Shown piece after piece: positions 1 through 64,000 of a stretch of 64,000 nt of DNA; the first letter of the stretch is position 1, and every line of letters starts with the position of its first letter. The stretch comes from Candidatus Latescibacterota bacterium. Its GTDB lineage: Bacteria > Latescibacterota > UBA2968 > GCA-2709665. A program made the translations under genes and the position numbers. The stretch spans positions 3,776,001 to 3,840,000 of the forward strand of contig OZ252100.1 of NCBI GenBank assembly GCA_965248435.1, in the 5' to 3' direction. Under the pieces are notes generated by a model. That model searched no databases. It saw nothing but the letters and a program-made list of their open reading frames with translations, and was not told the DNA's origin.

Positions 1-585
1 GGACCGCCGGGCAGCTGGGACATCGACGTCGGGGGAGTCGGCCATTTCCATCCCGTGACGAATGCGCAGGGCGAAGAGGAGTGGTGGTTCAACTATGGGG
101 GAAAGAACTCCAGGTACATGCTGAGCGGCCACAAGGGTGCCGACACGCTGGAGGCATTCAAGAAGGCCTATCCCTACTTCGAGCTGTCGCCGTTTTTCAC
201 GAGCTGGGAAGACTTCTACGAAGAGACGAAGCGCTCTGCGTCGCGCCCGGGCCTTGCGCGGTGCAAGGCGTGGCGGCTGGCCCACGTGGAGCCCGAGAAA
301 TCCCGTGGTGAGTTCACGACGCGGCCGATGGTGGCCGAGGGCGCCCGATTGCTTATCAACACGGCGACGGAGGGAGGCGGCAGTGTCCGTGTGGAGGTCC
401 AGGATGCGGAGGGGAATGTCTTTCCCGAACTGGCCCTGGAGGACTGCGTGCCGTTCAGCGGTGACCGGGTCGCGCACGAGGTGAGGTGGAAGCGGGCCCG
501 GTTCGAGGAGGTGAATCGCCGGGTGATCAGGCTTCGGGTGGCCCTGGAGGGGGCCAGGATGTATACGTTCACGATGACAGCGTGA
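1..585 (+). CDS. 3' part of a beta-propeller glycosidase-like protein (paralogue of 2013..4493), truncated by window edge
   Basis: Frame open from base 1 (GPPGSWD...EEEWWF...LAHVEP...GEFTT...GSVRVEVQDAEG); clearly similar to the C-termini of 2013..4493 and 4750..7203. Confidence 0.85.
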   Translation, partial: GPPGSWDIDVGGVGHFHPVTNAQGEEEWWFNYGGKNSRYMLSGHKGADTLEAFKKAYPYFELSPFFTSWEDFYEETKRSASRPGLARCKAWRLAHVEPEKSRGEFTTRPMVAEGARLLINTATEGGGSVRVEVQDAEGNVFPELALEDCVPFSGDRVAHEVRWKRARFEEVNRRVIRLRVALEGARMYTFTMTA

Positions 586-600
586 GAAGCGGGGCTTGGC

Positions 601-654
601 CCGGGTACCGGGAAATCAAAACACGGGTACCGGGTACCGTAAAACCGGGGATCG
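601..654 (+). repeat. Family A repeat (GGGTACC heptamers + GGGAAATCAAAACAC core)
   Basis: ccgggtaccgggaaatcaaaacacgggtaccgggtaccg, about 15 nt after the stop at 585; recurs through the window. Confidence 0.9.
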
Positions 655-754
655 TAGCGAGGAAGGTAGAAAAGTGATATTGATCTAGCTTTCTTGAAGA
701 TGCGCATTGGATTGAATTATTAGCGAGTCCGACGCAGGAGGACTTCCCGCTCCT

Positions 755-784
755 CCCAGCGCGGGAATTGATTCCCGCGCTGGG
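755..784. repeat. Perfect GC-rich hairpin (REP-like or terminator-like)
   Basis: cccagcgcgggaat-tg-attcccgcgctggg, 14-bp stem. Confidence 0.7.
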
Positions 785-833
785 GGGCCCCGGGGGATTG
801 GTGCAGGGGCCCGTCCGGCGCGGGTTTTTTCGG

Positions 834-862
834 TTGACGGTCTGATATTTGGGCCGTATCTT
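834..862 (+). promoter_or_regulatory. Putative sigma70 promoter of the aldolase gene
   Basis: TTGACG-17 nt-TATCTT about 120 nt upstream of ATG 983; strong RBS GAGGAGGAGG before the ATG. Confidence 0.55.
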
Positions 863-982
863 GCCCTTCGCTGACAGCCGCAAACGGCACGATCCAACGG
901 CGGAGGAGAGGTCTTGATCTACGATGAGCCGCATGCATACGCAGTGCGGCTCTCAATATGTACAGGACGTTGAGGAGGAGGC

Positions 983-1762
983 ATGTCGTCCGATCGAATC
1001 CCGATTTCGAACCCCGTCAGGGAGCGGTTGAAGGCCGGTGAGCCGGTGTTCGGGTTCGGGGTGTGGGAATTCACGCGCCCTGCGGTCGTGAAGATCGCCG
1101 CGCAGGCCGGTTTCCACATGCTGATCCTGGAGGCAGAGCACGAACTGCACGACGAGGCCGACCTGACCGATTTCATCGTGACCGCCAACGACAACGGCCT
1201 CGTTGTGATGGTGAGCGCCCCGACGACAGAGCGGCACTTTATTTCGCGGATCCTGGATGCGGGCGCCCTGGCCCTGATGCTCCCGCACGCGGAGACGCCG
1301 GAACAGATCGAGACCGTGACTCGGTGGATGAAATATCCGCCGCTGGGCGAGCGCGCGGTGGTGTTCGGGCCCAACACGGACTTCGTCGTTCCGGACGTCG
1401 CCAGCTACTGCGAGCAGGCCAACGAGGCGACGATGCTCGTGCTCAAGATCGAATCCCGGAAGGGCATCGAGAACGCCGAAGCCATGTTCGATACGGGTTT
1501 TGTGGATGGAATCGTCTTCGGCCCGATGGACCTGTCCGTCGACTGGGGGGTGCCGGGCCAGACGGAGCATCCTGAGATCGTCGAGGCTGTGGAGAGCGTA
1601 TGCCGCGCGGCCCGGTCCCGCGGCATCCCGTTCGTGGGACACGCGGCGGATCGGGCCTCCTACAAAGCGGAGCGGGAACGGGGCGCCCAGATCTTCGGTA
1701 CGTTGAATGAGATGGAGCTGATACGGGAAGGTGCGCTCAGGTTTATGGAGATGGTCGAGTAG
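983..1762 (+). CDS. HpcH/HpaI aldolase/citrate lyase family protein
   Basis: AGFHMLILEAEH, ILDAGA, KYPPLGER, IES, DGIVFGPMDLS motifs. Confidence 0.9.
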   Translation: MSSDRIPISNPVRERLKAGEPVFGFGVWEFTRPAVVKIAAQAGFHMLILEAEHELHDEADLTDFIVTANDNGLVVMVSAPTTERHFISRILDAGALALMLPHAETPEQIETVTRWMKYPPLGERAVVFGPNTDFVVPDVASYCEQANEATMLVLKIESRKGIENAEAMFDTGFVDGIVFGPMDLSVDWGVPGQTEHPEIVEAVESVCRAARSRGIPFVGHAADRASYKAERERGAQIFGTLNEMELIREGALRFMEMVE

Positions 1763-1910
1763 ATTGCGGATTGCGGATTTGGGATTGTGGAATAAAACCG
1801 GGTACCGGGAAAGCAACACACGGGTACCGGGGATCGGGAAGACCAAAACCAGAAATCACCGCAGAGGGCCCTCACCCTGCCTCGCGGAGTTTATCCCGAG
1901 CCTGTCGAGG
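1763..1910 (+). repeat. Composite repeat: ATTGCGG heptamers + family A + CCCTCACCCTG hairpin fragment
   Basis: attgcggattgcggatttgggatt; ccgggtaccgggaaagcaacacacgggtaccgggg; ccctcaccctgcctcgcggagtttatcccgagcctgtcgaggg. Confidence 0.85.
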
Positions 1911-2012
1911 GCCTCCAAGAAAATTCAATATCCAATACAATCCAATGCACAATCACGGGATTGATTTCTCAGATACGGAACCGTGTCCATCATTGGCACG
2001 CGAACAGGAGGA

Positions 2013-4493
2013 ATGCGGGATATGAATCGAGCGAAGCTGAGATTGAAACTGGAGTACCGCGATTACTTCAAACAGGCGCTCACCTTTAGCTGGCCAAAGG
2101 GGATCAAGTCCAAGTCGGTCGATGCGACGGTGCTGGTGACGCAGCCGTATGGGTTCGAGCAGAAGCTGACCGGCAAGGCGAAACGGGTGGGTGATCGTGG
2201 CGAGGTAGTGATTACCTATCCGCTGGTGGACGAAGGGCGGTATGGTCCGGGCCTGGCCACCGATTCCGAGGGGAGAGCGATGTGGGCCCTGGGTGGCTAC
2301 CGGTTCGACATGACGCTGAAGGCGGGCGGTAGGCGGGTGGGATCGGGTGTCCTGAGGCTGGACGCGAACGATTTCTTCGGGGAGATCGGCGGGATGAAGC
2401 TGGGGCAGGTGGACTCGCTCCGGCAGTTCATCGAGTGTTGTCCGGAGCGGGCAGCGTTTATCGACAAGACAGAGGTGGCCTTCACGATCCGGACGCTGCC
2501 GGATCGGGTGAAGAGCTGCTCGGTGAAAGTGGATGTGGTGAATCCGAAGGGCAAGCGGCTTGCCGGTCCCCTGAATCTGAAGCTGAGCGGCAAGGTGCGG
2601 CGGTGCACGTTCGACGGCGCAGGATGGGGTCGCGGGGAGTTCTGGCTCCGCGTGAGGGTCCAGCAGGGCAGCAAGGCGGTCGGGCCCTACCTGGTGCGCC
2701 AGATCAACATGGAGACACCGCACCGACCGAAGCGCCCGCTGAATCCGCTGAGAGTCGGGCAGATGCCTCAGTTGATGGTTGACGGCTGGATCTTCGGATC
2801 TTCCTCCGGGCTCGAGCACGCGCCTGACCAGCTGCAGCTCGTTTCAGACGGATCGATCGCGGTGCTGGACCGTCCCTGGGAGCAGGGTCCGGATCAGATG
2901 CAGATCAACTCCTTCTCGTATGACAAGGAGGCGGGGCAGTTTCGCGCCACCTATTACGCCGGTCCGCTTACCGAGGACGAACGGCTGTGGCGGATGGGCG
3001 TGAGATCGACGATCACGGCGTATTCGATCCGGTATCTGTGTCTCACGGTTTCGAACGATGGGGTGACGTGGGAGAAGCCGGATCTGGGCATCGTGGACTA
3101 CAAGGGATCGAAGAACAACAACATCCTTAGGGACAAGTCCCGCGAAGATTTTCTGTTGTCGGGAGAGTTCGACAGCTTTCCGGCGTTCGTGAAGGAACGG
3201 CCGTTTCCGAAGAAGTACCGCTACCGGTTCTACGATCCCAAGAAGGACGGACCGATAGATATGGACAACTTCGTGTTCCGGGTCTTCCTGAAGGCCAACA
3301 TGGAGCCGGCGAAGCAGTTCCTGGGTGGATTCAAACCGAAGCACCGGGAGTTCTGGGGCTTCGAGCGGCGAGGAGACACCTTCCTGGCGCTGACGCGCCG
3401 ACCGGTCCTGACCGGCGCGCGCGGCATGAAACTTACGTCTACGAACGAACGGGCCTCCACCTATCCGTTCGAGGGCGAGCCGTTCGCGCTGTTCCAGGCT
3501 GGCGGCCGGTCCACGGCCACGTTTTACGATCGGAAGAGCAAGACGTTCATCTACTACTACCGGCCGGACGCACCGGCCTATCCGCCCATGGGGCTGCCCT
3601 TCTACCTCTGGCACAGCGTGTCGGCCATCCGGACGCGCGCGGTGATGTGGACGCGGGATGGGTTCAACTGGGAGCGGCGTCATATGACCGTGCCGGACGA
3701 GCACGACCCGCCGGGTACGACGCTCTACGGGTTCGGTTTTCTGAGGCCGGAGGGGAGGGAGCCGAGCGACACGGACGGCCAGCTTCACCTGGGCGCACTG
3801 TTGAACTGGGACCTTTCGACGCAGCAGAACCGGCAGCATCTGATGTGGAGCCGGGACCTGATCCACTGGGGGAAGTTCGGGGCGAGCCGAAAACCGCTTC
3901 TGGAAAACGGGCCGATCGGGAGCTGGAATACGAGCACGAGCGGGCTGAACGAGTATACCTCGGTCACGAATTCCGACGGAGAAGAGGAGTGGTGGTTCAC
4001 GTTCGGCGGGACGAATAGCCGGTATATGCTTGGCGGGTACCTCACCGCCGATACCCTCGAGGACTTCAAGGAGAAGCTTCCCTACTTCGAACTGGCGCCC
4101 TTCTTCACGAGCTGGAAGGACTTCTTCGAAGAGACGAAGCAGCACCGTGTAGTGCCCGGTCTGGCGAAGTGCAAGGCGGGGAGGCTCGCGCACGTGGAAC
4201 CGAAAGGATCCAGAGGAGAGTTCACGACGCTGCCGCTCGTCGTGGAAGGAGGCCGCCTGCTGCTGAACGGTCAGACCGATCCGGGCGGCAGTATCCGCGT
4301 GGAGGTGCAGGATGCGGAGGGCAATGTGTTTCCGGAGCTGGGTCTGGATGACTGTATTCCGTTCTCGGGAGACCGGGTGGCGCACGAGGTGGGATGGAAG
4401 CGGGCGCGGCTGGAGGAGGTGAATCGGCGGGTTGTCAGGCTGCGAGTCGTACTTGAAGGGGCCAGGTTATACACATTTAGGATTGCATCGTGA
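2013..4493 (+). CDS. Large uncharacterised beta-propeller glycosidase-like protein (GH32/GH43-like fold inferred) with N-terminal extension
   Basis: S-x-D-G-x-x-W motifs (SNDGVTWEKPDLG, TRDGFNW, SRDLIHW); C-terminal beta-sandwich; RBS AGGAGG, start 2013 or 2022. Confidence 0.75.
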   Translation: MRDMNRAKLRLKLEYRDYFKQALTFSWPKGIKSKSVDATVLVTQPYGFEQKLTGKAKRVGDRGEVVITYPLVDEGRYGPGLATDSEGRAMWALGGYRFDMTLKAGGRRVGSGVLRLDANDFFGEIGGMKLGQVDSLRQFIECCPERAAFIDKTEVAFTIRTLPDRVKSCSVKVDVVNPKGKRLAGPLNLKLSGKVRRCTFDGAGWGRGEFWLRVRVQQGSKAVGPYLVRQINMETPHRPKRPLNPLRVGQMPQLMVDGWIFGSSSGLEHAPDQLQLVSDGSIAVLDRPWEQGPDQMQINSFSYDKEAGQFRATYYAGPLTEDERLWRMGVRSTITAYSIRYLCLTVSNDGVTWEKPDLGIVDYKGSKNNNILRDKSREDFLLSGEFDSFPAFVKERPFPKKYRYRFYDPKKDGPIDMDNFVFRVFLKANMEPAKQFLGGFKPKHREFWGFERRGDTFLALTRRPVLTGARGMKLTSTNERASTYPFEGEPFALFQAGGRSTATFYDRKSKTFIYYYRPDAPAYPPMGLPFYLWHSVSAIRTRAVMWTRDGFNWERRHMTVPDEHDPPGTTLYGFGFLRPEGREPSDTDGQLHLGALLNWDLSTQQNRQHLMWSRDLIHWGKFGASRKPLLENGPIGSWNTSTSGLNEYTSVTNSDGEEEWWFTFGGTNSRYMLGGYLTADTLEDFKEKLPYFELAPFFTSWKDFFEETKQHRVVPGLAKCKAGRLAHVEPKGSRGEFTTLPLVVEGGRLLLNGQTDPGGSIRVEVQDAEGNVFPELGLDDCIPFSGDRVAHEVGWKRARLEEVNRRVVRLRVVLEGARLYTFRIAS

Positions 4494-4509
4494 GATGCAA
4501 GGCCTAGCG

Positions 4510-4634
4510 CGGGTACCGGGTACCGGGAAAGAAAAACACGGGCCCTCACCCTGCCTCGCGGAGTTTATCCTGAGCCTGCCGAAGGGCTCGGCATCCCTCT
4601 CCCATAAATGGGAGAGGGGCCGGGGGTGAGGGCC
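4510..4634 (+). repeat. Family A + CCCTCACC...GGTGAGGG hairpin element with nested insert
   Basis: 4510-4619 appears identical to 7220-7329; terminal IR ggccctcaccc/gggtgagggcc. Confidence 0.85.
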
Positions 4635-4749
4635 ATTCAAAGAAAATAGAAATCCAATGCATAATATCCAATTATCACGGGGGATCAATGGGGGATTTCT
4701 CAGATGGGGGTGACCGTGCTCATCATTGATGTGAGGAGGAGGAAACGTT

Positions 4750-7203
4750 ATTAATCGATCGAAGCTGAGGCTGAAGCTGGAGTACAGGGATTACTTCAAG
4801 CAGGCGCTCACCTTCAGCTGGCCCGAGCGGATCAAGTCGAAGTCTGTCGACGCGACGGTTCTCGTAACGCAGCCCTACGGGTTCGAGCAGAAGCTGACCG
4901 GCAAGGCAAGACGGGTGGGTGATCGGGGCGAGGTGGTGATCACCTATCCGCTGGTGGACGAGGGGCGGTATGGTCCGGGCCTGGCCACCGATTCCGAGGG
5001 GAGACCGATGTGGGCGCTGGGTGGCTACCGGTTCGACCTGACGCTGAAGGCGGGCGGGAGGCGTGTGGGATCGGGTGTCCTGAGGCTGGACGCGAACGAT
5101 TTCTTCGGGGAGATCGGCGGGATGAAGCTGGGGCAGGTGGACTCACTCAGGCAGTTCATCGAGTGCTGCCCGGAACGGGCCGCGTTCATCGACAAGACAG
5201 AGGTGGCCTTCACGATCCGGACGCTGCCCGATCGGGTGAAGACGTGCTCGGTGAAAGTGGATGTGGTGAATCCAAAGGGCAAGCGGCTCGCCGGACCTCT
5301 CAGTCTGAAACTGAACGGCAAGGTGCGGCGGTGCACGTTCGACGGTGCGGGATGGGGTCGGGGGGAGTTCTGGCTTCGCGTGAGGGTGCAGCAGGGCAGC
5401 AAGGCGATCGGGCCTTACCTGGTGCGCCAGATCAACATGGAAACCCCGCACCGTCCGAAGCGCCCGCTGAATCCGCTGCGTGTCGGGCAGGTGCCTCAGT
5501 ACATGGTGGACGGATGGATCTTCGGGTCTTCCTCCGGGCTTCAGCACGCGCCCGACCAGCTGGAACTCGTTTCAGACGGACCGATCGCCGTGCTCGACCG
5601 CCCTTGGGAACAGGGTCCGGATCGGCTGCAAATCAACTCGTTCTCGTATGACAAAGAAGCGGGGCAATTTCGCGCGACGTACTACGCCGGTCCGTTGACC
5701 GAGGACGAGCGGCTGTGGCATGGGGGTGCGGCGTATCCGATCCGGTATCTGTGTCTCGCGGTTTCGAACGACGGGGTGACGTGGGAAAAGCCGGACCTGG
5801 GCATCGTGGACTACAAGGGATCGAAGAACAACAATATCCTGAGGGACAAGTCATACGAAGATTTTCTGTTGTCGGGAGAGTTCGACAGCTTCCCGGCGTT
5901 CGTGAAGGAACGTCCGCTTCCGAGCAAGTACCGCTACCGGTTCTACGATGCAAAGAAGGACGGCCCGATAGACATGGACAACTTCGTGTTCCGGGTCTTC
6001 CCAAAGGCGAACAAGGAGCCGGCGAAGCAGTTCACCGGCGGGTTCAGACCGAAGCGCCGGGAGTTCTGGGGCTTCGAGCGGCGGGGGGACACCTTCCTGG
6101 CGCTGACGCGACGGCCGGTCCTGACCGGCGCGCGCGGCATGAGGCTCACGTCTACGAACGAACGGGCCTCCACCTATCCGTTCGAAGGGGAACCGTGGGC
6201 GCTGTTCCAGGCCGTCGGCCGGTCCACGGCCACGTTTTACGATCGGAAGAGCAAGACGTTCATCTACTACTACCGGCCGGACGCGCCGGCCTATCCGCCT
6301 ATGGGGCTCCCGTACTACCTGTGGCACAGCGTGGCGGCCATCCGCACGCGCGCCGTGATGTGGACGCAGGACGGATTCAACTGGGACCGGCGTCACATGA
6401 CCGTACCCGACGAACACGACCCGCCAGGGACGACGCTCTACGGGTTCGGCTTCATAAGGCCGGAAGGGAGGGAGCCGAGCGACACAGACGGCCAGCTCCA
6501 CCTGGGCGCGCTGATGAACTGGGACCTTTCGACGCAGCGGACCCGACAGCACCTGATGTGGAGCCGGGACCTGATCCACTGGGAGAAGTTCGGAGCAAAT
6601 CGAAAACCGCTCCTGGAAAACGGGCCGATCGGGAGCTGGAATACGGGCTCGAACGAGCTGAATGAGTACAGTGCTGTCACGAATGCCGACGGCGAAGAGG
6701 AGTGGTGGTTCCCGTTCGGCGGGAGGAACAGTCGGTACATGCTGGGGTACCTCACCGCCGACACTGTGGAAGATTTCAAGGCCAAGTTTCCCTACTTCGA
6801 ACTGGCGCCCTTTTTCACGAGCTGGAAGGGCTTCTTCGAGGAGACGAAGCAGCACCGCGTGGTGCCCGGCCTGGCGAAGTGCAAGGCGGGCAGGATCGCG
6901 CACGTGGAACCGAAAGGATCCAGAGGAGAGTTCACGACCCTGCCGCTCGTCGTGGAAGGAGGCCGCCTGCTCCTGAACGGCCAGACCGATCCTGGCGGCA
7001 GTATCCGCGTGGAGGTGCAGGACGCGGAGGGCAATGTGTTTCCGGAGCTGGGCCTGGAGGACAGCATTCCGTTTGCGGGAGACCGGGTGGCGCACGAGGT
7101 GGGATGGAAGCGGGCGCGGCTGGAGGAGGTGAACCGGCGGGTCGTCAGGCTGAAGGTCGTACTTGAAGGGGCCAGGTTATACACATTTAGGATTGCATCG
7201 TGA
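4750..7203 (+). CDS. Tandem paralogue of 2013..4493, apparent ATT start codon
   Basis: ATT AAT CGA TCG AAG CTG = (I/M)NRSKLRLKLEY aligns with MNRAKLRLKLEY; RBS GGAGGAGG upstream; in-frame TGA at 4732; ORF track start 4915 is internal. Confidence 0.8.
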   Translation: MNRSKLRLKLEYRDYFKQALTFSWPERIKSKSVDATVLVTQPYGFEQKLTGKARRVGDRGEVVITYPLVDEGRYGPGLATDSEGRPMWALGGYRFDLTLKAGGRRVGSGVLRLDANDFFGEIGGMKLGQVDSLRQFIECCPERAAFIDKTEVAFTIRTLPDRVKTCSVKVDVVNPKGKRLAGPLSLKLNGKVRRCTFDGAGWGRGEFWLRVRVQQGSKAIGPYLVRQINMETPHRPKRPLNPLRVGQVPQYMVDGWIFGSSSGLQHAPDQLELVSDGPIAVLDRPWEQGPDRLQINSFSYDKEAGQFRATYYAGPLTEDERLWHGGAAYPIRYLCLAVSNDGVTWEKPDLGIVDYKGSKNNNILRDKSYEDFLLSGEFDSFPAFVKERPLPSKYRYRFYDAKKDGPIDMDNFVFRVFPKANKEPAKQFTGGFRPKRREFWGFERRGDTFLALTRRPVLTGARGMRLTSTNERASTYPFEGEPWALFQAVGRSTATFYDRKSKTFIYYYRPDAPAYPPMGLPYYLWHSVAAIRTRAVMWTQDGFNWDRRHMTVPDEHDPPGTTLYGFGFIRPEGREPSDTDGQLHLGALMNWDLSTQRTRQHLMWSRDLIHWEKFGANRKPLLENGPIGSWNTGSNELNEYSAVTNADGEEEWWFPFGGRNSRYMLGYLTADTVEDFKAKFPYFELAPFFTSWKGFFEETKQHRVVPGLAKCKAGRIAHVEPKGSRGEFTTLPLVVEGGRLLLNGQTDPGGSIRVEVQDAEGNVFPELGLEDSIPFAGDRVAHEVGWKRARLEEVNRRVVRLKVVLEGARLYTFRIAS

Positions 7204-7219
7204 GATGCAAGGCCTAGCG

Positions 7220-7393
7220 CGGGTACCGGGTACCGGGAAAGAAAAACACGGGCCCTCACCCTGCCTCGCGGAGTTTATCCTGAGCCTGCCGAAGGGCTCG
7301 GCATCCCTCTCCCATAAATGGGAGAGGGACAAACAAATCGCATCACCATCCCCCCTCTCCCACGTGTGGGAGAGGGGCCGGGGGTGAGGGCCT
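7220..7393 (+). repeat. Family A + full double-hairpin CCCTCACC...GGTGAGGG element
   Basis: Two ccctctccca...tgggagaggg hairpins inside a ccctcacc/ggtgaggg IR. Confidence 0.85.
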
Positions 7394-7469
7394 TCACGGG
7401 TGAACCTTGTGTTCGCCCGCACAAATCATTCACCGAAGTACAGTTCTAAGATTACGTGAGGAGCTGAAC

Positions 7470-9035
7470 ATGGCCTTTCCGAAGTTCTTTTACAACAACG
7501 ATGGAAGCTTCTTGCTTTACTGCTCCCCGCCGATGACGCCTGAGGAATTCGTCTACGAGTCTGTGGGGCGGTTCATCGGCACGCAGGTAGACGCCGTGGT
7601 CTGTCACATGTACGGTTTCGGCGACGCGGTGCCGCTCTGGCCCACGGAGGTTCCAGGCGCCAAAGGGATCGAGCGGGAGAAGGTCGGTTTCGTGAGCGAA
7701 TGGCGGCAGCAGCAGATTATGAAGCGGTTGTGGGCCGAGGGGGTCGATCCCTGGAAGCTGGCGCTGGAGGCGGCCCACGAGGCCGGGATGCAGTACTGGG
7801 TGGGGAAGCGATTCAACGACCTGCACGGCCCACGCTACGAGTGGCGGAGCGAGTTTCGCGCCCAGCACCCCGAGTATGAGCTTGGCGATCAGTGCGGCTC
7901 GGGTCTGCACGGTCCCGGAAGCGTCTACGGCGAGCGCTGCACCGGTCTGAACTATGCGATCCCCGAGGTGCGTGCGCAGCGTCTGGCGATCGTGGAGGAG
8001 GCCTGCGCGCGATACGACGTGGATGGGTTCGAGTGGGACTTTCAGCGTGAACCAGGACACAGCGTGCCCAACCTTCCAGAAAACGGCTCGATCCTGACCG
8101 ACTACGTGCGCGAGGCGCGAAACAAGCTGAACGGCATCGGCGACCGTCGCGGTCGCTCGCTCGGATTCGGCGTGCGGTGTCCGGTCACGCTGGAGAAGTG
8201 CCACGCCATCGGCTTGGAGCTGGAGACGTGGGTCAAAGAAGGGCTCGTCGACTATCTCGCGCCCGCCCCTCACTGGGACAGCGCCACCGACCTGCCGTTC
8301 GAGGAATTTGTGGCCATCGCGAAAGGCTCGGACTGCCGCATCCTGGGCTGTACATCGGAGCAGGTCGGACCGGGTCAGCATTCCCTCCCACCCGCGGGCG
8401 CCCTGCGCGCCGGGGCGATGAACGCCTGGCAGCAGGGAGTGGATGGTGTCTACGTCTTCAACTTCCATCACCAGACGACCTACAACGTGGATGACTCCGA
8501 TGTGCTGTCACAGCTCGGAGATCCAGAGACACTGGCGTTCAAGGACAAGCTGTATATGGTGACCGGCACCTATGACGCGATGAAGCGGGTCCCTCACGAG
8601 ACGACGATTTTCGAGGGGTGGGTGCATCAGCTTCCCGTGACCCTGAAGGAAGGATCGGGAACCACGGTCCGTTTCCGTGTGGCCGATGACCTGGAGACCG
8701 CTGCGAGGCGAGGTATCCTGGATGCCGTAACGCTCGAGCTGATCGTGGTCTGCCTGACCTCGGAGGATGAGTTCGAATTCAAGCTGAACGGAAGGACGCT
8801 GCCGGAGACGCAGCTTGTCGCCCTGAACCGGCACTACCGGGTCGGCCCCGGCCCGAATGCCTATCACGGGAACTATGCGCTCCGCTACGATGTCAGGGTA
8901 GGGGACTGGATCCGGCAGGGGTGGAACGAGGTGGAGGCCGTGCTCAAGAAGCGGAATTCGGGGATCGAGACAGACTTCGTGTTCCACGATCTGAGCCTGG
9001 AAATCAACTATCGGATTCTGCCGATGCGAGGTTAG
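7470..9035 (+). CDS. GHL10/DUF187-like TIM-barrel glycoside hydrolase-like protein
   Basis: FYNNDGS, RFNDLH, LNYAIPEVR, YDVDGFEWDF, GVDGVYVFNF; RBS GAGGAG. Confidence 0.75.
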   Translation: MAFPKFFYNNDGSFLLYCSPPMTPEEFVYESVGRFIGTQVDAVVCHMYGFGDAVPLWPTEVPGAKGIEREKVGFVSEWRQQQIMKRLWAEGVDPWKLALEAAHEAGMQYWVGKRFNDLHGPRYEWRSEFRAQHPEYELGDQCGSGLHGPGSVYGERCTGLNYAIPEVRAQRLAIVEEACARYDVDGFEWDFQREPGHSVPNLPENGSILTDYVREARNKLNGIGDRRGRSLGFGVRCPVTLEKCHAIGLELETWVKEGLVDYLAPAPHWDSATDLPFEEFVAIAKGSDCRILGCTSEQVGPGQHSLPPAGALRAGAMNAWQQGVDGVYVFNFHHQTTYNVDDSDVLSQLGDPETLAFKDKLYMVTGTYDAMKRVPHETTIFEGWVHQLPVTLKEGSGTTVRFRVADDLETAARRGILDAVTLELIVVCLTSEDEFEFKLNGRTLPETQLVALNRHYRVGPGPNAYHGNYALRYDVRVGDWIRQGWNEVEAVLKKRNSGIETDFVFHDLSLEINYRILPMRG

Positions 9036-9097
9036 TTCGTGGATCGTGAATCGTTAATCGTCACCAGAAGAAAATCCCCCCTGCCCCCCTTTACAAA

Positions 9098-10419
9098 GGT
9101 TCTTCGTCAAATGTTGGGGTAGAAAATAGACGAGACAACGGCATCCGACCTATCTTCAGAGTATCCTCTATAAACCTGAAGGTAGAAAGGAGAGCGCGTT
9201 GTCTCAGGTGCAAAGTATATCCTTACTGGGTAGGTGGCAAGGGTTTGTGGTAGTTGGCATTCAACGTCAGGAAGCAGACGTTGTTGGAGTCGAGTTACGT
9301 CCCAAGACAGGCCGCCTTCCTCGGTGTGGTGGTTGCGGGAAGAAGGCGTACCGGGTTCATGATTGGGCAGTGCGATTTGCTCAGGATTTGCCGATCTGGG
9401 GGTCTCGAACCAGGCTGATCGTGCACTCCCGGCGCGTCCTATGTCCCCGATGTGGCTGCCGGACGGAGCAGATTGACTGGCTGGATCGGTATTCACGGGT
9501 CACTCAACGCCTGGCTGAAAGTGTTGTTCGATTGTGCGAAGTCCTGCCCATCCAGCACGTGGCACAGCACTATGGGATGAGCTGGAATACCGTGAAGCGC
9601 ATTCACAAGACCCATCTCCAGCAAGAGCTGGAACCGCCGGATTTTGCCAGGGTCACGGTGATCGGCATGGACGAATTTGCGATCCAAAAGGGCCATCGCT
9701 ACGCCACAGTGATTGTTGACATGGAGACCAAGCGTGTCCTATGGGTGGGTCGCGGCCGAAGTCGAGAGGACATCCGCCCGTTTTTCCACCTCCTTGGAGA
9801 AGAAGGCTGCAAGCAACTTGAGGCCGTGGCGATGGACATGAACGGTGCCTACGAAGAGGAGGTGCGATCCCATTGCCCGGATGTGGACATCATCTATGAC
9901 CTGTATCACGTTAAAGCCAAGTACAACCGCGACGTCGTCGAGCGAGTACGCATCGACGAACTGGGTCGGGTGCGCGGTGGCCGACCCGATCGCAAAGTGA
10001 CTCAGAACCAACGGTGGTTGCTCCTGCGCAGCAAAGCAAATGTCACGAGCAAAGAAGACAGAGTGTCGCTAAGAGAATTGCTTTCTGCAAACAAACGCCT
10101 CTACACGGTATATCTCCTCAAAGAGGATCTCAATCATCTCTGGTCTTATCGATCCAGAGCTGCGGCCAACAGATTCTGGAATCAGTGGTATCGACGCGCC
10201 ATCTACAGCAAGATCGAGCCACTCAAGAAATTCGCACGCAATCTGAAGACGTATATGCCAGGAATCCTAGCTCACTGTGACTATCCCATCGGGACAAGCC
10301 TGATTGAGGGAATTAACAACAAAATCAAGGTCATCAAGCGGATGGCATATGGCTTCAGGGATGATAATTATTTCTTTCTTAGAATCCGCCACGCCTTCCC
10401 CGGAAATCGGTGATGAACC
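9098..10419 (+). mobile_element. ISL3-family insertion sequence, copy 1 (1322 bp)
   Basis: IRL ggttcttcgtcaaatgttgggg, IRR ccccggaaatcggtgatgaacc; 8-bp TSD tttacaaa at 9090-9097 and 10420-10427. Confidence 0.95.
9199..10413 (+). CDS. ISL3 family transposase
   Basis: CxxC...CPRC zinc finger, GMDEF, AMDM, IEGINNKIKVIKRMAYGFRD; TTG start with AAGGAG RBS. Confidence 0.95.
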   Translation: MSQVQSISLLGRWQGFVVVGIQRQEADVVGVELRPKTGRLPRCGGCGKKAYRVHDWAVRFAQDLPIWGSRTRLIVHSRRVLCPRCGCRTEQIDWLDRYSRVTQRLAESVVRLCEVLPIQHVAQHYGMSWNTVKRIHKTHLQQELEPPDFARVTVIGMDEFAIQKGHRYATVIVDMETKRVLWVGRGRSREDIRPFFHLLGEEGCKQLEAVAMDMNGAYEEEVRSHCPDVDIIYDLYHVKAKYNRDVVERVRIDELGRVRGGRPDRKVTQNQRWLLLRSKANVTSKEDRVSLRELLSANKRLYTVYLLKEDLNHLWSYRSRAAANRFWNQWYRRAIYSKIEPLKKFARNLKTYMPGILAHCDYPIGTSLIEGINNKIKVIKRMAYGFRDDNYFFLRIRHAFPGNR

Positions 10420-10480
10420 TTTACAAAGGCTCTTCACCAAATTCCGGGGAGGGTGGGGGATTTCGAGGCAAATACAGACC

Positions 10481-11533
10481 CTGAGTTCAATAAGGAAGTG
10501 CAACACTTAGGGTAGCAACTGTCCTATCCTAAGTGTATGGGAAACAATTACAAGCATCTTACGATAGACGAACGCGAGCAGATTGCGCTTTGTCGAGCCA
10601 CTGGTGCAAGCCTTAGAGATATTGCCAAGGCCCTTGACCGGAGCGCCAGCACGATTTCAAGAGAGTTGAAACGTAATCCGTCCCCGATAGCTGAGAGTTA
10701 CTCGGGCCTCCAGGCTCACAGAAGGGCTGAGAAACGTAAGCGGGAGGCCGGCAAGCGGAAACGGCTGAAGAATCCGGTTATCCGGCGATATGTCGAGACC
10801 AAACTCAAGCAAGGATGGTCTCCCGAGTTGATCGCTGGGAGGCTTCCCGAGGAGCGTCCGAGCGCGGGTATCAGCCACGAAGCCATCTACCAGTATATCT
10901 ACGATCCAAAGGTGCACAAGCAGCGGGATCTGGTTGCTTGCTTATCCCGAGCTCACAAAAAACGAAAGCCGCGGTGGCATACCCGAAAACACCGGGAAAG
11001 CCACATTCCAGGCCGTATTTCGATCGATCGACGTCCCCGTTACATCGAAAAACGGAAACAACCTGGCCACTGGGAATCCGACACCATCATCTCTCGTGAG
11101 AGCAAACAGGCCGTTGGCGCTTGTCTTGAGCGATCGTCGAGATACCTACACCTGGCTAAGCTGGCAAAGAACGGACCCTCGGAGGTCGCCGAAGCGATTA
11201 ATCGACGCCTTGGGCGACATCCTCCCCACATGAGGAAGAGCATCACATATGACAACGGATCCGAAAACGGCCAACATCAACGGGTCAACGAGGTGCTTGG
11301 CACCAAATCCTATTTCTGCAAACCGTTCCACAGCTGGGAGCGAGGCGCTGTGGAAAACGCTATCGGTCTGGTCCGCAGATACCTCCCCAAGAAGACAGAC
11401 TTCTCAAAGGTCAGCAAACACGAGTTAAAGAAAATTCAGAACCGGATCAACAACCGACCAAGAAAATGTCTTAACTTCAAAACACCAGCTGAAGTCTTCA
11501 AGTCCAAGTGTTGCACTTAGTCATTGAATCCAG
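10481..11533 (+). mobile_element. IS30-family insertion sequence
   Basis: IRs ctgagttcaataaggaagtgcaacac / gtgttgcacttagtcattgaatccag; no clear TSD seen. Confidence 0.9.
10537..11520 (+). CDS. IS30 family transposase
   Basis: YKHLT..ER HTH, WSPELIAG, ISHEAIY, GHWESDT, SITYDNGSE, PFHSWERGAVEN, NNRPRKCL. Confidence 0.95.
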   Translation: MGNNYKHLTIDEREQIALCRATGASLRDIAKALDRSASTISRELKRNPSPIAESYSGLQAHRRAEKRKREAGKRKRLKNPVIRRYVETKLKQGWSPELIAGRLPEERPSAGISHEAIYQYIYDPKVHKQRDLVACLSRAHKKRKPRWHTRKHRESHIPGRISIDRRPRYIEKRKQPGHWESDTIISRESKQAVGACLERSSRYLHLAKLAKNGPSEVAEAINRRLGRHPPHMRKSITYDNGSENGQHQRVNEVLGTKSYFCKPFHSWERGAVENAIGLVRRYLPKKTDFSKVSKHELKKIQNRINNRPRKCLNFKTPAEVFKSKCCT

Positions 11534-11920
11534 CGACATGATTCTTGGTCACCAAGCGTTCGCCTCCACCCCACCCAACATCCATGCCTCCGGCGGCCTA
11601 CTTTTCTTGTCTCGCCACAAGAAAAGTAGGCAAAAGAAAGGCTCCGCTCAGGCGCCGCGGGGCTCGGGCCGCGGCACCTTACCCTCAGTGGAAAAAACGA
11701 TCACGGCAGGAAGGCCAAATCCTCACCACGTGCTCACGATCACTGAGGAACCAATCCGCTGGGAGGAGAAATCCACTCCTTGCAAGGTAAGTCGCACACC
11801 GCGGCCCTGACGGACTTGAGTGATACAGTTCGCAAGTTCCAAGACCCTTCACAAATCGGCCAGTTCTACAATTAGAGCACATTACCTTAGCCCCCAACAT
11901 TTGACGAAGAACCTTTACAA

Positions 11921-12070
11921 AGGGGGGAGAAGCACTCTTCTGGAATAGTCATCCACTAACGCAACCTTCCCCCTTTGGAAAAGCATGTCCCGCCTGCACC
12001 GAGTATGCCCGGAGGGCCGTATCGAGGTGAGCGAGCCTGTGAGTCGAGGGAGGGATTAAGGGGGATTTCA
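11921..12070 (+). repeat. Right arm of CCCCCCTTT..AAAGGGGGG hairpin element plus nested composite repeat
   Basis: 11960-12072 nearly identical to 13779-13892; completes aaatcccccctgccccccttt at about 9072-9092. Confidence 0.8.
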
Positions 12071-12140
12071 CAGCGCCAGGCCTCGAGTATGAGGGTGGGC
12101 TAGTCTGGAAATCGAAACCAAGCCAAATACAGGAGGGAGC

Positions 12141-13694
12141 ATGGCCAAGCCACCAAAATTTTTCTATCACAACGACGGGAGTTTTCTGCTCTACTGCGCG
12201 CCGCCGATGACGCCGGAGGAGTTCGTCTACGAGTCCGTCGGACGGTTCATGGGCACGCAGGTGGACGCGGTGGTCTGCCATCAGTTCGGGTTCGGCGACG
12301 CGGTTCCCCTCTGGCCGACTGAGGTGCCCGGCGCCAAGGGCATCGACATGGAGACGGTCGGTTACGTGAGCGAGTGGCGTCAGCAGGAGATCATGCTCAG
12401 GCTGTGGGCTGAGGGGATCGATCCCTGGCAGCTGGCGTTGGAGGCGACGCACGAGGCGGGGATGGAGTACTGGATCGCCAACCGGTTCAACGACCTGCAC
12501 GGCTCCCGCTACCAGTGGAAGAGTGAATGGCGGGTCAGCCATCCGGAGTACGAGCTGGGCGACAAGGCCGCTTCCCCGATGCCCCGCTCAGACAGGCAAA
12601 GTACCGGTCTGAACTTCGCGATTCCGGAGGTGCGCGCCCATCGTCTGGCCCTGGTGGAGGAGGCCTGCACGCGATACGACACGGACGGGTTCGAGTGGGA
12701 CTTCACCCGTCACCCCGGTTACCATTTCCCCGACATGGAAGAGGGCCGGCCGAAACTCACGGAATACATGCGGGAGGCGCGGGCGCTGCTGAACCGTGTC
12801 GGTGAGGCGAGGGGCCGTCCGGTGGGGTTCGGCGTTCGCGTTGCCGGTACGCCGGAGAAATGTCACGAGCTCGGCCTAGAGCTGGAGACCTGGATCAAGG
12901 AGGGGCTGGTCGACTTCGTCTCGCCCTCCTGCTACTGGGATACGGTGACCTATCTTCCGTTCGAGTCGTTCCTGGAGATGGCTAAGGGAACGGACTGCCG
13001 CATCCTGGGCTGTACCTCCGAGCAGGTGGGTCCCGGGGGCCACAGCCGTCCGCCGAAGGCGGCCCTCCGGGCCGGGGCGCTCAATGCCTGGAAGCAGGGT
13101 GTAGACGGGATCTACCTGTTCAACTTCCATCACCAGACGATCGCGAAGATGGATGACCGCGAGGTGTTGTCGCAGCTCGGAGACCCGGCCACGCTCGAGT
13201 TCAGGGACAAGCTGTATGCAGAAGCGCCCGCTCGCGGTGCCGTGAGTTCGTGGCCTTCCGCCCCCTTTTACGAGGGCAGCGACCATCAGCTGCCGCTGAC
13301 ACTGGAGGAGAATTCCGTTGAGACGATCCGTTTTCTGGTGAGTGACGACCTGGAGACAGCAGGCCGGAGAGGGATCCTGGATGCGGTGACCCTCGAATTG
13401 ATCCTCGTTAGCGTGACCTCGGAGGATGCGTTCGAGTTCAAGCTGAATGGAAAGGCCCTGCCGCAGACGGTCCCGCTGGACGTGCCCCAGAACTATACGG
13501 TGGGTCCAGGCCCCAGTGCCTTTCAGGGGAACTATGCGCTTCGATATGATGTAAGGGCAGGGGACTGGGTCAAGCAGGGATGGAATGAGGTGGAGGCGGT
13601 GCTGAGGAAACGGAATCCGAGAGTAAGGACGGAGTTGGTTCTCCACGATTTGAACCTGGAGATCAACTACCGGATTCTGCCGATGCGAGGATGA
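12141..13694 (+). CDS. GHL10-like TIM-barrel protein
   Basis: FYHNDGS, YDTDGFEWDF, GVDGIYLFNF; paralogue of 7470. Confidence 0.75.
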   Translation: MAKPPKFFYHNDGSFLLYCAPPMTPEEFVYESVGRFMGTQVDAVVCHQFGFGDAVPLWPTEVPGAKGIDMETVGYVSEWRQQEIMLRLWAEGIDPWQLALEATHEAGMEYWIANRFNDLHGSRYQWKSEWRVSHPEYELGDKAASPMPRSDRQSTGLNFAIPEVRAHRLALVEEACTRYDTDGFEWDFTRHPGYHFPDMEEGRPKLTEYMREARALLNRVGEARGRPVGFGVRVAGTPEKCHELGLELETWIKEGLVDFVSPSCYWDTVTYLPFESFLEMAKGTDCRILGCTSEQVGPGGHSRPPKAALRAGALNAWKQGVDGIYLFNFHHQTIAKMDDREVLSQLGDPATLEFRDKLYAEAPARGAVSSWPSAPFYEGSDHQLPLTLEENSVETIRFLVSDDLETAGRRGILDAVTLELILVSVTSEDAFEFKLNGKALPQTVPLDVPQNYTVGPGPSAFQGNYALRYDVRAGDWVKQGWNEVEAVLRKRNPRVRTELVLHDLNLEINYRILPMRG

Positions 13695-13698
13695 AGGG

Positions 13699-13892
13699 CC
13701 GGGTACCGGGAAAGCAAAACACGGGTACCGTAAAGCCGTCGTTCGTGGATCGTTAATCGTCGTTCGTAAAGGCAATAGGCAACCTTCTCCCTTTGAAAAA
13801 GCATGTCCCGCCTGCACCGAGTAGGCCCGGAGGGCCGTATCGAGGTGAGCGAGCCTGTGAGTCGAGGGAGGGGATTGAGGGGGATTTCACAG
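13699..13892 (+). repeat. Family A + TCGTGGA-type heptamers + nested composite repeat
   Basis: ccgggtaccgggaaagcaaaacacgggtaccg; ttcgtggatcgttaatcgtcgttcgt; gcatgtcccgcctgcaccgag...gagggagggattgagggggattt. Confidence 0.85.
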
Positions 13893-13948
13893 CAGTATGT
13901 GGGTGCGCTTGACTGGAAACCGGAACCAAGTCAGATCAGGAGGGAAGC

Positions 13949-15511
13949 ATGGCCAAGCCACCGAAATTCTTCTACCACAATGACGGGAGCTTTCCGTTCT
14001 ACTTCGCGCCACCGATGTCGCCCGAGGAATTCGTTTACGAGGCAGTGGGACGGTTCATCGGCACGCAGGTCGACGCCGTGGTCTGCCACCAGTTCGGGTT
14101 CGGCGACTCGGTTCCCCTCTGGCCGACCGAGGTGCCCGGCGCCAAGGGCATCGACACGGAGAAGGTCGGCTTTGTGAGCGAGTGGCGTCAGCAGGAGACT
14201 ATGTTCGGGTTGTGGGAAGAGGGGATCGATCCCTGGCAGCTATCCCTCGAGGCCGCGCACGCGGCCGGGATGGAATACTGGGTCGGAAACCGCTTCAACG
14301 ATCTTCACGGTGCCCGCCATCAATGGGCGAGCGAATTCCGGGTCAACCATCCCGAGTACGAGCTGGGTGACAAGGCCGCCTCCCCTATGCCCCGCTCCGA
14401 GAAAAGCAGTTCCGGTCTGAACTTCGCGATCCCGGAAGTACGGGCCCACCGTCTGGCCCTGGTGGAGGAGGCTTGCACGCGTTACGACACGGATGGGTTC
14501 GAGTGGGACTTCACCCGTCACCCCGGTTACCACTTTCCCGACATGGATGAAGGCAGGCCGATGCTCACGGAATACATGCGAGAGGCGCGGGCGCTGCTGA
14601 ACCGCATCGGTGAAGCGAGGGGCCGTCCGGTAGGGTTCGGGATCCGGGTGATCGGTACGCCGGAAAAATGTCACGAGATCGGTCTGGAGCTGGAGACCTG
14701 GATCAAGGAGGGCCTGGTGGACTTCGTTTCCCCCTCGCCCTACTGGGATACGGTGACCTATCTGCCGTTCGAGTCGTTCCTGGAGATGGCCAAGGGGACG
14801 GATTGCCGGATCCTGGGCTGCACGTCGGAGTATGTGGGGCCTGGGGGGCACGGCTGCCCGCCGAAGACGGTCCTGCGGGCCGGGGCGCTGAATGCCTGGA
14901 GGCAGGGCGTGGACGGGATATACATGTTCAACTTTCAGCGCGCGATGCACGCGAAGATGGATGACCGCGAGCTGTTGTCGCAGCTCGGAGATCCGGCCAC
15001 GCTCGAGTTCTTGGACAAGCTCTATGCGGAAACGCCTGCTCACGGTGCCGTGGAATCGTGGCCTTCTCCCCCTTTTTATGAGAGCTGCGACTATCAGTTG
15101 CCACTGGCGCTCGAGGAGAAGTCAAGCGGCCCTGGCGAGACGATCCGCTTTCTGGTGAGCGACGACCTGGAGACAGCCGCCGAGAGGGGTATCCTGGATG
15201 GGGTGACCCTCGAGCTGATCCTTGTCAGCGTGACTTCTAAGGACGCGTTCGAATTCAAACTGAATGGGAAGGTTCTGCCGCAGACGGTCTCCCTGGACGT
15301 TCCGCTCGGGTACATCGTGGGGCCTGGCTCGAATGCCAAACAGGGCAATTATGCGTTCCGATATGATGTGCGGGAGGATGGCTGGATCAAGCAGGGATGG
15401 AATGAAGTGGAAGCAGTGCTGAGGAGGCGGAATCCGAGGGTGGAGACGGAGTTCGTGCTCCACGATCTGAATCTGGAGATCAACTACCGGATTATGCCGA
15501 TGCGAACCTAG
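13949..15511 (+). CDS. GHL10-like TIM-barrel protein (close paralogue of 12141)
   Basis: Same motifs, long identical stretches with 12141..13694. Confidence 0.75.
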   Translation: MAKPPKFFYHNDGSFPFYFAPPMSPEEFVYEAVGRFIGTQVDAVVCHQFGFGDSVPLWPTEVPGAKGIDTEKVGFVSEWRQQETMFGLWEEGIDPWQLSLEAAHAAGMEYWVGNRFNDLHGARHQWASEFRVNHPEYELGDKAASPMPRSEKSSSGLNFAIPEVRAHRLALVEEACTRYDTDGFEWDFTRHPGYHFPDMDEGRPMLTEYMREARALLNRIGEARGRPVGFGIRVIGTPEKCHEIGLELETWIKEGLVDFVSPSPYWDTVTYLPFESFLEMAKGTDCRILGCTSEYVGPGGHGCPPKTVLRAGALNAWRQGVDGIYMFNFQRAMHAKMDDRELLSQLGDPATLEFLDKLYAETPAHGAVESWPSPPFYESCDYQLPLALEEKSSGPGETIRFLVSDDLETAAERGILDGVTLELILVSVTSKDAFEFKLNGKVLPQTVSLDVPLGYIVGPGSNAKQGNYAFRYDVREDGWIKQGWNEVEAVLRRRNPRVETEFVLHDLNLEINYRIMPMRT

Positions 15512-15623
15512 GCCATTCTGAGGCCTCACTTGCCGTCGATCGTGGATCGAAAAGCAAAATCTCACCGCAGAGGCGCGGAGACCGCAGAGTAAATCGTAAG
15601 GGGAAAAAGCAAAGGAGAGACAG

Positions 15624-16295
15624 ATGCTGGTGGACCTGGATCAATTCACGGTGTCGCGGTTGAGCGAGGCGGACCGCCTTCCGCCCGAGCGGACGGCGCT
15701 GATCATCGTGGACATGATCAATCGATTCTGCGACGTGGACTGGTGGGTCGAGGAGAGCACCGGGCTGAAAGCCGAAGCGCTGGAGGTTCGGCGGGCGTTC
15801 TTCGAGGAGGAGCTGGCTGAAATCATCCCGAGGATCAGGCTGGTGCTGGATGTCTTTCGCAAGGCGGGCGGGACGGTGGTGCATATGGAGATGGCGAGGC
15901 GAACGAAAGACGGGCGGGACATGGTGCCCTACATGGAGGGCCGGGATTACGATCTGGCGGGCAGCGAGCCGATGTCGGTGATCGATGAGCTGGCGCCGAT
16001 CGAGGGCGAGATGGTGATCCAGAAGCCGACGAGCTCCTCGTTTACGGGGACGGGATTGGACTTCATGCTTCGTAACGCGGGGATCGAACACGTGGTCCTC
16101 TCCGGCCAGTTCGGGGACGCCTGCGTGTTCTATACGCTGATTCAGAGCCGGGAATTCGGATATAAGAACAGCTGGGTGGAAGACGCGGTGCTCTACCAGA
16201 CACAGGGGACGAAGGACATTATGCCGTGTCTGATCGGATCGCGGTGGGCGAATCTGGTGAGGGCGGAGCAGCTTGCGGCGATACTGAAGGCGTGA
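15624..16295 (+). CDS. Isochorismatase-family cysteine hydrolase
   Basis: TALIIVDMINRF (Asp), KPTSSSF (Lys), GQFGDACV (Cys). Confidence 0.85.
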   Translation: MLVDLDQFTVSRLSEADRLPPERTALIIVDMINRFCDVDWWVEESTGLKAEALEVRRAFFEEELAEIIPRIRLVLDVFRKAGGTVVHMEMARRTKDGRDMVPYMEGRDYDLAGSEPMSVIDELAPIEGEMVIQKPTSSSFTGTGLDFMLRNAGIEHVVLSGQFGDACVFYTLIQSREFGYKNSWVEDAVLYQTQGTKDIMPCLIGSRWANLVRAEQLAAILKA

Positions 16296-16298
16296 AAC

Positions 16299-16380
16299 AG
16301 ACGGCGGACGATAGACGGCAGACCGCGAGATGATTTCGCCCTCTGGTTTTAGCGGTCTGCGGTCCGTGGTCCGTGGTCGT
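16299..16380. repeat. Inverted heptamer arrays (AGACGGC.. / ..GCGGTCT)
   Basis: agacggcggacgatagacggcagaccgc ... gcggtctgcggtccgtggtccgtggtc. Confidence 0.7.
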
Positions 16381-16444
16381 GTATGGCTTCACTAGGTCTC
16401 ACCACACCGATCCCCGGTTCACCATCAACAGAATTGATCTGAAA

Positions 16445-17400
16445 GTGAATGTAGACCTCAAGCAACTGAAAGAAGATGGGTTCATCATCCTGCGCGAGGT
16501 GATTCCGCCGGATCAACTCGAAGGGCTGCGGAAAGATTTCGAGACGCTGGTCGACGAGACCGCGGTCCGGCGAAGTGGCATCGCGACATCAATCCGACGA
16601 ACGAAGGGCCGCTTCGCGGCCTGCAGATCGACCTGCTCGAAAACGCTCCGGGCTATCTGCAGTGGAACATCCCCTTGTATGACGACGATGTGCTGTGGGT
16701 CATTCCCGGAAGCCACCGCCGGTCGAACACGGACGAGGAGAACCGCCAGCTGGACGAGGACCCCTGTGTTCCCCTCCCGAATGGCCTTCAGGTGGAGCTG
16801 GAGGCCGGCGACGGGGTGGTGTATACGAACACGATCCTCCACTGGGGCAGCAACTACAGCGCCAAGCTGCGCAGGACAGTCCATCTGGGCTACCGTTCAT
16901 TCGGCGGCCCGGTCTTTCCGTACGTCAACGGCTTTGTTCGAGATCTCGGATTCACCCGGTATCTGTCGGAATCCGGCCGCCAGCTGTATGATCGACTCGC
17001 GGCGTTTTATGTGGAGGAGTGCGATACCATCACTTCGCTTCTTCGCGCCACACTGAGCAAGGACGTGGGATCATTTGAGGATGCACTATCCACACTTCAT
17101 CCTGCTGAACCTGCGCGGATCGTCTGTCTGATCCTCCTCTCGAAACTGGTCTACGGGTTCCGGTTCGGTTCTAACGTTTCTTTGCTTCATCTGCGTAGTT
17201 GGTCTGAGCACGAGGAAATCGGGCCTCGTTTTTCACAGGACGAAATCGATACGCTCTGGCAGCGTTTCTCGACGCTGGACGGGAAGCTCAGGTCTGATGA
17301 AGAACAGTATGTTCCCGGATTTCAGTCGGGCCCGATGGAATACGTCTTCCAGGACTTACCGGAAGATTTCGACGTGGAGGAGTTCATCGCCAGCTGGTGA
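16445..17400 (+). pseudogene. Phytanoyl-CoA dioxygenase family pseudogene (internal deletion + frameshift)
   Basis: Compared with 17400..18614, about 229 nt missing at 16554/16555; N- and C-parts in different frames. Confidence 0.85.
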
Positions 17401-18614
17401 TGATGGCAATGGGGACCCAAGTATCGATGAAGGTAGACCTCCAGCAACTGAAAGAAGATGGGTTCATCATCCTGCGCGAGGTGATCCCGCCGGATCAACT
17501 CGAGGGGCTGCGGAAAGATTTCGAGACGCTGGTCGATCGGCAGCGGGAGATCTGGGCGCGGGACCGAGAACAGGGAGACCCTCCGGGCGGAGTGTGGGAG
17601 ACCGATCCGCAGCCCCGGCTGAGGGCATGGCAGAACCTGATCGACGAAACGACCGCCGGCACGATGGAGTTCTGCCTGCACGAAAACACGATGGGTGTCA
17701 ACCGTCAATTGATGCAAGCCGAGGAAGCGTCGAACACAGGCATCTTCATGATGTGTAACCCGGTGCGCGACCACGGGCCGGCGAAGTGGCATCGCGACAT
17801 CCATCCGATAGACGAAGGGCCGCTTCGCGGCCTGCAGATCGACCTGCTCGAAAACGCTCCGGGCTATCTGCAGTGGAACATCCCCCTGTATGACGACGAT
17901 GTACTTTGGGTCATTCCCGGAAGTCACCGTCGATCGAACACCGACGCGGAGAACTGCCAGCTGGACGAGGACCCCTGTGTCCCCCTCCCGAATGGCCTTC
18001 AGGTGGAGCTGGAGGCCGGCGATGGGGTGGTGTATACGAATACGATCCTCCACTGGGGCAGCAACTACAGCACCAAGCTGCGCAGAACAGTCCATCTGGG
18101 CTACCGTTCATTCGGCGGCCCGGTCTTTCCCTACGTCCCCGGCTTTGTTCGAGACCTCGGATTCACCCGATATCTGTCGGAATCCGGCCGCCAGCTGTAT
18201 GATCGACTCGCGGCGTTTTATGCGGAGGAGTGCGATACGATCACGTCGCTGCTCCGCGCGATTCTGGACAAGGATGTTGAACCCTTTCAGGATGCGCTTT
18301 CCAGGCTTCACCCTGCTGAACCGGCGCGCATCGTCTGTCTGATTCTGCTCTCGAAACTGGTCTACAAGCTTCGGTTCGGCTCTCACCCGAAGCAGAGAAA
18401 CTATCTGCGGGATTGGTCTCAGCACGAGGTTATCGAGCCTCGTTTTTCACAGGACGAAATCGATACGCTTTGGCAGCGTTTCTCGACGCTGGACGCGAAG
18501 CTCAGGTCTGATGAAGAACAGCATGTCCCGGGATTTCAGTCAGGCCCGATGGAATACGTCTACCAGGACTTACCGGCAGATTTCGACGTGGAGGAGTTCA
18601 TCGCCAGCTGGTGA
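17400..18614 (+). CDS. Phytanoyl-CoA dioxygenase (PhyH) family Fe(II)/2OG oxygenase
   Basis: EDGFIIL, WHRD, LWVIPGSH, AGDGV..ILHWG; start uncertain (17400-17427). Confidence 0.85.
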   Translation: MMAMGTQVSMKVDLQQLKEDGFIILREVIPPDQLEGLRKDFETLVDRQREIWARDREQGDPPGGVWETDPQPRLRAWQNLIDETTAGTMEFCLHENTMGVNRQLMQAEEASNTGIFMMCNPVRDHGPAKWHRDIHPIDEGPLRGLQIDLLENAPGYLQWNIPLYDDDVLWVIPGSHRRSNTDAENCQLDEDPCVPLPNGLQVELEAGDGVVYTNTILHWGSNYSTKLRRTVHLGYRSFGGPVFPYVPGFVRDLGFTRYLSESGRQLYDRLAAFYAEECDTITSLLRAILDKDVEPFQDALSRLHPAEPARIVCLILLSKLVYKLRFGSHPKQRNYLRDWSQHEVIEPRFSQDEIDTLWQRFSTLDAKLRSDEEQHVPGFQSGPMEYVYQDLPADFDVEEFIASW

Positions 18615-18667
18615 TGACGTATTTGGCTTTCGGATGGGCGTGTATCACCAAGGTCCACAACCCGATT

Positions 18668-18833
18668 TGTCATTCCGAGCGCGAGCGACGGAATCTCAAC
18701 ACGTGACGGAGCAGCTGCATCTTCAAGATATTGTTAAGTGAATACTTTCCTCCTGAGATTCCTCGTCGCCGTAATTCGCCAGGGTTTTTAAGAAAGGCAT
18801 GATTCGACTCCGTAAAGGCTCCTCGGAATGACA
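18668..18833. repeat. TGTCATTCCGAG...CTCGGAATGACA palindromic element, copy 1
   Basis: 12-bp perfect terminal IR, inner ggaatctc/gagattcc; homologue at 20934-21096. Confidence 0.85.
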
Positions 18834-18874
18834 GGTTCCTACAAGGTGTATTGTGATGTAGAACGGAGGCTGAG

Positions 18875-20899
18875 ATGCAGGCCACATTCGACGCGTTCTT
18901 GAAGCTGGCCCCGCCTTCACTGGCTGGGTTCATCGAGCGAACGGAGCTGTTTTCGGTGATGATGGGAGAATCGGCCGTTTCGTGGACGGAGGACCAGGTC
19001 GAGCAGGTATCGGAGAATACCTGGGAGCTCGGGTTCAGCAGCGACGCCGGGCTGGATGCGATCTGCCACGTGGAGGTCGTTCCGGAGTACGGCGCGGTGG
19101 AATACCAGCTCACGCTGACGAACACCTCCGCAGAGCGCTCCAAGCCGATTTCGGACCTGTGGGCGCTGAGCCTGACGCTGTCCGGGTTCGAGGGCATTCC
19201 TAAGATCGTGAGCAGCTCTGGTGGTGCCTACGGGAAGCTCCAGGGCTATCCGGGGAGGGAGGCCTGGTGGGTGCGCACGGATATGCCGATGTCGGGGTTC
19301 GGACCTGAGTTCAGCCACGGGCCGGCGGACGGCGTTTCCTCGGACCAGGATCTACCGATCTTTCTGGCCACGGCGGGCGCCCAGCCGGATGCACCAGGAC
19401 TCTTTCTGGGCCTGGAGTGGTCCGGGCTGTGGCACGCGCACTTCAAGACGCTAAACCTGGGCCAGGCGGAGGAACGGACGGACGAAAAACGGCGTTATAC
19501 GCGCTTTGAACCCGGCCTCAGTCTGAAGCTCGGCCCCGGAGTGGATGGACTGGTCCTGGAACCGGGCGAGAGCCTGAAGCTTCCGCGCGTTCACGTCGGC
19601 TTCTTCGAGGGGGACATCGACGCCGGCAGCAACGCCCTTCGCCGCTACATTTCAGGTTATCTGATCCCTCCACTCGAGGGGATGGCGCTCCCTCAGGTGA
19701 CCTATTCCTACTGGCCGGGGAACCGGGATCCTTTCACGGAGGACGAGCTGGTTCGGCACATGGACGTGAGCGCGGAACTCGGCATCGAGACCGCAAACGT
19801 GGACGTGGCCTGGGTCAGAGGTCACCATCCCAGGAGCCACGGTAACTGGCCGGAAGATCCGGATAAGTGGCCGAGCGGGATCGAGGCCTTCGCGGAACAC
19901 GCCCGCGCGAAGGGGATCGGGTTGGGGCTGTTCATCGAGATGGAGGTCGTTGCCGAGGGGACGGATTTCTGGAACGAAAAACCGCACCTGCTCTTCCCGG
20001 ACCCGCGAAAGGGGGCGCACGACTTCAAGTTCAGGGGATTCCGATACCGCCTGATGAACTACGCGCTTCCGGAAACGTGCGATACGGTGTTCGAGATGGT
20101 CAGCGGACTGATCGAGCGACTGAAGCTTAGGTACATCCACTGGGAGTGTGACCAGGCGCCCCTACCGACGTGGCAGGCCGTGGATCCGACGGGGAAAATC
20201 CAGTTCGCGTTTTATGAGGGCTTGTATTCGGTGTGGGAGCGGCTGCTGGAGCGGCACCCCGACCTCTTCATTCAGAACAACCTGGTCGGGGCACACCGAC
20301 TCGACCTGGGTGTCCTGCGGCGGTCCCACGGAGGCTGGGCCACCGAAATCATGAGCGATCCGCACCGGTGCCGCAGGATGCAGCTGAGCGGGAACACCTT
20401 CATCCCGGCGAGTCACCTCGGGATGATTCTGTCGCCCAAGCCGCTGAAGGTCCATATCGGCGCGGATGAGGAGATCTCGGACCTGTCCTGCATCAGCCGA
20501 ATGGCGGGAATGCTTTTTGTAAGCGCCAGGATGGAAGAGATCGAGGCGGCGCCCCTGGCGAACCTGAAGCACTGGATCGGGGTCTACAAGCGGTTCCGGC
20601 ATCTGCTGATGAAGGACTATTACCACCTGACGGCCCAGCCGCAGGACGAGACGGACTGGGACGCCGGGCAGTTCTGTGACGGGACGAAAGAGGGCATCGT
20701 GCTGGTCTTTCGGTATTATGGCAGGATGGACCGGCGAGAGATAAGGATGAGATCGCTCGATCCGGAGAGCCAGTATCGTGTGACGAACGAGAAATCGGGC
20801 GAAGCGGAGGAGTTTTCGGGAGAGGACCTGATGTCGCGGGGTCTTCCGGTGGAGCTGGAGGCCAATGATGCCAGGTTTTTCTCCTACAAAAAGTTGTGA
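18875..20899 (+). CDS. GH36 alpha-galactosidase-like protein with atypical catalytic residues
   Basis: GLEWSGLW, SDQDLP, VTYSYW, KWPSGI, HRLDLG, GH36-like C-terminal domain. Confidence 0.75.
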   Translation: MQATFDAFLKLAPPSLAGFIERTELFSVMMGESAVSWTEDQVEQVSENTWELGFSSDAGLDAICHVEVVPEYGAVEYQLTLTNTSAERSKPISDLWALSLTLSGFEGIPKIVSSSGGAYGKLQGYPGREAWWVRTDMPMSGFGPEFSHGPADGVSSDQDLPIFLATAGAQPDAPGLFLGLEWSGLWHAHFKTLNLGQAEERTDEKRRYTRFEPGLSLKLGPGVDGLVLEPGESLKLPRVHVGFFEGDIDAGSNALRRYISGYLIPPLEGMALPQVTYSYWPGNRDPFTEDELVRHMDVSAELGIETANVDVAWVRGHHPRSHGNWPEDPDKWPSGIEAFAEHARAKGIGLGLFIEMEVVAEGTDFWNEKPHLLFPDPRKGAHDFKFRGFRYRLMNYALPETCDTVFEMVSGLIERLKLRYIHWECDQAPLPTWQAVDPTGKIQFAFYEGLYSVWERLLERHPDLFIQNNLVGAHRLDLGVLRRSHGGWATEIMSDPHRCRRMQLSGNTFIPASHLGMILSPKPLKVHIGADEEISDLSCISRMAGMLFVSARMEEIEAAPLANLKHWIGVYKRFRHLLMKDYYHLTAQPQDETDWDAGQFCDGTKEGIVLVFRYYGRMDRREIRMRSLDPESQYRVTNEKSGEAEEFSGEDLMSRGLPVELEANDARFFSYKKL

Positions 20900-20933
20900 T
20901 CATTTTTTTCGACAGGAACCTCGCAACCTAATC

Positions 20934-21096
20934 TGTCATTCCGAGCGTGAGCGAGGAATCTCAACAGTCTACGCAGCAGCTGATACTTCAAGAGATTAAT
21001 CAGTGAGCATTCCCTCTTGAGATTCCTCGTCGCCGCAAATACGCCAAGTTTTTGGCAAAGCGTGATCTGACTCTGCAAAGGCTCCTCGGAATGACA
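20934..21096. repeat. TGTCATTCCGAG...CTCGGAATGACA palindromic element, copy 2
   Basis: Same architecture as 18668-18833. Confidence 0.85.
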
Positions 21097-21148
21097 TGCT
21101 CATCCGAAGTGTATGGTGACGTAGTTGCTGCAGGAAATCGGAGCTGAG

Positions 21149-23158
21149 ATGCAAGCCACATTCGACGCATTCCTGAAGCCGGCTCCACGTTCTCTTTCCC
21201 GGTTTATCGAACGGACGGAGCTGTTCTCTGTGATGATGGGGGAAGAGACGGTTTCGTGGACAGAGGACCAGGTTGACCAGGTATCCGAGAATACCTGGGA
21301 GCTTGGGTTCAGCAGCGACGCTGGGATGGATGCGGCCTGCCACCTGGAGGTGATTCCCGACTATGGCGCGGTGGAGTACCAGATCACGCTGACGAACAGC
21401 TCGTCGGAGCGCTGCAAGCCGATTTCAGACCTGTGGGCGCTGAGCCTGACGCTGTTCGGGTTCGAAGGCGTTCCAAAGATCGTGAGCAGCTCCGGCGGCC
21501 CGTACGACAAAGGGTTCGGCTATCCGGCGAGGGACGTCTGGTGGGTGCGCACGGATCTGCCGATGTCGACGGTGAGGTTCAGCCACGGGCCAGCGGACGG
21601 CGTATCCTCAGACCAGGACCTGCCGATCTTTCTGGCCACGGCGGGCTCCGGGTCGGGCGCGCCCGGCCTCTTTCTCGGCCTCGAGTGGTCCGGGCTGTGG
21701 CACGCCGAATTGGGGACGTTGAACCGGGGAAATCTCGAACCACGGACGGACGAGAAACGGCCCTACCACCGCTTCGTCCCCGGCCTGGGTCTGAAGCTCG
21801 GACCCTGGTTAGATGGAGCGGTCCTCGAGAGTGGCGAGACCCTGAAGCTTCCTGCGGTTCACGTCGGTTACTTCGAGGGCGGCGTGGATGCCGGGAGCAA
21901 CGCACTCCGCAAATATATCGCGGGTCGTGTCATCCCTCCCCTCCGCGGCGCGGCGCTCCCTCCCGTGACCTACTCCTTCTGGCCTGGAAACCGTGAGCCG
22001 TTTGTCGAGGCCGACCTGTATCGGCAAATGGACATCAGCGCTGAGCTGGGCGTGGAGATGGCTAATGTCGACGTGTGGTGGTGCGAGGGCAGTGGCGCTG
22101 GATACTGGCCGGAGGCCCCGGAGAAGTGGCCGCGCGGTATAGAGGCGTTTGGGGAACACGTCCACTCCAAGGGCATCGGGTGGGGGCTCTACATCGACCT
22201 GGAAGTGATCAAGGAGGGGACGACGTTCTGGAACGAATACCCCAACCTGCTCTTCCCCAGCGCGCTGAGAGGCCCGAGCGATCGGAAATTCATGCGGCCC
22301 ACATACCGGCTGGTGAATTATGCGCTTCCCGAGGCGTGTAACACCGTGTTCGAGATGGTGAGCGAACTGCTCGAGCGCCTGAAGCAGAGATACATTCACT
22401 GGGAGTGTACCCAGGGGCCGCTGAAAACCTGGGAGGCCGTGGACCCGACGGGGAAGATCCAGTTCGCGTACTACGAAGGGTTGTATTCGGTGTGGGAGCG
22501 GCTGCTGGAGCGGCACCCCGATCTCTTCATTCAGAACAATTTCGTAGGGGCGCATCGAGTTGACCTGGGCGTGGTGAGGCGGTCCCACGGATGCTGGGCC
22601 ACCGAAGTCATGGGCGAACCACACCGGTGTCGACGAATGCTCCTGAGCGGGAACACGTTCCTTCCGGGGAGTTACCTCGGCACGATCCTGGCGCACAAGC
22701 CGCTGAAGAACCATGTCGGCACGGACGAGGAGATGTCGGATCTGTCCTGCATCAGCCGGATGGCGGGACTGTTCTTCATCAGCGCAAGGTTCGAGGACCT
22801 CGATGAGGCGCAGCTGGCGAACCTCAAACACTGGATCGGGGTCTACAAGCGGTTCAGGCATCTGCTGATGAAGGACTATTATCACCTGACGCCGCAGCCG
22901 CAGGACGAGGCGGATTGGGACGTGGGACAGTTCTGCGATGGGACGAAAGAGGGAATCGTGCTGGTTTTTCGGTATTACGGCACGACGGACCTGCAGGAGA
23001 TAAGGATGAGATCGCTGGATCCAGAGACCAGGTATCGTGTGACCAACGAGAAGTCGGGCGAGGCGGAGGAGTATTCTGGAGAGGACCTGATGTCGCGGGG
23101 TCTTCCGGTGGAGCTGGAGGCGAACGACGCGCGGTATCTCTCTTATGCGGCGGTGTGA
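21149..23158 (+). CDS. GH36-like protein, tandem paralogue
   Basis: MQATFDAFLK start identical to 18875; same motifs. Confidence 0.75.
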   Translation: MQATFDAFLKPAPRSLSRFIERTELFSVMMGEETVSWTEDQVDQVSENTWELGFSSDAGMDAACHLEVIPDYGAVEYQITLTNSSSERCKPISDLWALSLTLFGFEGVPKIVSSSGGPYDKGFGYPARDVWWVRTDLPMSTVRFSHGPADGVSSDQDLPIFLATAGSGSGAPGLFLGLEWSGLWHAELGTLNRGNLEPRTDEKRPYHRFVPGLGLKLGPWLDGAVLESGETLKLPAVHVGYFEGGVDAGSNALRKYIAGRVIPPLRGAALPPVTYSFWPGNREPFVEADLYRQMDISAELGVEMANVDVWWCEGSGAGYWPEAPEKWPRGIEAFGEHVHSKGIGWGLYIDLEVIKEGTTFWNEYPNLLFPSALRGPSDRKFMRPTYRLVNYALPEACNTVFEMVSELLERLKQRYIHWECTQGPLKTWEAVDPTGKIQFAYYEGLYSVWERLLERHPDLFIQNNFVGAHRVDLGVVRRSHGCWATEVMGEPHRCRRMLLSGNTFLPGSYLGTILAHKPLKNHVGTDEEMSDLSCISRMAGLFFISARFEDLDEAQLANLKHWIGVYKRFRHLLMKDYYHLTPQPQDEADWDVGQFCDGTKEGIVLVFRYYGTTDLQEIRMRSLDPETRYRVTNEKSGEAEEYSGEDLMSRGLPVELEANDARYLSYAAV

Positions 23159-23219
23159 ACGTGCTTCTATATCCTGATATCAGATGGCGGAGCAAATCCC
23201 CCCTGCCCCCCTTTGCAAA

Positions 23220-24541
23220 GGTTCTTCGTCAAATGTTGGGGTAGAAAATAGACGAGACAACGGCATCCGACCTATCTTCAGAGTATCCTCTATAAACCTG
23301 AAGGTAGAAAGGAGAGCGCGTTGTCTCAGGTGCAAAGTATATCCTTACTGGGTAGGTGGCAAGGGTTTGTGGTAGTTGGCATTCAACGTCAGGAAGCAGA
23401 CGTTGTTGGAGTCGAGTTACGTCCCAAGACAGGCCGCCTTCCTCGGTGTGGTGGTTGCGGGAAGAAGGCGTACCGGGTTCATGATTGGGCAGTGCGATTT
23501 GCTCAGGATTTGCCGATCTGGGGGTCTCGAACCAGGCTGATCGTGCACTCCCGGCGCGTCCTATGTCCCCGATGTGGCTGCCGGACGGAGCAGATTGACT
23601 GGCTGGATCGGTATTCACGGGTCACTCAACGCCTGGCTGAAAGTGTTGTTCGATTGTGCGAAGTCCTGCCCATCCAGCACGTGGCACAGCACTATGGGAT
23701 GAGCTGGAATACCGTGAAGCGCATTCACAAGACCCATCTCCAGCAAGAGCTGGAACCGCCGGATTTTGCCAGGGTCACGGTGATCGGCATGGACGAATTT
23801 GCGATCCAAAAGGGCCATCGCTACGCCACAGTGATTGTTGACATGGAGACCAAGCGTGTCCTATGGGTGGGTCGCGGCCGAAGTCGAGAGGACATCCGCC
23901 CGTTTTTCCACCTCCTTGGAGAAGAAGGCTGCAAGCAACTTGAGGCCGTGGCGATGGACATGAACGGTGCCTACGAAGAGGAGGTGCGATCCCATTGTCC
24001 GGATGTGGACATCATCTATGACCTGTATCACGTTAAAGCCAAGTACAACCGCGACGTCGTCGAGCGAGTACGCATCGACGAACTGGGTCGGGTGCGCGGT
24101 GGCCGACCCGATCGCAAAGTGACTCAGAACCAACGGTGGTTGCTCCTGCGCAGCAAAGCAAATGTCACGAGCAAAGAAGACAGAGTGTCGCTAAGAGAAT
24201 TGCTTTCTGCAAACAAACGCCTCTACACGGTATACCTCCTCAAAGAGGATCTCAATCATCTCTGGTCTTATCGATCCAGAGCTGCGGCCAACAGATTCTG
24301 GAATCAGTGGTATCGACGCGCCATCTACAGCAAGATCGAGCCACTCAAGAAATTCGCACGCAATCTGAAGACGTATATGCCAGGAATCCTAGCTCACTGT
24401 GACTATCCCATCGGGACAAGCCTGATTGAGGGAATTAACAACAAAATCAAGGTCATCAAGCGGATGGCATATGGCTTCAGGGATGATAATTATTTCTTTC
24501 TTAGAATCCGCCACGCCTTCCCCGGAAATCGGTGATGAACC
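23220..24541 (+). mobile_element. ISL3-family insertion sequence, copy 2 (1322 bp)
   Basis: Same IRs as copy 1; flanks tttgcaaa / tttgctaa(a) inside a cccccc..gggggg hairpin. Confidence 0.95.
23321..24535 (+). CDS. ISL3 family transposase
   Basis: Protein identical to 9199..10413. Confidence 0.95.
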   Translation: MSQVQSISLLGRWQGFVVVGIQRQEADVVGVELRPKTGRLPRCGGCGKKAYRVHDWAVRFAQDLPIWGSRTRLIVHSRRVLCPRCGCRTEQIDWLDRYSRVTQRLAESVVRLCEVLPIQHVAQHYGMSWNTVKRIHKTHLQQELEPPDFARVTVIGMDEFAIQKGHRYATVIVDMETKRVLWVGRGRSREDIRPFFHLLGEEGCKQLEAVAMDMNGAYEEEVRSHCPDVDIIYDLYHVKAKYNRDVVERVRIDELGRVRGGRPDRKVTQNQRWLLLRSKANVTSKEDRVSLRELLSANKRLYTVYLLKEDLNHLWSYRSRAAANRFWNQWYRRAIYSKIEPLKKFARNLKTYMPGILAHCDYPIGTSLIEGINNKIKVIKRMAYGFRDDNYFFLRIRHAFPGNR

Positions 24542-24701
24542 TTTGCTAAAGGGGGGAGGTTACTCCGACTGACATAGTACCCATCAGAGAAATAGATTCT
24601 TCCCCCTCTGGAAAAGCATGTCCCGGGCTTGCGGAGGGAGAGGACTGAGGGGGATTTGTTTCGCGTAAAGTAATAGTCTCGGAGAAAGGGAGTTTCGCAC
24701 T

Positions 24702-26222
24702 ATGGAACTGAGTGAACTGAGAGCGCAGCGAGAGCAGGCCAAACACCGGAAGCGGCGGATCATCTTCAACAACGACGGCTGCGATGTCGTCTACAACCTC
24801 AAAGAGGTCAGTCCCGAGGCGCTGCTTGCCGACCGTACGACGGGACTGATCGGGTCGCACGTAGACTCGATCTTCTACTGCCCCTGGAGCGCCGGGCTGG
24901 GTCACGTGTCCTACATCAGCGATGTCGCGGAACCGTTCCTCGCGAAGACGCGTGTGTTCGCGCCGAACTTGATCGGGGCGTTCCACGAGGCAGGTCTGGA
25001 TCCTCTTCAGATTATGATCGACTTCTGCAGGGAGAACGGGATCGAGATCTTCATGTCCATGCGGATGAACGACGTCCACGACTCCCAGCTGCGGTGGACG
25101 GAGATGATTCCTCAGTTCAAGAAGGACCACCCGGAGTTACTGCACGGATCGCTGGAAGACCCACCCGCATTCGGACTCTGGTCCGGGCTGAATTACGACG
25201 AGCCGGAGGTTCAGGAGCGGGCATTCGAGCTGCTGGAGGATGTCTGCAAGCGGTACGACGTGGACGGCATCGAGCTGGACTGGCTGCGCCACCCGCCGCA
25301 CTTCAAATGCAGCGCGAACGGGGAGGACTGCACGCAGTTGGAGCGGGAGATCATGACGGGCCTGCACCGTCGCATTCGCGAGATGACGGAGCAGGTCGGC
25401 CTGAAGCGGGGCCGGCCGATGCTCGTCGCGGAGCGCCTTCCGGCCTCTGTTGCGTGCTGCGAGGCGATGGGCCTGGACGTGAGGGCGTGGCTGAAGGAGG
25501 ATCTGGTGGATCTACTGGTCCCCGGTGAGATGGAGCTGGCGCCGTGGGAGACTTGGGTCGAGCTGGGCCGCGAGCACGGCGTGCCGGTCTATCCGGATCT
25601 GACCTGGTCGGGATCCAGGCGGCGTCAGGGGCCGCCCGAGGCGCAGGACGGGATCGCCCTCAGGAACTTCCGCGCCCGGGCGATGAACGTCTGGCACGCG
25701 GGCGCGGACGGGATTCACACCTTCAACCTGTTCGATCCCTCGAGCGCGGTCTGGCGTGAGGTGGGTGAGCCGGAAGTCCTTGCAGGGTTGGACAAGGACT
25801 ATTTCCCGGACGGTCATTTTCGGTTTCTGCTGGGGCGGGAGATCAAAGGCCTGCTTCGTTTTTACGAGTATCCGACTGCGCTGGACCCGGAGCGTCCCAT
25901 GAAGCTCGACCCGACCCGGCCTTTGACGGTGGTTATGACGATTGGCGAAGACCCGTCCGGAAAGGGCTCGGGATCCAATGCCAGCGTGACGCTGAGCGTC
26001 CGCGTCGACGGTCTGACCGAAGCGGACCGTCTGGAAGTCAGGCTGAACGACCGCGCTCTTTCGAACGGCGATCTCCAGGAGGAATGGGTCAGCTACGGCG
26101 TCGAGCCGGAGCGGATCCGAAAAGGGGCGAACACCATCAAGGTGATCAACCGGGATCCGTCCAACAAAGTCCTTCTGAAGGACGTTCACGTGCGGATCGT
26201 TTATTCCAATTATCAAAAGTAG
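24702..26222 (+). CDS. GHL10-like TIM-barrel protein (second subfamily)
   Basis: RRIIFNNDG, RMNDVHD, YDVDGIELDWLR, GADGIHTFN. Confidence 0.75.
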   Translation: MELSELRAQREQAKHRKRRIIFNNDGCDVVYNLKEVSPEALLADRTTGLIGSHVDSIFYCPWSAGLGHVSYISDVAEPFLAKTRVFAPNLIGAFHEAGLDPLQIMIDFCRENGIEIFMSMRMNDVHDSQLRWTEMIPQFKKDHPELLHGSLEDPPAFGLWSGLNYDEPEVQERAFELLEDVCKRYDVDGIELDWLRHPPHFKCSANGEDCTQLEREIMTGLHRRIREMTEQVGLKRGRPMLVAERLPASVACCEAMGLDVRAWLKEDLVDLLVPGEMELAPWETWVELGREHGVPVYPDLTWSGSRRRQGPPEAQDGIALRNFRARAMNVWHAGADGIHTFNLFDPSSAVWREVGEPEVLAGLDKDYFPDGHFRFLLGREIKGLLRFYEYPTALDPERPMKLDPTRPLTVVMTIGEDPSGKGSGSNASVTLSVRVDGLTEADRLEVRLNDRALSNGDLQEEWVSYGVEPERIRKGANTIKVINRDPSNKVLLKDVHVRIVYSNYQK

Positions 26223-26225
26223 GCG

Positions 26226-26309
26226 CTGGAGTGATGGGAGAATGGAGTATTGGAGTAATGGAAAGGCAGGTCTTGCAACACTCCACTACTCCAGTACCGC
26301 ATTACTCCA
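26226..26309. repeat. Inverted octamer arrays (TGGAGTAA.. / ..TACTCCA)
   Basis: tggagtgatgggagaatggagtattggagtaatgg ... cactccactactccagtaccgcattactcca. Confidence 0.8.
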
Positions 26310-26334
26310 GAATCGAACGGAGACGCGCGGCAAC

Positions 26335-27918
26335 ATGAAACTTGGCGAGTTGAGAAAGAGACGCGAGCTGGCCGCCCATCGCAGGCGGCGCGTGATCTTC
26401 AACAACGACGGCAATACTATAATGTACAGACTCGGCGACGACGATATCAGTCGCGAGGCGCTCCTGGCCGACCGAACGACGCCCCTCCTCGGCACGCACG
26501 TGGATTCGATCTTCTACTGCACGAGCGCCGGCCTGGGGATGAGTACCCACATGAGCGAGGTCTCGGAGCCTTTCATTTCGAGGGAGGGGGTCTTCGAGGC
26601 GAACCAGACGAGGGCGTTTCACGAGGCGGGCTTGGACCCGCTGGAGATCATGGTCGACTTCTGCAGGGCGAACGAGATCGAGGTCTTCTGGTCGATGCGG
26701 ATGAACGACATTCACGACTCCTACCCGCTGTGGCACATGCTGGGGTCGCAGTTCAAGAAGGACAACCCACAGCTGCTCTTCGGGTCGCTGGCGGAACCTC
26801 CCGCCTTCGGATTCTGGTCAGGGGCGGCCTACGACGAGGCTGAGGTCCGAGAAAAGGCGTTCCGGATGCAGGAGGATGTCTGCAAGAGGTACGACGTGGA
26901 CGGGATCGAGATGGACTGGATGCGCCACCCGCCTCACTTCAGATGCAACGCGGACGGGGAGGACTGTACGCAGGCGGAGCGGGATGTGATGACCGACTTT
27001 CATCGCCGGATTCGCGAGATGACCGAACAGATCGGCCTGGAGCGGGGCCGCCCGATCCTCGTCGCGGTGAGGATTCCGGCCTCGGTTTCGTGCTGCGAGG
27101 CGATCGGCCTTGACGTGACGAGATGGCTGGAGGAGGGTCTGGTGGACCTGCTGATTCCGGGCGAGTGGGAGCTGGCGCCCTGGGACGGTTTGGTGGCGCT
27201 GGGCCACAGGCACGGCGTGCCTGTCTATCCCTGCCTGAGCTGGTCCGGGTCCAAGCGGCGCGAGGGCCCGCCCGGCACGCAGGACGGGCTCCCGACGAGA
27301 CACTTTCGATCGCGCGTCATGAACGTCTGGCACTCGGGCGCCGACGGCGTCTACACCTTCAATTATTTCGACCTGGTCGCCAATCGGCCGGGGATGAGAG
27401 GCCAGAAACGCCGCAAGGACGATCCAGAGAGCTCGGGGTGGCGAGAGATGGGAGACCCCGATTTTCTCACACGGCTCGACAAGGATTACCTCCCGGACGG
27501 ACATTTCCGATTTCTGATCGGACGTGAAGTCAGAGACCTCCTCCGCTTCCTGGAGCTGCCCACCGCGCTGGACCCCGAGATTCCGCAGAAGCTGGAACCT
27601 ACGCGGCCTTTCACTGTGAAGATGACGATCGGTGAGGATCCCTCTGCCCACGGCCCCGAATCCAGACCCGAGGTGACGCTCAGCGTTCAGGCAGAGGGCA
27701 TGACCACCGCGGACGGCGTGGAGGTAAGGCTGAATGATCGCGATGTTTCAGGCGCGTCTCTCAATGGCGAATGGGTCAGCTACGGCATCGAGCCCGAGCG
27801 GATCCGGAAGGGCGCGAACACGGTAAGAGTCATAAACCGGGACCCCTCCAACAAGGGGATCGTCCTCAAGAACGTCCACGTGCGTATTGCCCATCCGGGC
27901 AACAATGACAACGGATAG
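26335..27918 (+). CDS. GHL10-like TIM-barrel protein, tandem paralogue of 24702
   Basis: MKLGELR start aligns with MELSELR; YDVDGIEMDWMR. Confidence 0.75.
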   Translation: MKLGELRKRRELAAHRRRRVIFNNDGNTIMYRLGDDDISREALLADRTTPLLGTHVDSIFYCTSAGLGMSTHMSEVSEPFISREGVFEANQTRAFHEAGLDPLEIMVDFCRANEIEVFWSMRMNDIHDSYPLWHMLGSQFKKDNPQLLFGSLAEPPAFGFWSGAAYDEAEVREKAFRMQEDVCKRYDVDGIEMDWMRHPPHFRCNADGEDCTQAERDVMTDFHRRIREMTEQIGLERGRPILVAVRIPASVSCCEAIGLDVTRWLEEGLVDLLIPGEWELAPWDGLVALGHRHGVPVYPCLSWSGSKRREGPPGTQDGLPTRHFRSRVMNVWHSGADGVYTFNYFDLVANRPGMRGQKRRKDDPESSGWREMGDPDFLTRLDKDYLPDGHFRFLIGREVRDLLRFLELPTALDPEIPQKLEPTRPFTVKMTIGEDPSAHGPESRPEVTLSVQAEGMTTADGVEVRLNDRDVSGASLNGEWVSYGIEPERIRKGANTVRVINRDPSNKGIVLKNVHVRIAHPGNNDNG

Positions 27919-27951
27919 CCGACGACAGTCGGGGAAGTTTATGGTGAGCGT

Positions 27952-28935
27952 ATGAAGCATCGAAGATTCGGAAATACCGGGCTGGAGGTGTCAGAGATCG
28001 GCCTCGGCGCCTTCCCGATCGCCGGGCTGCGCAAGCGGGAGGACGGAACATACTACGGGTGGACGGGAACGAACGACGAGGAGTCGATCGCGCTTCTCCA
28101 CAGGGCCGAGGAGCTGGGTGTAAACCTGATCGATTCCGCGGAGGGCTACGGGGGCGGACACAGCGAGGTCCTGGCGGGAAGGGCCCTGAAGGGCCGGAGA
28201 GACAGGTGGATCATCGCCACGAAGGTCGCGCCCAATCAGGGAATCGAGGAGGGGCAAGTGGATGAAGCGGCCGTCCGAAAGCGGATCCGTGAGGCGTGTG
28301 AAGGCAGTCTGGAGCGGCTGGACACCCATTGGATCGACCTGTACCAGCTTCACGCCGTGCCCCACGAATGGGCCATGCCGGCAGTGATGGAGACGCTGGA
28401 GGCGCTGAAGCAGGAGGGCAAGGTGAGATGGTACGGGATTTCGATCAACGATCGGGCGGCGATCGACAAGCTGCGGGCGTTGGGCCCTATCGACGTCCTG
28501 CAGATCGGCTACAACCTGATCGAACGGGATGCCGATGCGCTGCTCCACTGGGCCAAAGCGCAGGAGATCGGGACGCTGATCCGGGTCCCCCTGGCGAAGG
28601 GATGGCTGAGCGGAAACTACCACGGCCCGAACGCCAAAAGCCTCACGAAGGAGGACGTGCGTTTCGTGCGGTTCAACCGGCCCGAATCGGTCGACGCGCT
28701 GAAGAAACTTCCCCAGCTCGACTTTATCGCCAGGCCGGACCGGACGATGGCGCAGGCGGCGCTTCGGTTCGTCCTGGACCATCCCGGGGTTTCGTCCGTG
28801 ATTGCCGGTGCGAAGAACAGAGAGCAGATCGAGGAGAATGTAGCGGCTTGTGACGTCGCGTCATTGTCCGATGACGAGCGGAAGCGCGCCTTCGAGATCG
28901 CAGATACGATTACGACGCCAGGTTGGATAGGGTAG
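27952..28935 (+). CDS. Aldo/keto reductase
   Basis: FGNTGLEVSEIGLG, DSAEGYG, IATK, SLERL..IDLYQLH, PLAKG. Confidence 0.92.
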   Translation: MKHRRFGNTGLEVSEIGLGAFPIAGLRKREDGTYYGWTGTNDEESIALLHRAEELGVNLIDSAEGYGGGHSEVLAGRALKGRRDRWIIATKVAPNQGIEEGQVDEAAVRKRIREACEGSLERLDTHWIDLYQLHAVPHEWAMPAVMETLEALKQEGKVRWYGISINDRAAIDKLRALGPIDVLQIGYNLIERDADALLHWAKAQEIGTLIRVPLAKGWLSGNYHGPNAKSLTKEDVRFVRFNRPESVDALKKLPQLDFIARPDRTMAQAALRFVLDHPGVSSVIAGAKNREQIEENVAACDVASLSDDERKRAFEIADTITTPGWIG

Positions 28936-28956
28936 ATCTGAACCATTTTGCTAGTA

Positions 28957-29023
28957 CCGGCCCCTCGATACGATTTCGATTCTCGGCCTCTGGCCGCGAA
29001 TCGAAATCACTCGGGGATGCGGT
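28957..29023. repeat. Long imperfect hairpin (REP-like or terminator)
   Basis: accggcccctcgatacgatttcgattc..gaatcgaaatcactcggggatgcggt. Confidence 0.6.
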
Positions 29024-29110
29024 AGTTTTCGTTTTAGTGATTCCAGCGCAGTGAAACAGTCATAAGAGCAACAATAATAACCAGGACATCTTTACTTAGT
29101 GAGGAGCGCC

Positions 29111-30373
29111 GTGAGCTTCGAATCCAGAGTCCAGGAGATCGATTCCCTGATCGATCAACACAGGGAATTCAGAGAGAACAGCCTAAATCTTATCGCTTCC
29201 GAGAATCACCCCAGCGCGCTGGTGGATCGATTGGTTTCTCACGATCTGAATCACCGGTACGGAAACTATATAGGGATCGATCTGTTCCACCGGCACTACC
29301 AGGGAAATCGTTACATCGCCCAGATCGAGGCGCTGGCACACGATGTGGCCAAAGAACTTTTCGGGGCCGCATACGTGGACCTGCGCCCCCTGTCGGGGAA
29401 TCTGGCGGGTGTAGCGGCGACGTTCGCGCTCGCGAGACCGGGCGATACGGCCCTGGAAGTGCCCTTCGGACACAAGTACGCCCTGAAGCTGTCCGGGACC
29501 GCGCTCGAAGTCGACCTCAAGTCTATCCAGATTCCGTGGGACTGGGAGCGATTCAACGTCGATCTGGAGAAGACGGTTTCGCTCATCGAGCAGGAGCGGC
29601 CGAAGCTGGTGACGATCGGATCGGGGGTCTTTCTGTTTCCACATCCCGTGAGAGAGATCAGAGAGGCGATGGATAGATATGTCCCGGACTCCTACCTGAT
29701 CTTCGACGCGGCCCACGTGATCGGCCTGATCGCTGGAAAGCAGTTTCCGAACCCGCTCGAGGAGGGGGCGGATGTGGTCATCTCGAGCACGCACAAGACG
29801 CTGGCCGGACCCCAGGGGGGTCTGGTGATGACGAATGAGAAATCGCTCGCGGAGCAGATCGGTCCGGCGATCGCGCCGCTGCTGGAGAGCAATCACCACC
29901 TGGGACGGATCCCCTCACTCGCCGCCACCTTCCTGGAGTGGATCGAATTCGGGGAGGCCCACGCGAGCGCGGTGATCAGCAACGCGAAGGCACTGGGGGC
30001 CGCGCTGCACGAACGCGGCATTCCGCTTGTCGGAGAGGCACTGGGCTACACGGAGACGCATACGCTGCTCCTGATCGTGGAGGCGTTCGGGGAGGGCAAA
30101 GCGGTGGCGGACCGGCTGGAGGCGTGCAACATCATCGCGGGGGCGATGGCGCTTTCCGAGGAATTGGGGACACACGGATTGCGGATCGGTGTCCAGGAAC
30201 TGACGCGGACCGGGATGACGGAGGCGGATGTGCCGGAGATTGCGGACTGCATCGTAGACGCTTTGAAGGAAGTGGATCCCGAGCAGGTCAGAAGCCGGGT
30301 GCGCGACCTTGCGAACCGATTCAGACAGGTCCGATTCACATCGGAAGCTGAAGAGGGGGGGGAAGTGAGATGA
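29111..30373 (+). CDS. Serine hydroxymethyltransferase-like PLP enzyme (divergent)
   Basis: LNLIASEN, DAAHV, SSTHKTLAGPQGG; GTG start with GAGGAG RBS. Confidence 0.85.
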   Translation: MSFESRVQEIDSLIDQHREFRENSLNLIASENHPSALVDRLVSHDLNHRYGNYIGIDLFHRHYQGNRYIAQIEALAHDVAKELFGAAYVDLRPLSGNLAGVAATFALARPGDTALEVPFGHKYALKLSGTALEVDLKSIQIPWDWERFNVDLEKTVSLIEQERPKLVTIGSGVFLFPHPVREIREAMDRYVPDSYLIFDAAHVIGLIAGKQFPNPLEEGADVVISSTHKTLAGPQGGLVMTNEKSLAEQIGPAIAPLLESNHHLGRIPSLAATFLEWIEFGEAHASAVISNAKALGAALHERGIPLVGEALGYTETHTLLLIVEAFGEGKAVADRLEACNIIAGAMALSEELGTHGLRIGVQELTRTGMTEADVPEIADCIVDALKEVDPEQVRSRVRDLANRFRQVRFTSEAEEGGEVR

Positions 30374-31323
30374 AGATCGTCGTCACCGGCCACGTGAAGG
30401 GCAAGTTTCTGGGTGAGCTACGCGAGGAGTTCCCGGATATCGATTTCGTGCCTGCAGCCACGAAGGAAGAAGAGATCGAGCAAATCCGGGACGCGGAGGC
30501 CCTGTTTGGCGAGCTGTCGCGGGAGGCCTTCCTGGCAGGTGAAAGACTGAAGTGGGTCCAGATTCCTGGGACCGGGGTCGACCGGGTGACCGCCATCCCG
30601 GAGCTGGTCAAGAGCGACGTCGTGCTGACGAACGTGAGGGGTCCGCACGCGGACCCGATGGCCGATCACGTCTTTCTGTTCATGCTGACGCTCGCCCACC
30701 GTGGACGCGATCTCTGGGCCGATCAGGCCGCGCACTACTGGGACTGGAGGCAATATGACAACCAGTTCGTGGAGCTGAACCAGGCGACGATGGGCATCCT
30801 GGCCCTGGGAGACATAGGGAGGGCTGTAGCCCGTCGCGCACACGGGTTCGGGATGGAGGTCTATGCCGTCGATGCCCGACCGTCCGAGCCGCCGCCTGAG
30901 GTCAAGGAAGTGTGGGGCCTGGATCGGTTGAACGATCTGCTTGAGATTTCAGACTGGTTCGTCATCACTGCTCCGCTGACGCCGGAAACCCGCGGGCTGA
31001 TCGATCGCGAGAAGCTGGGAAAGCTGAAGGAGGGGGGGTACGTCATCGTGATCTCCCGTGGGGGAATTCTGGACGAGGCCGCGCTTATCGACGGACTGCG
31101 TTCGGGTCGGATTCGGGGAGCGGGGCTGGATGCGACGGCAGAAGAACCGATTCCCGAAGACAGCCCGCTTTGGGATACAGAGAACCTGCTCCTTACGGCG
31201 CACTGCTCTGCGGTGTCGGACAGGCTGTGGAGGGGGCGTGCCGATGGGATGAAAGAGAACCTGCGAAGGTATCTGGCGGGAGAGCCTTTCCTTTATGTTT
31301 GTGATAAGGAAGCCGGCTTTTGA
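30370..31323 (+). CDS. D-2-hydroxyacid dehydrogenase
   Basis: ALGDIG, APLTPETRGLI, ISRG, GAGLD..EEP, TAH. Confidence 0.9.
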   Translation: MKIVVTGHVKGKFLGELREEFPDIDFVPAATKEEEIEQIRDAEALFGELSREAFLAGERLKWVQIPGTGVDRVTAIPELVKSDVVLTNVRGPHADPMADHVFLFMLTLAHRGRDLWADQAAHYWDWRQYDNQFVELNQATMGILALGDIGRAVARRAHGFGMEVYAVDARPSEPPPEVKEVWGLDRLNDLLEISDWFVITAPLTPETRGLIDREKLGKLKEGGYVIVISRGGILDEAALIDGLRSGRIRGAGLDATAEEPIPEDSPLWDTENLLLTAHCSAVSDRLWRGRADGMKENLRRYLAGEPFLYVCDKEAGF

Positions 31324-31327
31324 ACAA

Positions 31328-31370
31328 CGGGTACCGGGAAACCAAAACACGGGTACCGGGTACCGTAAAA
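31328..31370 (+). repeat. Family A repeat
   Basis: cgggtaccgggaaaccaaaacacgggtaccgggtaccg, 4 nt after stop. Confidence 0.9.
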
Positions 31371-31431
31371 CGGCCATTCTCGCGGCGGAGTTTCGCGCAA
31401 TCAACTGTTTGAGTCCTATGGTGATGGCGAG

Positions 31432-32553
31432 ATGAAGATCGCGAAGATCGAAGCGATTGCGATCAACGTTCCCTACAAGATCCCTGTAGTGATCGCCACG
31501 GGGACGCTGGAGGTGCAGGAGAACGTCCTCGTGCGCGTCACGGCGGATGATGGAACGGTCGGGCTTGGCGAGACACAGCCGATCCCGTGCTTTCAGGGCT
31601 GCGGCGAGACGCAGGACACGATCCTGTCGCTGATCCGAAACGTTTACACGCCGCTGATCCTGGGGCGCAGTCCTTTCGACATCGAAAGGCTGAACCAGGT
31701 CATGGAGCGAGCGGTGAACGGGGGCAGCTATGCCCGGACCGCCGTGAGCGACGCCTTCTACGACCTGGTGGCCCGAGCACTTGACGTGCCGCTCTACGAC
31801 CTGCTGGGGGGGTGCTGCAGGGACAAGATTCCCAGCGTCTGGTCGATCGGGATGAAGCCGGCGGGAGAGATGGCGGATGAAGCCAGACGACAGGTCGATC
31901 GAGGTTACTTTCTTCTGAAGTGCAAGATCGGGGCGCCCGATGCCGAGACCGATGTCCGAAACGTGGCGGCCGTGAGGGAAGCCCTGGGTCCCGGTGTCGC
32001 GTTTCGCGTCGATGGCAACGCAGGGATGCAATACAGCGAAGCCCTCCCCAGACTGAAGCGCATGGTCGAGCCCTACGGCCTGGAGTTCGTGGAGCAGCCC
32101 CTCGCCATCTGGGATCTGGACGGTATGGCTCGTCTCTCGGAGGCGCTCTCGGTGCCGATTATGGCAGACGAGAGTGCGAACTCGATCCACGCGGTGATGG
32201 AGCTGGTAAAGCAGAAGGCCGCCTCCATTGTCGACATCAAGCTGGCGAAGATGGGCGGCATCTACACGGCTCGAAAGATCGCGGCGATCGCGGATGCAGC
32301 AGGCATCCCTCTGTATGCGGGAGGACAGCCTTCTACAAGCGTGGGTGCGGCGACGGCCGCTCACTTTTACGCCGCCACCTGGAATGTGATCGGTGGCGAT
32401 TTTGCACTGGGCCCGGACGGATGGCTTGGCGCAGACACTACCCGGGAGCCTCTGCGCGTCGAGGACGGTTTTGCCTGTGTGCCGACGGAAGGGCCCGGCA
32501 TCGGTGTCGAGCTGGACGAAGCCAAGGTTGAAAGTGTGTCAGTCCGAAAGTAG
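31432..32553 (+). CDS. Enolase superfamily, MLE subgroup (racemase/epimerase/cycloisomerase)
   Basis: KCKIG, RVDGN, VEQP, ADES, DIKLAK. Confidence 0.9.
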   Translation: MKIAKIEAIAINVPYKIPVVIATGTLEVQENVLVRVTADDGTVGLGETQPIPCFQGCGETQDTILSLIRNVYTPLILGRSPFDIERLNQVMERAVNGGSYARTAVSDAFYDLVARALDVPLYDLLGGCCRDKIPSVWSIGMKPAGEMADEARRQVDRGYFLLKCKIGAPDAETDVRNVAAVREALGPGVAFRVDGNAGMQYSEALPRLKRMVEPYGLEFVEQPLAIWDLDGMARLSEALSVPIMADESANSIHAVMELVKQKAASIVDIKLAKMGGIYTARKIAAIADAAGIPLYAGGQPSTSVGAATAAHFYAATWNVIGGDFALGPDGWLGADTTREPLRVEDGFACVPTEGPGIGVELDEAKVESVSVRK

Positions 32554-32578
32554 CTGACGTTACCGAAGGTGGGGCGTG

Positions 32579-33568
32579 ATGGCGGAAGATCGGGCATCCA
32601 GTTTGCACGAGGCCTTGATTATCATCGACGGATTGCAGGTCAGCCGATGGGGTGAACCGGTATTCCGTTCTCTCGTTCAGGGGGGGCTGACGGCGATCAA
32701 CGCGACGGTCGCGGTGCACGAAAATTTCCGGGAGACCGTGGAGAAGATCGAGGGATGGAACGAGATGTTCGAGGCCCACGGCTCCCTGATCATGCCGGTG
32801 AGGACCACGGACGACATCAGAGCGGCCAAGTCAGCGGGAAAGGTCGGTATCATCTTCGGCTTTCAGGATACCGCGCCGATCGAACACGACTCGCGTCTGC
32901 TCTCCACGTTCAAGGCGCTCGGCGTGCGCGTGATTCAGCTTACGTATATGGAGCGAAACTACGTGGGGGACGGGTGTCTGGAACGGACCGATGCCGGACT
33001 GAGCCGATTCGGTCTGGAGGTGATCGAAGAGATGAACCGGCTCGGCCTGCTGATCGATCTCTCTCACGTGGGTTATCAGACGACGATGGAGGCGATTGAG
33101 GCATCGTCCCAGCCGGTCGCTTTCACCCACGCCAATCCGCGCGCGCTGTGTGATCATCCCCGCAACAAGACGGATGAACAGCTCCTCGCCCTGGTCAAGA
33201 AGGGGGGAGTCGTCGGGGCCAACATCTTTCCCCCGTTCCTGGCGGCCGGGTCCAGGGCGGCTCTGGAGGACTTCGTTGACGTGATCGATTATCTGGTGAA
33301 GGTCGCAGGGATCGATCAGGTGTCGATCGGGACCGATTTCACGGAAGGTCAGCCGGAATCGTTCTTCGACTGGGTCCTGATCGGAAAGAGCCGCAAAGGC
33401 CCGATCGCAAAGGTCGATTTTCCGATCGTCAACCCCAAAGGCATTCGTTCATCGGCAGAATTTCCGAATGTTACGCGTGCCCTTCTCAAAAGGGGGTACT
33501 CGGAGCCCGATGTCCAGAAGATCATGGGAGAGAACATGCTGAGACTGTTTAAAACAGTGTGGACCTAA
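32579..33568 (+). CDS. Membrane dipeptidase (M19)-like amidohydrolase
   Basis: GVRVIQLTY, MNRLGLLIDLSH, THANP, HPRNK, IGTDF. Confidence 0.88.
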   Translation: MAEDRASSLHEALIIIDGLQVSRWGEPVFRSLVQGGLTAINATVAVHENFRETVEKIEGWNEMFEAHGSLIMPVRTTDDIRAAKSAGKVGIIFGFQDTAPIEHDSRLLSTFKALGVRVIQLTYMERNYVGDGCLERTDAGLSRFGLEVIEEMNRLGLLIDLSHVGYQTTMEAIEASSQPVAFTHANPRALCDHPRNKTDEQLLALVKKGGVVGANIFPPFLAAGSRAALEDFVDVIDYLVKVAGIDQVSIGTDFTEGQPESFFDWVLIGKSRKGPIAKVDFPIVNPKGIRSSAEFPNVTRALLKRGYSEPDVQKIMGENMLRLFKTVWT

Positions 33569-33637
33569 GGGCCGTGGATCGTTAATCGTCGTTCGTCGAT
33601 CTTAAAGCAAACACACATTGAAGGAGGATAGAGAGCG

Positions 33638-35251
33638 ATGCCTGAAGCGCCGAGACTGATGTACAACAACGATGGAAGCTTTCTGCTGCAGTGTGCACCG
33701 CCGATGAGCCCTGACGAATTCGTCTACGAGTCGGTGGGCCGCGTGATCGGTACGCAGGTGGGCCGGGTGATCGTGAACATGTTCGGGTTTGGCGACGCAA
33801 TGCCTTGGTACAAGACGGAGATCCCGGAGGCGAGGCCGCCCAGGAACAAGACCTATTCCAACCTCCAGGAATACCGTATCCAGGAGAACCTGCATCACAT
33901 CTGGTCCCTGGACGTGGATGTCTGGGAGATGGCCGTCCAGGCGGCGCACGACGCCGGGATGGAGTTCTGGCCTGGGACCCGCTTCAACGACCGCCACGGA
34001 GAACGATTCGCATGGCTGACCGAGTGGCGAGTGAGCCACCCCGAATACAACATCCCGAAGGACTGCACCGAGGGAAGCTACCGTGTTCCCGGGGGGCCTC
34101 GGGGCCTGAACTATGCGCTGCCGGAGGTCCGGGCCTGGAAGATCAAGCTGATGGAAGAGGTCTGCACGCGGTATGACGTGGACGGCTTCGAGCTGGACCT
34201 GATGCGTGAGCCGATGGTCAGTTTTACGGACATCGAAGAGGGGCGCGCCATCCTGACCGAGTTTCTGGCCGACTGCCGCGCGGCGCTGGACAGGGTTGGC
34301 GAAAAGCGTGGGCGACCGCTCGGTTTTGGGATCCGCACGGCGGCGACGCCAGAGGCCACGCAAGAAATGGGCCTGGACCTGGAGGCCGTCCTCGAGCAAC
34401 GGTCCGTGACCACCATCTCGCCTTCCGTCTACTGGGATACCTCGACCGACGCGCCTTACGATCGATTCGTGGAGATGGCACGCGGCAAGGACTGCCACGT
34501 CTACGCCTGCCCGTCAGAGCAGATCGGCCCCGGTCCGCAGTATGTGCCCGCATCGAAGGAGGCCCTGCGCGGTGCCGCATACAACGCCTGGCACCAGGGC
34601 GTGGATGGCATCTACATCTTCAATTTCAATCACAACCCGACGTGCAACGTGGATGCCGCCGAGCTTTTCGCTCAGCTCGGTCACACGGAGACGCTGCGCT
34701 ACCGTGACAAGCGGTATGCGGTTTCGGGGATCGAGGCGCTGATCGAGCACTACGACACCGGTATCGTCGAGCGAGGGCATATGGAATCCTACCACAGCTC
34801 GGGCAGCTACTACTCCAGCTTCGAGCATCAGCTCCCTGTCGCCCTGGAGGTGACGCCCACGGGACCGGGCCGGGTTATTGACCTGCTCGTGTATGATGAC
34901 CTGAAAACCGCTGCCGAGCGCGGGATGCTGAAGTCCGTGATCCTTGAGATCACCGTGGCCGGATCCACGAAGGACGACGAGTTCGAGTTCAAGCTGAACG
35001 GCCATCGGCTGCCCGACCCGGAGAGCCCCGAGTTTCACCTCTATTCGCAGTATCGAATGGGTCCGCGCTGGAACGGGATGCAGGGGAACTACGCGCTGCG
35101 ATACAACCTGCACAAGGGGGAGCTCCTCGAGCAGGGCGCGAATGAGGTGGAACTGATGCTTCGGAAACGGAATCCCTTGATTGACTGCGATTTCCTGATT
35201 CACGACATCTTTCTGGACGTGTCGTTCCACAATTTGACAATGCGTGGTTGA
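33638..35251 (+). CDS. GHL10-like TIM-barrel protein
   Basis: YNNDGS, YDVDGFELDL, GVDGIYIFNF. Confidence 0.75.
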   Translation: MPEAPRLMYNNDGSFLLQCAPPMSPDEFVYESVGRVIGTQVGRVIVNMFGFGDAMPWYKTEIPEARPPRNKTYSNLQEYRIQENLHHIWSLDVDVWEMAVQAAHDAGMEFWPGTRFNDRHGERFAWLTEWRVSHPEYNIPKDCTEGSYRVPGGPRGLNYALPEVRAWKIKLMEEVCTRYDVDGFELDLMREPMVSFTDIEEGRAILTEFLADCRAALDRVGEKRGRPLGFGIRTAATPEATQEMGLDLEAVLEQRSVTTISPSVYWDTSTDAPYDRFVEMARGKDCHVYACPSEQIGPGPQYVPASKEALRGAAYNAWHQGVDGIYIFNFNHNPTCNVDAAELFAQLGHTETLRYRDKRYAVSGIEALIEHYDTGIVERGHMESYHSSGSYYSSFEHQLPVALEVTPTGPGRVIDLLVYDDLKTAAERGMLKSVILEITVAGSTKDDEFEFKLNGHRLPDPESPEFHLYSQYRMGPRWNGMQGNYALRYNLHKGELLEQGANEVELMLRKRNPLIDCDFLIHDIFLDVSFHNLTMRG

Positions 35252-35256
35252 TACAG

Positions 35257-35399
35257 CCCTAACCCCCCCAGCCCCCTCCCTCGGCAAGCTCGGGACATGC
35301 TTCCCTAAAGGGAAGGGGGAACTGGATTTTTCTTGAGTAACAGTAAAAGAATCGCGTCGTTCTCCCCTCTCCTTTAGGAGAGGGGCCGGGGGAGAGGTC
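35257..35399. repeat. Double-hairpin element (CCCCCTTCCCTAAAGGGAAGGGGG + CCCCTCTCCTTTAGGAGAGGGG) with nested insert
   Basis: Homologues at 37126-37243 and 38920/39482. Confidence 0.85.
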
Positions 35400-35485
35400 T
35401 GATCGTACGCGGCGATCTTGCTGTCAGATCTGAAGCAGGAATTTCCATGAAACCCAACACACGCGTTAAAAGGAGAGAAAAGACG

Positions 35486-37099
35486 ATGCGTAAAGCGCCA
35501 AGATTGCTGTACAACAATGACGGAAGCTTTCTGCTTCAATCTGCGCCGCCGATGAGCCCTGACGAATTCGTTTACGAGACGGTCGGTCGGGAAATCGGTA
35601 CGCAGGTGGATCGAGTCATCGTCAACATGTTCGGATTGGGTGACGCGATGCCCTGGTACAAGACGGAGATCCCGGAGGCGAGGCCGCGCAGAAACAAGAC
35701 TTACACCAATCTTCAGGAATACCGGATCCAGGAGAACCTGCATCACCTCTGGTCCCTTGACGTAGACGTCTGGGATATGGCGGTACAGGCGGCACACGAC
35801 GCCGGGATGGAGTTCTGGCCGGGGACCCGCTTCAACGACCGCCACGGCGAGCGATTCGCCTGGTTGACGGAGTGGCGAGTGAACCATCCCGAATACAACA
35901 TCCCGAAGGACTGCACCGAGGGCCGATACAGCATTCCCGGGGGACCACGGGGCCTGAATTATGGACTGCCGGAGGTCCGGGCCTGGAAGATCAAGCTGAT
36001 GGAAGAGGCGTGCACGCGGTATGACGTGGACGGGTTCGAGCTGGACCTGATGCGGGAACCGATGGTCAGTTTTACGGACATCGAGGCGGGGCGTTCCATT
36101 CTGACCGAGTTTCTGGCCGACTGCCGCGCGGCGCTGGACCGGATTGGTGAGAAGCGAGGTCGGCCGCTCGGTTTTGGGATCCGCACGGCGGCGACGCCAG
36201 AGGCCACGCAAGAAATGGGCCTGGACCTGGAAGCGGTCCTCGAGCAGCGGTCCGTGACCTGCATCTCGCCCTCCGTCTACTGGGATACCGCGACAGACGC
36301 ACCCTACGATCGATTCGTGGAGATGGCCCGGGGCAAGGATTGCGAGGTCTACGCCTGTCCGTCAGAGCAGATCGGTCCCGGCCCGCAGTACGTGCCTGCG
36401 TCGAACGAGGCCCTGCGAGGTGCTGCGTACAACGCGTGGCACCAGGGTGTGGATGGGATCTACATCTTCAATTTCAATCACAACCCGACGTGCAACGTGG
36501 ACGCCGCCGAGCTCTTCGCTCAGCTCGGTCACACGGAGACACTGCGCTACCGGGACAAGCGGTATGCGGTTACGGGAAACACGGAGATGATCAAGAGGTA
36601 CGACACCGGTGTCGTCGAGCGAGGCTACATGGAATCCTACCACAAGTCGGGTGCCTACTACTCCAGCTTTGAACATCAGCTCCCGGTCTCGCTCGATGAG
36701 ACGCCCACGGGACCCGGAAAGATCATTGACCTGCTGGTTTATGAAGACTTGAAGACCGCTGCCGATCGAGGGATGCTGAAGTCGGTGGTCCTGGAAATCA
36801 CGGTGGCAGGATCCACGAAGGATGACGCGTTCGAGTTCAAGCTGAACGGAAATCGGCTGCCCGACCCGGAGAGCCCCGAGTTTCACCTCTATTCGCAGTA
36901 CCCGATGGGCCCGCGGTGGAACGGGATGCAGGGGAACTACGCGCTGCGATACAATCTGCACAAGGGGGAGCTCCTGAAGCAGGGCGCAAACGAGGTGGAG
37001 CTGATCCTTCGGAAGCGGAATCCGATGATTGACTGCGATTTCCTGATTCACGACATCTTTCTGGATGTGTCGTTTCACAATCTGACGATGCGCGGGTAG
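35486..37099 (+). CDS. GHL10-like TIM-barrel protein, close paralogue of 33638
   Basis: Near-identical protein; RBS AAGGAG. Confidence 0.75.
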   Translation: MRKAPRLLYNNDGSFLLQSAPPMSPDEFVYETVGREIGTQVDRVIVNMFGLGDAMPWYKTEIPEARPRRNKTYTNLQEYRIQENLHHLWSLDVDVWDMAVQAAHDAGMEFWPGTRFNDRHGERFAWLTEWRVNHPEYNIPKDCTEGRYSIPGGPRGLNYGLPEVRAWKIKLMEEACTRYDVDGFELDLMREPMVSFTDIEAGRSILTEFLADCRAALDRIGEKRGRPLGFGIRTAATPEATQEMGLDLEAVLEQRSVTCISPSVYWDTATDAPYDRFVEMARGKDCEVYACPSEQIGPGPQYVPASNEALRGAAYNAWHQGVDGIYIFNFNHNPTCNVDAAELFAQLGHTETLRYRDKRYAVTGNTEMIKRYDTGVVERGYMESYHKSGAYYSSFEHQLPVSLDETPTGPGKIIDLLVYEDLKTAADRGMLKSVVLEITVAGSTKDDAFEFKLNGNRLPDPESPEFHLYSQYPMGPRWNGMQGNYALRYNLHKGELLKQGANEVELILRKRNPMIDCDFLIHDIFLDVSFHNLTMRG

Positions 37100-37125
37100 C
37101 CGTATCTCGTATCTCGAAAAAATCG

Positions 37126-37243
37126 GACCTAACCCCCTAGCCCCCTTCCCTAAAGGGAAGGGGGAATGGATTCTACTCCAGCATCAGAAAAAAGATCTCT
37201 TCTTCTCCCCTCTCCTTTAGGAGAGGGGCCGGGGGAGAGGTCC
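37126..37243. repeat. Double-hairpin element, uninterrupted copy
   Basis: gacctaaccccctagcccccttccctaaagggaaggggg ... cccctctcctttaggagaggggccgggggagaggtc. Confidence 0.85.
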
Positions 37244-37259
37244 GAAGAGGAGAAGAACC

Positions 37260-38882
37260 ATGCCTAAAACCCCACGACTCCTGTACAACAATGACGGTAG
37301 CTTCATGTTTCAGAGCGCGCCCCCGATCAGCCCGGAAGAGTTCGTGTATGAGACCGTGGGGCGCGTGATCGGGACGCAGGTGGATCGGGCGATCTGCAAC
37401 ATGTTTGGCTATGGCGATTCGGTACCTTTCTATCCGACCGAAATCCCGGGCGCCAGGGGTCCCAAGAACGAGACCTACACATCGGGGCAGACCTATCGGC
37501 ATCAGGAGAACCTGCATCACATCTGGTCTCTGGATGTGGATGTCTGGGCGCTGGCGGTCCAGGCGGCGCACGACGCGGGGATGGAGTACTGGGCGGGGAC
37601 CCGTTTCAACGACCGTCACGGAGAGGCCTACGCCTGGCTGAGCGAATGGCGGACGAGCCACCCCGAGTATAACATCTCAGATGATTGTACCGCAGGCGCT
37701 TACGGACGTCAGGGTGGGGACAGGGGGTCGAGGGCGCTGAACTATGCGCTTCCGGAGGTCCGGGCCTGGAAGATGGGGCTGATGGAGGAAGTCTGCACGC
37801 GGTATGACGTGGATGGGTTCGAGCTGGACCTGATGCGGGCCCCGCTCGTCAGCTTTCCGGACATCGAGGAAGGGCGCGAGATCCTGACGGAGTTTCTGGA
37901 AGACTGCCGCAGTGCTCTGGACCGGGTCGGCGAGAAGCGGGGTCGGCCGCTGGGGTTCGGCGTTCGCATCCCAGGAACGCCGGAGATGACACACGAGATG
38001 GGTATGGACCTGGAGAAGGTGTTGGAGAATGGGTCGTTGACGTATATCGCTCCTTCCGCCACGTGGGATACCGCGACGGACCTGCCCTACGATCGTTTCC
38101 TGGAGATGGCGAAGGGCAAGGACTGCTGCGTCTACGCCTGTGTATCCGAGAACGTCGGTCCGGGGACGCAGTACTATCCCGCGTATGTGCCCGCGCTCCG
38201 GGCCGCAGCGACGAACGCGTGGAATCAGGACGTGGATGGAATCTATATCTTCAATTACAACCACTGCCCGACGACAAACATCGATCAATCCGAGATCTTC
38301 AGCCAGCTCGGTCATCTCGAGACCCTTCGATACAGGAGCAAGCGATACGCTGTGGCTCCAATCGCTCACGTTGTCGAGGTCTATGACACGGGCGTTATCC
38401 GACCGGGGTTTTCCGAGGAGGCGCACGGCCCAGGGGCTATGTATTCTAGCTTCAAACATCAGCTTCCGGTGACGCTGAGAGATCAGCCGACCGGGGCAGG
38501 GGAGGTGATCAACCTGCTCGTCTACGACGACCTGAAGACGGCCGTCGAGCGGGGGATGCTGAAGTCGGTGATCCTGGAGATCACGGTTGCCGGATTCTCG
38601 AAGGGTGACGTCTTCGAATTCAAAGTGAACGGAGAAGCGCTGCCGTATCCAGAGAGCCCGGAGTTCCACCTCTACGGGAGATATCGGATGGGGCCACGCT
38701 GGAATGGAATGCAGGGCAACTATGCGCTGCGCTTCAACCTGCGGTCTGGGGATATGTTCCAGTGGGGATGGAATGAGATCGAACTGACGTTGCGAAAGCG
38801 CAATCCGAAACTGCTCTACGATTTTGTGGTGCACGACATGTTCCTGGATGTGGAGTATCACAATTTGACGATGAGAGGATAA
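37260..38882 (+). CDS. GHL10-like TIM-barrel protein, third tandem copy
   Basis: Same motifs; ends NLTMRG. Confidence 0.75.
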   Translation: MPKTPRLLYNNDGSFMFQSAPPISPEEFVYETVGRVIGTQVDRAICNMFGYGDSVPFYPTEIPGARGPKNETYTSGQTYRHQENLHHIWSLDVDVWALAVQAAHDAGMEYWAGTRFNDRHGEAYAWLSEWRTSHPEYNISDDCTAGAYGRQGGDRGSRALNYALPEVRAWKMGLMEEVCTRYDVDGFELDLMRAPLVSFPDIEEGREILTEFLEDCRSALDRVGEKRGRPLGFGVRIPGTPEMTHEMGMDLEKVLENGSLTYIAPSATWDTATDLPYDRFLEMAKGKDCCVYACVSENVGPGTQYYPAYVPALRAAATNAWNQDVDGIYIFNYNHCPTTNIDQSEIFSQLGHLETLRYRSKRYAVAPIAHVVEVYDTGVIRPGFSEEAHGPGAMYSSFKHQLPVTLRDQPTGAGEVINLLVYDDLKTAVERGMLKSVILEITVAGFSKGDVFEFKVNGEALPYPESPEFHLYGRYRMGPRWNGMQGNYALRFNLRSGDMFQWGWNEIELTLRKRNPKLLYDFVVHDMFLDVEYHNLTMRG

Positions 38883-38938
38883 GAAGAACGTATCTCGTAT
38901 CTCGTGAAGGGTATCTCGGACCTAGCCCCCTTCCCTAA

Positions 38939-39324
38939 GGCTCTTCACCGAATCTAGGGGACGGCAAGAGGAAAAAGTGGCTATCTCTCGTTGCTCCCTA
39001 ATCTGTTCGCCCCACCCCAAAACCCCATGCCTCCGGCGGCCTACTTTTCTTGTTCGCCCAAGAAAAGTTGGACAAAAGAAGGGCTCCCCTCAGGCGCCGG
39101 GGAGGCTTCGGCCGCGGCACCTCACCCTCAGTGGAAAGGACGGTGGCGGCAATCAGGGCGGGACTCCTGCCCCGCTTGACGTCCACTATGGGACCGGCGC
39201 AGAGGGCCTAACCGCGTGGGAGGTGAAAGAACGAGGTTGCATGGGAGTCGCACACCGCGGCCCGGATGGCATTCAGCGGTGCAATAGAGCTCATTAGCTT
39301 GACCCCAACATTTGGCGAAGAACC
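38939..39324 (-). mobile_element. ISL3-ended MITE (386 bp)
   Basis: Ends ggctcttcaccgaatctagggg / ccccaacatttggcgaagaacc; interior homologous to 11555-11913. Confidence 0.85.
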
Positions 39325-39329
39325 TTACA

Positions 39330-39476
39330 GGCTCTTCACCGAATCTAGGGGAGGGCAAGAGGAGAAAGTGGCTATCTCTCGTTGCTCCCTAATCTGTTCG
39401 CCCCACCCCAGAACCCCATGCCTCCGGCGGCCTACTTTTCTTGTGTCGCCACAAGAAAAGTAGACAAAAAAAGGGC
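39330..39476 (-). mobile_element. Partial tandem second MITE copy
   Basis: Near-duplicate of 38939-39085, 5 nt (ttaca) after the first copy. Confidence 0.8.
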
Positions 39477-39535
39477 GCCGTTCTCCCCTCTCCTTTAGGA
39501 GAGGGGCCGGGGGAGAGGTCCAAATTGGAGAGGTT

Positions 39536-40684
39536 GTGACATCTACGGCAGATATCGTGATCATCGGAGGCGGGGTGCAGGGGGCCAGCCTGGCCTATAA
39601 CCTCGCGCGTGCCGGGGCTGGAAAGATCGTCCTGCTGGAAAAGAGACAGATCGCCTCAGGGCCCACAGCTCGGTCCAGCGCGATGATCCGGCCGCTCTTT
39701 ATGGACACCGTCTACATCCGCCTCGTGCAGGAGGCGACCGATCTGTTCGAGCACTGGAGCGACGAGGTGGGTGGCGATCCCGGGTTTGTGCAGAACGGGT
39801 TTCTCCGGATCACAAATACGCTGGATGCGGATGCCCTCGGGGGAGATCTGGACCTGATGAAGGGCCTGGGGGTCGCGTTCGAGGTGTTGAAGGCCGACGA
39901 ACTGTCCCACCAGGAGGCCACCGGGGTGTTCAGAGAAGATGAGATGGGCGTTTTATTTCCCGGTGGAGGAAGCGCCGATCCGATTGCGACGACGCTTTCA
40001 CTGGCTGTGGCTGCCAGACGGAACGGCGTGGAAGTCATCGAGGGCGTGGGCGTCACCGGGATCGGGGTGGAGCAGGGCCGGCTCTACGCGATCCAGACAG
40101 ATGGCGGCGAGATCAACACGCGCGTGGCGGTGAATTGCGGGGGTGCGTGGGGTCACCGGATTGCGGCGCTCGCCGGCGTGCAGCTGCCGATCGAGATTCA
40201 CCGGACGCCGGTCTGTCTGTTCCGCCGGCCCGAACAAATGAGGGCAGAGGGCCCGATCCTGTCCGATGGGGTCAACGAAATCGTTCTGCTCCGGGCTGAC
40301 GAGAAGCAGTTTCGGTCCGGGCTCTTCGCCTGGTCGACGGACCCGGCCGATCCCGACGCTTACGACGAGACGATCAGCCAGGGGCAGCTTGACGCCTTTC
40401 GCAGGGCGCTGGAGCCGCGCTACGCCGGCATGCGGGAGACCGCTTTTTTGGGAGGATTTTCGGCGCTCTACGATATGACCCCCGACGCCCACCCGATCGT
40501 CGGTGAGACCGAAGTGGAAGGATTCTGGAACAACTGCGGCTGGAGCGGCAACGGTTTTGCCAGCGCCCCGGTGTTCGGCCGCTGCCTGGCCGCAGAGATC
40601 GTGGGCAGTTCCGGCAGGGATGAGATCGACATTTCCGCATTCAACTGGCCCCGGCCTCCAGGCATAAAAGAGCGCCATTTGTAA
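39536..40684 (+). CDS. FAD-dependent oxidoreductase (DAO/sarcosine oxidase beta-like)
   Basis: IIGGGVQG, GPTARSSA, YDMTPDAHPIVG, GWSGNGF. Confidence 0.9.
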   Translation: MTSTADIVIIGGGVQGASLAYNLARAGAGKIVLLEKRQIASGPTARSSAMIRPLFMDTVYIRLVQEATDLFEHWSDEVGGDPGFVQNGFLRITNTLDADALGGDLDLMKGLGVAFEVLKADELSHQEATGVFREDEMGVLFPGGGSADPIATTLSLAVAARRNGVEVIEGVGVTGIGVEQGRLYAIQTDGGEINTRVAVNCGGAWGHRIAALAGVQLPIEIHRTPVCLFRRPEQMRAEGPILSDGVNEIVLLRADEKQFRSGLFAWSTDPADPDAYDETISQGQLDAFRRALEPRYAGMRETAFLGGFSALYDMTPDAHPIVGETEVEGFWNNCGWSGNGFASAPVFGRCLAAEIVGSSGRDEIDISAFNWPRPPGIKERHL

Positions 40685-40727
40685 TCGCCCCTTATCTGAC
40701 TGGAGACACAACTTCTGAGAGAGAAGG

Positions 40728-42710
40728 ATGGCGGAATTCCAGACGGCAGTCGAAGAAGGGAAACCTGAACCCGATCTGCGTCGGCCTGCAGAACGGGTCA
40801 CACCCCGGGCATTCGCGCTGGGACTGATCACGATTGCGGGTCTGTGTATCTTCACAGAGAACTACGGCAGGGGCATGGTCCGCAGCTTCATGCCGATCCC
40901 CGCACAGATGATGTTCATGGTCTGGGTCGGGATCTATCTGTTGATGAAGATCGTCCGCTTCCGATTCGCCCTGACCCGCACAGAAGTTCTGGCCATCTTC
41001 GGCATGGCCTGGCTCGTGGGCACCCTGCCCGGGTTGGGACTGGTGGGCAAACTGGTCGCCGACGTCTCAGGTCCGGCCTATTTCTCTTCCCCGGAGGACC
41101 GGTTCTGGGAGGTGGTCGGGCCGCACATGCCCAACTTCCTTTTCTTCGAGCAGGGCAACCCTGCCGTTGACAAATTCTACCTCGGGTTGGCCCCCGGAGC
41201 GTCGGTCCCATGGGGAGAATGGATCACGCGTCTCTACTGGTGGTTCGTCGGGACGGTAGGGGTGGTGATGGCTGGATTCTTCGGGACCGTGATTTTCTAC
41301 AAGCAGTGGGCCCAGAAGGAAAAACTGGCCTTTCCCCTGGCCCACTTCCCCCTGGAACTCCTGAAGGAATCCGGGGGCAGCCGGGTGCCCGACATCTTCA
41401 GACGCAGGGCCTTCTGGGTGGGATTTGCCTGCATGTTCGGGGTGATCGCCTACCAGGTGGCCAGCTGGAAGGTCCTCGCCCTGCCCAAGATCGTGGTGTT
41501 TGAGCATCGAATCTTCAACAACGTAACGATCGCTCGAGACTTCCCGCCGTTCAACACGCGGATCCATCCCTTTCTGCTTGGTCTGGCCTACCACTGCCCG
41601 CTCAACATCCTTTTCAACTTCTGGTTCTTCTACCTCCTGAACATCTTGAGAGAGGGGATCATGAACCGGACAGGGTTTTCCGTCGGCATCGAAGGTCAGC
41701 CGGCCACGCCGAAAGAGATCCTGACCCTGGAGGCTCACGGCGCGCTTGTCATCCTCGTGATCTGGTCGGTCTGGGTGGCCCGGGGTCACCTGAAGGAGAC
41801 TTTCCGGAAGGCCTTTTCCGGGCACAGGTCCGAAGACGACGGGCTGCCGGTTTCCTATCGTATGGCCTGGCTGGGATTCCTGGGTTCGGCGATCTTTCTT
41901 CTGGGCTGGCTGGTCTCGATCGGGTTCAACGTGCCGGTGGCGCTCCTGCAGATGGCGCTGCTCTTCATCATCTATTTCGGGATGGCAAAGTATGCGGCAG
42001 CGACCGGGTTTGTGTTCCTGCGCATTCCCGGAAACAAAGGCGTGGTGATTCTGAAATCCATCCTGGGGACGGCGGACTTCTCGCCGCGAAACCTGGTCGG
42101 GATGATGCTTGTAGATCGGCACGGGTTCGCGGGGCATCCGATACGGATGCTCTCGGTCCCGGCCATCCCGCACTTTTTTCACATGCTGGGCAACGCCCTG
42201 CGCCGCCATCCCCTGGTGACGCTCGCGCTGCCAGCGTCACTCCTGGTTGGCTATACTGTACAGTGCTGGGCGAACATCCAGAACGTCCACACGCACAGCG
42301 GCATGAACGTCGGCATGGTCACTGTCTGGCGATCGATGCTGGGGCAGATCCCCACGATCGAGGGGACCGACCTGACCTACTTCGATCCGGAGAAACTGCT
42401 CGTCTGGATCGTCGGGGGAGTGGAGGCGTCCCTGCTGACCCTCCTGAGCACCCGGTTTGCGGCCTTCCCCCTCCATCCCCTGGGCCTGGCCTTCCCGACC
42501 CTGTACGGGTTCACCGCCTTCCTGATCTGGCTGCCTAAGCTGATCATCCTCCGGTACGGGGGAGTGGCCCTCTACCGGCGCTCGATTCCTTTCTGGTACG
42601 GGCTGATTGTCGGCTACGTCATGGGGAATTGGGCGGGAAAACTGACCGGCATCGCCTTCTTTCCCTACGTCCGGGGCTACGGCTCCTCGATCGGTGTGCA
42701 CTACTGGTGA
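40728..42710 (+). CDS. Polytopic membrane protein, DUF6785/DUF6784-like (putative transporter)
   Basis: Many hydrophobic segments; VTPRAF..G, QW..EKL.FPL, PLHPLG, LRYGG..YRR motifs. Confidence 0.7.
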   Translation: MAEFQTAVEEGKPEPDLRRPAERVTPRAFALGLITIAGLCIFTENYGRGMVRSFMPIPAQMMFMVWVGIYLLMKIVRFRFALTRTEVLAIFGMAWLVGTLPGLGLVGKLVADVSGPAYFSSPEDRFWEVVGPHMPNFLFFEQGNPAVDKFYLGLAPGASVPWGEWITRLYWWFVGTVGVVMAGFFGTVIFYKQWAQKEKLAFPLAHFPLELLKESGGSRVPDIFRRRAFWVGFACMFGVIAYQVASWKVLALPKIVVFEHRIFNNVTIARDFPPFNTRIHPFLLGLAYHCPLNILFNFWFFYLLNILREGIMNRTGFSVGIEGQPATPKEILTLEAHGALVILVIWSVWVARGHLKETFRKAFSGHRSEDDGLPVSYRMAWLGFLGSAIFLLGWLVSIGFNVPVALLQMALLFIIYFGMAKYAAATGFVFLRIPGNKGVVILKSILGTADFSPRNLVGMMLVDRHGFAGHPIRMLSVPAIPHFFHMLGNALRRHPLVTLALPASLLVGYTVQCWANIQNVHTHSGMNVGMVTVWRSMLGQIPTIEGTDLTYFDPEKLLVWIVGGVEASLLTLLSTRFAAFPLHPLGLAFPTLYGFTAFLIWLPKLIILRYGGVALYRRSIPFWYGLIVGYVMGNWAGKLTGIAFFPYVRGYGSSIGVHYW

Positions 42711-42716
42711 AAGGAA

Positions 42717-42770
42717 CGGGTACCGGGGAATCAAAACACGGGTACCGGGGTTCGGGTACCGGGTACCGTA
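42717..42770 (+). repeat. Family A repeat
   Basis: cgggtaccggggaatcaaaacacgggtaccggggttcgggtaccgggtaccg. Confidence 0.9.
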
Positions 42771-42966
42771 ATCGTATCCGCAAAGTGATACGAGGGATTG
42801 ACCCACCCCGCCCCGGCTCAAAAGCACACCGGGCACCCTGGAGAGACGTTTGGTGGAATAATAAAGCCCATTCCTTCGGGGGATGTAGGGGTGGCTGCGA
42901 TGAGTAGAAACTCCATTGTGACCCGCTCCGACCCAGGAGGGGATTTTTTGTGACGATCGAGGTGAG

Positions 42967-44955
42967 TTGGAATCGAACTTTGTACATAGGGAGATGCGTC
43001 CCGATACGGATGCCGATCTAGGGCAGCCTGCTGAACGGGTCACCCCCCGGGCCTTCCTGCTGGGACTGCTCACCATCGCAGGCCTGTGTCTCTTCGCAGA
43101 AAACTACGGCCGAGGCCTGGTGCGGAGCTTCATGCCCGCGACGGCACAGATCATGTTCGTGGTCTGGATCGGGATCTATCTGCTGATGAAGCTCACCCGT
43201 TTCCGGTTCTCCCTGACCCGCACCGAACTGCTGATGATCTTCGGGATGGCATGGCTCGTCGGGACGCTCCCAGGCCTGGGTCTCGTGGGGAAGTTGGTGG
43301 CGGACATCACGGGTCCGGCCTATTTCTCGTCGTCGGAGGACCGGTTCTGGGAGGTGGTGGGGCCCCACATGCCCAACTTCCTCTTCTTCGAGCAGGGGGA
43401 TCCGGCGGTCGATCTGTTCTATCTGGGGCTGAAACCGGGGGAGTCGATCCCCTGGGGCTCGTGGTTTACACGCCTCTACTGGTGGTTTATCGGGACGCTG
43501 GGCCTGGTGATGGCCGGGTTCTTCGGGAGTGTGATCTTCTACAAGCAGTGGGCCGAAAAGGAGCGGCTGGCCTTTCCCCTGGCCCACTTCCCGCTGGAAC
43601 TCCTGAAGGCATCGGAAGGGAGGCGGGTACCCGATATTTTCAGGAACAAGATTTTCTGGATCGGGTTCGCCTGTATGTTCGGCAAGATCTGCTACGACAT
43701 CGCCGGCTATTTCATCCTGGATCTGCCCAAGATTATGGTGATGGAGCATCGCGACTACAACAACATCCCCGTCGCCCGGGACTTTCCGCCGTTCAACGTG
43801 CGCGTGCATCCGTTCCTGATGGGGCTGGCCTACCACTGTCCGCTGAACATCCTGTTCAACTTCTGGTTTTTCTACGTGGTGAACATCGTCAAAGAGGGGA
43901 TGATGAACCGGACAGGGTTCGCCGTGGGACTGGAAGGCCAGCCGGCCACACCGAGGGAGATATTGACTTTGGAGGCACACGGGGCCCTGGTGGTACTCGT
44001 GGTCTGGTCGGTCTGGGTGGCCCGGGGCCACCTGAAGGAGACGTTTCAGAAGGCGTTTATGGGTCTCCGGTCAGAAGACGACGGCGTGCCAGTGACTTAT
44101 CGTGCGGCGTGGCTCGGGTTTCTAGCTTCGGCGGTCTTTATGCTGGGTTGGTTCGTCTCGGTCGGGTTCAACGTGCCCGTGGCGCTGCTTCAGATGGCAC
44201 TGCTTTTTATCATCTATTTCGGTATGGCGAAGTATGCCGCAGCGACCGGTTTCGTGTTTCTGCGGGTTCCCGGCAACAAAGGGGTGTTGATCCTGAAATC
44301 GATCCTGGGAACGGCCGACTTTTCGCCGCGCAACCTGATCGGGATGATGATCGTGGATCGAAACGGGTTCGCCGGGCATCCGATTCGGATGCTTTCGATT
44401 CCGGCCACGGCCCACTTCTTCCGCATGCTGGGGAGTGCCCTCAGGCGCCATCCCTTGATCTTCCTGGCCCTCCCGGTTTCCCTGCTCGTCGGCTATACGG
44501 TGCAATGCTGGGCAAACATCTCCAACGTCCACACCTGGGGCGGGATGAACGTCGGCATGCCGGGTGTCTGGGTGGGGATGCAGAACCAGATTCCCACGAT
44601 CGAGGGGACCGAGCTGACTTATTTTGATTCTGAAAAGCTTTTTGTCTGGGTCTTCGGGGGGATCGAGGCGGTCCTGCTTACCATCCTGGCCTCCCGATAC
44701 ACCACCTGGCCGATCCATCCCCTGGGCCTGGCCTTCCCCACCAATTACGGATTCAGCGCGTTTTTGGTATGGCTGCCGAAATTCATCGTCCTGCGAGTCG
44801 GGGGCGTAAGCCTCTACCGGCGTTCGATTCCGTTCTGGTACGGGATCGTTTTCGGCTACCTGGTAGGGATATGGGCAACCAAGCTGGTGGACATCACGTT
44901 CTTCCCGTTCGTTCGCGCATACGGAACCGCTCACACCGTACACGAGCAGTGGTGA
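42967..44955 (+). CDS. DUF6785-like membrane protein, tandem paralogue
   Basis: High similarity to 40728..42710; TTG start or ATG 42994. Confidence 0.7.
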   Translation: MESNFVHREMRPDTDADLGQPAERVTPRAFLLGLLTIAGLCLFAENYGRGLVRSFMPATAQIMFVVWIGIYLLMKLTRFRFSLTRTELLMIFGMAWLVGTLPGLGLVGKLVADITGPAYFSSSEDRFWEVVGPHMPNFLFFEQGDPAVDLFYLGLKPGESIPWGSWFTRLYWWFIGTLGLVMAGFFGSVIFYKQWAEKERLAFPLAHFPLELLKASEGRRVPDIFRNKIFWIGFACMFGKICYDIAGYFILDLPKIMVMEHRDYNNIPVARDFPPFNVRVHPFLMGLAYHCPLNILFNFWFFYVVNIVKEGMMNRTGFAVGLEGQPATPREILTLEAHGALVVLVVWSVWVARGHLKETFQKAFMGLRSEDDGVPVTYRAAWLGFLASAVFMLGWFVSVGFNVPVALLQMALLFIIYFGMAKYAAATGFVFLRVPGNKGVLILKSILGTADFSPRNLIGMMIVDRNGFAGHPIRMLSIPATAHFFRMLGSALRRHPLIFLALPVSLLVGYTVQCWANISNVHTWGGMNVGMPGVWVGMQNQIPTIEGTELTYFDSEKLFVWVFGGIEAVLLTILASRYTTWPIHPLGLAFPTNYGFSAFLVWLPKFIVLRVGGVSLYRRSIPFWYGIVFGYLVGIWATKLVDITFFPFVRAYGTAHTVHEQW

Positions 44956-44998
44956 AATCCTGAGTGACGCATCTTGAATCTTCGAAGAGGAGCATGAC

Positions 44999-46558
44999 AT
45001 GATCAGGATGGACAGTACGATGCTGCACGTCGGGAAGGTGACGAACACCTTCTTCGACAACCTTTTCATCGAACAGATCCAGGACGTGACCCGGACGGTG
45101 CACTCCCCGGAAAAGGTCCCTGGGCCCCTGGTCAAGAAGGACCGACCGTGGGAGGGCGTCCCGTACCTCACGTGCAATACGTGGAACGTGTTTCGCGACG
45201 AGGCTTCCGGCGAATTCAGGTTCTGGTACGAGGACTGGCACTTCGATCCGCAGGATTTCGCGACCCACAGCAGGTCGGATGGCGGGACGGGGCTCCCTCG
45301 CAGCATTCACGGCGATCCCTACAAGAGCCAGATGTGCTATGCCCGGTCTGAAGATGGCTTGAACTGGGAGAAACCGGAACTGGATTACTTTGAGGAGGAC
45401 GGGCGAAAGACGAACGTGGTCTTCGGCGATCCGGGATTCGGGACGGTGCACGCGGCGACGATCCTTGACGACCCGCTCGAGTCGGATCCGGGGAGGCGCT
45501 ACAAGGTGGTCTACGACCGTCGCTTTCCGGGGAGCCAGGGAAAGCAGATCGAGATCGCCTGTTCGGGGGACGGGATCTCGTGGACGCCGTTCGATAAGAC
45601 CCCGAACTGTGGCCGGTTCGGTCCGAACCTGGGCGACGTGTTGATCCTGACCGCGGACGTGGATTCCGGACTCTACTGCCTCACAAGTCGGCATCCCAGG
45701 GCGGGCGGTATCGCGATGCCGGAAGATCGACCCAGCACGAACAGTTTCCTGAGACCGATCTTTCCAGACGATTATTCGCGGATGAACCGCCGCAGGGTGT
45801 TCAAGCTGGTGAGCAGCGACCTGATCAACTGGTCGCTTCCGCAGCTCATTCTCGCACCGGACGATGTGGATGACAATCTGGACGAGACTTTCTATGGCAT
45901 GGCGCCCATGCGGATTGGCGATATCTACGTCGGATTTCTGAATGTGATTCACGAGGTCCGAAACACGCTGGAGGTGCGACTCGTCTTCAGTCGGGACGGA
46001 TGGAACTGGCGCCAGCTGAACCAGCGCCAGCCCTGGCTGGCCCCGAGTCCCGGCTCCTGGGATCGCACGATGGTGAATATTCCGAACGTCCCGGTCACCG
46101 TCGGTGACGAGCTGTTTGTCTACTACGGCGGGGCGAAGAATCACCACGACTGGTGGATCACGGGGCCTCGGGAGGGACTCGACGTTCCTGAGGCGAAGAG
46201 CCTGGACGAGGTCGAATACGGTCTGGGGTTGGCCAAACTGAGGAAGGACGGGTTCGTTTCGCTGGACGCGGGGTCGACGCGAGAAGGCATTTTGATCACG
46301 CGACCGATCCACACGGATGGTGAGCGTCTCGTCCTGAATGCGGCCTGCGGTAAGGGCGGCAGCATCGAGGTGGAGGTTACGGACGCGGCGGACGGCGTGC
46401 TGGCGGGATGCTCTCGGGCGGAGTGTGACACGTTCTCGGGGGACAGCACTCGGGCGACGGTTACGTGGAAGGGGAAATCCGGTATTGCGCATTCTGGTCC
46501 CCTGCGCCTCCGATTCTTTATGCGCAACGCATCTCTGTATTCATTTGCGTTTGAATAG
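44999..46558 (+). CDS. Beta-propeller glycosidase-like protein (GH32/43-like fold inferred)
   Basis: DRPWEG, SEDGLNWEKP, SRDGWNW, LRKDGFVS. Confidence 0.72.
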   Translation: MIRMDSTMLHVGKVTNTFFDNLFIEQIQDVTRTVHSPEKVPGPLVKKDRPWEGVPYLTCNTWNVFRDEASGEFRFWYEDWHFDPQDFATHSRSDGGTGLPRSIHGDPYKSQMCYARSEDGLNWEKPELDYFEEDGRKTNVVFGDPGFGTVHAATILDDPLESDPGRRYKVVYDRRFPGSQGKQIEIACSGDGISWTPFDKTPNCGRFGPNLGDVLILTADVDSGLYCLTSRHPRAGGIAMPEDRPSTNSFLRPIFPDDYSRMNRRRVFKLVSSDLINWSLPQLILAPDDVDDNLDETFYGMAPMRIGDIYVGFLNVIHEVRNTLEVRLVFSRDGWNWRQLNQRQPWLAPSPGSWDRTMVNIPNVPVTVGDELFVYYGGAKNHHDWWITGPREGLDVPEAKSLDEVEYGLGLAKLRKDGFVSLDAGSTREGILITRPIHTDGERLVLNAACGKGGSIEVEVTDAADGVLAGCSRAECDTFSGDSTRATVTWKGKSGIAHSGPLRLRFFMRNASLYSFAFE

Positions 46559-46582
46559 AAGATAGCAACCCGCGGAATAGAA

Positions 46583-46695
46583 CGGGTACCGGGAAAGCAA
46601 AACACGGGTACCGGGGATCGGGAAAATCAAAAACCAAGAAACACCGCAGAGGCCTGCTCCGGACACTGATCCAGGGCGCAGAGGACGCGGAGAGA
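46583..46695 (+). repeat. Family A + CGCAGAG-type repeat
   Basis: Similar to 1798-1870; caccgcagagg...gcgcagaggacgcggag. Confidence 0.8.
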
Positions 46696-46701
46696 ATTGC
46701 T

Positions 46702-47397
46702 ATGGGAAAGCTTTGGAACAGCGATGAGGAGCTCTTCGAGCTCGCGCGAAAGGAACTGTTTACGGCCGTCGTGGGGGACGTGATGGACAAGATGGGACTG
46801 ATGCACCAGTTCCTCCCTCCACAGATCCAGCCCCTGGACCCCAGCATGGTGACCGTGGGACGCGCGATGACGGTGCTGGAGGAGGACCGTTCCGGGGAAC
46901 TCCCCGACAGCGAGGCAGATGCGGTTGTGGCTAGACCGTTTGGCCTGATGCTAGAAGCGCTCGATGATCTGAAGCCGAATGAGATCTACGTCTGCGCGGG
47001 CGCCTCTCCCCGCTATGCCCTCTGGGGTGAGCTGATGAGTACACGGGCAATGAAACTTGGCAGCGTCGGGGCTGTGGTGGATGGGTACACGAGAGATTCC
47101 GCGGGGATCCTGGCACTCGGGTTCCCGATGTTTTCCTACGGGGCCTACGCCCAGGACCAGGCGCCCCGGGGAAGGGTGATTGATTTTCGGGTCCCGATCT
47201 CGATGGGAGAAGCGGCCATCGAACCGGGGGACATCCTGTTCGGAGACCGGGACGGGGTGTGCGTGATCCCCAGGCAGGCCGAGGAGGAGGCGTTCAACCG
47301 GGCCCTGGAAAAGGCGAGAGGGGAGAAGCTGGTGAAGAAGGCGATCGAGGGGGGGATGGGCGCGGTGGAGGCGTTCGAGAAGTACGGAATCATGTAG
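46702..47397 (+). CDS. RraA/HMG aldolase family protein
   Basis: VVGDVMD, GRAMT, ALWGELM, VDGYTRD, PGDILFGDRDGV. Confidence 0.9.
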   Translation: MGKLWNSDEELFELARKELFTAVVGDVMDKMGLMHQFLPPQIQPLDPSMVTVGRAMTVLEEDRSGELPDSEADAVVARPFGLMLEALDDLKPNEIYVCAGASPRYALWGELMSTRAMKLGSVGAVVDGYTRDSAGILALGFPMFSYGAYAQDQAPRGRVIDFRVPISMGEAAIEPGDILFGDRDGVCVIPRQAEEEAFNRALEKARGEKLVKKAIEGGMGAVEAFEKYGIM

Positions 47398-47527
47398 GGC
47401 ATTGCGGATTGCGGATTGGGGATTTCGGATTGAAAAGCGGGATCACGAAAAGGCGCGAAATTCCACGAAAGAAACACGAAGGGATGAGGAAGTGCGTGAG
47501 CAAGGCGAACAGGGCAGGAGAGCAGCC

Positions 47528-47638
47528 ATGAAATATCGTCCCTTCGGACGGACCGGGCTCGAGGTCTCGGCCATCGCAACACCGCCCAACGACGCAGTAG
47601 GGGTGCTGCACTATTCCAAGCCGTTCTCGCTCGGGTAA
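47528..47638 (+). pseudogene. Aldo/keto reductase remnant (36 codons)
   Basis: MKYRPFGRTGLEVSAI (compare MKHRRFGNTGLEVSEI at 27952) with RBS AGGAG, then an unrelated tail and stop. Confidence 0.75.
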
Positions 47639-47678
47639 CGAATCGGTTGGTGGGAATTCCTCGGCCGGCGCGGTGATT

Positions 47679-47721
47679 GAGACGCCCCATCGGGGGAGAC
47701 GCCCCACCGGGGCGTCTCTAC
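47679..47721 (-). repeat. GTAG-type REP
   Basis: Reverse complement gtagagacgccccggtggggcgtctc; its TAG is the stop of the M24 gene; homologue at 52465. Confidence 0.8.
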
Positions 47722-48875
47722 GGGCGTTGGAAGAGCCTTCTGTCGAGCTTCGTAACGACCTCGTTTCCGTCCTCCGTAATCACGACCGTTTCACTTATCG
47801 CGACTCCATAACGACCGGCATCACGGAGCGAGATCGGCAGGTGAAGGACCATGCCGGGCTCGAAGAGAGTCTGGTCTCCCTTCATCACCCGAACGGGGCA
47901 GTCCGCCCAGGTGGGAGGAAAGCCGAGACCGACGGAATAGGCGAAGGAGTGGTGGAAGATCATCTCCGCGCCGGCCTTCGCGATGGCGGCCTCGCCGATT
48001 TCTGCGGCCTCATCGAAGACTCGCCCGGGCTGCATGGCCTCGATGACGCCGTTGAGCGTCTCCAGGATCGCGTCGGCCATGCGTTTCACCGTCTCGTTCG
48101 GCGGGCCGATGACGACGGCCCGCATCAGGGGGGCGTTGTAGCGGTGGACGCAGCCGCTCAGCTCCAGCAGGATCGTCTCACCTTCTTTCACGCTGACCCG
48201 GCGGTGGTTCCCGTGAGGGATGCCCGCTAGCGCGCCGGCACAGACGACCGGCTGCAGGCACATGTATTCGCTGCCTTCGGATATGAGTGCTTGGTAGGCA
48301 GCAGCCGAAATCTCCTGGTCGCTCGCGCCGGCGTGTGCGGCCTCGACTGCCGCGCCCATGCCCGCGTCGGTGATCGCTGCCGCTTCACGGATGTGGGCGA
48401 CCTCCGCAGGGGATTTCAGGGTCCGGTGTTCCTCGACCAGATTGGCGCAATCCACGATCGTTGCCTCTGGAAAGGCATCCACGATGCGCTGACAGCTCTG
48501 GACCGTCAGGTTTCCGGTGTTCAGCTCCATCCCCAGGCGTTTGTTTCCCAATCCGTATTCATTGAGCATGTCGATGGTGAGGGCGACTGGATCGCCCTGA
48601 GTTTCAAAAGTGAACGTTTTTGTGATCCATGAGCTGACGCGTGCGTTGCCGAGTTCGGAATGCCACAGGATCAGGGCAGGCTCACCTTCGCGTGGCAGGA
48701 GCAGCACGTAATAATCATAGTTGTTGAATGACTGATAGCCGCTCAGGTAGCAGATGTTCGGGAAGTGGTGCACGAGCAGCGCGTCCAGCTGTCGGTCGGC
48801 CATGGACTGCCTGACTCTGGCCACTCGGTCGTTGTACTCCTCCATGCTGAAGGAAAGGTTCGGCGTGATTTCCAT
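47718..48875 (-). CDS. M24 Xaa-Pro peptidase/creatinase/ectoine hydrolase-like protein
   Basis: FSMEEY..RV, NICYLSGY, KSPAE, PHG, LELSG, YSVGLGFPPTW, GMVLH, ISETV. Confidence 0.85.
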   Translation of the reverse strand: MEITPNLSFSMEEYNDRVARVRQSMADRQLDALLVHHFPNICYLSGYQSFNNYDYYVLLLPREGEPALILWHSELGNARVSSWITKTFTFETQGDPVALTIDMLNEYGLGNKRLGMELNTGNLTVQSCQRIVDAFPEATIVDCANLVEEHRTLKSPAEVAHIREAAAITDAGMGAAVEAAHAGASDQEISAAAYQALISEGSEYMCLQPVVCAGALAGIPHGNHRRVSVKEGETILLELSGCVHRYNAPLMRAVVIGPPNETVKRMADAILETLNGVIEAMQPGRVFDEAAEIGEAAIAKAGAEMIFHHSFAYSVGLGFPPTWADCPVRVMKGDQTLFEPGMVLHLPISLRDAGRYGVAISETVVITEDGNEVVTKLDRRLFQRP

Positions 48876-48876
48876 G

Positions 48877-49623
48877 TTAAGTTTCTCTCTCTGTGTTGTT
48901 GTCCACAACCTGGGCCGACGCAAAGAGCGAGCCGACTCCCTGTTTGCGCGGTTCAACCCCCGCCAGCTTCAACGCCTCCCACATTGTTACCTGGTTCGCT
49001 GAGAGTACGGGGCGGTTCAGGTCCCGCTCCAGCACATCCAAGATATCTATTGTGGAGAAGTTTGTACAGCTGACGAAGACGGCATCCGCGCCGTCAAGAG
49101 GAACGCTTTTGACGTACTTCGCGACTTCCTTTGAGGGCACGAGCGCGATGTCGTCACTGTCGAGCTGCATCCCCTTCATCGCGACGACCTCGAAGCCGCT
49201 TGCTTCCAGGAATGTCTTCAGCTTGTCGTTGATCTCGTCCAGGTAAGGCGTGACGACCGCGACTCGCTTCGCGTTTATGGAGCGTAAAGCCTTGACGGCC
49301 GCGGTAGAAGTGGTGGTGGCCGACACGCCGGTCGCCTTCTCGATCCTCTGAATGATGTCCTTGTCTCCCCCCACGCCCCGGACGAAGCTGAACGTCGTAC
49401 AGGCATAGGCGATGCTGCTGAGCCCGATTCTGTCGTATTGCCTTGCTGTCTCCTCGATGTCTGGGGTTTCAGCAAGTTCTATGGCGACCTTGACCGTATC
49501 GTCTCCCCGATGGACCGGGGTCCGGTTCATGAACACGCCGACGTCGTCCGGTACGAACGCCCAGTATTCGTGGTCCAGCAGGCCGTTGCCCGGATAGATT
49601 ACACCGATTCTTGCGCGCCACAC
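48877..49623 (-). CDS. Asp/Glu racemase / maleate isomerase / EutA-like protein
   Basis: RIGVIYP, YACT, VVTPY, FVSCTN, PVLSANQ. Confidence 0.88.
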   Translation of the reverse strand: MWRARIGVIYPGNGLLDHEYWAFVPDDVGVFMNRTPVHRGDDTVKVAIELAETPDIEETARQYDRIGLSSIAYACTTFSFVRGVGGDKDIIQRIEKATGVSATTTSTAAVKALRSINAKRVAVVTPYLDEINDKLKTFLEASGFEVVAMKGMQLDSDDIALVPSKEVAKYVKSVPLDGADAVFVSCTNFSTIDILDVLERDLNRPVLSANQVTMWEALKLAGVEPRKQGVGSLFASAQVVDNNTERET

Positions 49624-49633
49624 GTTCTTGCTC

Positions 49634-50716
49634 CTAAGCGGTCTGCCGAAGGTGCACGGGCAAACCTGTCTGACTGGATTCTAAGATCGATTCAGCGACT
49701 TCTATCGCCGCGAGGCCATCCAAAGCGGTGCAGATCGGCTGCGTGCCATTTCGTATGCAATCGAAGAAGTGGCTATGCTCCGAAGAAAACGCCTCAGAGT
49801 TGAACCCCCAATCCTCTTCCCATTCCCACTGCTGGACCGGAGTGAAGTCCGGATTTGTGTTCTCGTAAAGGGATAGCAGGCGACGCCCTTCCGGATCGGG
49901 GAAATGGAGGGATCCTTTCGGACCGATCACATCCAACGTGGGGCGGACGTGCCGACCGATGCGCCCGGGCTTCCAACCCATACCCGGTGCAGCCCAGGAC
50001 TCCGACCAGACGGCCTGATCACCTGAGGCAAAGTCCAGGATGGCAATGAGCGTATCGTCTGCGGTCGTGGGATCCGGCTTGAGGTGCCGCATCGACGCGT
50101 AGACTTTCTGCACCGGGCCAAACACTGAGTTGACGAAGTCGAGCCAGTGCGTGTGCTCATACAACACACCTCCACCTTGTTCCGCGTCGTGTATGGCCGG
50201 ACTGGGCGAGCCTTTGCAGAGCGCCCAGACATCGCGGAAAAAGACGGGACGACCCACCCGCCCGCTCTGGATCTGATCCCGCAGGTTCAGGGCATCCGGG
50301 GAAAAGCGCATCGTATAACCCAGCAGGAAGGCAGATCCACTTGCTTCGGCGGCCTCGTGGATGGCGCGGCATTCATCGGTGCTCTTTGCCAGGGGTTTCT
50401 CGCAGAAGACGTGCTTCCCGGCCTGCAGCGCCGAAATCGATACCTCGGCGTGCCGGTATGCGGGCGTGAGGACCCAGATCGCCTCGATTTCGGCATCCGA
50501 TACAAGCTCTCGATAGTCAAGGGTCCATCGCCGGATGTCGAACTCAGCTGCGCGCCTTCTGGCGCGCTCCTCCACGAGGTCTGCCACCCCGACCACCTCA
50601 AACCGATCTGAGGGGGTCAGCAAGTTCAGATGGCGCGCTGAAATGTTGCCGCAGCCGACAACCCCCGTCTTGACGGGATTCATCGCGGTCTCCGGGTCAG
50701 GAAGCCTCGTCACCAT
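49634..50716 (-). CDS. Gfo/Idh/MocA oxidoreductase
   Basis: GVVGCGNIS, AGKHVFCEKP. Confidence 0.9.
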   Translation of the reverse strand: MVTRLPDPETAMNPVKTGVVGCGNISARHLNLLTPSDRFEVVGVADLVEERARRRAAEFDIRRWTLDYRELVSDAEIEAIWVLTPAYRHAEVSISALQAGKHVFCEKPLAKSTDECRAIHEAAEASGSAFLLGYTMRFSPDALNLRDQIQSGRVGRPVFFRDVWALCKGSPSPAIHDAEQGGGVLYEHTHWLDFVNSVFGPVQKVYASMRHLKPDPTTADDTLIAILDFASGDQAVWSESWAAPGMGWKPGRIGRHVRPTLDVIGPKGSLHFPDPEGRRLLSLYENTNPDFTPVQQWEWEEDWGFNSEAFSSEHSHFFDCIRNGTQPICTALDGLAAIEVAESILESSQTGLPVHLRQTA

Positions 50717-50838
50717 TTGATGCTTTCCCCTTCAAAATCATCTGGTTAGCGTTGGCGACGGGTAATATCACTTCATCGGGTAAGGCGATCAAGAAAAATC
50801 GGAGACGCGCGGTCGGCCAGAGATTATGTTGTAGGGCA

Positions 50839-50893
50839 GCCCTCACCCTGCCTCGCCTCGCTCGGCATCCCTCTCCCATAAATGGGAGAGGGA
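50839..50893. repeat. CCCTCACCCTG hairpin element without nested insert
   Basis: ccctcaccctgcctcgcctcgctcggcatccctctcccataaatgggagaggg. Confidence 0.8.
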
Positions 50894-50915
50894 GATACTC
50901 AAGAGAGGATGGATT

Positions 50916-52385
50916 ATGCCGCGCAGACCGAACATTCTGTTTCTGTTGTCAGACCAGCATAGCCCCCACATCGCTGGATTCGCCGGTGACCGGATTGTGG
51001 ACACCTCGGCCCTGGACCGCGTTGCGGAGGAAGGAGTCCGGTTCGACACGGCCTATTGCCAGGCGCCGCTCTGCGGCCCGAGTCGGATGAGCCTGCTCAC
51101 GGGGCAGTGGTCGCCGCTGCGGTGGACGGGATGGGCACACGGGCCCTCACTCACTCCTGAGGTCGAGACGATTCCGGGCTGGCTTGCCAAACAGGGCTAC
51201 GCGACCGCCTCGGTCGGAAAGATGCATTTCGATGACGCGGATCAGTTGCACGGGTTTCAGTATCGTCCGTACGGCGATCTCGTGAAATCGCGGGCCGCGA
51301 CGCATCAGCCCGATCCTCCGGACACGGCAGACGGACGGTGGAACCGCCACTCTCTGGGACGCTTTCCGTTCGCGGGTCCAACGGCCATCCCAGAGAGCTT
51401 GCTCATGGAGAGCGTGACGACGATCGAGTCTCTCGCGTGGCTGTTGGAGTTTGCGGATACAAATCCGGATACCCCCTGGTTTTTCTGCGCTTCCTATTCC
51501 CGCCCGCATTTTCCGCTCACCGCGCCGGGGCGATACATTCGGAAGTATATGGACAGCGACCTGAAGACTCCATCCCTTCCGCCGGGATACCCGGATGATC
51601 TACATCCTCACGATCGGTTTATCGTAGACGACTTCAACCTGTTGAGTTTCTCGGATGAGGAACACCGGTTGGCGGTGGCGGGCTACTACGCCTGCGTGGA
51701 CTATGTGGATGATTGTATGGGCGGTCTGCTGGAAGGCCTCCGTCGAGCTGGATGCTTGGACAATACCTACATCGTCTATACGTCCGACCACGGGGATATG
51801 GCGGGTGAACACGGGCTCTGGTGGAAGCGCACCTACTACGACGCCTCTGCGGGTGTACCGCTGTTGATATCGGGGCCTGGGATTGAAGGGAAACAGGCGG
51901 TGTCCACGCCTGTCGAGCTCGTGGACCTGTTCCCGACCTTCTGCGATTGGGCTGAGGTCGATGCGCCATCAGGCCTGGATGGAGAGAGCCTCGTGTCTCT
52001 CCTCAACGGAAGTCAGGATCGGCGCGAGAAGCGGATCGCCCGATCGGAGCTGATCGCGGATAAGCCAGGCACCGAGTTTCGTATGGTGCGGGACGAGCGA
52101 TGGAAGTACGTGGACTTCCCCGCAGCGCCCCCACGGCTCTACGATATGAAGGCCGATCCTGGCGAGACAAACGACCTGGGGTCTGATCCACCGGGCGATG
52201 CGCCTGTGGATCAGCTTCAAGCCATGCTCGACGAGGAAGGATCCTGGGACGATGTTTTGAAGCGGATCGATGAAGAGCGCGCCCAGCTGAAACGGCACCC
52301 TGTAGAGAGTCAGGGGACGGTTCAGTACCGGCTGTCGGATGGAAGGATAATTGAAGCGGATGAGGCTTTGTACAAAACCGGATAG
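50916..52385 (+). CDS. Sulfatase (S1, Cys-type; choline-sulfatase-like)
   Basis: PNILFLLSDQH, CGPSR, GKMH, SDHG, WWK. Confidence 0.92.
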   Translation: MPRRPNILFLLSDQHSPHIAGFAGDRIVDTSALDRVAEEGVRFDTAYCQAPLCGPSRMSLLTGQWSPLRWTGWAHGPSLTPEVETIPGWLAKQGYATASVGKMHFDDADQLHGFQYRPYGDLVKSRAATHQPDPPDTADGRWNRHSLGRFPFAGPTAIPESLLMESVTTIESLAWLLEFADTNPDTPWFFCASYSRPHFPLTAPGRYIRKYMDSDLKTPSLPPGYPDDLHPHDRFIVDDFNLLSFSDEEHRLAVAGYYACVDYVDDCMGGLLEGLRRAGCLDNTYIVYTSDHGDMAGEHGLWWKRTYYDASAGVPLLISGPGIEGKQAVSTPVELVDLFPTFCDWAEVDAPSGLDGESLVSLLNGSQDRREKRIARSELIADKPGTEFRMVRDERWKYVDFPAAPPRLYDMKADPGETNDLGSDPPGDAPVDQLQAMLDEEGSWDDVLKRIDEERAQLKRHPVESQGTVQYRLSDGRIIEADEALYKTG

Positions 52386-52389
52386 GAAT

Positions 52390-52540
52390 GGGTACCGGGG
52401 AGGCAAAACACGGGTACCGGGTACCGTGAAACCCGTCGTTCGTCGATCGTCGTTCGTTGATCGTGTAGAGACGCCCCGTCGGGGCGTCTCTGCGATGATG
52501 GCGGATTGTTACTGGATTGCGGATTTGGGATTTCGGAATA
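52390..52540 (+). repeat. Family A + TCGT heptamers + GTAG REP + ATTGCGG heptamers
   Basis: gggtaccggggaggcaaaacacgggtaccgggtaccg; gtagagacgccccgtcggggcgtctc (52465); attgcggatttgggatttcgg. Confidence 0.85.
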
Positions 52541-52549
52541 AATCGACAG

Positions 52550-53377
52550 TCAGCTAGCGACTGCCTGATCGCGGAAGCGTTTGAAGAAGGCGACATCCCG
52601 TTTCATCGCAGGCATAAACTCATTATCCGGAACCTTGAACTCGCTGTGAATGGCAAGCGGACCGTCAAACTCGATTCGAGCGAGTTCCGAGAAGACGGCG
52701 GTCCAGTCGACCATTCCTATTCCTGCCTCGACCCAGGCCTTCGAAATCTCGCCGTGTCCATCCTTCTCGGTCCGGGTCAACAGCACGTCTTTCAGACCGA
52801 TGATGCTGAGGTGGCTCTTGACGATCGCGGCTCCGACGGCGAATTCCTCTCCCTCGACGACCAGATGGCCCGCGTCGAGGTAGGCGCCGATGAGACGCGG
52901 ATCGAATCCCTGAATGAGATGCGCCATCATGCCGGCGTTGAGCCCCATGCAGCGGCGACTGTGGTTGTGATAGCAGATCTTGACGTTGTATTTTTCGGCG
53001 AGCGCTGCCCAGCCCTCGAGCGCATCTCTGACCCGGTCCACTTCCTGCCAGTAGTCCTGTTCGGCGGGATCGAACTTGAAATAACCCGGCTTGATCAGCC
53101 TGACGTCAGCGGCATCCATCGCCGATAGCATCGGTTCCGCCGCCGGGTGATCCGGCAGCACCAGGTCGGTCGGTGTGGTGACGAGGGGTACGGAGAGGCC
53201 CTCCTTTCGGAACGTGCTCACGGCTTCGACCAGCTCGGTGGCCGCATTGTCCGGATGGACAGGATGGCCCGGTCTCACGGCCAGGTCGTAGCCATCCAGG
53301 CCGAGTTCGTGCGCCAGAGTGATCAGTTCCTTGACATTCTTGTCCTGTAACATCTTGGAAAACAGGATCAGTTTCAT
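52550..53377 (-). CDS. Sugar phosphate isomerase/epimerase (xylose isomerase-like TIM barrel)
   Basis: GLDGYDLAVRPG, YHNH, YLDAGH, GLKD, AIHSE. Confidence 0.85.
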   Translation of the reverse strand: MKLILFSKMLQDKNVKELITLAHELGLDGYDLAVRPGHPVHPDNAATELVEAVSTFRKEGLSVPLVTTPTDLVLPDHPAAEPMLSAMDAADVRLIKPGYFKFDPAEQDYWQEVDRVRDALEGWAALAEKYNVKICYHNHSRRCMGLNAGMMAHLIQGFDPRLIGAYLDAGHLVVEGEEFAVGAAIVKSHLSIIGLKDVLLTRTEKDGHGEISKAWVEAGIGMVDWTAVFSELARIEFDGPLAIHSEFKVPDNEFMPAMKRDVAFFKRFRDQAVAS

Positions 53378-53515
53378 GGATTCTTTCTCCTGAGAAGGAA
53401 ATCCGGTTTGAGTGACGTCGTGTATTCTAACTTGGTGGCATGAAGATCGCAAGTCTTATCCGCAGTTCCGGACCATCCATAACCGGGGGTCCTTGAGCCA
53501 AGAGAGGAGTGATGA

Positions 53516-54466
53516 ATGTTGAAAGTCGCGTTTATCGGAGCGGGACGCCGGGCGAAGTCGGCGCACTACCCGAACGTCAGTCGATTGGAAGACGTCCAAA
53601 TCGAGGCCGTCGCGGAGCTGGACGAGGACCTGATGAGCCAGGTCGTGGAGCAGTACCACATTCCGCAATCATTTTCGGATTACCACGAGATGCTTGACCG
53701 CGTAGACCCGGACATCGTGTATGTCATCATGAAGGACATCTTCATGACGAAACCTGCGCTTGACTGCCTGAACGCGGGAAAGCACGTGTTTATCGAGAAG
53801 CCGCCGGGTGCGAATTACGAGGAGGCGCAGCAGCTTAGAGATGCGGCGGTCGCCAACAATGTCACGTGTTCGGTCGGTCACCAGCGACGATTCGCTGCAG
53901 TGACCCTGGAGGCCATGCGGCGCGTGAGGGCCGGCAGTGAACCGACGCTCGCGATCGGGGAGTTTCACAAGAATCTGTTGAATGGCCCCATCCCGGATAC
54001 GAGCACGATGTGGGACGATGTGGGTCACATCGTGGACCTTGTCCGCTACATGGTCAAGAGTGACGCTGTTGAAGTAACCGCTTATCGGGACAACCATAAA
54101 ACGGAATGGAAAAACTGCTACAACGCCCTCGTCCGTTTTGACAACAAAGCGGTCGGCATCATTACGGCCAACCGATCTTCGGGGGGGCGCGTCCTCAGCG
54201 CCGAGCTACACGGCGTCGGCGTGGGGTGCTACCTGCAGATCCCGGAGCAGATCCAGATTCTCGAAGAAGGGGAGGAGCCGAAGGTCCTGTCCGGGGCGGA
54301 AGCGGCCGGTCTTGACCCTGGCGCGCACCGATCCGAATATGAAGGTACGTTGACGATGCACAGACATGTCGTGGACTGCATCCAGAAGGGGGAGATTCCC
54401 ATCAATGATATCCGAGATGTGATTCACACCTACGCCCTGGTCGCCCAGATCGAGGGCGACCGGTAA
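53516..54466 (+). CDS. Gfo/Idh/MocA oxidoreductase
   Basis: FIGAG, GKHVFIEKP, D..GH. Confidence 0.9.
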   Translation: MLKVAFIGAGRRAKSAHYPNVSRLEDVQIEAVAELDEDLMSQVVEQYHIPQSFSDYHEMLDRVDPDIVYVIMKDIFMTKPALDCLNAGKHVFIEKPPGANYEEAQQLRDAAVANNVTCSVGHQRRFAAVTLEAMRRVRAGSEPTLAIGEFHKNLLNGPIPDTSTMWDDVGHIVDLVRYMVKSDAVEVTAYRDNHKTEWKNCYNALVRFDNKAVGIITANRSSGGRVLSAELHGVGVGCYLQIPEQIQILEEGEEPKVLSGAEAAGLDPGAHRSEYEGTLTMHRHVVDCIQKGEIPINDIRDVIHTYALVAQIEGDR

Positions 54467-54498
54467 CCTGACAGGCCGTATTCGAAAGGAGTAATCAG

Positions 54499-55548
54499 GT
54501 GGCGAAACGAATGAACATTGCGATCATCGGATGCGGAGGGATCAGCAATTCGCACATGCCCAACATCCTGAACACGCCGGAGATGCACCTTGTTGCTACT
54601 ATGGATCCGATAGAGGAGGCGGAACGGAATGGGCGGCGCTACGGAGCGAAGGTGCGCGCTGAGGAGGGAAACGCGGAGTACTACACGGACGACCTGGACC
54701 GTGTGCTTTCCGACGGGGATATCGACGCGGTGCTGATCTGTTCGACGCACACGACCCACGCCGAGATCTGTGTGAAGGCCTGTGCCGCGGGCAAACACAT
54801 CTTTTCCGAGAAACCGCTGGCGATGTCGATGGAGGATGCCCGAGCCGTCCAGAAGGCGGTCCACGAGTCGGGCGTACAGCTGATGAGCGGGTGGTGGTTC
54901 AAGCATTCACCGGTGACGAAACGGCTTCGGGAGGTCATTCGCAAACCTTACGAGGTCATGTTCACCTGCCGCGTGGCCAGCCCAAGATACGAAAAGCCGG
55001 ATGACCCCGCAGGCACTCACGGAGTTGAAGGCCTTCTTGACAACGCCGGATACAACCTCTACTGGATCTGGCATGTGATGCGTTCTCAGCCTGTAGAGGT
55101 GTTCGCGATGGGCTACGAAGGAAAGCCCACGAACACGAGTACGATCTGTATCCGCTTCGAGAACGGGGGCCTGGGCACGTCCGTCTACAGCACGGTGGGC
55201 GCTGGCGGGATCCTTCCGAAGCATTATGCTGAAGTCCGTGCCGGGACGATGAGCGCGGCCACGCTTCGGTTCGGGAATCTGGTGTTCGAGGGAACGGACG
55301 AGCCGGGTATCGAGGAGAATGCGTACCATAACGGATTTGATGAGGAGATGGGGATGTTTGCGCGGCTCTGCCTGGAAGGCGGTCCGAGTCCGATGGACGC
55401 TTGGGAGGCCTGTATCCCGACGCTGATTTTCGAAAAGGCGGTCGAGTCGATGCGCACACGTAAGGCGGTGTCTGTAGACGTAGAAAAGGAATTCTACCTG
55501 CCCGACGGCAAGCTGCCGGCCAGCATCGAGCGGTTTGGCGACGTGTAA
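54499..55548 (+). CDS. Gfo/Idh/MocA oxidoreductase
   Basis: IIGCGGI, AGKHIFSEKP. Confidence 0.9.
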   Translation: MAKRMNIAIIGCGGISNSHMPNILNTPEMHLVATMDPIEEAERNGRRYGAKVRAEEGNAEYYTDDLDRVLSDGDIDAVLICSTHTTHAEICVKACAAGKHIFSEKPLAMSMEDARAVQKAVHESGVQLMSGWWFKHSPVTKRLREVIRKPYEVMFTCRVASPRYEKPDDPAGTHGVEGLLDNAGYNLYWIWHVMRSQPVEVFAMGYEGKPTNTSTICIRFENGGLGTSVYSTVGAGGILPKHYAEVRAGTMSAATLRFGNLVFEGTDEPGIEENAYHNGFDEEMGMFARLCLEGGPSPMDAWEACIPTLIFEKAVESMRTRKAVSVDVEKEFYLPDGKLPASIERFGDV

Positions 55549-55557
55549 CGCCAAGAA

Positions 55558-55692
55558 CCGGGTACCGGGATAGGTAGATAGGTTACAGAGACCTGACGGT
55601 TTGGGGGCGACGCCTGCGTCGCCCCGAGAAATCAAAACACGGGTACCGGGTACCGTAAAGCCGTCGATCGTTTTTCGTGGATCGTCGTTCGC
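55558..55692 (+). repeat. Extended family A repeat with nested GGGGCGACGC..GCGTCGCCCC REP hairpin
   Basis: Nearly identical to 56845-56977, similar to 60341-60437. Confidence 0.9.
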
Positions 55693-55788
55693 AAGACAAG
55701 CCTCACTGCAGAGGTGCAGGGGAAACCAGTTGATCGTGGACCAAAAGCGCCGGACTAAGTCGGCTGTGAATCTTGACAGGGGAATAAG

Positions 55789-56832
55789 ATGGCCAAACGG
55801 CTGAATATCGCGATGATCGGGTGCGGTGGGATCAGCGGTTCCCATATGCCCAACATTTTGAACACGCCTGAGATGAATCTCGTGGCGACGATGGACCCGG
55901 TGGAGGAGGGGGTGCGCCCGAACGGGAGAAAGATCGGGGCGAAGGTGCGGGCGGAGGAGGGGAACGCAGACTACCACACGGACGATCTGGACCGCGTGCT
56001 TTCCGACCCTGACGTGGACGCGGTGCTGGTCTTCTCGACACACGATACACACGCGGAGCTCGTCGAGAAGGCCTGTGCTGCGGGTAAGCACATCTTTTGC
56101 GAGAAGCCGCTGGCGATGACGCTGGATGAGGCGCGGGCGATCCAGAAGGCGGTCCACGAGTCGGGCGTCCTGCTGATGGGCGGCTGGTGGTTCAAGCATT
56201 CGCCTATCACCAGGCGGCTCCGAGAGGTGATCCACCAACCCTACCACATCTTCTTTACCTGCCGGGTCAAATACGAGAAACCGGATGATCCCGAGGGGCC
56301 ATACGGTCGCGACGGGATCCTGGACTGCGCGGGCTACAACCTCCACTGGATCTGGCAGGTGATGCGGTCTCAGCCGGTGGAGGTTTTTGCGATGGGGTGC
56401 AACGGGCAACCGACAAACACGAGCACGATCGTCATCCGGTTCGAGAACGGAAGCCTGGGTACCTCCGTCTACAGCACTCTGGGCGGCGGAGGGATCCTTC
56501 CGAAGCATTATGCCGAGGTCCACGCGGGGACGGTGAGTGCTGCCACGCTTCGATTCGGCAACCTCGTGTTTGAAGGTACGGACGCACCGGGTATCGAAGG
56601 GAATACCTACCACAACGGATTCGATGAGGAGATGGGGATGTTCGCACGGGCCTGCCTGGAAGGGAGTCCGAGTCCGATGGATGCCTGGGAGGCCTGCATC
56701 CCGACGCTGATCTTCGAAAAGGCGATCGAGTCGATGCGCACTGGGCGGCCGGTCGCTGTGGACATAGAAAAGGAATTCTACCTTCCTGACGGCAAACTGC
56801 CGGTCAGCATCGAGCGGTTTGGCGATGCATAA
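55789..56832 (+). CDS. Gfo/Idh/MocA oxidoreductase, tandem paralogue of 54499
   Basis: High identity with the previous gene. Confidence 0.9.
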   Translation: MAKRLNIAMIGCGGISGSHMPNILNTPEMNLVATMDPVEEGVRPNGRKIGAKVRAEEGNADYHTDDLDRVLSDPDVDAVLVFSTHDTHAELVEKACAAGKHIFCEKPLAMTLDEARAIQKAVHESGVLLMGGWWFKHSPITRRLREVIHQPYHIFFTCRVKYEKPDDPEGPYGRDGILDCAGYNLHWIWQVMRSQPVEVFAMGCNGQPTNTSTIVIRFENGSLGTSVYSTLGGGGILPKHYAEVHAGTVSAATLRFGNLVFEGTDAPGIEGNTYHNGFDEEMGMFARACLEGSPSPMDAWEACIPTLIFEKAIESMRTGRPVAVDIEKEFYLPDGKLPVSIERFGDA

Positions 56833-56844
56833 CATCATCAAGAT

Positions 56845-56977
56845 CGGGTACCGGGATAGGTAGATAGGTTACAGAGACCTGACGGTTTGGGGGCGACGCC
56901 TGCGTCGCCCCGAGAAATCAAAACACGGGTACCGGGTACCGTAAAGCTATCGATCGTTTTTCGTGGATCGTCGTTCG
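56845..56977 (+). repeat. Extended family A repeat
   Basis: cgggtaccgggataggtagataggttacagag...aaatcaaaacacgggtaccgggtaccg. Confidence 0.9.
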
Positions 56978-57062
56978 AAAAGCAAACCGCACCGCGGAGA
57001 CGGGGAGGGCGCGGAGGAAAGACCGGGTACCGCTAAGGAACGTATTCCGTGAATTATTGGCG

Positions 57063-58511
57063 ATGGACTCTGCCGTGAACATTATCGCGATCATCTCAGA
57101 CTCGTTCCGATACGACAACCTCTTCGATCGGGCACCCCTGCCGGTGCGGACGCCGGAACTTGATCGCTTTTCCGAACGTTCGGTGAGTCTTTCGCGCTTC
57201 TACGCCGCCAGTTTTCCCACGATTCCGTTCCGCACGGACTGGACGACGGGGCGCACGACCTGGCCGTGGCATCCCTGGCAGGAGCGGCGGAAGAGCAGCC
57301 AGAACCACGCCCCCGAGCTGCTTGATGAGGCCGGGTACGTCACGCAGCTGCTCTGTGACACGCCGCACCTGTTTCCCGCCGGCATGGACCAAGGTTTTCA
57401 CGGCGCGTACGAGCTACGCGGACAGGAGGGAGACACGTTCTTCCTCAGGATGAACCGCCCGATCGAACAGGTGATGCCTCCCGAAAAGACGCGACAGACT
57501 TTCCACTTCCAGGGGCGCACCCTCGTGGATCTCCACCGGTGGACGAATCGCGCCTGGACCCGTGAGGAGGACCGCTTCGCTCCGCGCACGGCGGGCCTGG
57601 CCATAGAATGGCTGGAAGAGAACTACCAACATAAGCCATTTTTTCTGTGGGTCGACTTCTTCGATCCCCACGAGCCTTGGGACCCTCCCGAGTACATGGT
57701 CAGACGTTACGACCCTGACTACGAAGGCACGCCGATGCTTCATCCCAACTACGGCAGGGCCAGCGATCTGACTCCCGGGGAGCTGAAGAACCTGCACGCA
57801 CACTACTGTGCCGAAGCGGAACTGACCGATCGCTGGATTGGACGAATCCTTCGGAAGATCGACGACCTGAATTTGTGGGAAAACTCGATCGTCCTCTTCA
57901 TGTCCGACCACGGGAAGAGCCTGGGTGAGCACGACAGGACGGGCAAGTCGAACCGGAACCTGGCCGACGACCGCCTCTGGCCTGTCTATCCGGAACTGGC
58001 CCACATTCCCTTGATGGTCGCTGCCCCGGGATTGGAGGGCGGGCGGACGGTGGACGCGCTTCTGCAACCTCCCGACGTCCTGCCCACGCTGCTGGACCTG
58101 GCCGGGGCCGACGTCACACCCCCGGAGCCGTTCCACGGGCAATCCTTTGCCCCGCTCCTGCGGGGCGAATCCCAGGCCCCGCCGCACGACTGCGCCATCT
58201 CGGCGTCGTTCTTGCGTCAGACCGAGGGCACCATCCCCCTCAGTCGCAACACGCCTGTCCTCTACACAGAGGGTTGGGCGTATGCCCCGATTGGCTCCGA
58301 GGGCGATCGCGAGCTGTTCGATCTAAAAGAGGATCCGTACGGGGAGACGAACGTGGCTTCAGAACACGCCAGCGTGGTCAGAGAACTGCACGACCGGTTG
58401 ATCGGCCGGCTGCAGGAAATGGATGCGCCCGAAGAGGCAATCGCGGTCTTTAAAGGAAAGGTGACAGCTCGAAAAGAGAAGGGACGGACCGTGGAGTCTA
58501 TCCCCAGGTAG
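57063..58511 (+). CDS. Sulfatase-like alkaline phosphatase superfamily hydrolase, Thr at the nucleophile position
   Basis: IISDSFR, SFPTIPFR, FFDPHEPW, MSDHG. Confidence 0.85.
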   Translation: MDSAVNIIAIISDSFRYDNLFDRAPLPVRTPELDRFSERSVSLSRFYAASFPTIPFRTDWTTGRTTWPWHPWQERRKSSQNHAPELLDEAGYVTQLLCDTPHLFPAGMDQGFHGAYELRGQEGDTFFLRMNRPIEQVMPPEKTRQTFHFQGRTLVDLHRWTNRAWTREEDRFAPRTAGLAIEWLEENYQHKPFFLWVDFFDPHEPWDPPEYMVRRYDPDYEGTPMLHPNYGRASDLTPGELKNLHAHYCAEAELTDRWIGRILRKIDDLNLWENSIVLFMSDHGKSLGEHDRTGKSNRNLADDRLWPVYPELAHIPLMVAAPGLEGGRTVDALLQPPDVLPTLLDLAGADVTPPEPFHGQSFAPLLRGESQAPPHDCAISASFLRQTEGTIPLSRNTPVLYTEGWAYAPIGSEGDRELFDLKEDPYGETNVASEHASVVRELHDRLIGRLQEMDAPEEAIAVFKGKVTARKEKGRTVESIPR

Positions 58512-58602
58512 GGATTCCGAGAATCGGAAGAGGAAGCAGCCAGGACAGTCCCGGGAAAGTTTGAGAAATCTTTCAGGGATTCCCTCTAAATGGAGGGTTG
58601 CC

Positions 58603-59385
58603 ATGACCCCGGATGAGCGCTTGCATTTCGAAACGTTCGGGTTTCTGTTCTATCGTCAGCTGTTCACATCGGACGAAACGGAGAAGATCACGAAGGCCGC
58701 GGAAGAGGTCTGGACCGAAGCACTGGGTCGACCGCCTGCGGGAGACGAAAAGATGAACGTCTGGCCCTTCGTCGAGCGGCACGAAACCCTGCTGCGTATC
58801 ATCGACGACGATCGTATCCACGGCCCGTTGACCGACCTTCTGGGCGAGGACATGATCTGGTCCCTGTCGGAGGGAAACCGCGGATTCGACCCGGAAAGAC
58901 CGGCACATCACTGGCACGCGGACCGGGCCGGAAAACAGGAACTGGATTACACGCGCATCAAGATCATGCTCTACCTGGATCCCACGGCGAAAGATCGGGG
59001 GGCCATGCGCGTGATTCCAGGCTCGCATCGCCTTCCGCTGCACGAAGCGCTGCAACCGTTTCAGAAGAGTCACGTCGAGGATGCGCCCACGTTCTTCGGT
59101 ATGGACGGGGCGGACGTGCCCTCTCACGCTGTCGAAAGCCAGCCGGGTGACGTGCTCATCTTCGATCAGACCCTGTTCCACGGCGTCTACGGGAAGACCG
59201 GACGCCGCCGTTATATCGCTTTGAAGTATGCGGCACGGCCGAAGTGTAAAGCCCATCTGGCCTCCTTGAAGAACTGGTCCGAATACACGTTTCACCCGCA
59301 TCAGGCGCTTCTGGACTGCGATCGCCCGCGTGTCCAGGAGATGGTCAGAGGGCTATCCGCCTTAGGACAGGAAGCAGGAGCATGA
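58603..59385 (+). CDS. Phytanoyl-CoA dioxygenase (PhyH) family protein
   Basis: FETFGFL, HWHAD, RVIPGSH, PGDVLIF..LFHG. Confidence 0.88.
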   Translation: MTPDERLHFETFGFLFYRQLFTSDETEKITKAAEEVWTEALGRPPAGDEKMNVWPFVERHETLLRIIDDDRIHGPLTDLLGEDMIWSLSEGNRGFDPERPAHHWHADRAGKQELDYTRIKIMLYLDPTAKDRGAMRVIPGSHRLPLHEALQPFQKSHVEDAPTFFGMDGADVPSHAVESQPGDVLIFDQTLFHGVYGKTGRRRYIALKYAARPKCKAHLASLKNWSEYTFHPHQALLDCDRPRVQEMVRGLSALGQEAGA

Positions 59386-59419
59386 AATGAAGGGCCGGAA
59401 ATGAAGGAGGATCACAGAG

Positions 59420-60272
59420 GTGGCTGCCGAGGCATATCACTATCGCTCGGTCGAGGGCTGGGGTCTGGGTTCCGATGGACGGCAGATGGGCGGCGTCCTG
59501 CCCGACGTCGCCATCGATTCGGAAGATCGAGTCTACGTGACGCGTGCGCGACCCGCCGGCCATTCTGGTCTATGACTGCGAGGGTCGATACCTCACGTCC
59601 TTCGGCGAAATCGTCCTCTCCAATCCACACAACGTCTGGATCGATCCCGCCAATCGACTCTTCTGTGCGGACGTCGAGGACCACACCGTCCGCATCTTCG
59701 ACACAAAGGGCGAGCTCCTCCAGACGCTAGGCTCCCCGAACGAAACCGGCGCGCCCGGAGAGCCGTTCAACAAGCCGACGAAGGCCATGGCGGCGCCTTC
59801 CGGAGCCGTCTTCGTCTCCGATGGCTACGGCCAGCACCGCGTGCATCGATTCTCGCCGGACGGTGAGCTGCAGCTCTCCTGGGGCGAGGAAGGCACGGGA
59901 CCGGGCCAGTTTGCGTTGCCCCACGATGTCTGGGTCGATCCCCGCGATCGCGTCATGGTGACCGATCGGGAGAACGACCGTATTCAGCTCTTCGACGTCG
60001 AAGGTCGCTTTCTCGAAGCGTGGACGGACGTCGAATCGCCCAACGACATCCACATCGACGAAAACGGCATCGTCTACGTCGCCGAGGCACCACGACGCGT
60101 CAGTCTGTTCGACCTCGATGGCCGGCTTCTTGCCCGCTGGGGCGAAGAAGGCGACGGACCGGGTCAATACGTCGACCACCCGCACGGCATCTGCGTCGAC
60201 TCACACGGTGACATCTACGTCACCGAAGTCCCCTGGCAGCCCGACCGCCTCCAGAAGTTCACGCGCACCTGA
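59420..60272 (+). pseudogene. NHL-repeat protein (peptidyl-alpha-hydroxyglycine lyase-like), frameshifted near 59544
   Basis: GTG 59420 with AAGGAGG RBS gives ..EGWG..DVAIDSEDRVYVTR; continues in +1 frame as RDPPAILVYD..PH..; GPGQFALPH, SDGYG, DRENDRIQ. Confidence 0.75.
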
Positions 60273-60290
60273 TGATCCACGAGGCATCAC

Positions 60291-60488
60291 GTGAAGATCG
60301 CGGACATCGAAGTCATCCCGCTCCGCGTTCCCTGGAAGAACCGGGTACCGGGATAGGTAGATAGGTTACAGGGATCTTACGGTTTGGGGGCGACGCTGGG
60401 TCGCCCCGGGAAATCAAAACACGGGTACCGGGTACCGAAGAACCTGGAACGTCATCCAATTGCGGATTGCGGATATCCTGCACGTTAG
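60291..60488 (+). pseudogene. Enolase-superfamily N-terminal remnant interrupted by a family A repeat
   Basis: MKIADIEVIPLRVPW (compare MKIAKIEAIAINVPY at 31432), then repeat 60343-60436. Confidence 0.6.
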
Positions 60489-60507
60489 CAGTGCAGAAGA
60501 GCACACA

Positions 60508-60635
60508 ATGGCGAAGTATCGCGGCGGAGTGATTGGGCTGGGATGGATGGGGTTGCTCTACGATCTTGCGGACCGGATTCCGGACCGCTTCAACGTGGAC
60601 GACGTGGACAGGCCCACGCCCGAGCTTGACATCCA
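60508..60635 (+). pseudogene. Gfo/Idh/MocA-like N-terminal remnant
   Basis: MAKYRGGVIGLGWMG Rossmann start; runs into the 15-mer array, stop at 60699. Confidence 0.7.
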
Positions 60636-60725
60636 CGGAAGGCAGAACACGGGAAGGCAGAACACGGGGAAGCAGAACACGGGAAGGCAGAACACGTGAA
60701 GGCAGAACACGGGGAAGCAGAACAC
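60636..60725 (+). repeat. 6 x 15-bp tandem repeat (GGGAAGGCAGAACAC)
   Basis: Units at 60636, 60651, 60666, 60681, 60696, 60711. Confidence 0.95.
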
Positions 60726-60760
60726 CGCTACAGGGTATCGTAAAGGCCAAAACCGGAATT

Positions 60761-61153
60761 ATGGGAAATATGAAAGTGAGCAGCTATAAGGACCTGGAGG
60801 TATGGAACAAGGGTATCGGAATCGTGGATCACGTATATGATGTCACGTCTCAATTTCCGAAGGAAGAAACGTATGGCTTAGCGGCGCACATGCAAAAGAC
60901 GGCGATATCCGTACCATCGAACATTGCTGAAGGTCATGCTCGACAGCATACCAGAGAGTATCAGCAGTTCTGTCACATCGCGCTCGGTTCGTGTGCTGAA
61001 TTGGTGACACAGTTAACCATCGCAAAGCGACGAGGCTATATATCTGACGAAGACTTCGCGAAATTGGAGGACGAATTGGACCACGAGACTCGAATGCTCC
61101 AGAACCTGATTAGGAGTCTTAAGGATAAATCGAGCGAGGAATCTCAATCTTGA
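60761..61153 (+). CDS. Four helix bundle protein (TIGR02436 / 23S rRNA IVS protein / Avd-like)
   Basis: SYKDLEVW, FPKEETYGL, AISVPSNIAEG, F..IALGS.AE..TQL; visibly lower GC than neighbours. Confidence 0.92.
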   Translation: MGNMKVSSYKDLEVWNKGIGIVDHVYDVTSQFPKEETYGLAAHMQKTAISVPSNIAEGHARQHTREYQQFCHIALGSCAELVTQLTIAKRRGYISDEDFAKLEDELDHETRMLQNLIRSLKDKSSEESQS

Positions 61154-61172
61154 TATCAGGAGAAATGGTTTT

Positions 61173-61204
61173 TCGGACCCCGGACCCCGGTACCCGGTAC
61201 CCGA
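61173..61204 (-). repeat. Inverted heptamer array (family A, opposite strand)
   Basis: tcggaccccggaccccggtacccggtacccga. Confidence 0.85.
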
Positions 61205-61252
61205 GATCAGGCAACAGAGCACTTGTTCTCGGTGATGAGGAGGAGTAAACCT

Positions 61253-62782
61253 ATGAGGCTTCAAATTCCGGGCTCAGAACTGATCGTAAACATCGGAACT
61301 CAGAAGCAGCTGTTTGTTGACGACCACATTATCGAGACGACGCGGTGGATATCGCCGCGGTCTTCCGAGACGGCCAGATATTTGCAGCCACCTGCGCGGC
61401 CCAGAACCGACCTGGATGGCTGGAGCGAGGGCGTCGACCGGATCGAGGGCGATGTCCCGGGGCACCTCGTGAGGGCGACGGCGTTCGTGACCCGAACGGT
61501 GAATCAACCCGAGCGGGTCGAGGGCAATCCGATTTTCAAAAAGGCACAGCCCTGGGAGGGTGATGCGCCGTCGGCCTCCACCGTGATGTACGACGATGGG
61601 CTCTGGAAGATGTGGTACCTCAGCAAGAAACTACCCAGCCCGCCGCATCGATATTCCTGCCTATATGCCACATCTCAGGACGGAATCAGGTGGGAAAGGC
61701 CGGCGCTGGGCGTGGTGAAAGACGATGCGGGCAGGGACACGAACATCGTTCTGGAATCCGGGTGCGGGTCTGTCTTGAAGGATGAAGAGGCGGACCCCTC
61801 CCGGCGTTACAAACTCGCGCTCTCCAGGCGGTCGAAAGAGGGACTGCAGCACCCGATGCTCTACCATTCGCCCGACGGCATCCACTGGACACCGGACCCT
61901 GGGCCGTTCAGCCACAGCCGGGGAGACGAAGTCCTCTCGGTGATGTATGATCCTTTGAGCAAGAAGTACCTGGGGTTCTGCCGAAACGCCTACCCCAAGC
62001 CGGTGCTGGTTCACAGGACCGAGCGGTTCCTCCTCAGGATGCAGAGCAATGATCTGGTTCACTGGTCGATGTCTGAGCCCATCATCGAAAAGGACGACCT
62101 CGATCCGTTCGACTCCGATTTCTACGGCATGAGCGGCGTGTGCTACGAGGGCATGTACCTCGGTTTCGTGAATGTACACCATACGGCTCCCGACACGATG
62201 GATATATGGCTTGCCCACAGCAGAGACAGCTTCCGCTGGAAGCGGCTCCGGAGCCGGCCCTTTATGCCGAGGGGGCCCGAAGGGAGTTGGGAGGGAGGCA
62301 TGGTGATGATGTTTCAGGCACCGATACAGGTGGACGATGAAATCTGGGTCTACTACAGGGGGACCGACGGGTTCCACGATGCGCTGGAAAAGAACAGGTA
62401 TGTCGGGCTGGCAAAGCTGCGCCTGGATGGCTTCGTGTCTATCGACGCCTTTCCGAATGAACACAAGAAAAAACGTGCGATTCAACAGCCCGGAAAGAAT
62501 TTTCCGCCTACGCTTCTTACCAAACCCCTCCATTCACCGGGCAACCGCCTCGTTGTGAATGTGGATGCCTCTGAAGGGTTTATCGAGGCCGAGCTGTTGA
62601 ACGTTGACGGATACGTCATCGATGGATTTTCCAGCGAAGCGTGCGACACCTTTCATGGGGACAGTCTGGCGCACACGTTCATCTGGAATGGAAACTCGGA
62701 TATCGGGGGAGCCCTTCCGGCGAGGATCCGATTCTCGATGAATAACGCGAAGCTGTATGCGTTGCAGATTCCCAAAGAGTGA
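61253..62782 (+). CDS. Beta-propeller glycosidase-like protein
   Basis: KQLFVDD, SQDGIRWERP, SPDGIHW, LRLDGFVS. Confidence 0.72.
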   Translation: MRLQIPGSELIVNIGTQKQLFVDDHIIETTRWISPRSSETARYLQPPARPRTDLDGWSEGVDRIEGDVPGHLVRATAFVTRTVNQPERVEGNPIFKKAQPWEGDAPSASTVMYDDGLWKMWYLSKKLPSPPHRYSCLYATSQDGIRWERPALGVVKDDAGRDTNIVLESGCGSVLKDEEADPSRRYKLALSRRSKEGLQHPMLYHSPDGIHWTPDPGPFSHSRGDEVLSVMYDPLSKKYLGFCRNAYPKPVLVHRTERFLLRMQSNDLVHWSMSEPIIEKDDLDPFDSDFYGMSGVCYEGMYLGFVNVHHTAPDTMDIWLAHSRDSFRWKRLRSRPFMPRGPEGSWEGGMVMMFQAPIQVDDEIWVYYRGTDGFHDALEKNRYVGLAKLRLDGFVSIDAFPNEHKKKRAIQQPGKNFPPTLLTKPLHSPGNRLVVNVDASEGFIEAELLNVDGYVIDGFSSEACDTFHGDSLAHTFIWNGNSDIGGALPARIRFSMNNAKLYALQIPKE

Positions 62783-62785
62783 TGA

Positions 62786-62852
62786 CCGGGTACCGGGGTT
62801 CGGGTACCGGGTACCGTAAAACCGGGGATCGTGAATCGTGAATCGTGGATCG
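62786..62852 (+). repeat. Family A heptamers + TCGTGAA heptamers
   Basis: ccgggtaccggggttcgggtaccgggtaccg...gatcgtgaatcgtgaatcgtggatcg. Confidence 0.85.
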
Positions 62853-62973
62853 AAAAGCGGCTACAGAACGTGGCTAAGGGCCTCCAGACGGCGAAATTTG
62901 GCCCAATCTTGAGAATCAGGTACCTGAAATCAGGTATCAGGTCACTCGATTGGAAATGAGGGGGGTTACAGCA

Positions 62974-64000
62974 ATGAGGGTTCAGGTTCCAGGCTCAGAA
63001 AACGTCGTGAACATCGGCACGCGCAAGCAGCTGTTCGTGGACGACCACATCATCGAGACGACGCGGTGGATATCGCCCCGGTCTTCAGAAACCGCCCGAT
63101 GGGTACAACCTCCCGCGCGTCCACGGACAGACCTGGATGGATGGAGTGAAGGGGTGGACCGGATCGAGGAGGACATTCCGGGGCACCTGCTGAGGGCGAC
63201 GGCGTTCGTGACCCGAATCATCAACCAGCCCGAGCGCTACGAGGGCAATCCGATCATGAAGAAGGCCCACGACTGGGAGGGAGAGACGGCCCCGCATCCG
63301 AACGGCATCACCTACGACGAGGAGGACGAGATCTGGAAGATGTGGTACTGCGGCCTGACGCACGAGGATGAGGGCCGAAGGCACGTTTACAATTGTATGT
63401 ACGCGACTTCTCAGGATGGCATCACGTGGGACCGGCCGGAACTCGGCCTGGTGAAGGACAGCGCGGGAAACGACACGAACATCGTTCACGAGGGCAAGGC
63501 CCAATTCGCCTTCAAGGATCCGAGGGCCGGTGATCCTTCCAGGCAATACAAGATGGGGCGGTCGATGGCCTCGAAGGAGGGGCTGCAGCACCCGATGGTC
63601 TACTATTCACCGGACGGCCTCAACTGGACGCCGGACCCGGGGCCGTTCAGCCACAACCGGGGAGATGAAACCCTGTCTGTGATGTATGATCCCGAGAGTA
63701 AGAAGTACCTGGGATTTTGTCGCAACCGATATCCCAAGCCGACGCTTCGGCACCGGACGGAGCGGTCGCTCCTGAGGATCCAGAGCAACGACCTGGTCCA
63801 CTGGTCGATGTCGGAGCCGATTATGGACAAGGATCCGCTGGACCCCTTCGACACCGATTTTTACGGCATGAGGGGGACGTTCTACGAGAGCGTCTACCTC
63901 GGCTTCTTGAATGTCCATCACACCGCGAAAGACGATTTCGACATCTGGCTCGCTTACAGCAGAGACAGCTTCCACTGGGAGCGGCTCAGGACCGGGCCTT
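62974..64000 (+). CDS. Tandem paralogue of 61253..62782, truncated by window edge
   Basis: MRVQVPGSENVVNIGTRKQLFVDDHIIETTRWISPR; not listed in the ORF track because it has no stop in the window. Confidence 0.85.
   Translation, partial: MRVQVPGSENVVNIGTRKQLFVDDHIIETTRWISPRSSETARWVQPPARPRTDLDGWSEGVDRIEEDIPGHLLRATAFVTRIINQPERYEGNPIMKKAHDWEGETAPHPNGITYDEEDEIWKMWYCGLTHEDEGRRHVYNCMYATSQDGITWDRPELGLVKDSAGNDTNIVHEGKAQFAFKDPRAGDPSRQYKMGRSMASKEGLQHPMVYYSPDGLNWTPDPGPFSHNRGDETLSVMYDPESKKYLGFCRNRYPKPTLRHRTERSLLRIQSNDLVHWSMSEPIMDKDPLDPFDTDFYGMRGTFYESVYLGFLNVHHTAKDDFDIWLAYSRDSFHWERLRTGP

Follow-up and report, generated by a model that had tools for sequence, protein, structure and literature searches.

The four-helix-bundle (FHB; TIGR02436 / PF05635) gene at positions 60761-61153 of the window sits in a decayed cassette, and the feature is real. 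Our preferred reading, which we hold to be probable, is that the locus is a damaged copy of a repeat-armed FHB cassette that resembles the intervening sequences (IVS) of rRNA genes, spreads as a DNA unit and decays into gene-less runs of repeats, and that local deletion and slippage gave the copy its present form. The window, meaning the whole stretch of 64,000 nucleotides that was analysed, corresponds to G000:C1:3776001-3840000, where G000 is the genome bearing the window (97% complete, with gene calls from our own simple ORF caller); G001 is a sister genome of the same genus, also 97% complete. In the layout of such a cassette, a left run of heptamers begins just past the stop codon of the upstream gene, the FHB gene follows, and a second run, inverted, closes the cassette on the right ahead of the next gene. 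Comparison of loci at the sequence level showed this layout and a specificity of the repeat unit by FHB subfamily. The parts of the window locus were as follows.

60294..60341, + strand: stub of an MR_MLE (enolase-superfamily) gene, 16 codons, cut off by the 96-bp element
60341..60436, + strand: 96-bp dispersed family-A element, consisting of GGGTACC, a REP-like hairpin, a 15-mer and GGGTACC twice
60459..60472, + strand: ATTGCGG doublet, the left-arm unit of the FHB subfamily at C1:778494
60508..60636, + strand: 5' stub of a Gfo/Idh/MocA gene, 43 codons, assigned by homology and by orthologues in relatives
60636..60725, + strand: six tandem 15-mers (equal to a 45-mer twice), an expanded left-arm remnant that has lost the leading heptamer
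60733..60739, + strand: lone degenerate left-arm heptamer GGGTATC, assigned by sequence and retained in allele L131
60761..61153, + strand: intact FHB gene (TIGR02436 / PF05635), starting at 60761 or 60770
61175..61203, - strand: right arm, GGACCCC twice and GGTACCC twice, inverted, with its end about 50 nt ahead of the following start codon
61253..62782, + strand: 509-aa gene with weak glycoside-hydrolase-32-like similarity, downstream of the FHB gene

The contigs of a sequencing run that possibly stems from the source sample covered the locus and showed 0 differences, which makes an assembly error unlikely; to the right of the Gfo/array junction they extended by only 30 nt, slightly short of the bridging criterion. 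A preliminary description had recognised the FHB gene as a TIGR02436 member of lower GC content, and this was confirmed: the ORF scored 113.7 bits against TIGR02436 (cut-off 24) and 124.8 bits against PF05635 (cut-off 33.8), had a solved relative in PDB 2GSC (E 6e-23), and had a GC content of 47.3% compared to 56.6% for the genome. The six 15-mers described directly upstream were recovered by TRF at 60637-60725 as 5.9 copies with 89% matches (score 143, or 171 when read as the 45-mer twice) and were the top-scoring tandem repeat of the window. Also as described, the right arm was the sole minus-strand cluster among the 16 family-A clusters of the window, and the family-A cores at 13708 and 46591 were both present and matched at 13/15 positions. 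No Rfam family matched 60250-61300 at the gathering level, and one match was at chance level. In the NHL-repeat gene just upstream (59420-60272), one extra base caused a frameshift near 59546; the base was real in the matching run and missing from a contig of the independent study X6.

A search of G000 with TIGR02436 gave 14 matches, of which 8 were near full length and 6 were fragments. Subfamily A, to which the window gene belongs, comprised five intact copies that were 78-90% identical and two pseudogenes, one of them split by an insertion, and in all seven GGGTACC and 15-mer units preceded the gene and inverted heptamers followed it. The composite unit was a 22-mer (7+8+7). Units of their own were carried by three intact but divergent FHB genes, near 778 kb, 2835 kb and 5069 kb, and by another pseudogene, namely ATTGCGG, AATATCG, TGGAGTAA and CGTCGTT. 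All 9 FHB loci examined were flanked by repeats of 7-8 bases that were also dispersed between genes, and as tandem doublets these units were among the most frequent in G000. The enrichment between genes of k-mers from TIGR02436 flanks had been proposed as a check, and the result agreed with it: 12-mers on both flanks recurred in at least 5 other spacers at 9/9 FHB loci compared to 285/1600 controls, and in at least 10 other spacers at 7/9 compared to 186/1600, where five of the nine loci are kin. Because one genome contains four to five FHB subfamilies and each of them has a repeat unit of its own, binding to cognate and non-cognate repeats can be compared within it.

The arms of the four other intact subfamily-A copies paired better than all 200 shuffles each, but those of the window copy paired no better than shuffles (fold z = +1.26); thus terminal inverted repeats able to pair around the ORF were found in 4/5 intact copies of subfamily A, and not in the window copy. 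For the family as a whole, the arms would pair in an operon transcript and the resulting stem would be cut by RNase III, as in the Coxiella IVS. We further infer that an oligomer of the FHB protein likely binds its own arms, although the window protein is net acidic and its pI of 5.6 gave no positive sign for nucleic-acid binding. The five intact copies had 26-53% differences at four-fold sites compared to 2-10% at second codon positions, and at the level of codon comparison purifying selection on the FHB protein was shown. With 1 synonymous and 2 non-synonymous changes between the window gene and its counterpart in L131, this pair says too little about selection. A second, overlapping frame stayed open in 3/19 GC-rich FHB genes compared to 246/2808 controls and is not a general property of the family.

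The neighbourhood of subfamily A raised the question of how its copies multiplied. A member of the hydrolase-like family followed 6/7 subfamily-A copies and preceded the seventh. Since all seven copies in G000 adjoin this one paralogous gene family, co-duplication or recombination among paralogues could explain their number, which is a point against the preferred reading. The FHB gene could be seen as a passive, vertically inherited passenger, with the heptamer runs as ordinary slippage-prone intergenic repeats (STRR-like) that act as recombination hot spots and the cassette multiplied only with duplications of its neighbour. The mosaic nature of the neighbour genes also speaks for this explanation. 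The trees of the FHB genes and of the downstream genes disagreed, but the mosaicism of the latter limits what this says about their co-divergence. We regard it as unlikely nonetheless, since different FHB subfamilies carry different units, and further points against it came from sites outside the subfamily, as given below. As a separate observation, the hydrolase-like genes of about 500 aa form a mosaic, expanded family, which in the window includes 61253-62782 and the gene from 62974 onward. There are 14 more close paralogues; the close paralogues were 61-71% identical to the window copy, and many were bounded by repeat arms.

The history of the window locus was reconstructed from other alleles. 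In L131 the FHB gene was 98% identical and was followed by the same downstream gene, but upstream it had the end of a different gene with a stop codon, then GGGTATC and a single 15-mer. A contig from X6, which ends loosely, had the same upstream sequence as L131 with two 15-mers. The only paralogue of this upstream gene in G000, at 47%, was a sulfatase. An 80-bp deletion had taken out the right arm of L131 and that of an X7 contig. In the window, the frame of the Gfo stub continued into the array as pentapeptide repeats and ended with TGA at 60697. The full orthologue in relatives had 373 aa (PF01408), with 86% identity across the 43 aa of the stub. It had been reported that the Gfo gene breaks off after about 43 codons where the array starts and that its remainder is not nearby; this held, and the 3' part of the window's Gfo copy was absent from all of G000.

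The order of the ancestral locus would have been a sulfatase-like gene, GGGTATC with one or two 15-mers, the FHB gene, the right arm and the hydrolase-like gene. A deletion through 3-5 nt of microhomology would then have joined codon 43 of Gfo to a 15-mer, so that the remainder of Gfo, the sulfatase-like gene and also the leading heptamer were lost, and slippage would afterwards have grown the 15-mer from one or two to six units. That the Gfo/array junction arose by deletion and then slippage is likely, because two other alleles, L131 and X6, show an upstream stop codon, GGGTATC and one or two 15-mers. The six 15-mers and the broken Gfo gene are thus likely the outcome of ordinary deletion and slippage and matter little alone.

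The preliminary description had instead implied that the six 15-mers and the Gfo break mark an intact element or an insertion, and this part was not upheld. That a cassette was inserted into Gfo, with the six 15-mers as its intact left end, would fit the array beginning exactly at the break, and also the FHB cassettes that were found within coding sequences at other places. However, the cassette is not followed by the 3' part of Gfo, pairing between the array and the right arm was no better than in shuffled sequence, and in the other alleles a gene other than Gfo precedes the cassette and its downstream gene, with a short left arm of 1-2 units. Insertion into Gfo is therefore largely refuted and very improbable. 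The suggested search for an empty-site allele with the window's Gfo copy intact found none in 31 genomes or in the run contigs, where only more distant orthologues continued past codon 43. A stem spanning 60422-61204 had also been put forward; its inverted repeat matched at 16/16 positions and the long fold had z = -3.63, but it used the end of the separate 96-bp element and not the 15-mer array. We rejected it as a by-product, because in other alleles the 96-bp element is not beside the FHB gene.

FHB loci were also compared outside the genus of the window. The set comprised 187 loci from relatives, GTDB genomes and metagenomes, and 162 of these were scored, each having a match, an ORF no shorter than 90 codons and flanks of 150 nt. 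With an alignment score of at least 24 as the criterion, inverted arms were found at 121/162 FHB loci compared to 19/459 control genes. The loci came from many phyla, which argues against a passive passenger; the five subfamily-A copies and many of the 162 scored loci are related and not independent. Among the close relatives, 23 scored loci had 15 direct arms vs 8 inverted, and arms in direct orientation occurred in several FHB clades (L024, L040, L036, L042-L045, L047 and others, relatives of family f1).

The clearest sites were in a DNA-methylase gene (PF01555) of relatives. A cassette was present in one loop in 2/12 copies and 10/12 were empty, among them one from the same genus whose flanks were 91% identical; 12 of 19 new loci were used, and each of the other 7 was either a partial match or the second half of one of these sites. 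No target duplication was found at the methylase insertions. Because filled and empty methylase alleles exist, this comparison shows gain or loss of the gene and its arms as one unit. Such sharp alleles inside a coding sequence are a further point against the passenger explanation. The cassettes, L028/L211 in G023 and L032/L213 in G021, had replaced about 10 loop codons. In the G023 methylase the host frame stayed open across the cassette with an additional 137 codons, and in G021, where the frame downstream was open as well, there was a shift of one base. The register of the right-arm heptamers continued into host codons, and slippage of the heptamers may act as an on/off switch for the methylase.

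How a cassette decays could be seen in G001, where TIGR02436 gave 0 matches. At six loci in this genome a left and a right arm enclosed 50-100 nt from the 5' end of an FHB gene, and several had the same deletion end. At the site orthologous to the stub in L016, G000 has arms only, and this G000 site does not adjoin the hydrolase-like family. Since the L016 stub is orthologous to an arms-only site, this comparison links gene-less arms, at least there, to a former FHB cassette, and an FHB stub at a non-paralogous site is not what a passenger of neighbour duplications would leave. The interiors of gene-less paired arms in G000 held clear FHB sequence in 1/9 cases and borderline sequence in 1. Internally deleted, gene-less derivatives that keep both ends were thus present. 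Judged from sequence, a decay series from intact gene through pseudogene and internal deletion to arms only was shown. The view of the preliminary description, that the FHB locus represents the gene-bearing version of an element with scattered gene-less derivatives, was accordingly supported by the filled and empty sites, the decay series and the arms. The stubs with a nearly common deletion end lay at 18009, 16196 and 4676 in L014, at 12023 in L015 and at 5545 in L016. They share this end though one orthologous locus in G000 has an intact gene, which suggests that a deleted form may have been copied or converted among the cassettes of G001.

The dispersed gene-less repeats were abundant. G000 contained 187 family-A clusters, most of them lone left arms, and gene-less pairs of left and right arms also existed. 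Of the doublet matches, 381/390 were intergenic, and 82/106 sense clusters between co-directional genes started at most 30 nt from the upstream stop. With a stricter motif, 27/110 left arms started 3-7 nt past the stop codon. The family-A 15-mer pattern had 44 matches in G001 and 0, 0, 1 and 0 in four genomes of other genera. Target duplication was looked for at 53 arrays: a perfect 8-mer was found at 1/53, that of the 96-bp element in the window, and for 6-10 nt there was no excess over permutations (p 0.07-0.8).

The 96-bp element and the stub that it cuts off were missed in the preliminary description. The 16-codon stub had 10/13 aa identical with the start of a gene in G019 whose body is MR_MLE. 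An 8-bp direct repeat, GAAGAACC, flanked the element on each side, and the stub/element junction was also present in the X6 contig with 1 difference. The element carries a REP-like hairpin and occurs in 30 copies in the genome. Because 3 copies are identical over 96 nt at unrelated sites, the element appears to have been copied recently without an FHB gene. It is non-coding, with the hairpin nested between family-A heptamers, and its copies include window 60341-60436, G000:C1:2656169, 4536950 and 27 more.

These properties bring in a trans-acting enzyme as a further explanation. In RAYT/REPIN and IS/MITE systems a gene is flanked by inverted repeats and has many gene-less derivatives, and HUH elements show strand bias and no target duplication. 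The arms could be substrates of a RAYT-like HUH/Y1 enzyme that copies arm-bounded DNA at the replication fork, with the FHB gene as cargo. The missing target duplication and the identical copies of the hairpin-bearing 96-bp element would fit, as would the leading-strand preference, which went beyond gene bias: 33/36 near-stop left arms outside 3.6-4.0 Mb lay on the leading strand compared to 62.5% expected (p = 8e-5), with the origin set by GC skew, our own gene calls, and the dense 3.6-4.0 Mb region left out. This bias thus relies on a GC-skew origin and on those gene calls, and under the passenger explanation a general GC skew could account for the placement of G-rich units on the leading strand. 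Although G000 contained 5 matches to Y1_Tnp, 0/5 had family-A arms or the hairpin of the 96-bp element within about 450-500 nt, and plain arms occurred without the REP hairpin. We therefore consider the enzyme explanation improbable. The FHB system also differs from RAYT/REPIN and IS/MITE in that the gene has no transposase domain (profile searches placed no transposase family on the FHB ORF) and that the arms are tandem heptamers, not REP palindromes or IS ends. PDDEXK_3 genes were considered as partners, and none were linked.

Among known systems, the 23S rRNA IVS is the closest. In Coxiella burnetii the IVS has heptamers in strain-variable copy number before the S23p ORF, terminal inverted repeats, excision by RNase III and reductive ORF deletions, according to PMC4990558. 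The cassette is alike in its protein family, in heptamers before the ORF and in ORF deletions, and 4/5 intact subfamily-A copies are also alike in terminal inverted repeats able to pair. It differs in lying between protein-coding genes, in several copies and subfamilies, and in gene-less arms across the genome. The neighbours of the window copy are protein-coding and not rRNA; tandem heptamers before the ORF were found in the paralogues and in other alleles, and the window copy is reduced to one heptamer and 15-mers. The window copy differs from the Coxiella IVS also in having lost the pairing left arm. Members of the FHB family also occur in 16S and 23S insertions of CPR bacteria, as described in bioRxiv 10.1101/2024.02.27.582315. 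The cassette is a widespread and apparently undescribed variant of the ORF-bearing IVS. A literature search, mostly of freely accessible main texts, gave no publication that describes repeat-armed FHB genes other than those in rRNA.

Heptamer repeats themselves have been described before. In Xanthomonas and Nostoc (PMC4692102) and in Beggiatoaceae (PMC4679880), intergenic heptamers lie close behind stops on the sense strand and form convergent inverted pairs. In the portions of these two texts covered by the terms searched there was no mention of four-helix or S23. The G000 repeats are like such short tandem repeats in that they are 7-8-nt tandem units, intergenic and on the sense strand close behind stops. 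They differ from those described in these sources in being tied to FHB subfamilies and in including the 22-mer (7+8+7). That heptamer runs after stops and in convergent pairs were described in PMC4692102, as far as consulted, with no protein is another point in favour of the passenger explanation.

A further known relative is Avd of diversity-generating retroelements (DGR), which is homologous to PF05635 (PMC10053308). Like the FHB protein it has a related four-helix fold, and the profile match was weak at 25.4 bits. In contrast, the FHB ORF fell below the Avd cut-off of 80, and G000 contained 0 matches to the reverse transcriptase family PF00078.

On the preferred reading of a decaying, IVS-like cassette, copies would likely move or be overwritten by recombination between arms, with neither a transposase of their own nor target duplication. 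A more far-reaching version, which we put forward only tentatively, is that FHB cassettes are transposase-free mobile elements. Through subfamily-specific recognition of heptamers on single-stranded arms, and together with fork and recombination enzymes of the host, they would place or overwrite arm-bounded DNA behind leading-strand stops, and would be the source of heptamer repeats in many bacteria and of the ORF-bearing rRNA IVS. Against such self-mobility are the single mosaic neighbour family, the repeats that persist in G001 without an intact FHB gene (a point shared with the passenger explanation), the acidic protein, and the lack of a reverse transcriptase or a linked Y1 gene in G000. 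What the locus offers is a tie between the orphan family S23p/TIGR02436 and the long-unexplained heptamer repeats of bacteria, in a genus that supplies a decay series and allele pairs.

Gene truncation bounded by repeats was considered as a general rule and rejected: 5/62 arrays had a paralogue match compared to 11/456 control gene ends, and because 2 were chance motifs in coding sequence and 2 were length differences in repeat domains, only the window site was left. Another family of repeats lay at most 150 nt past family-A arms in 60/172 cases compared to 112/1381 control spacers, stacked at gene ends. The heptamer family GAGATAC had 266 doublets, and no FHB partner was found for it. Three tandem 175-bp gene-less units of left and right arms, each with a REP-like hairpin, were found at G000:C1:5078508-5079043. 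Long arrays of the 22-mer (heptamer and 15-mer), with up to about 30 units, were found at G000:C1:3898299-3898997, 2145587-2145728, 2183499, 4092057 and 4093086.
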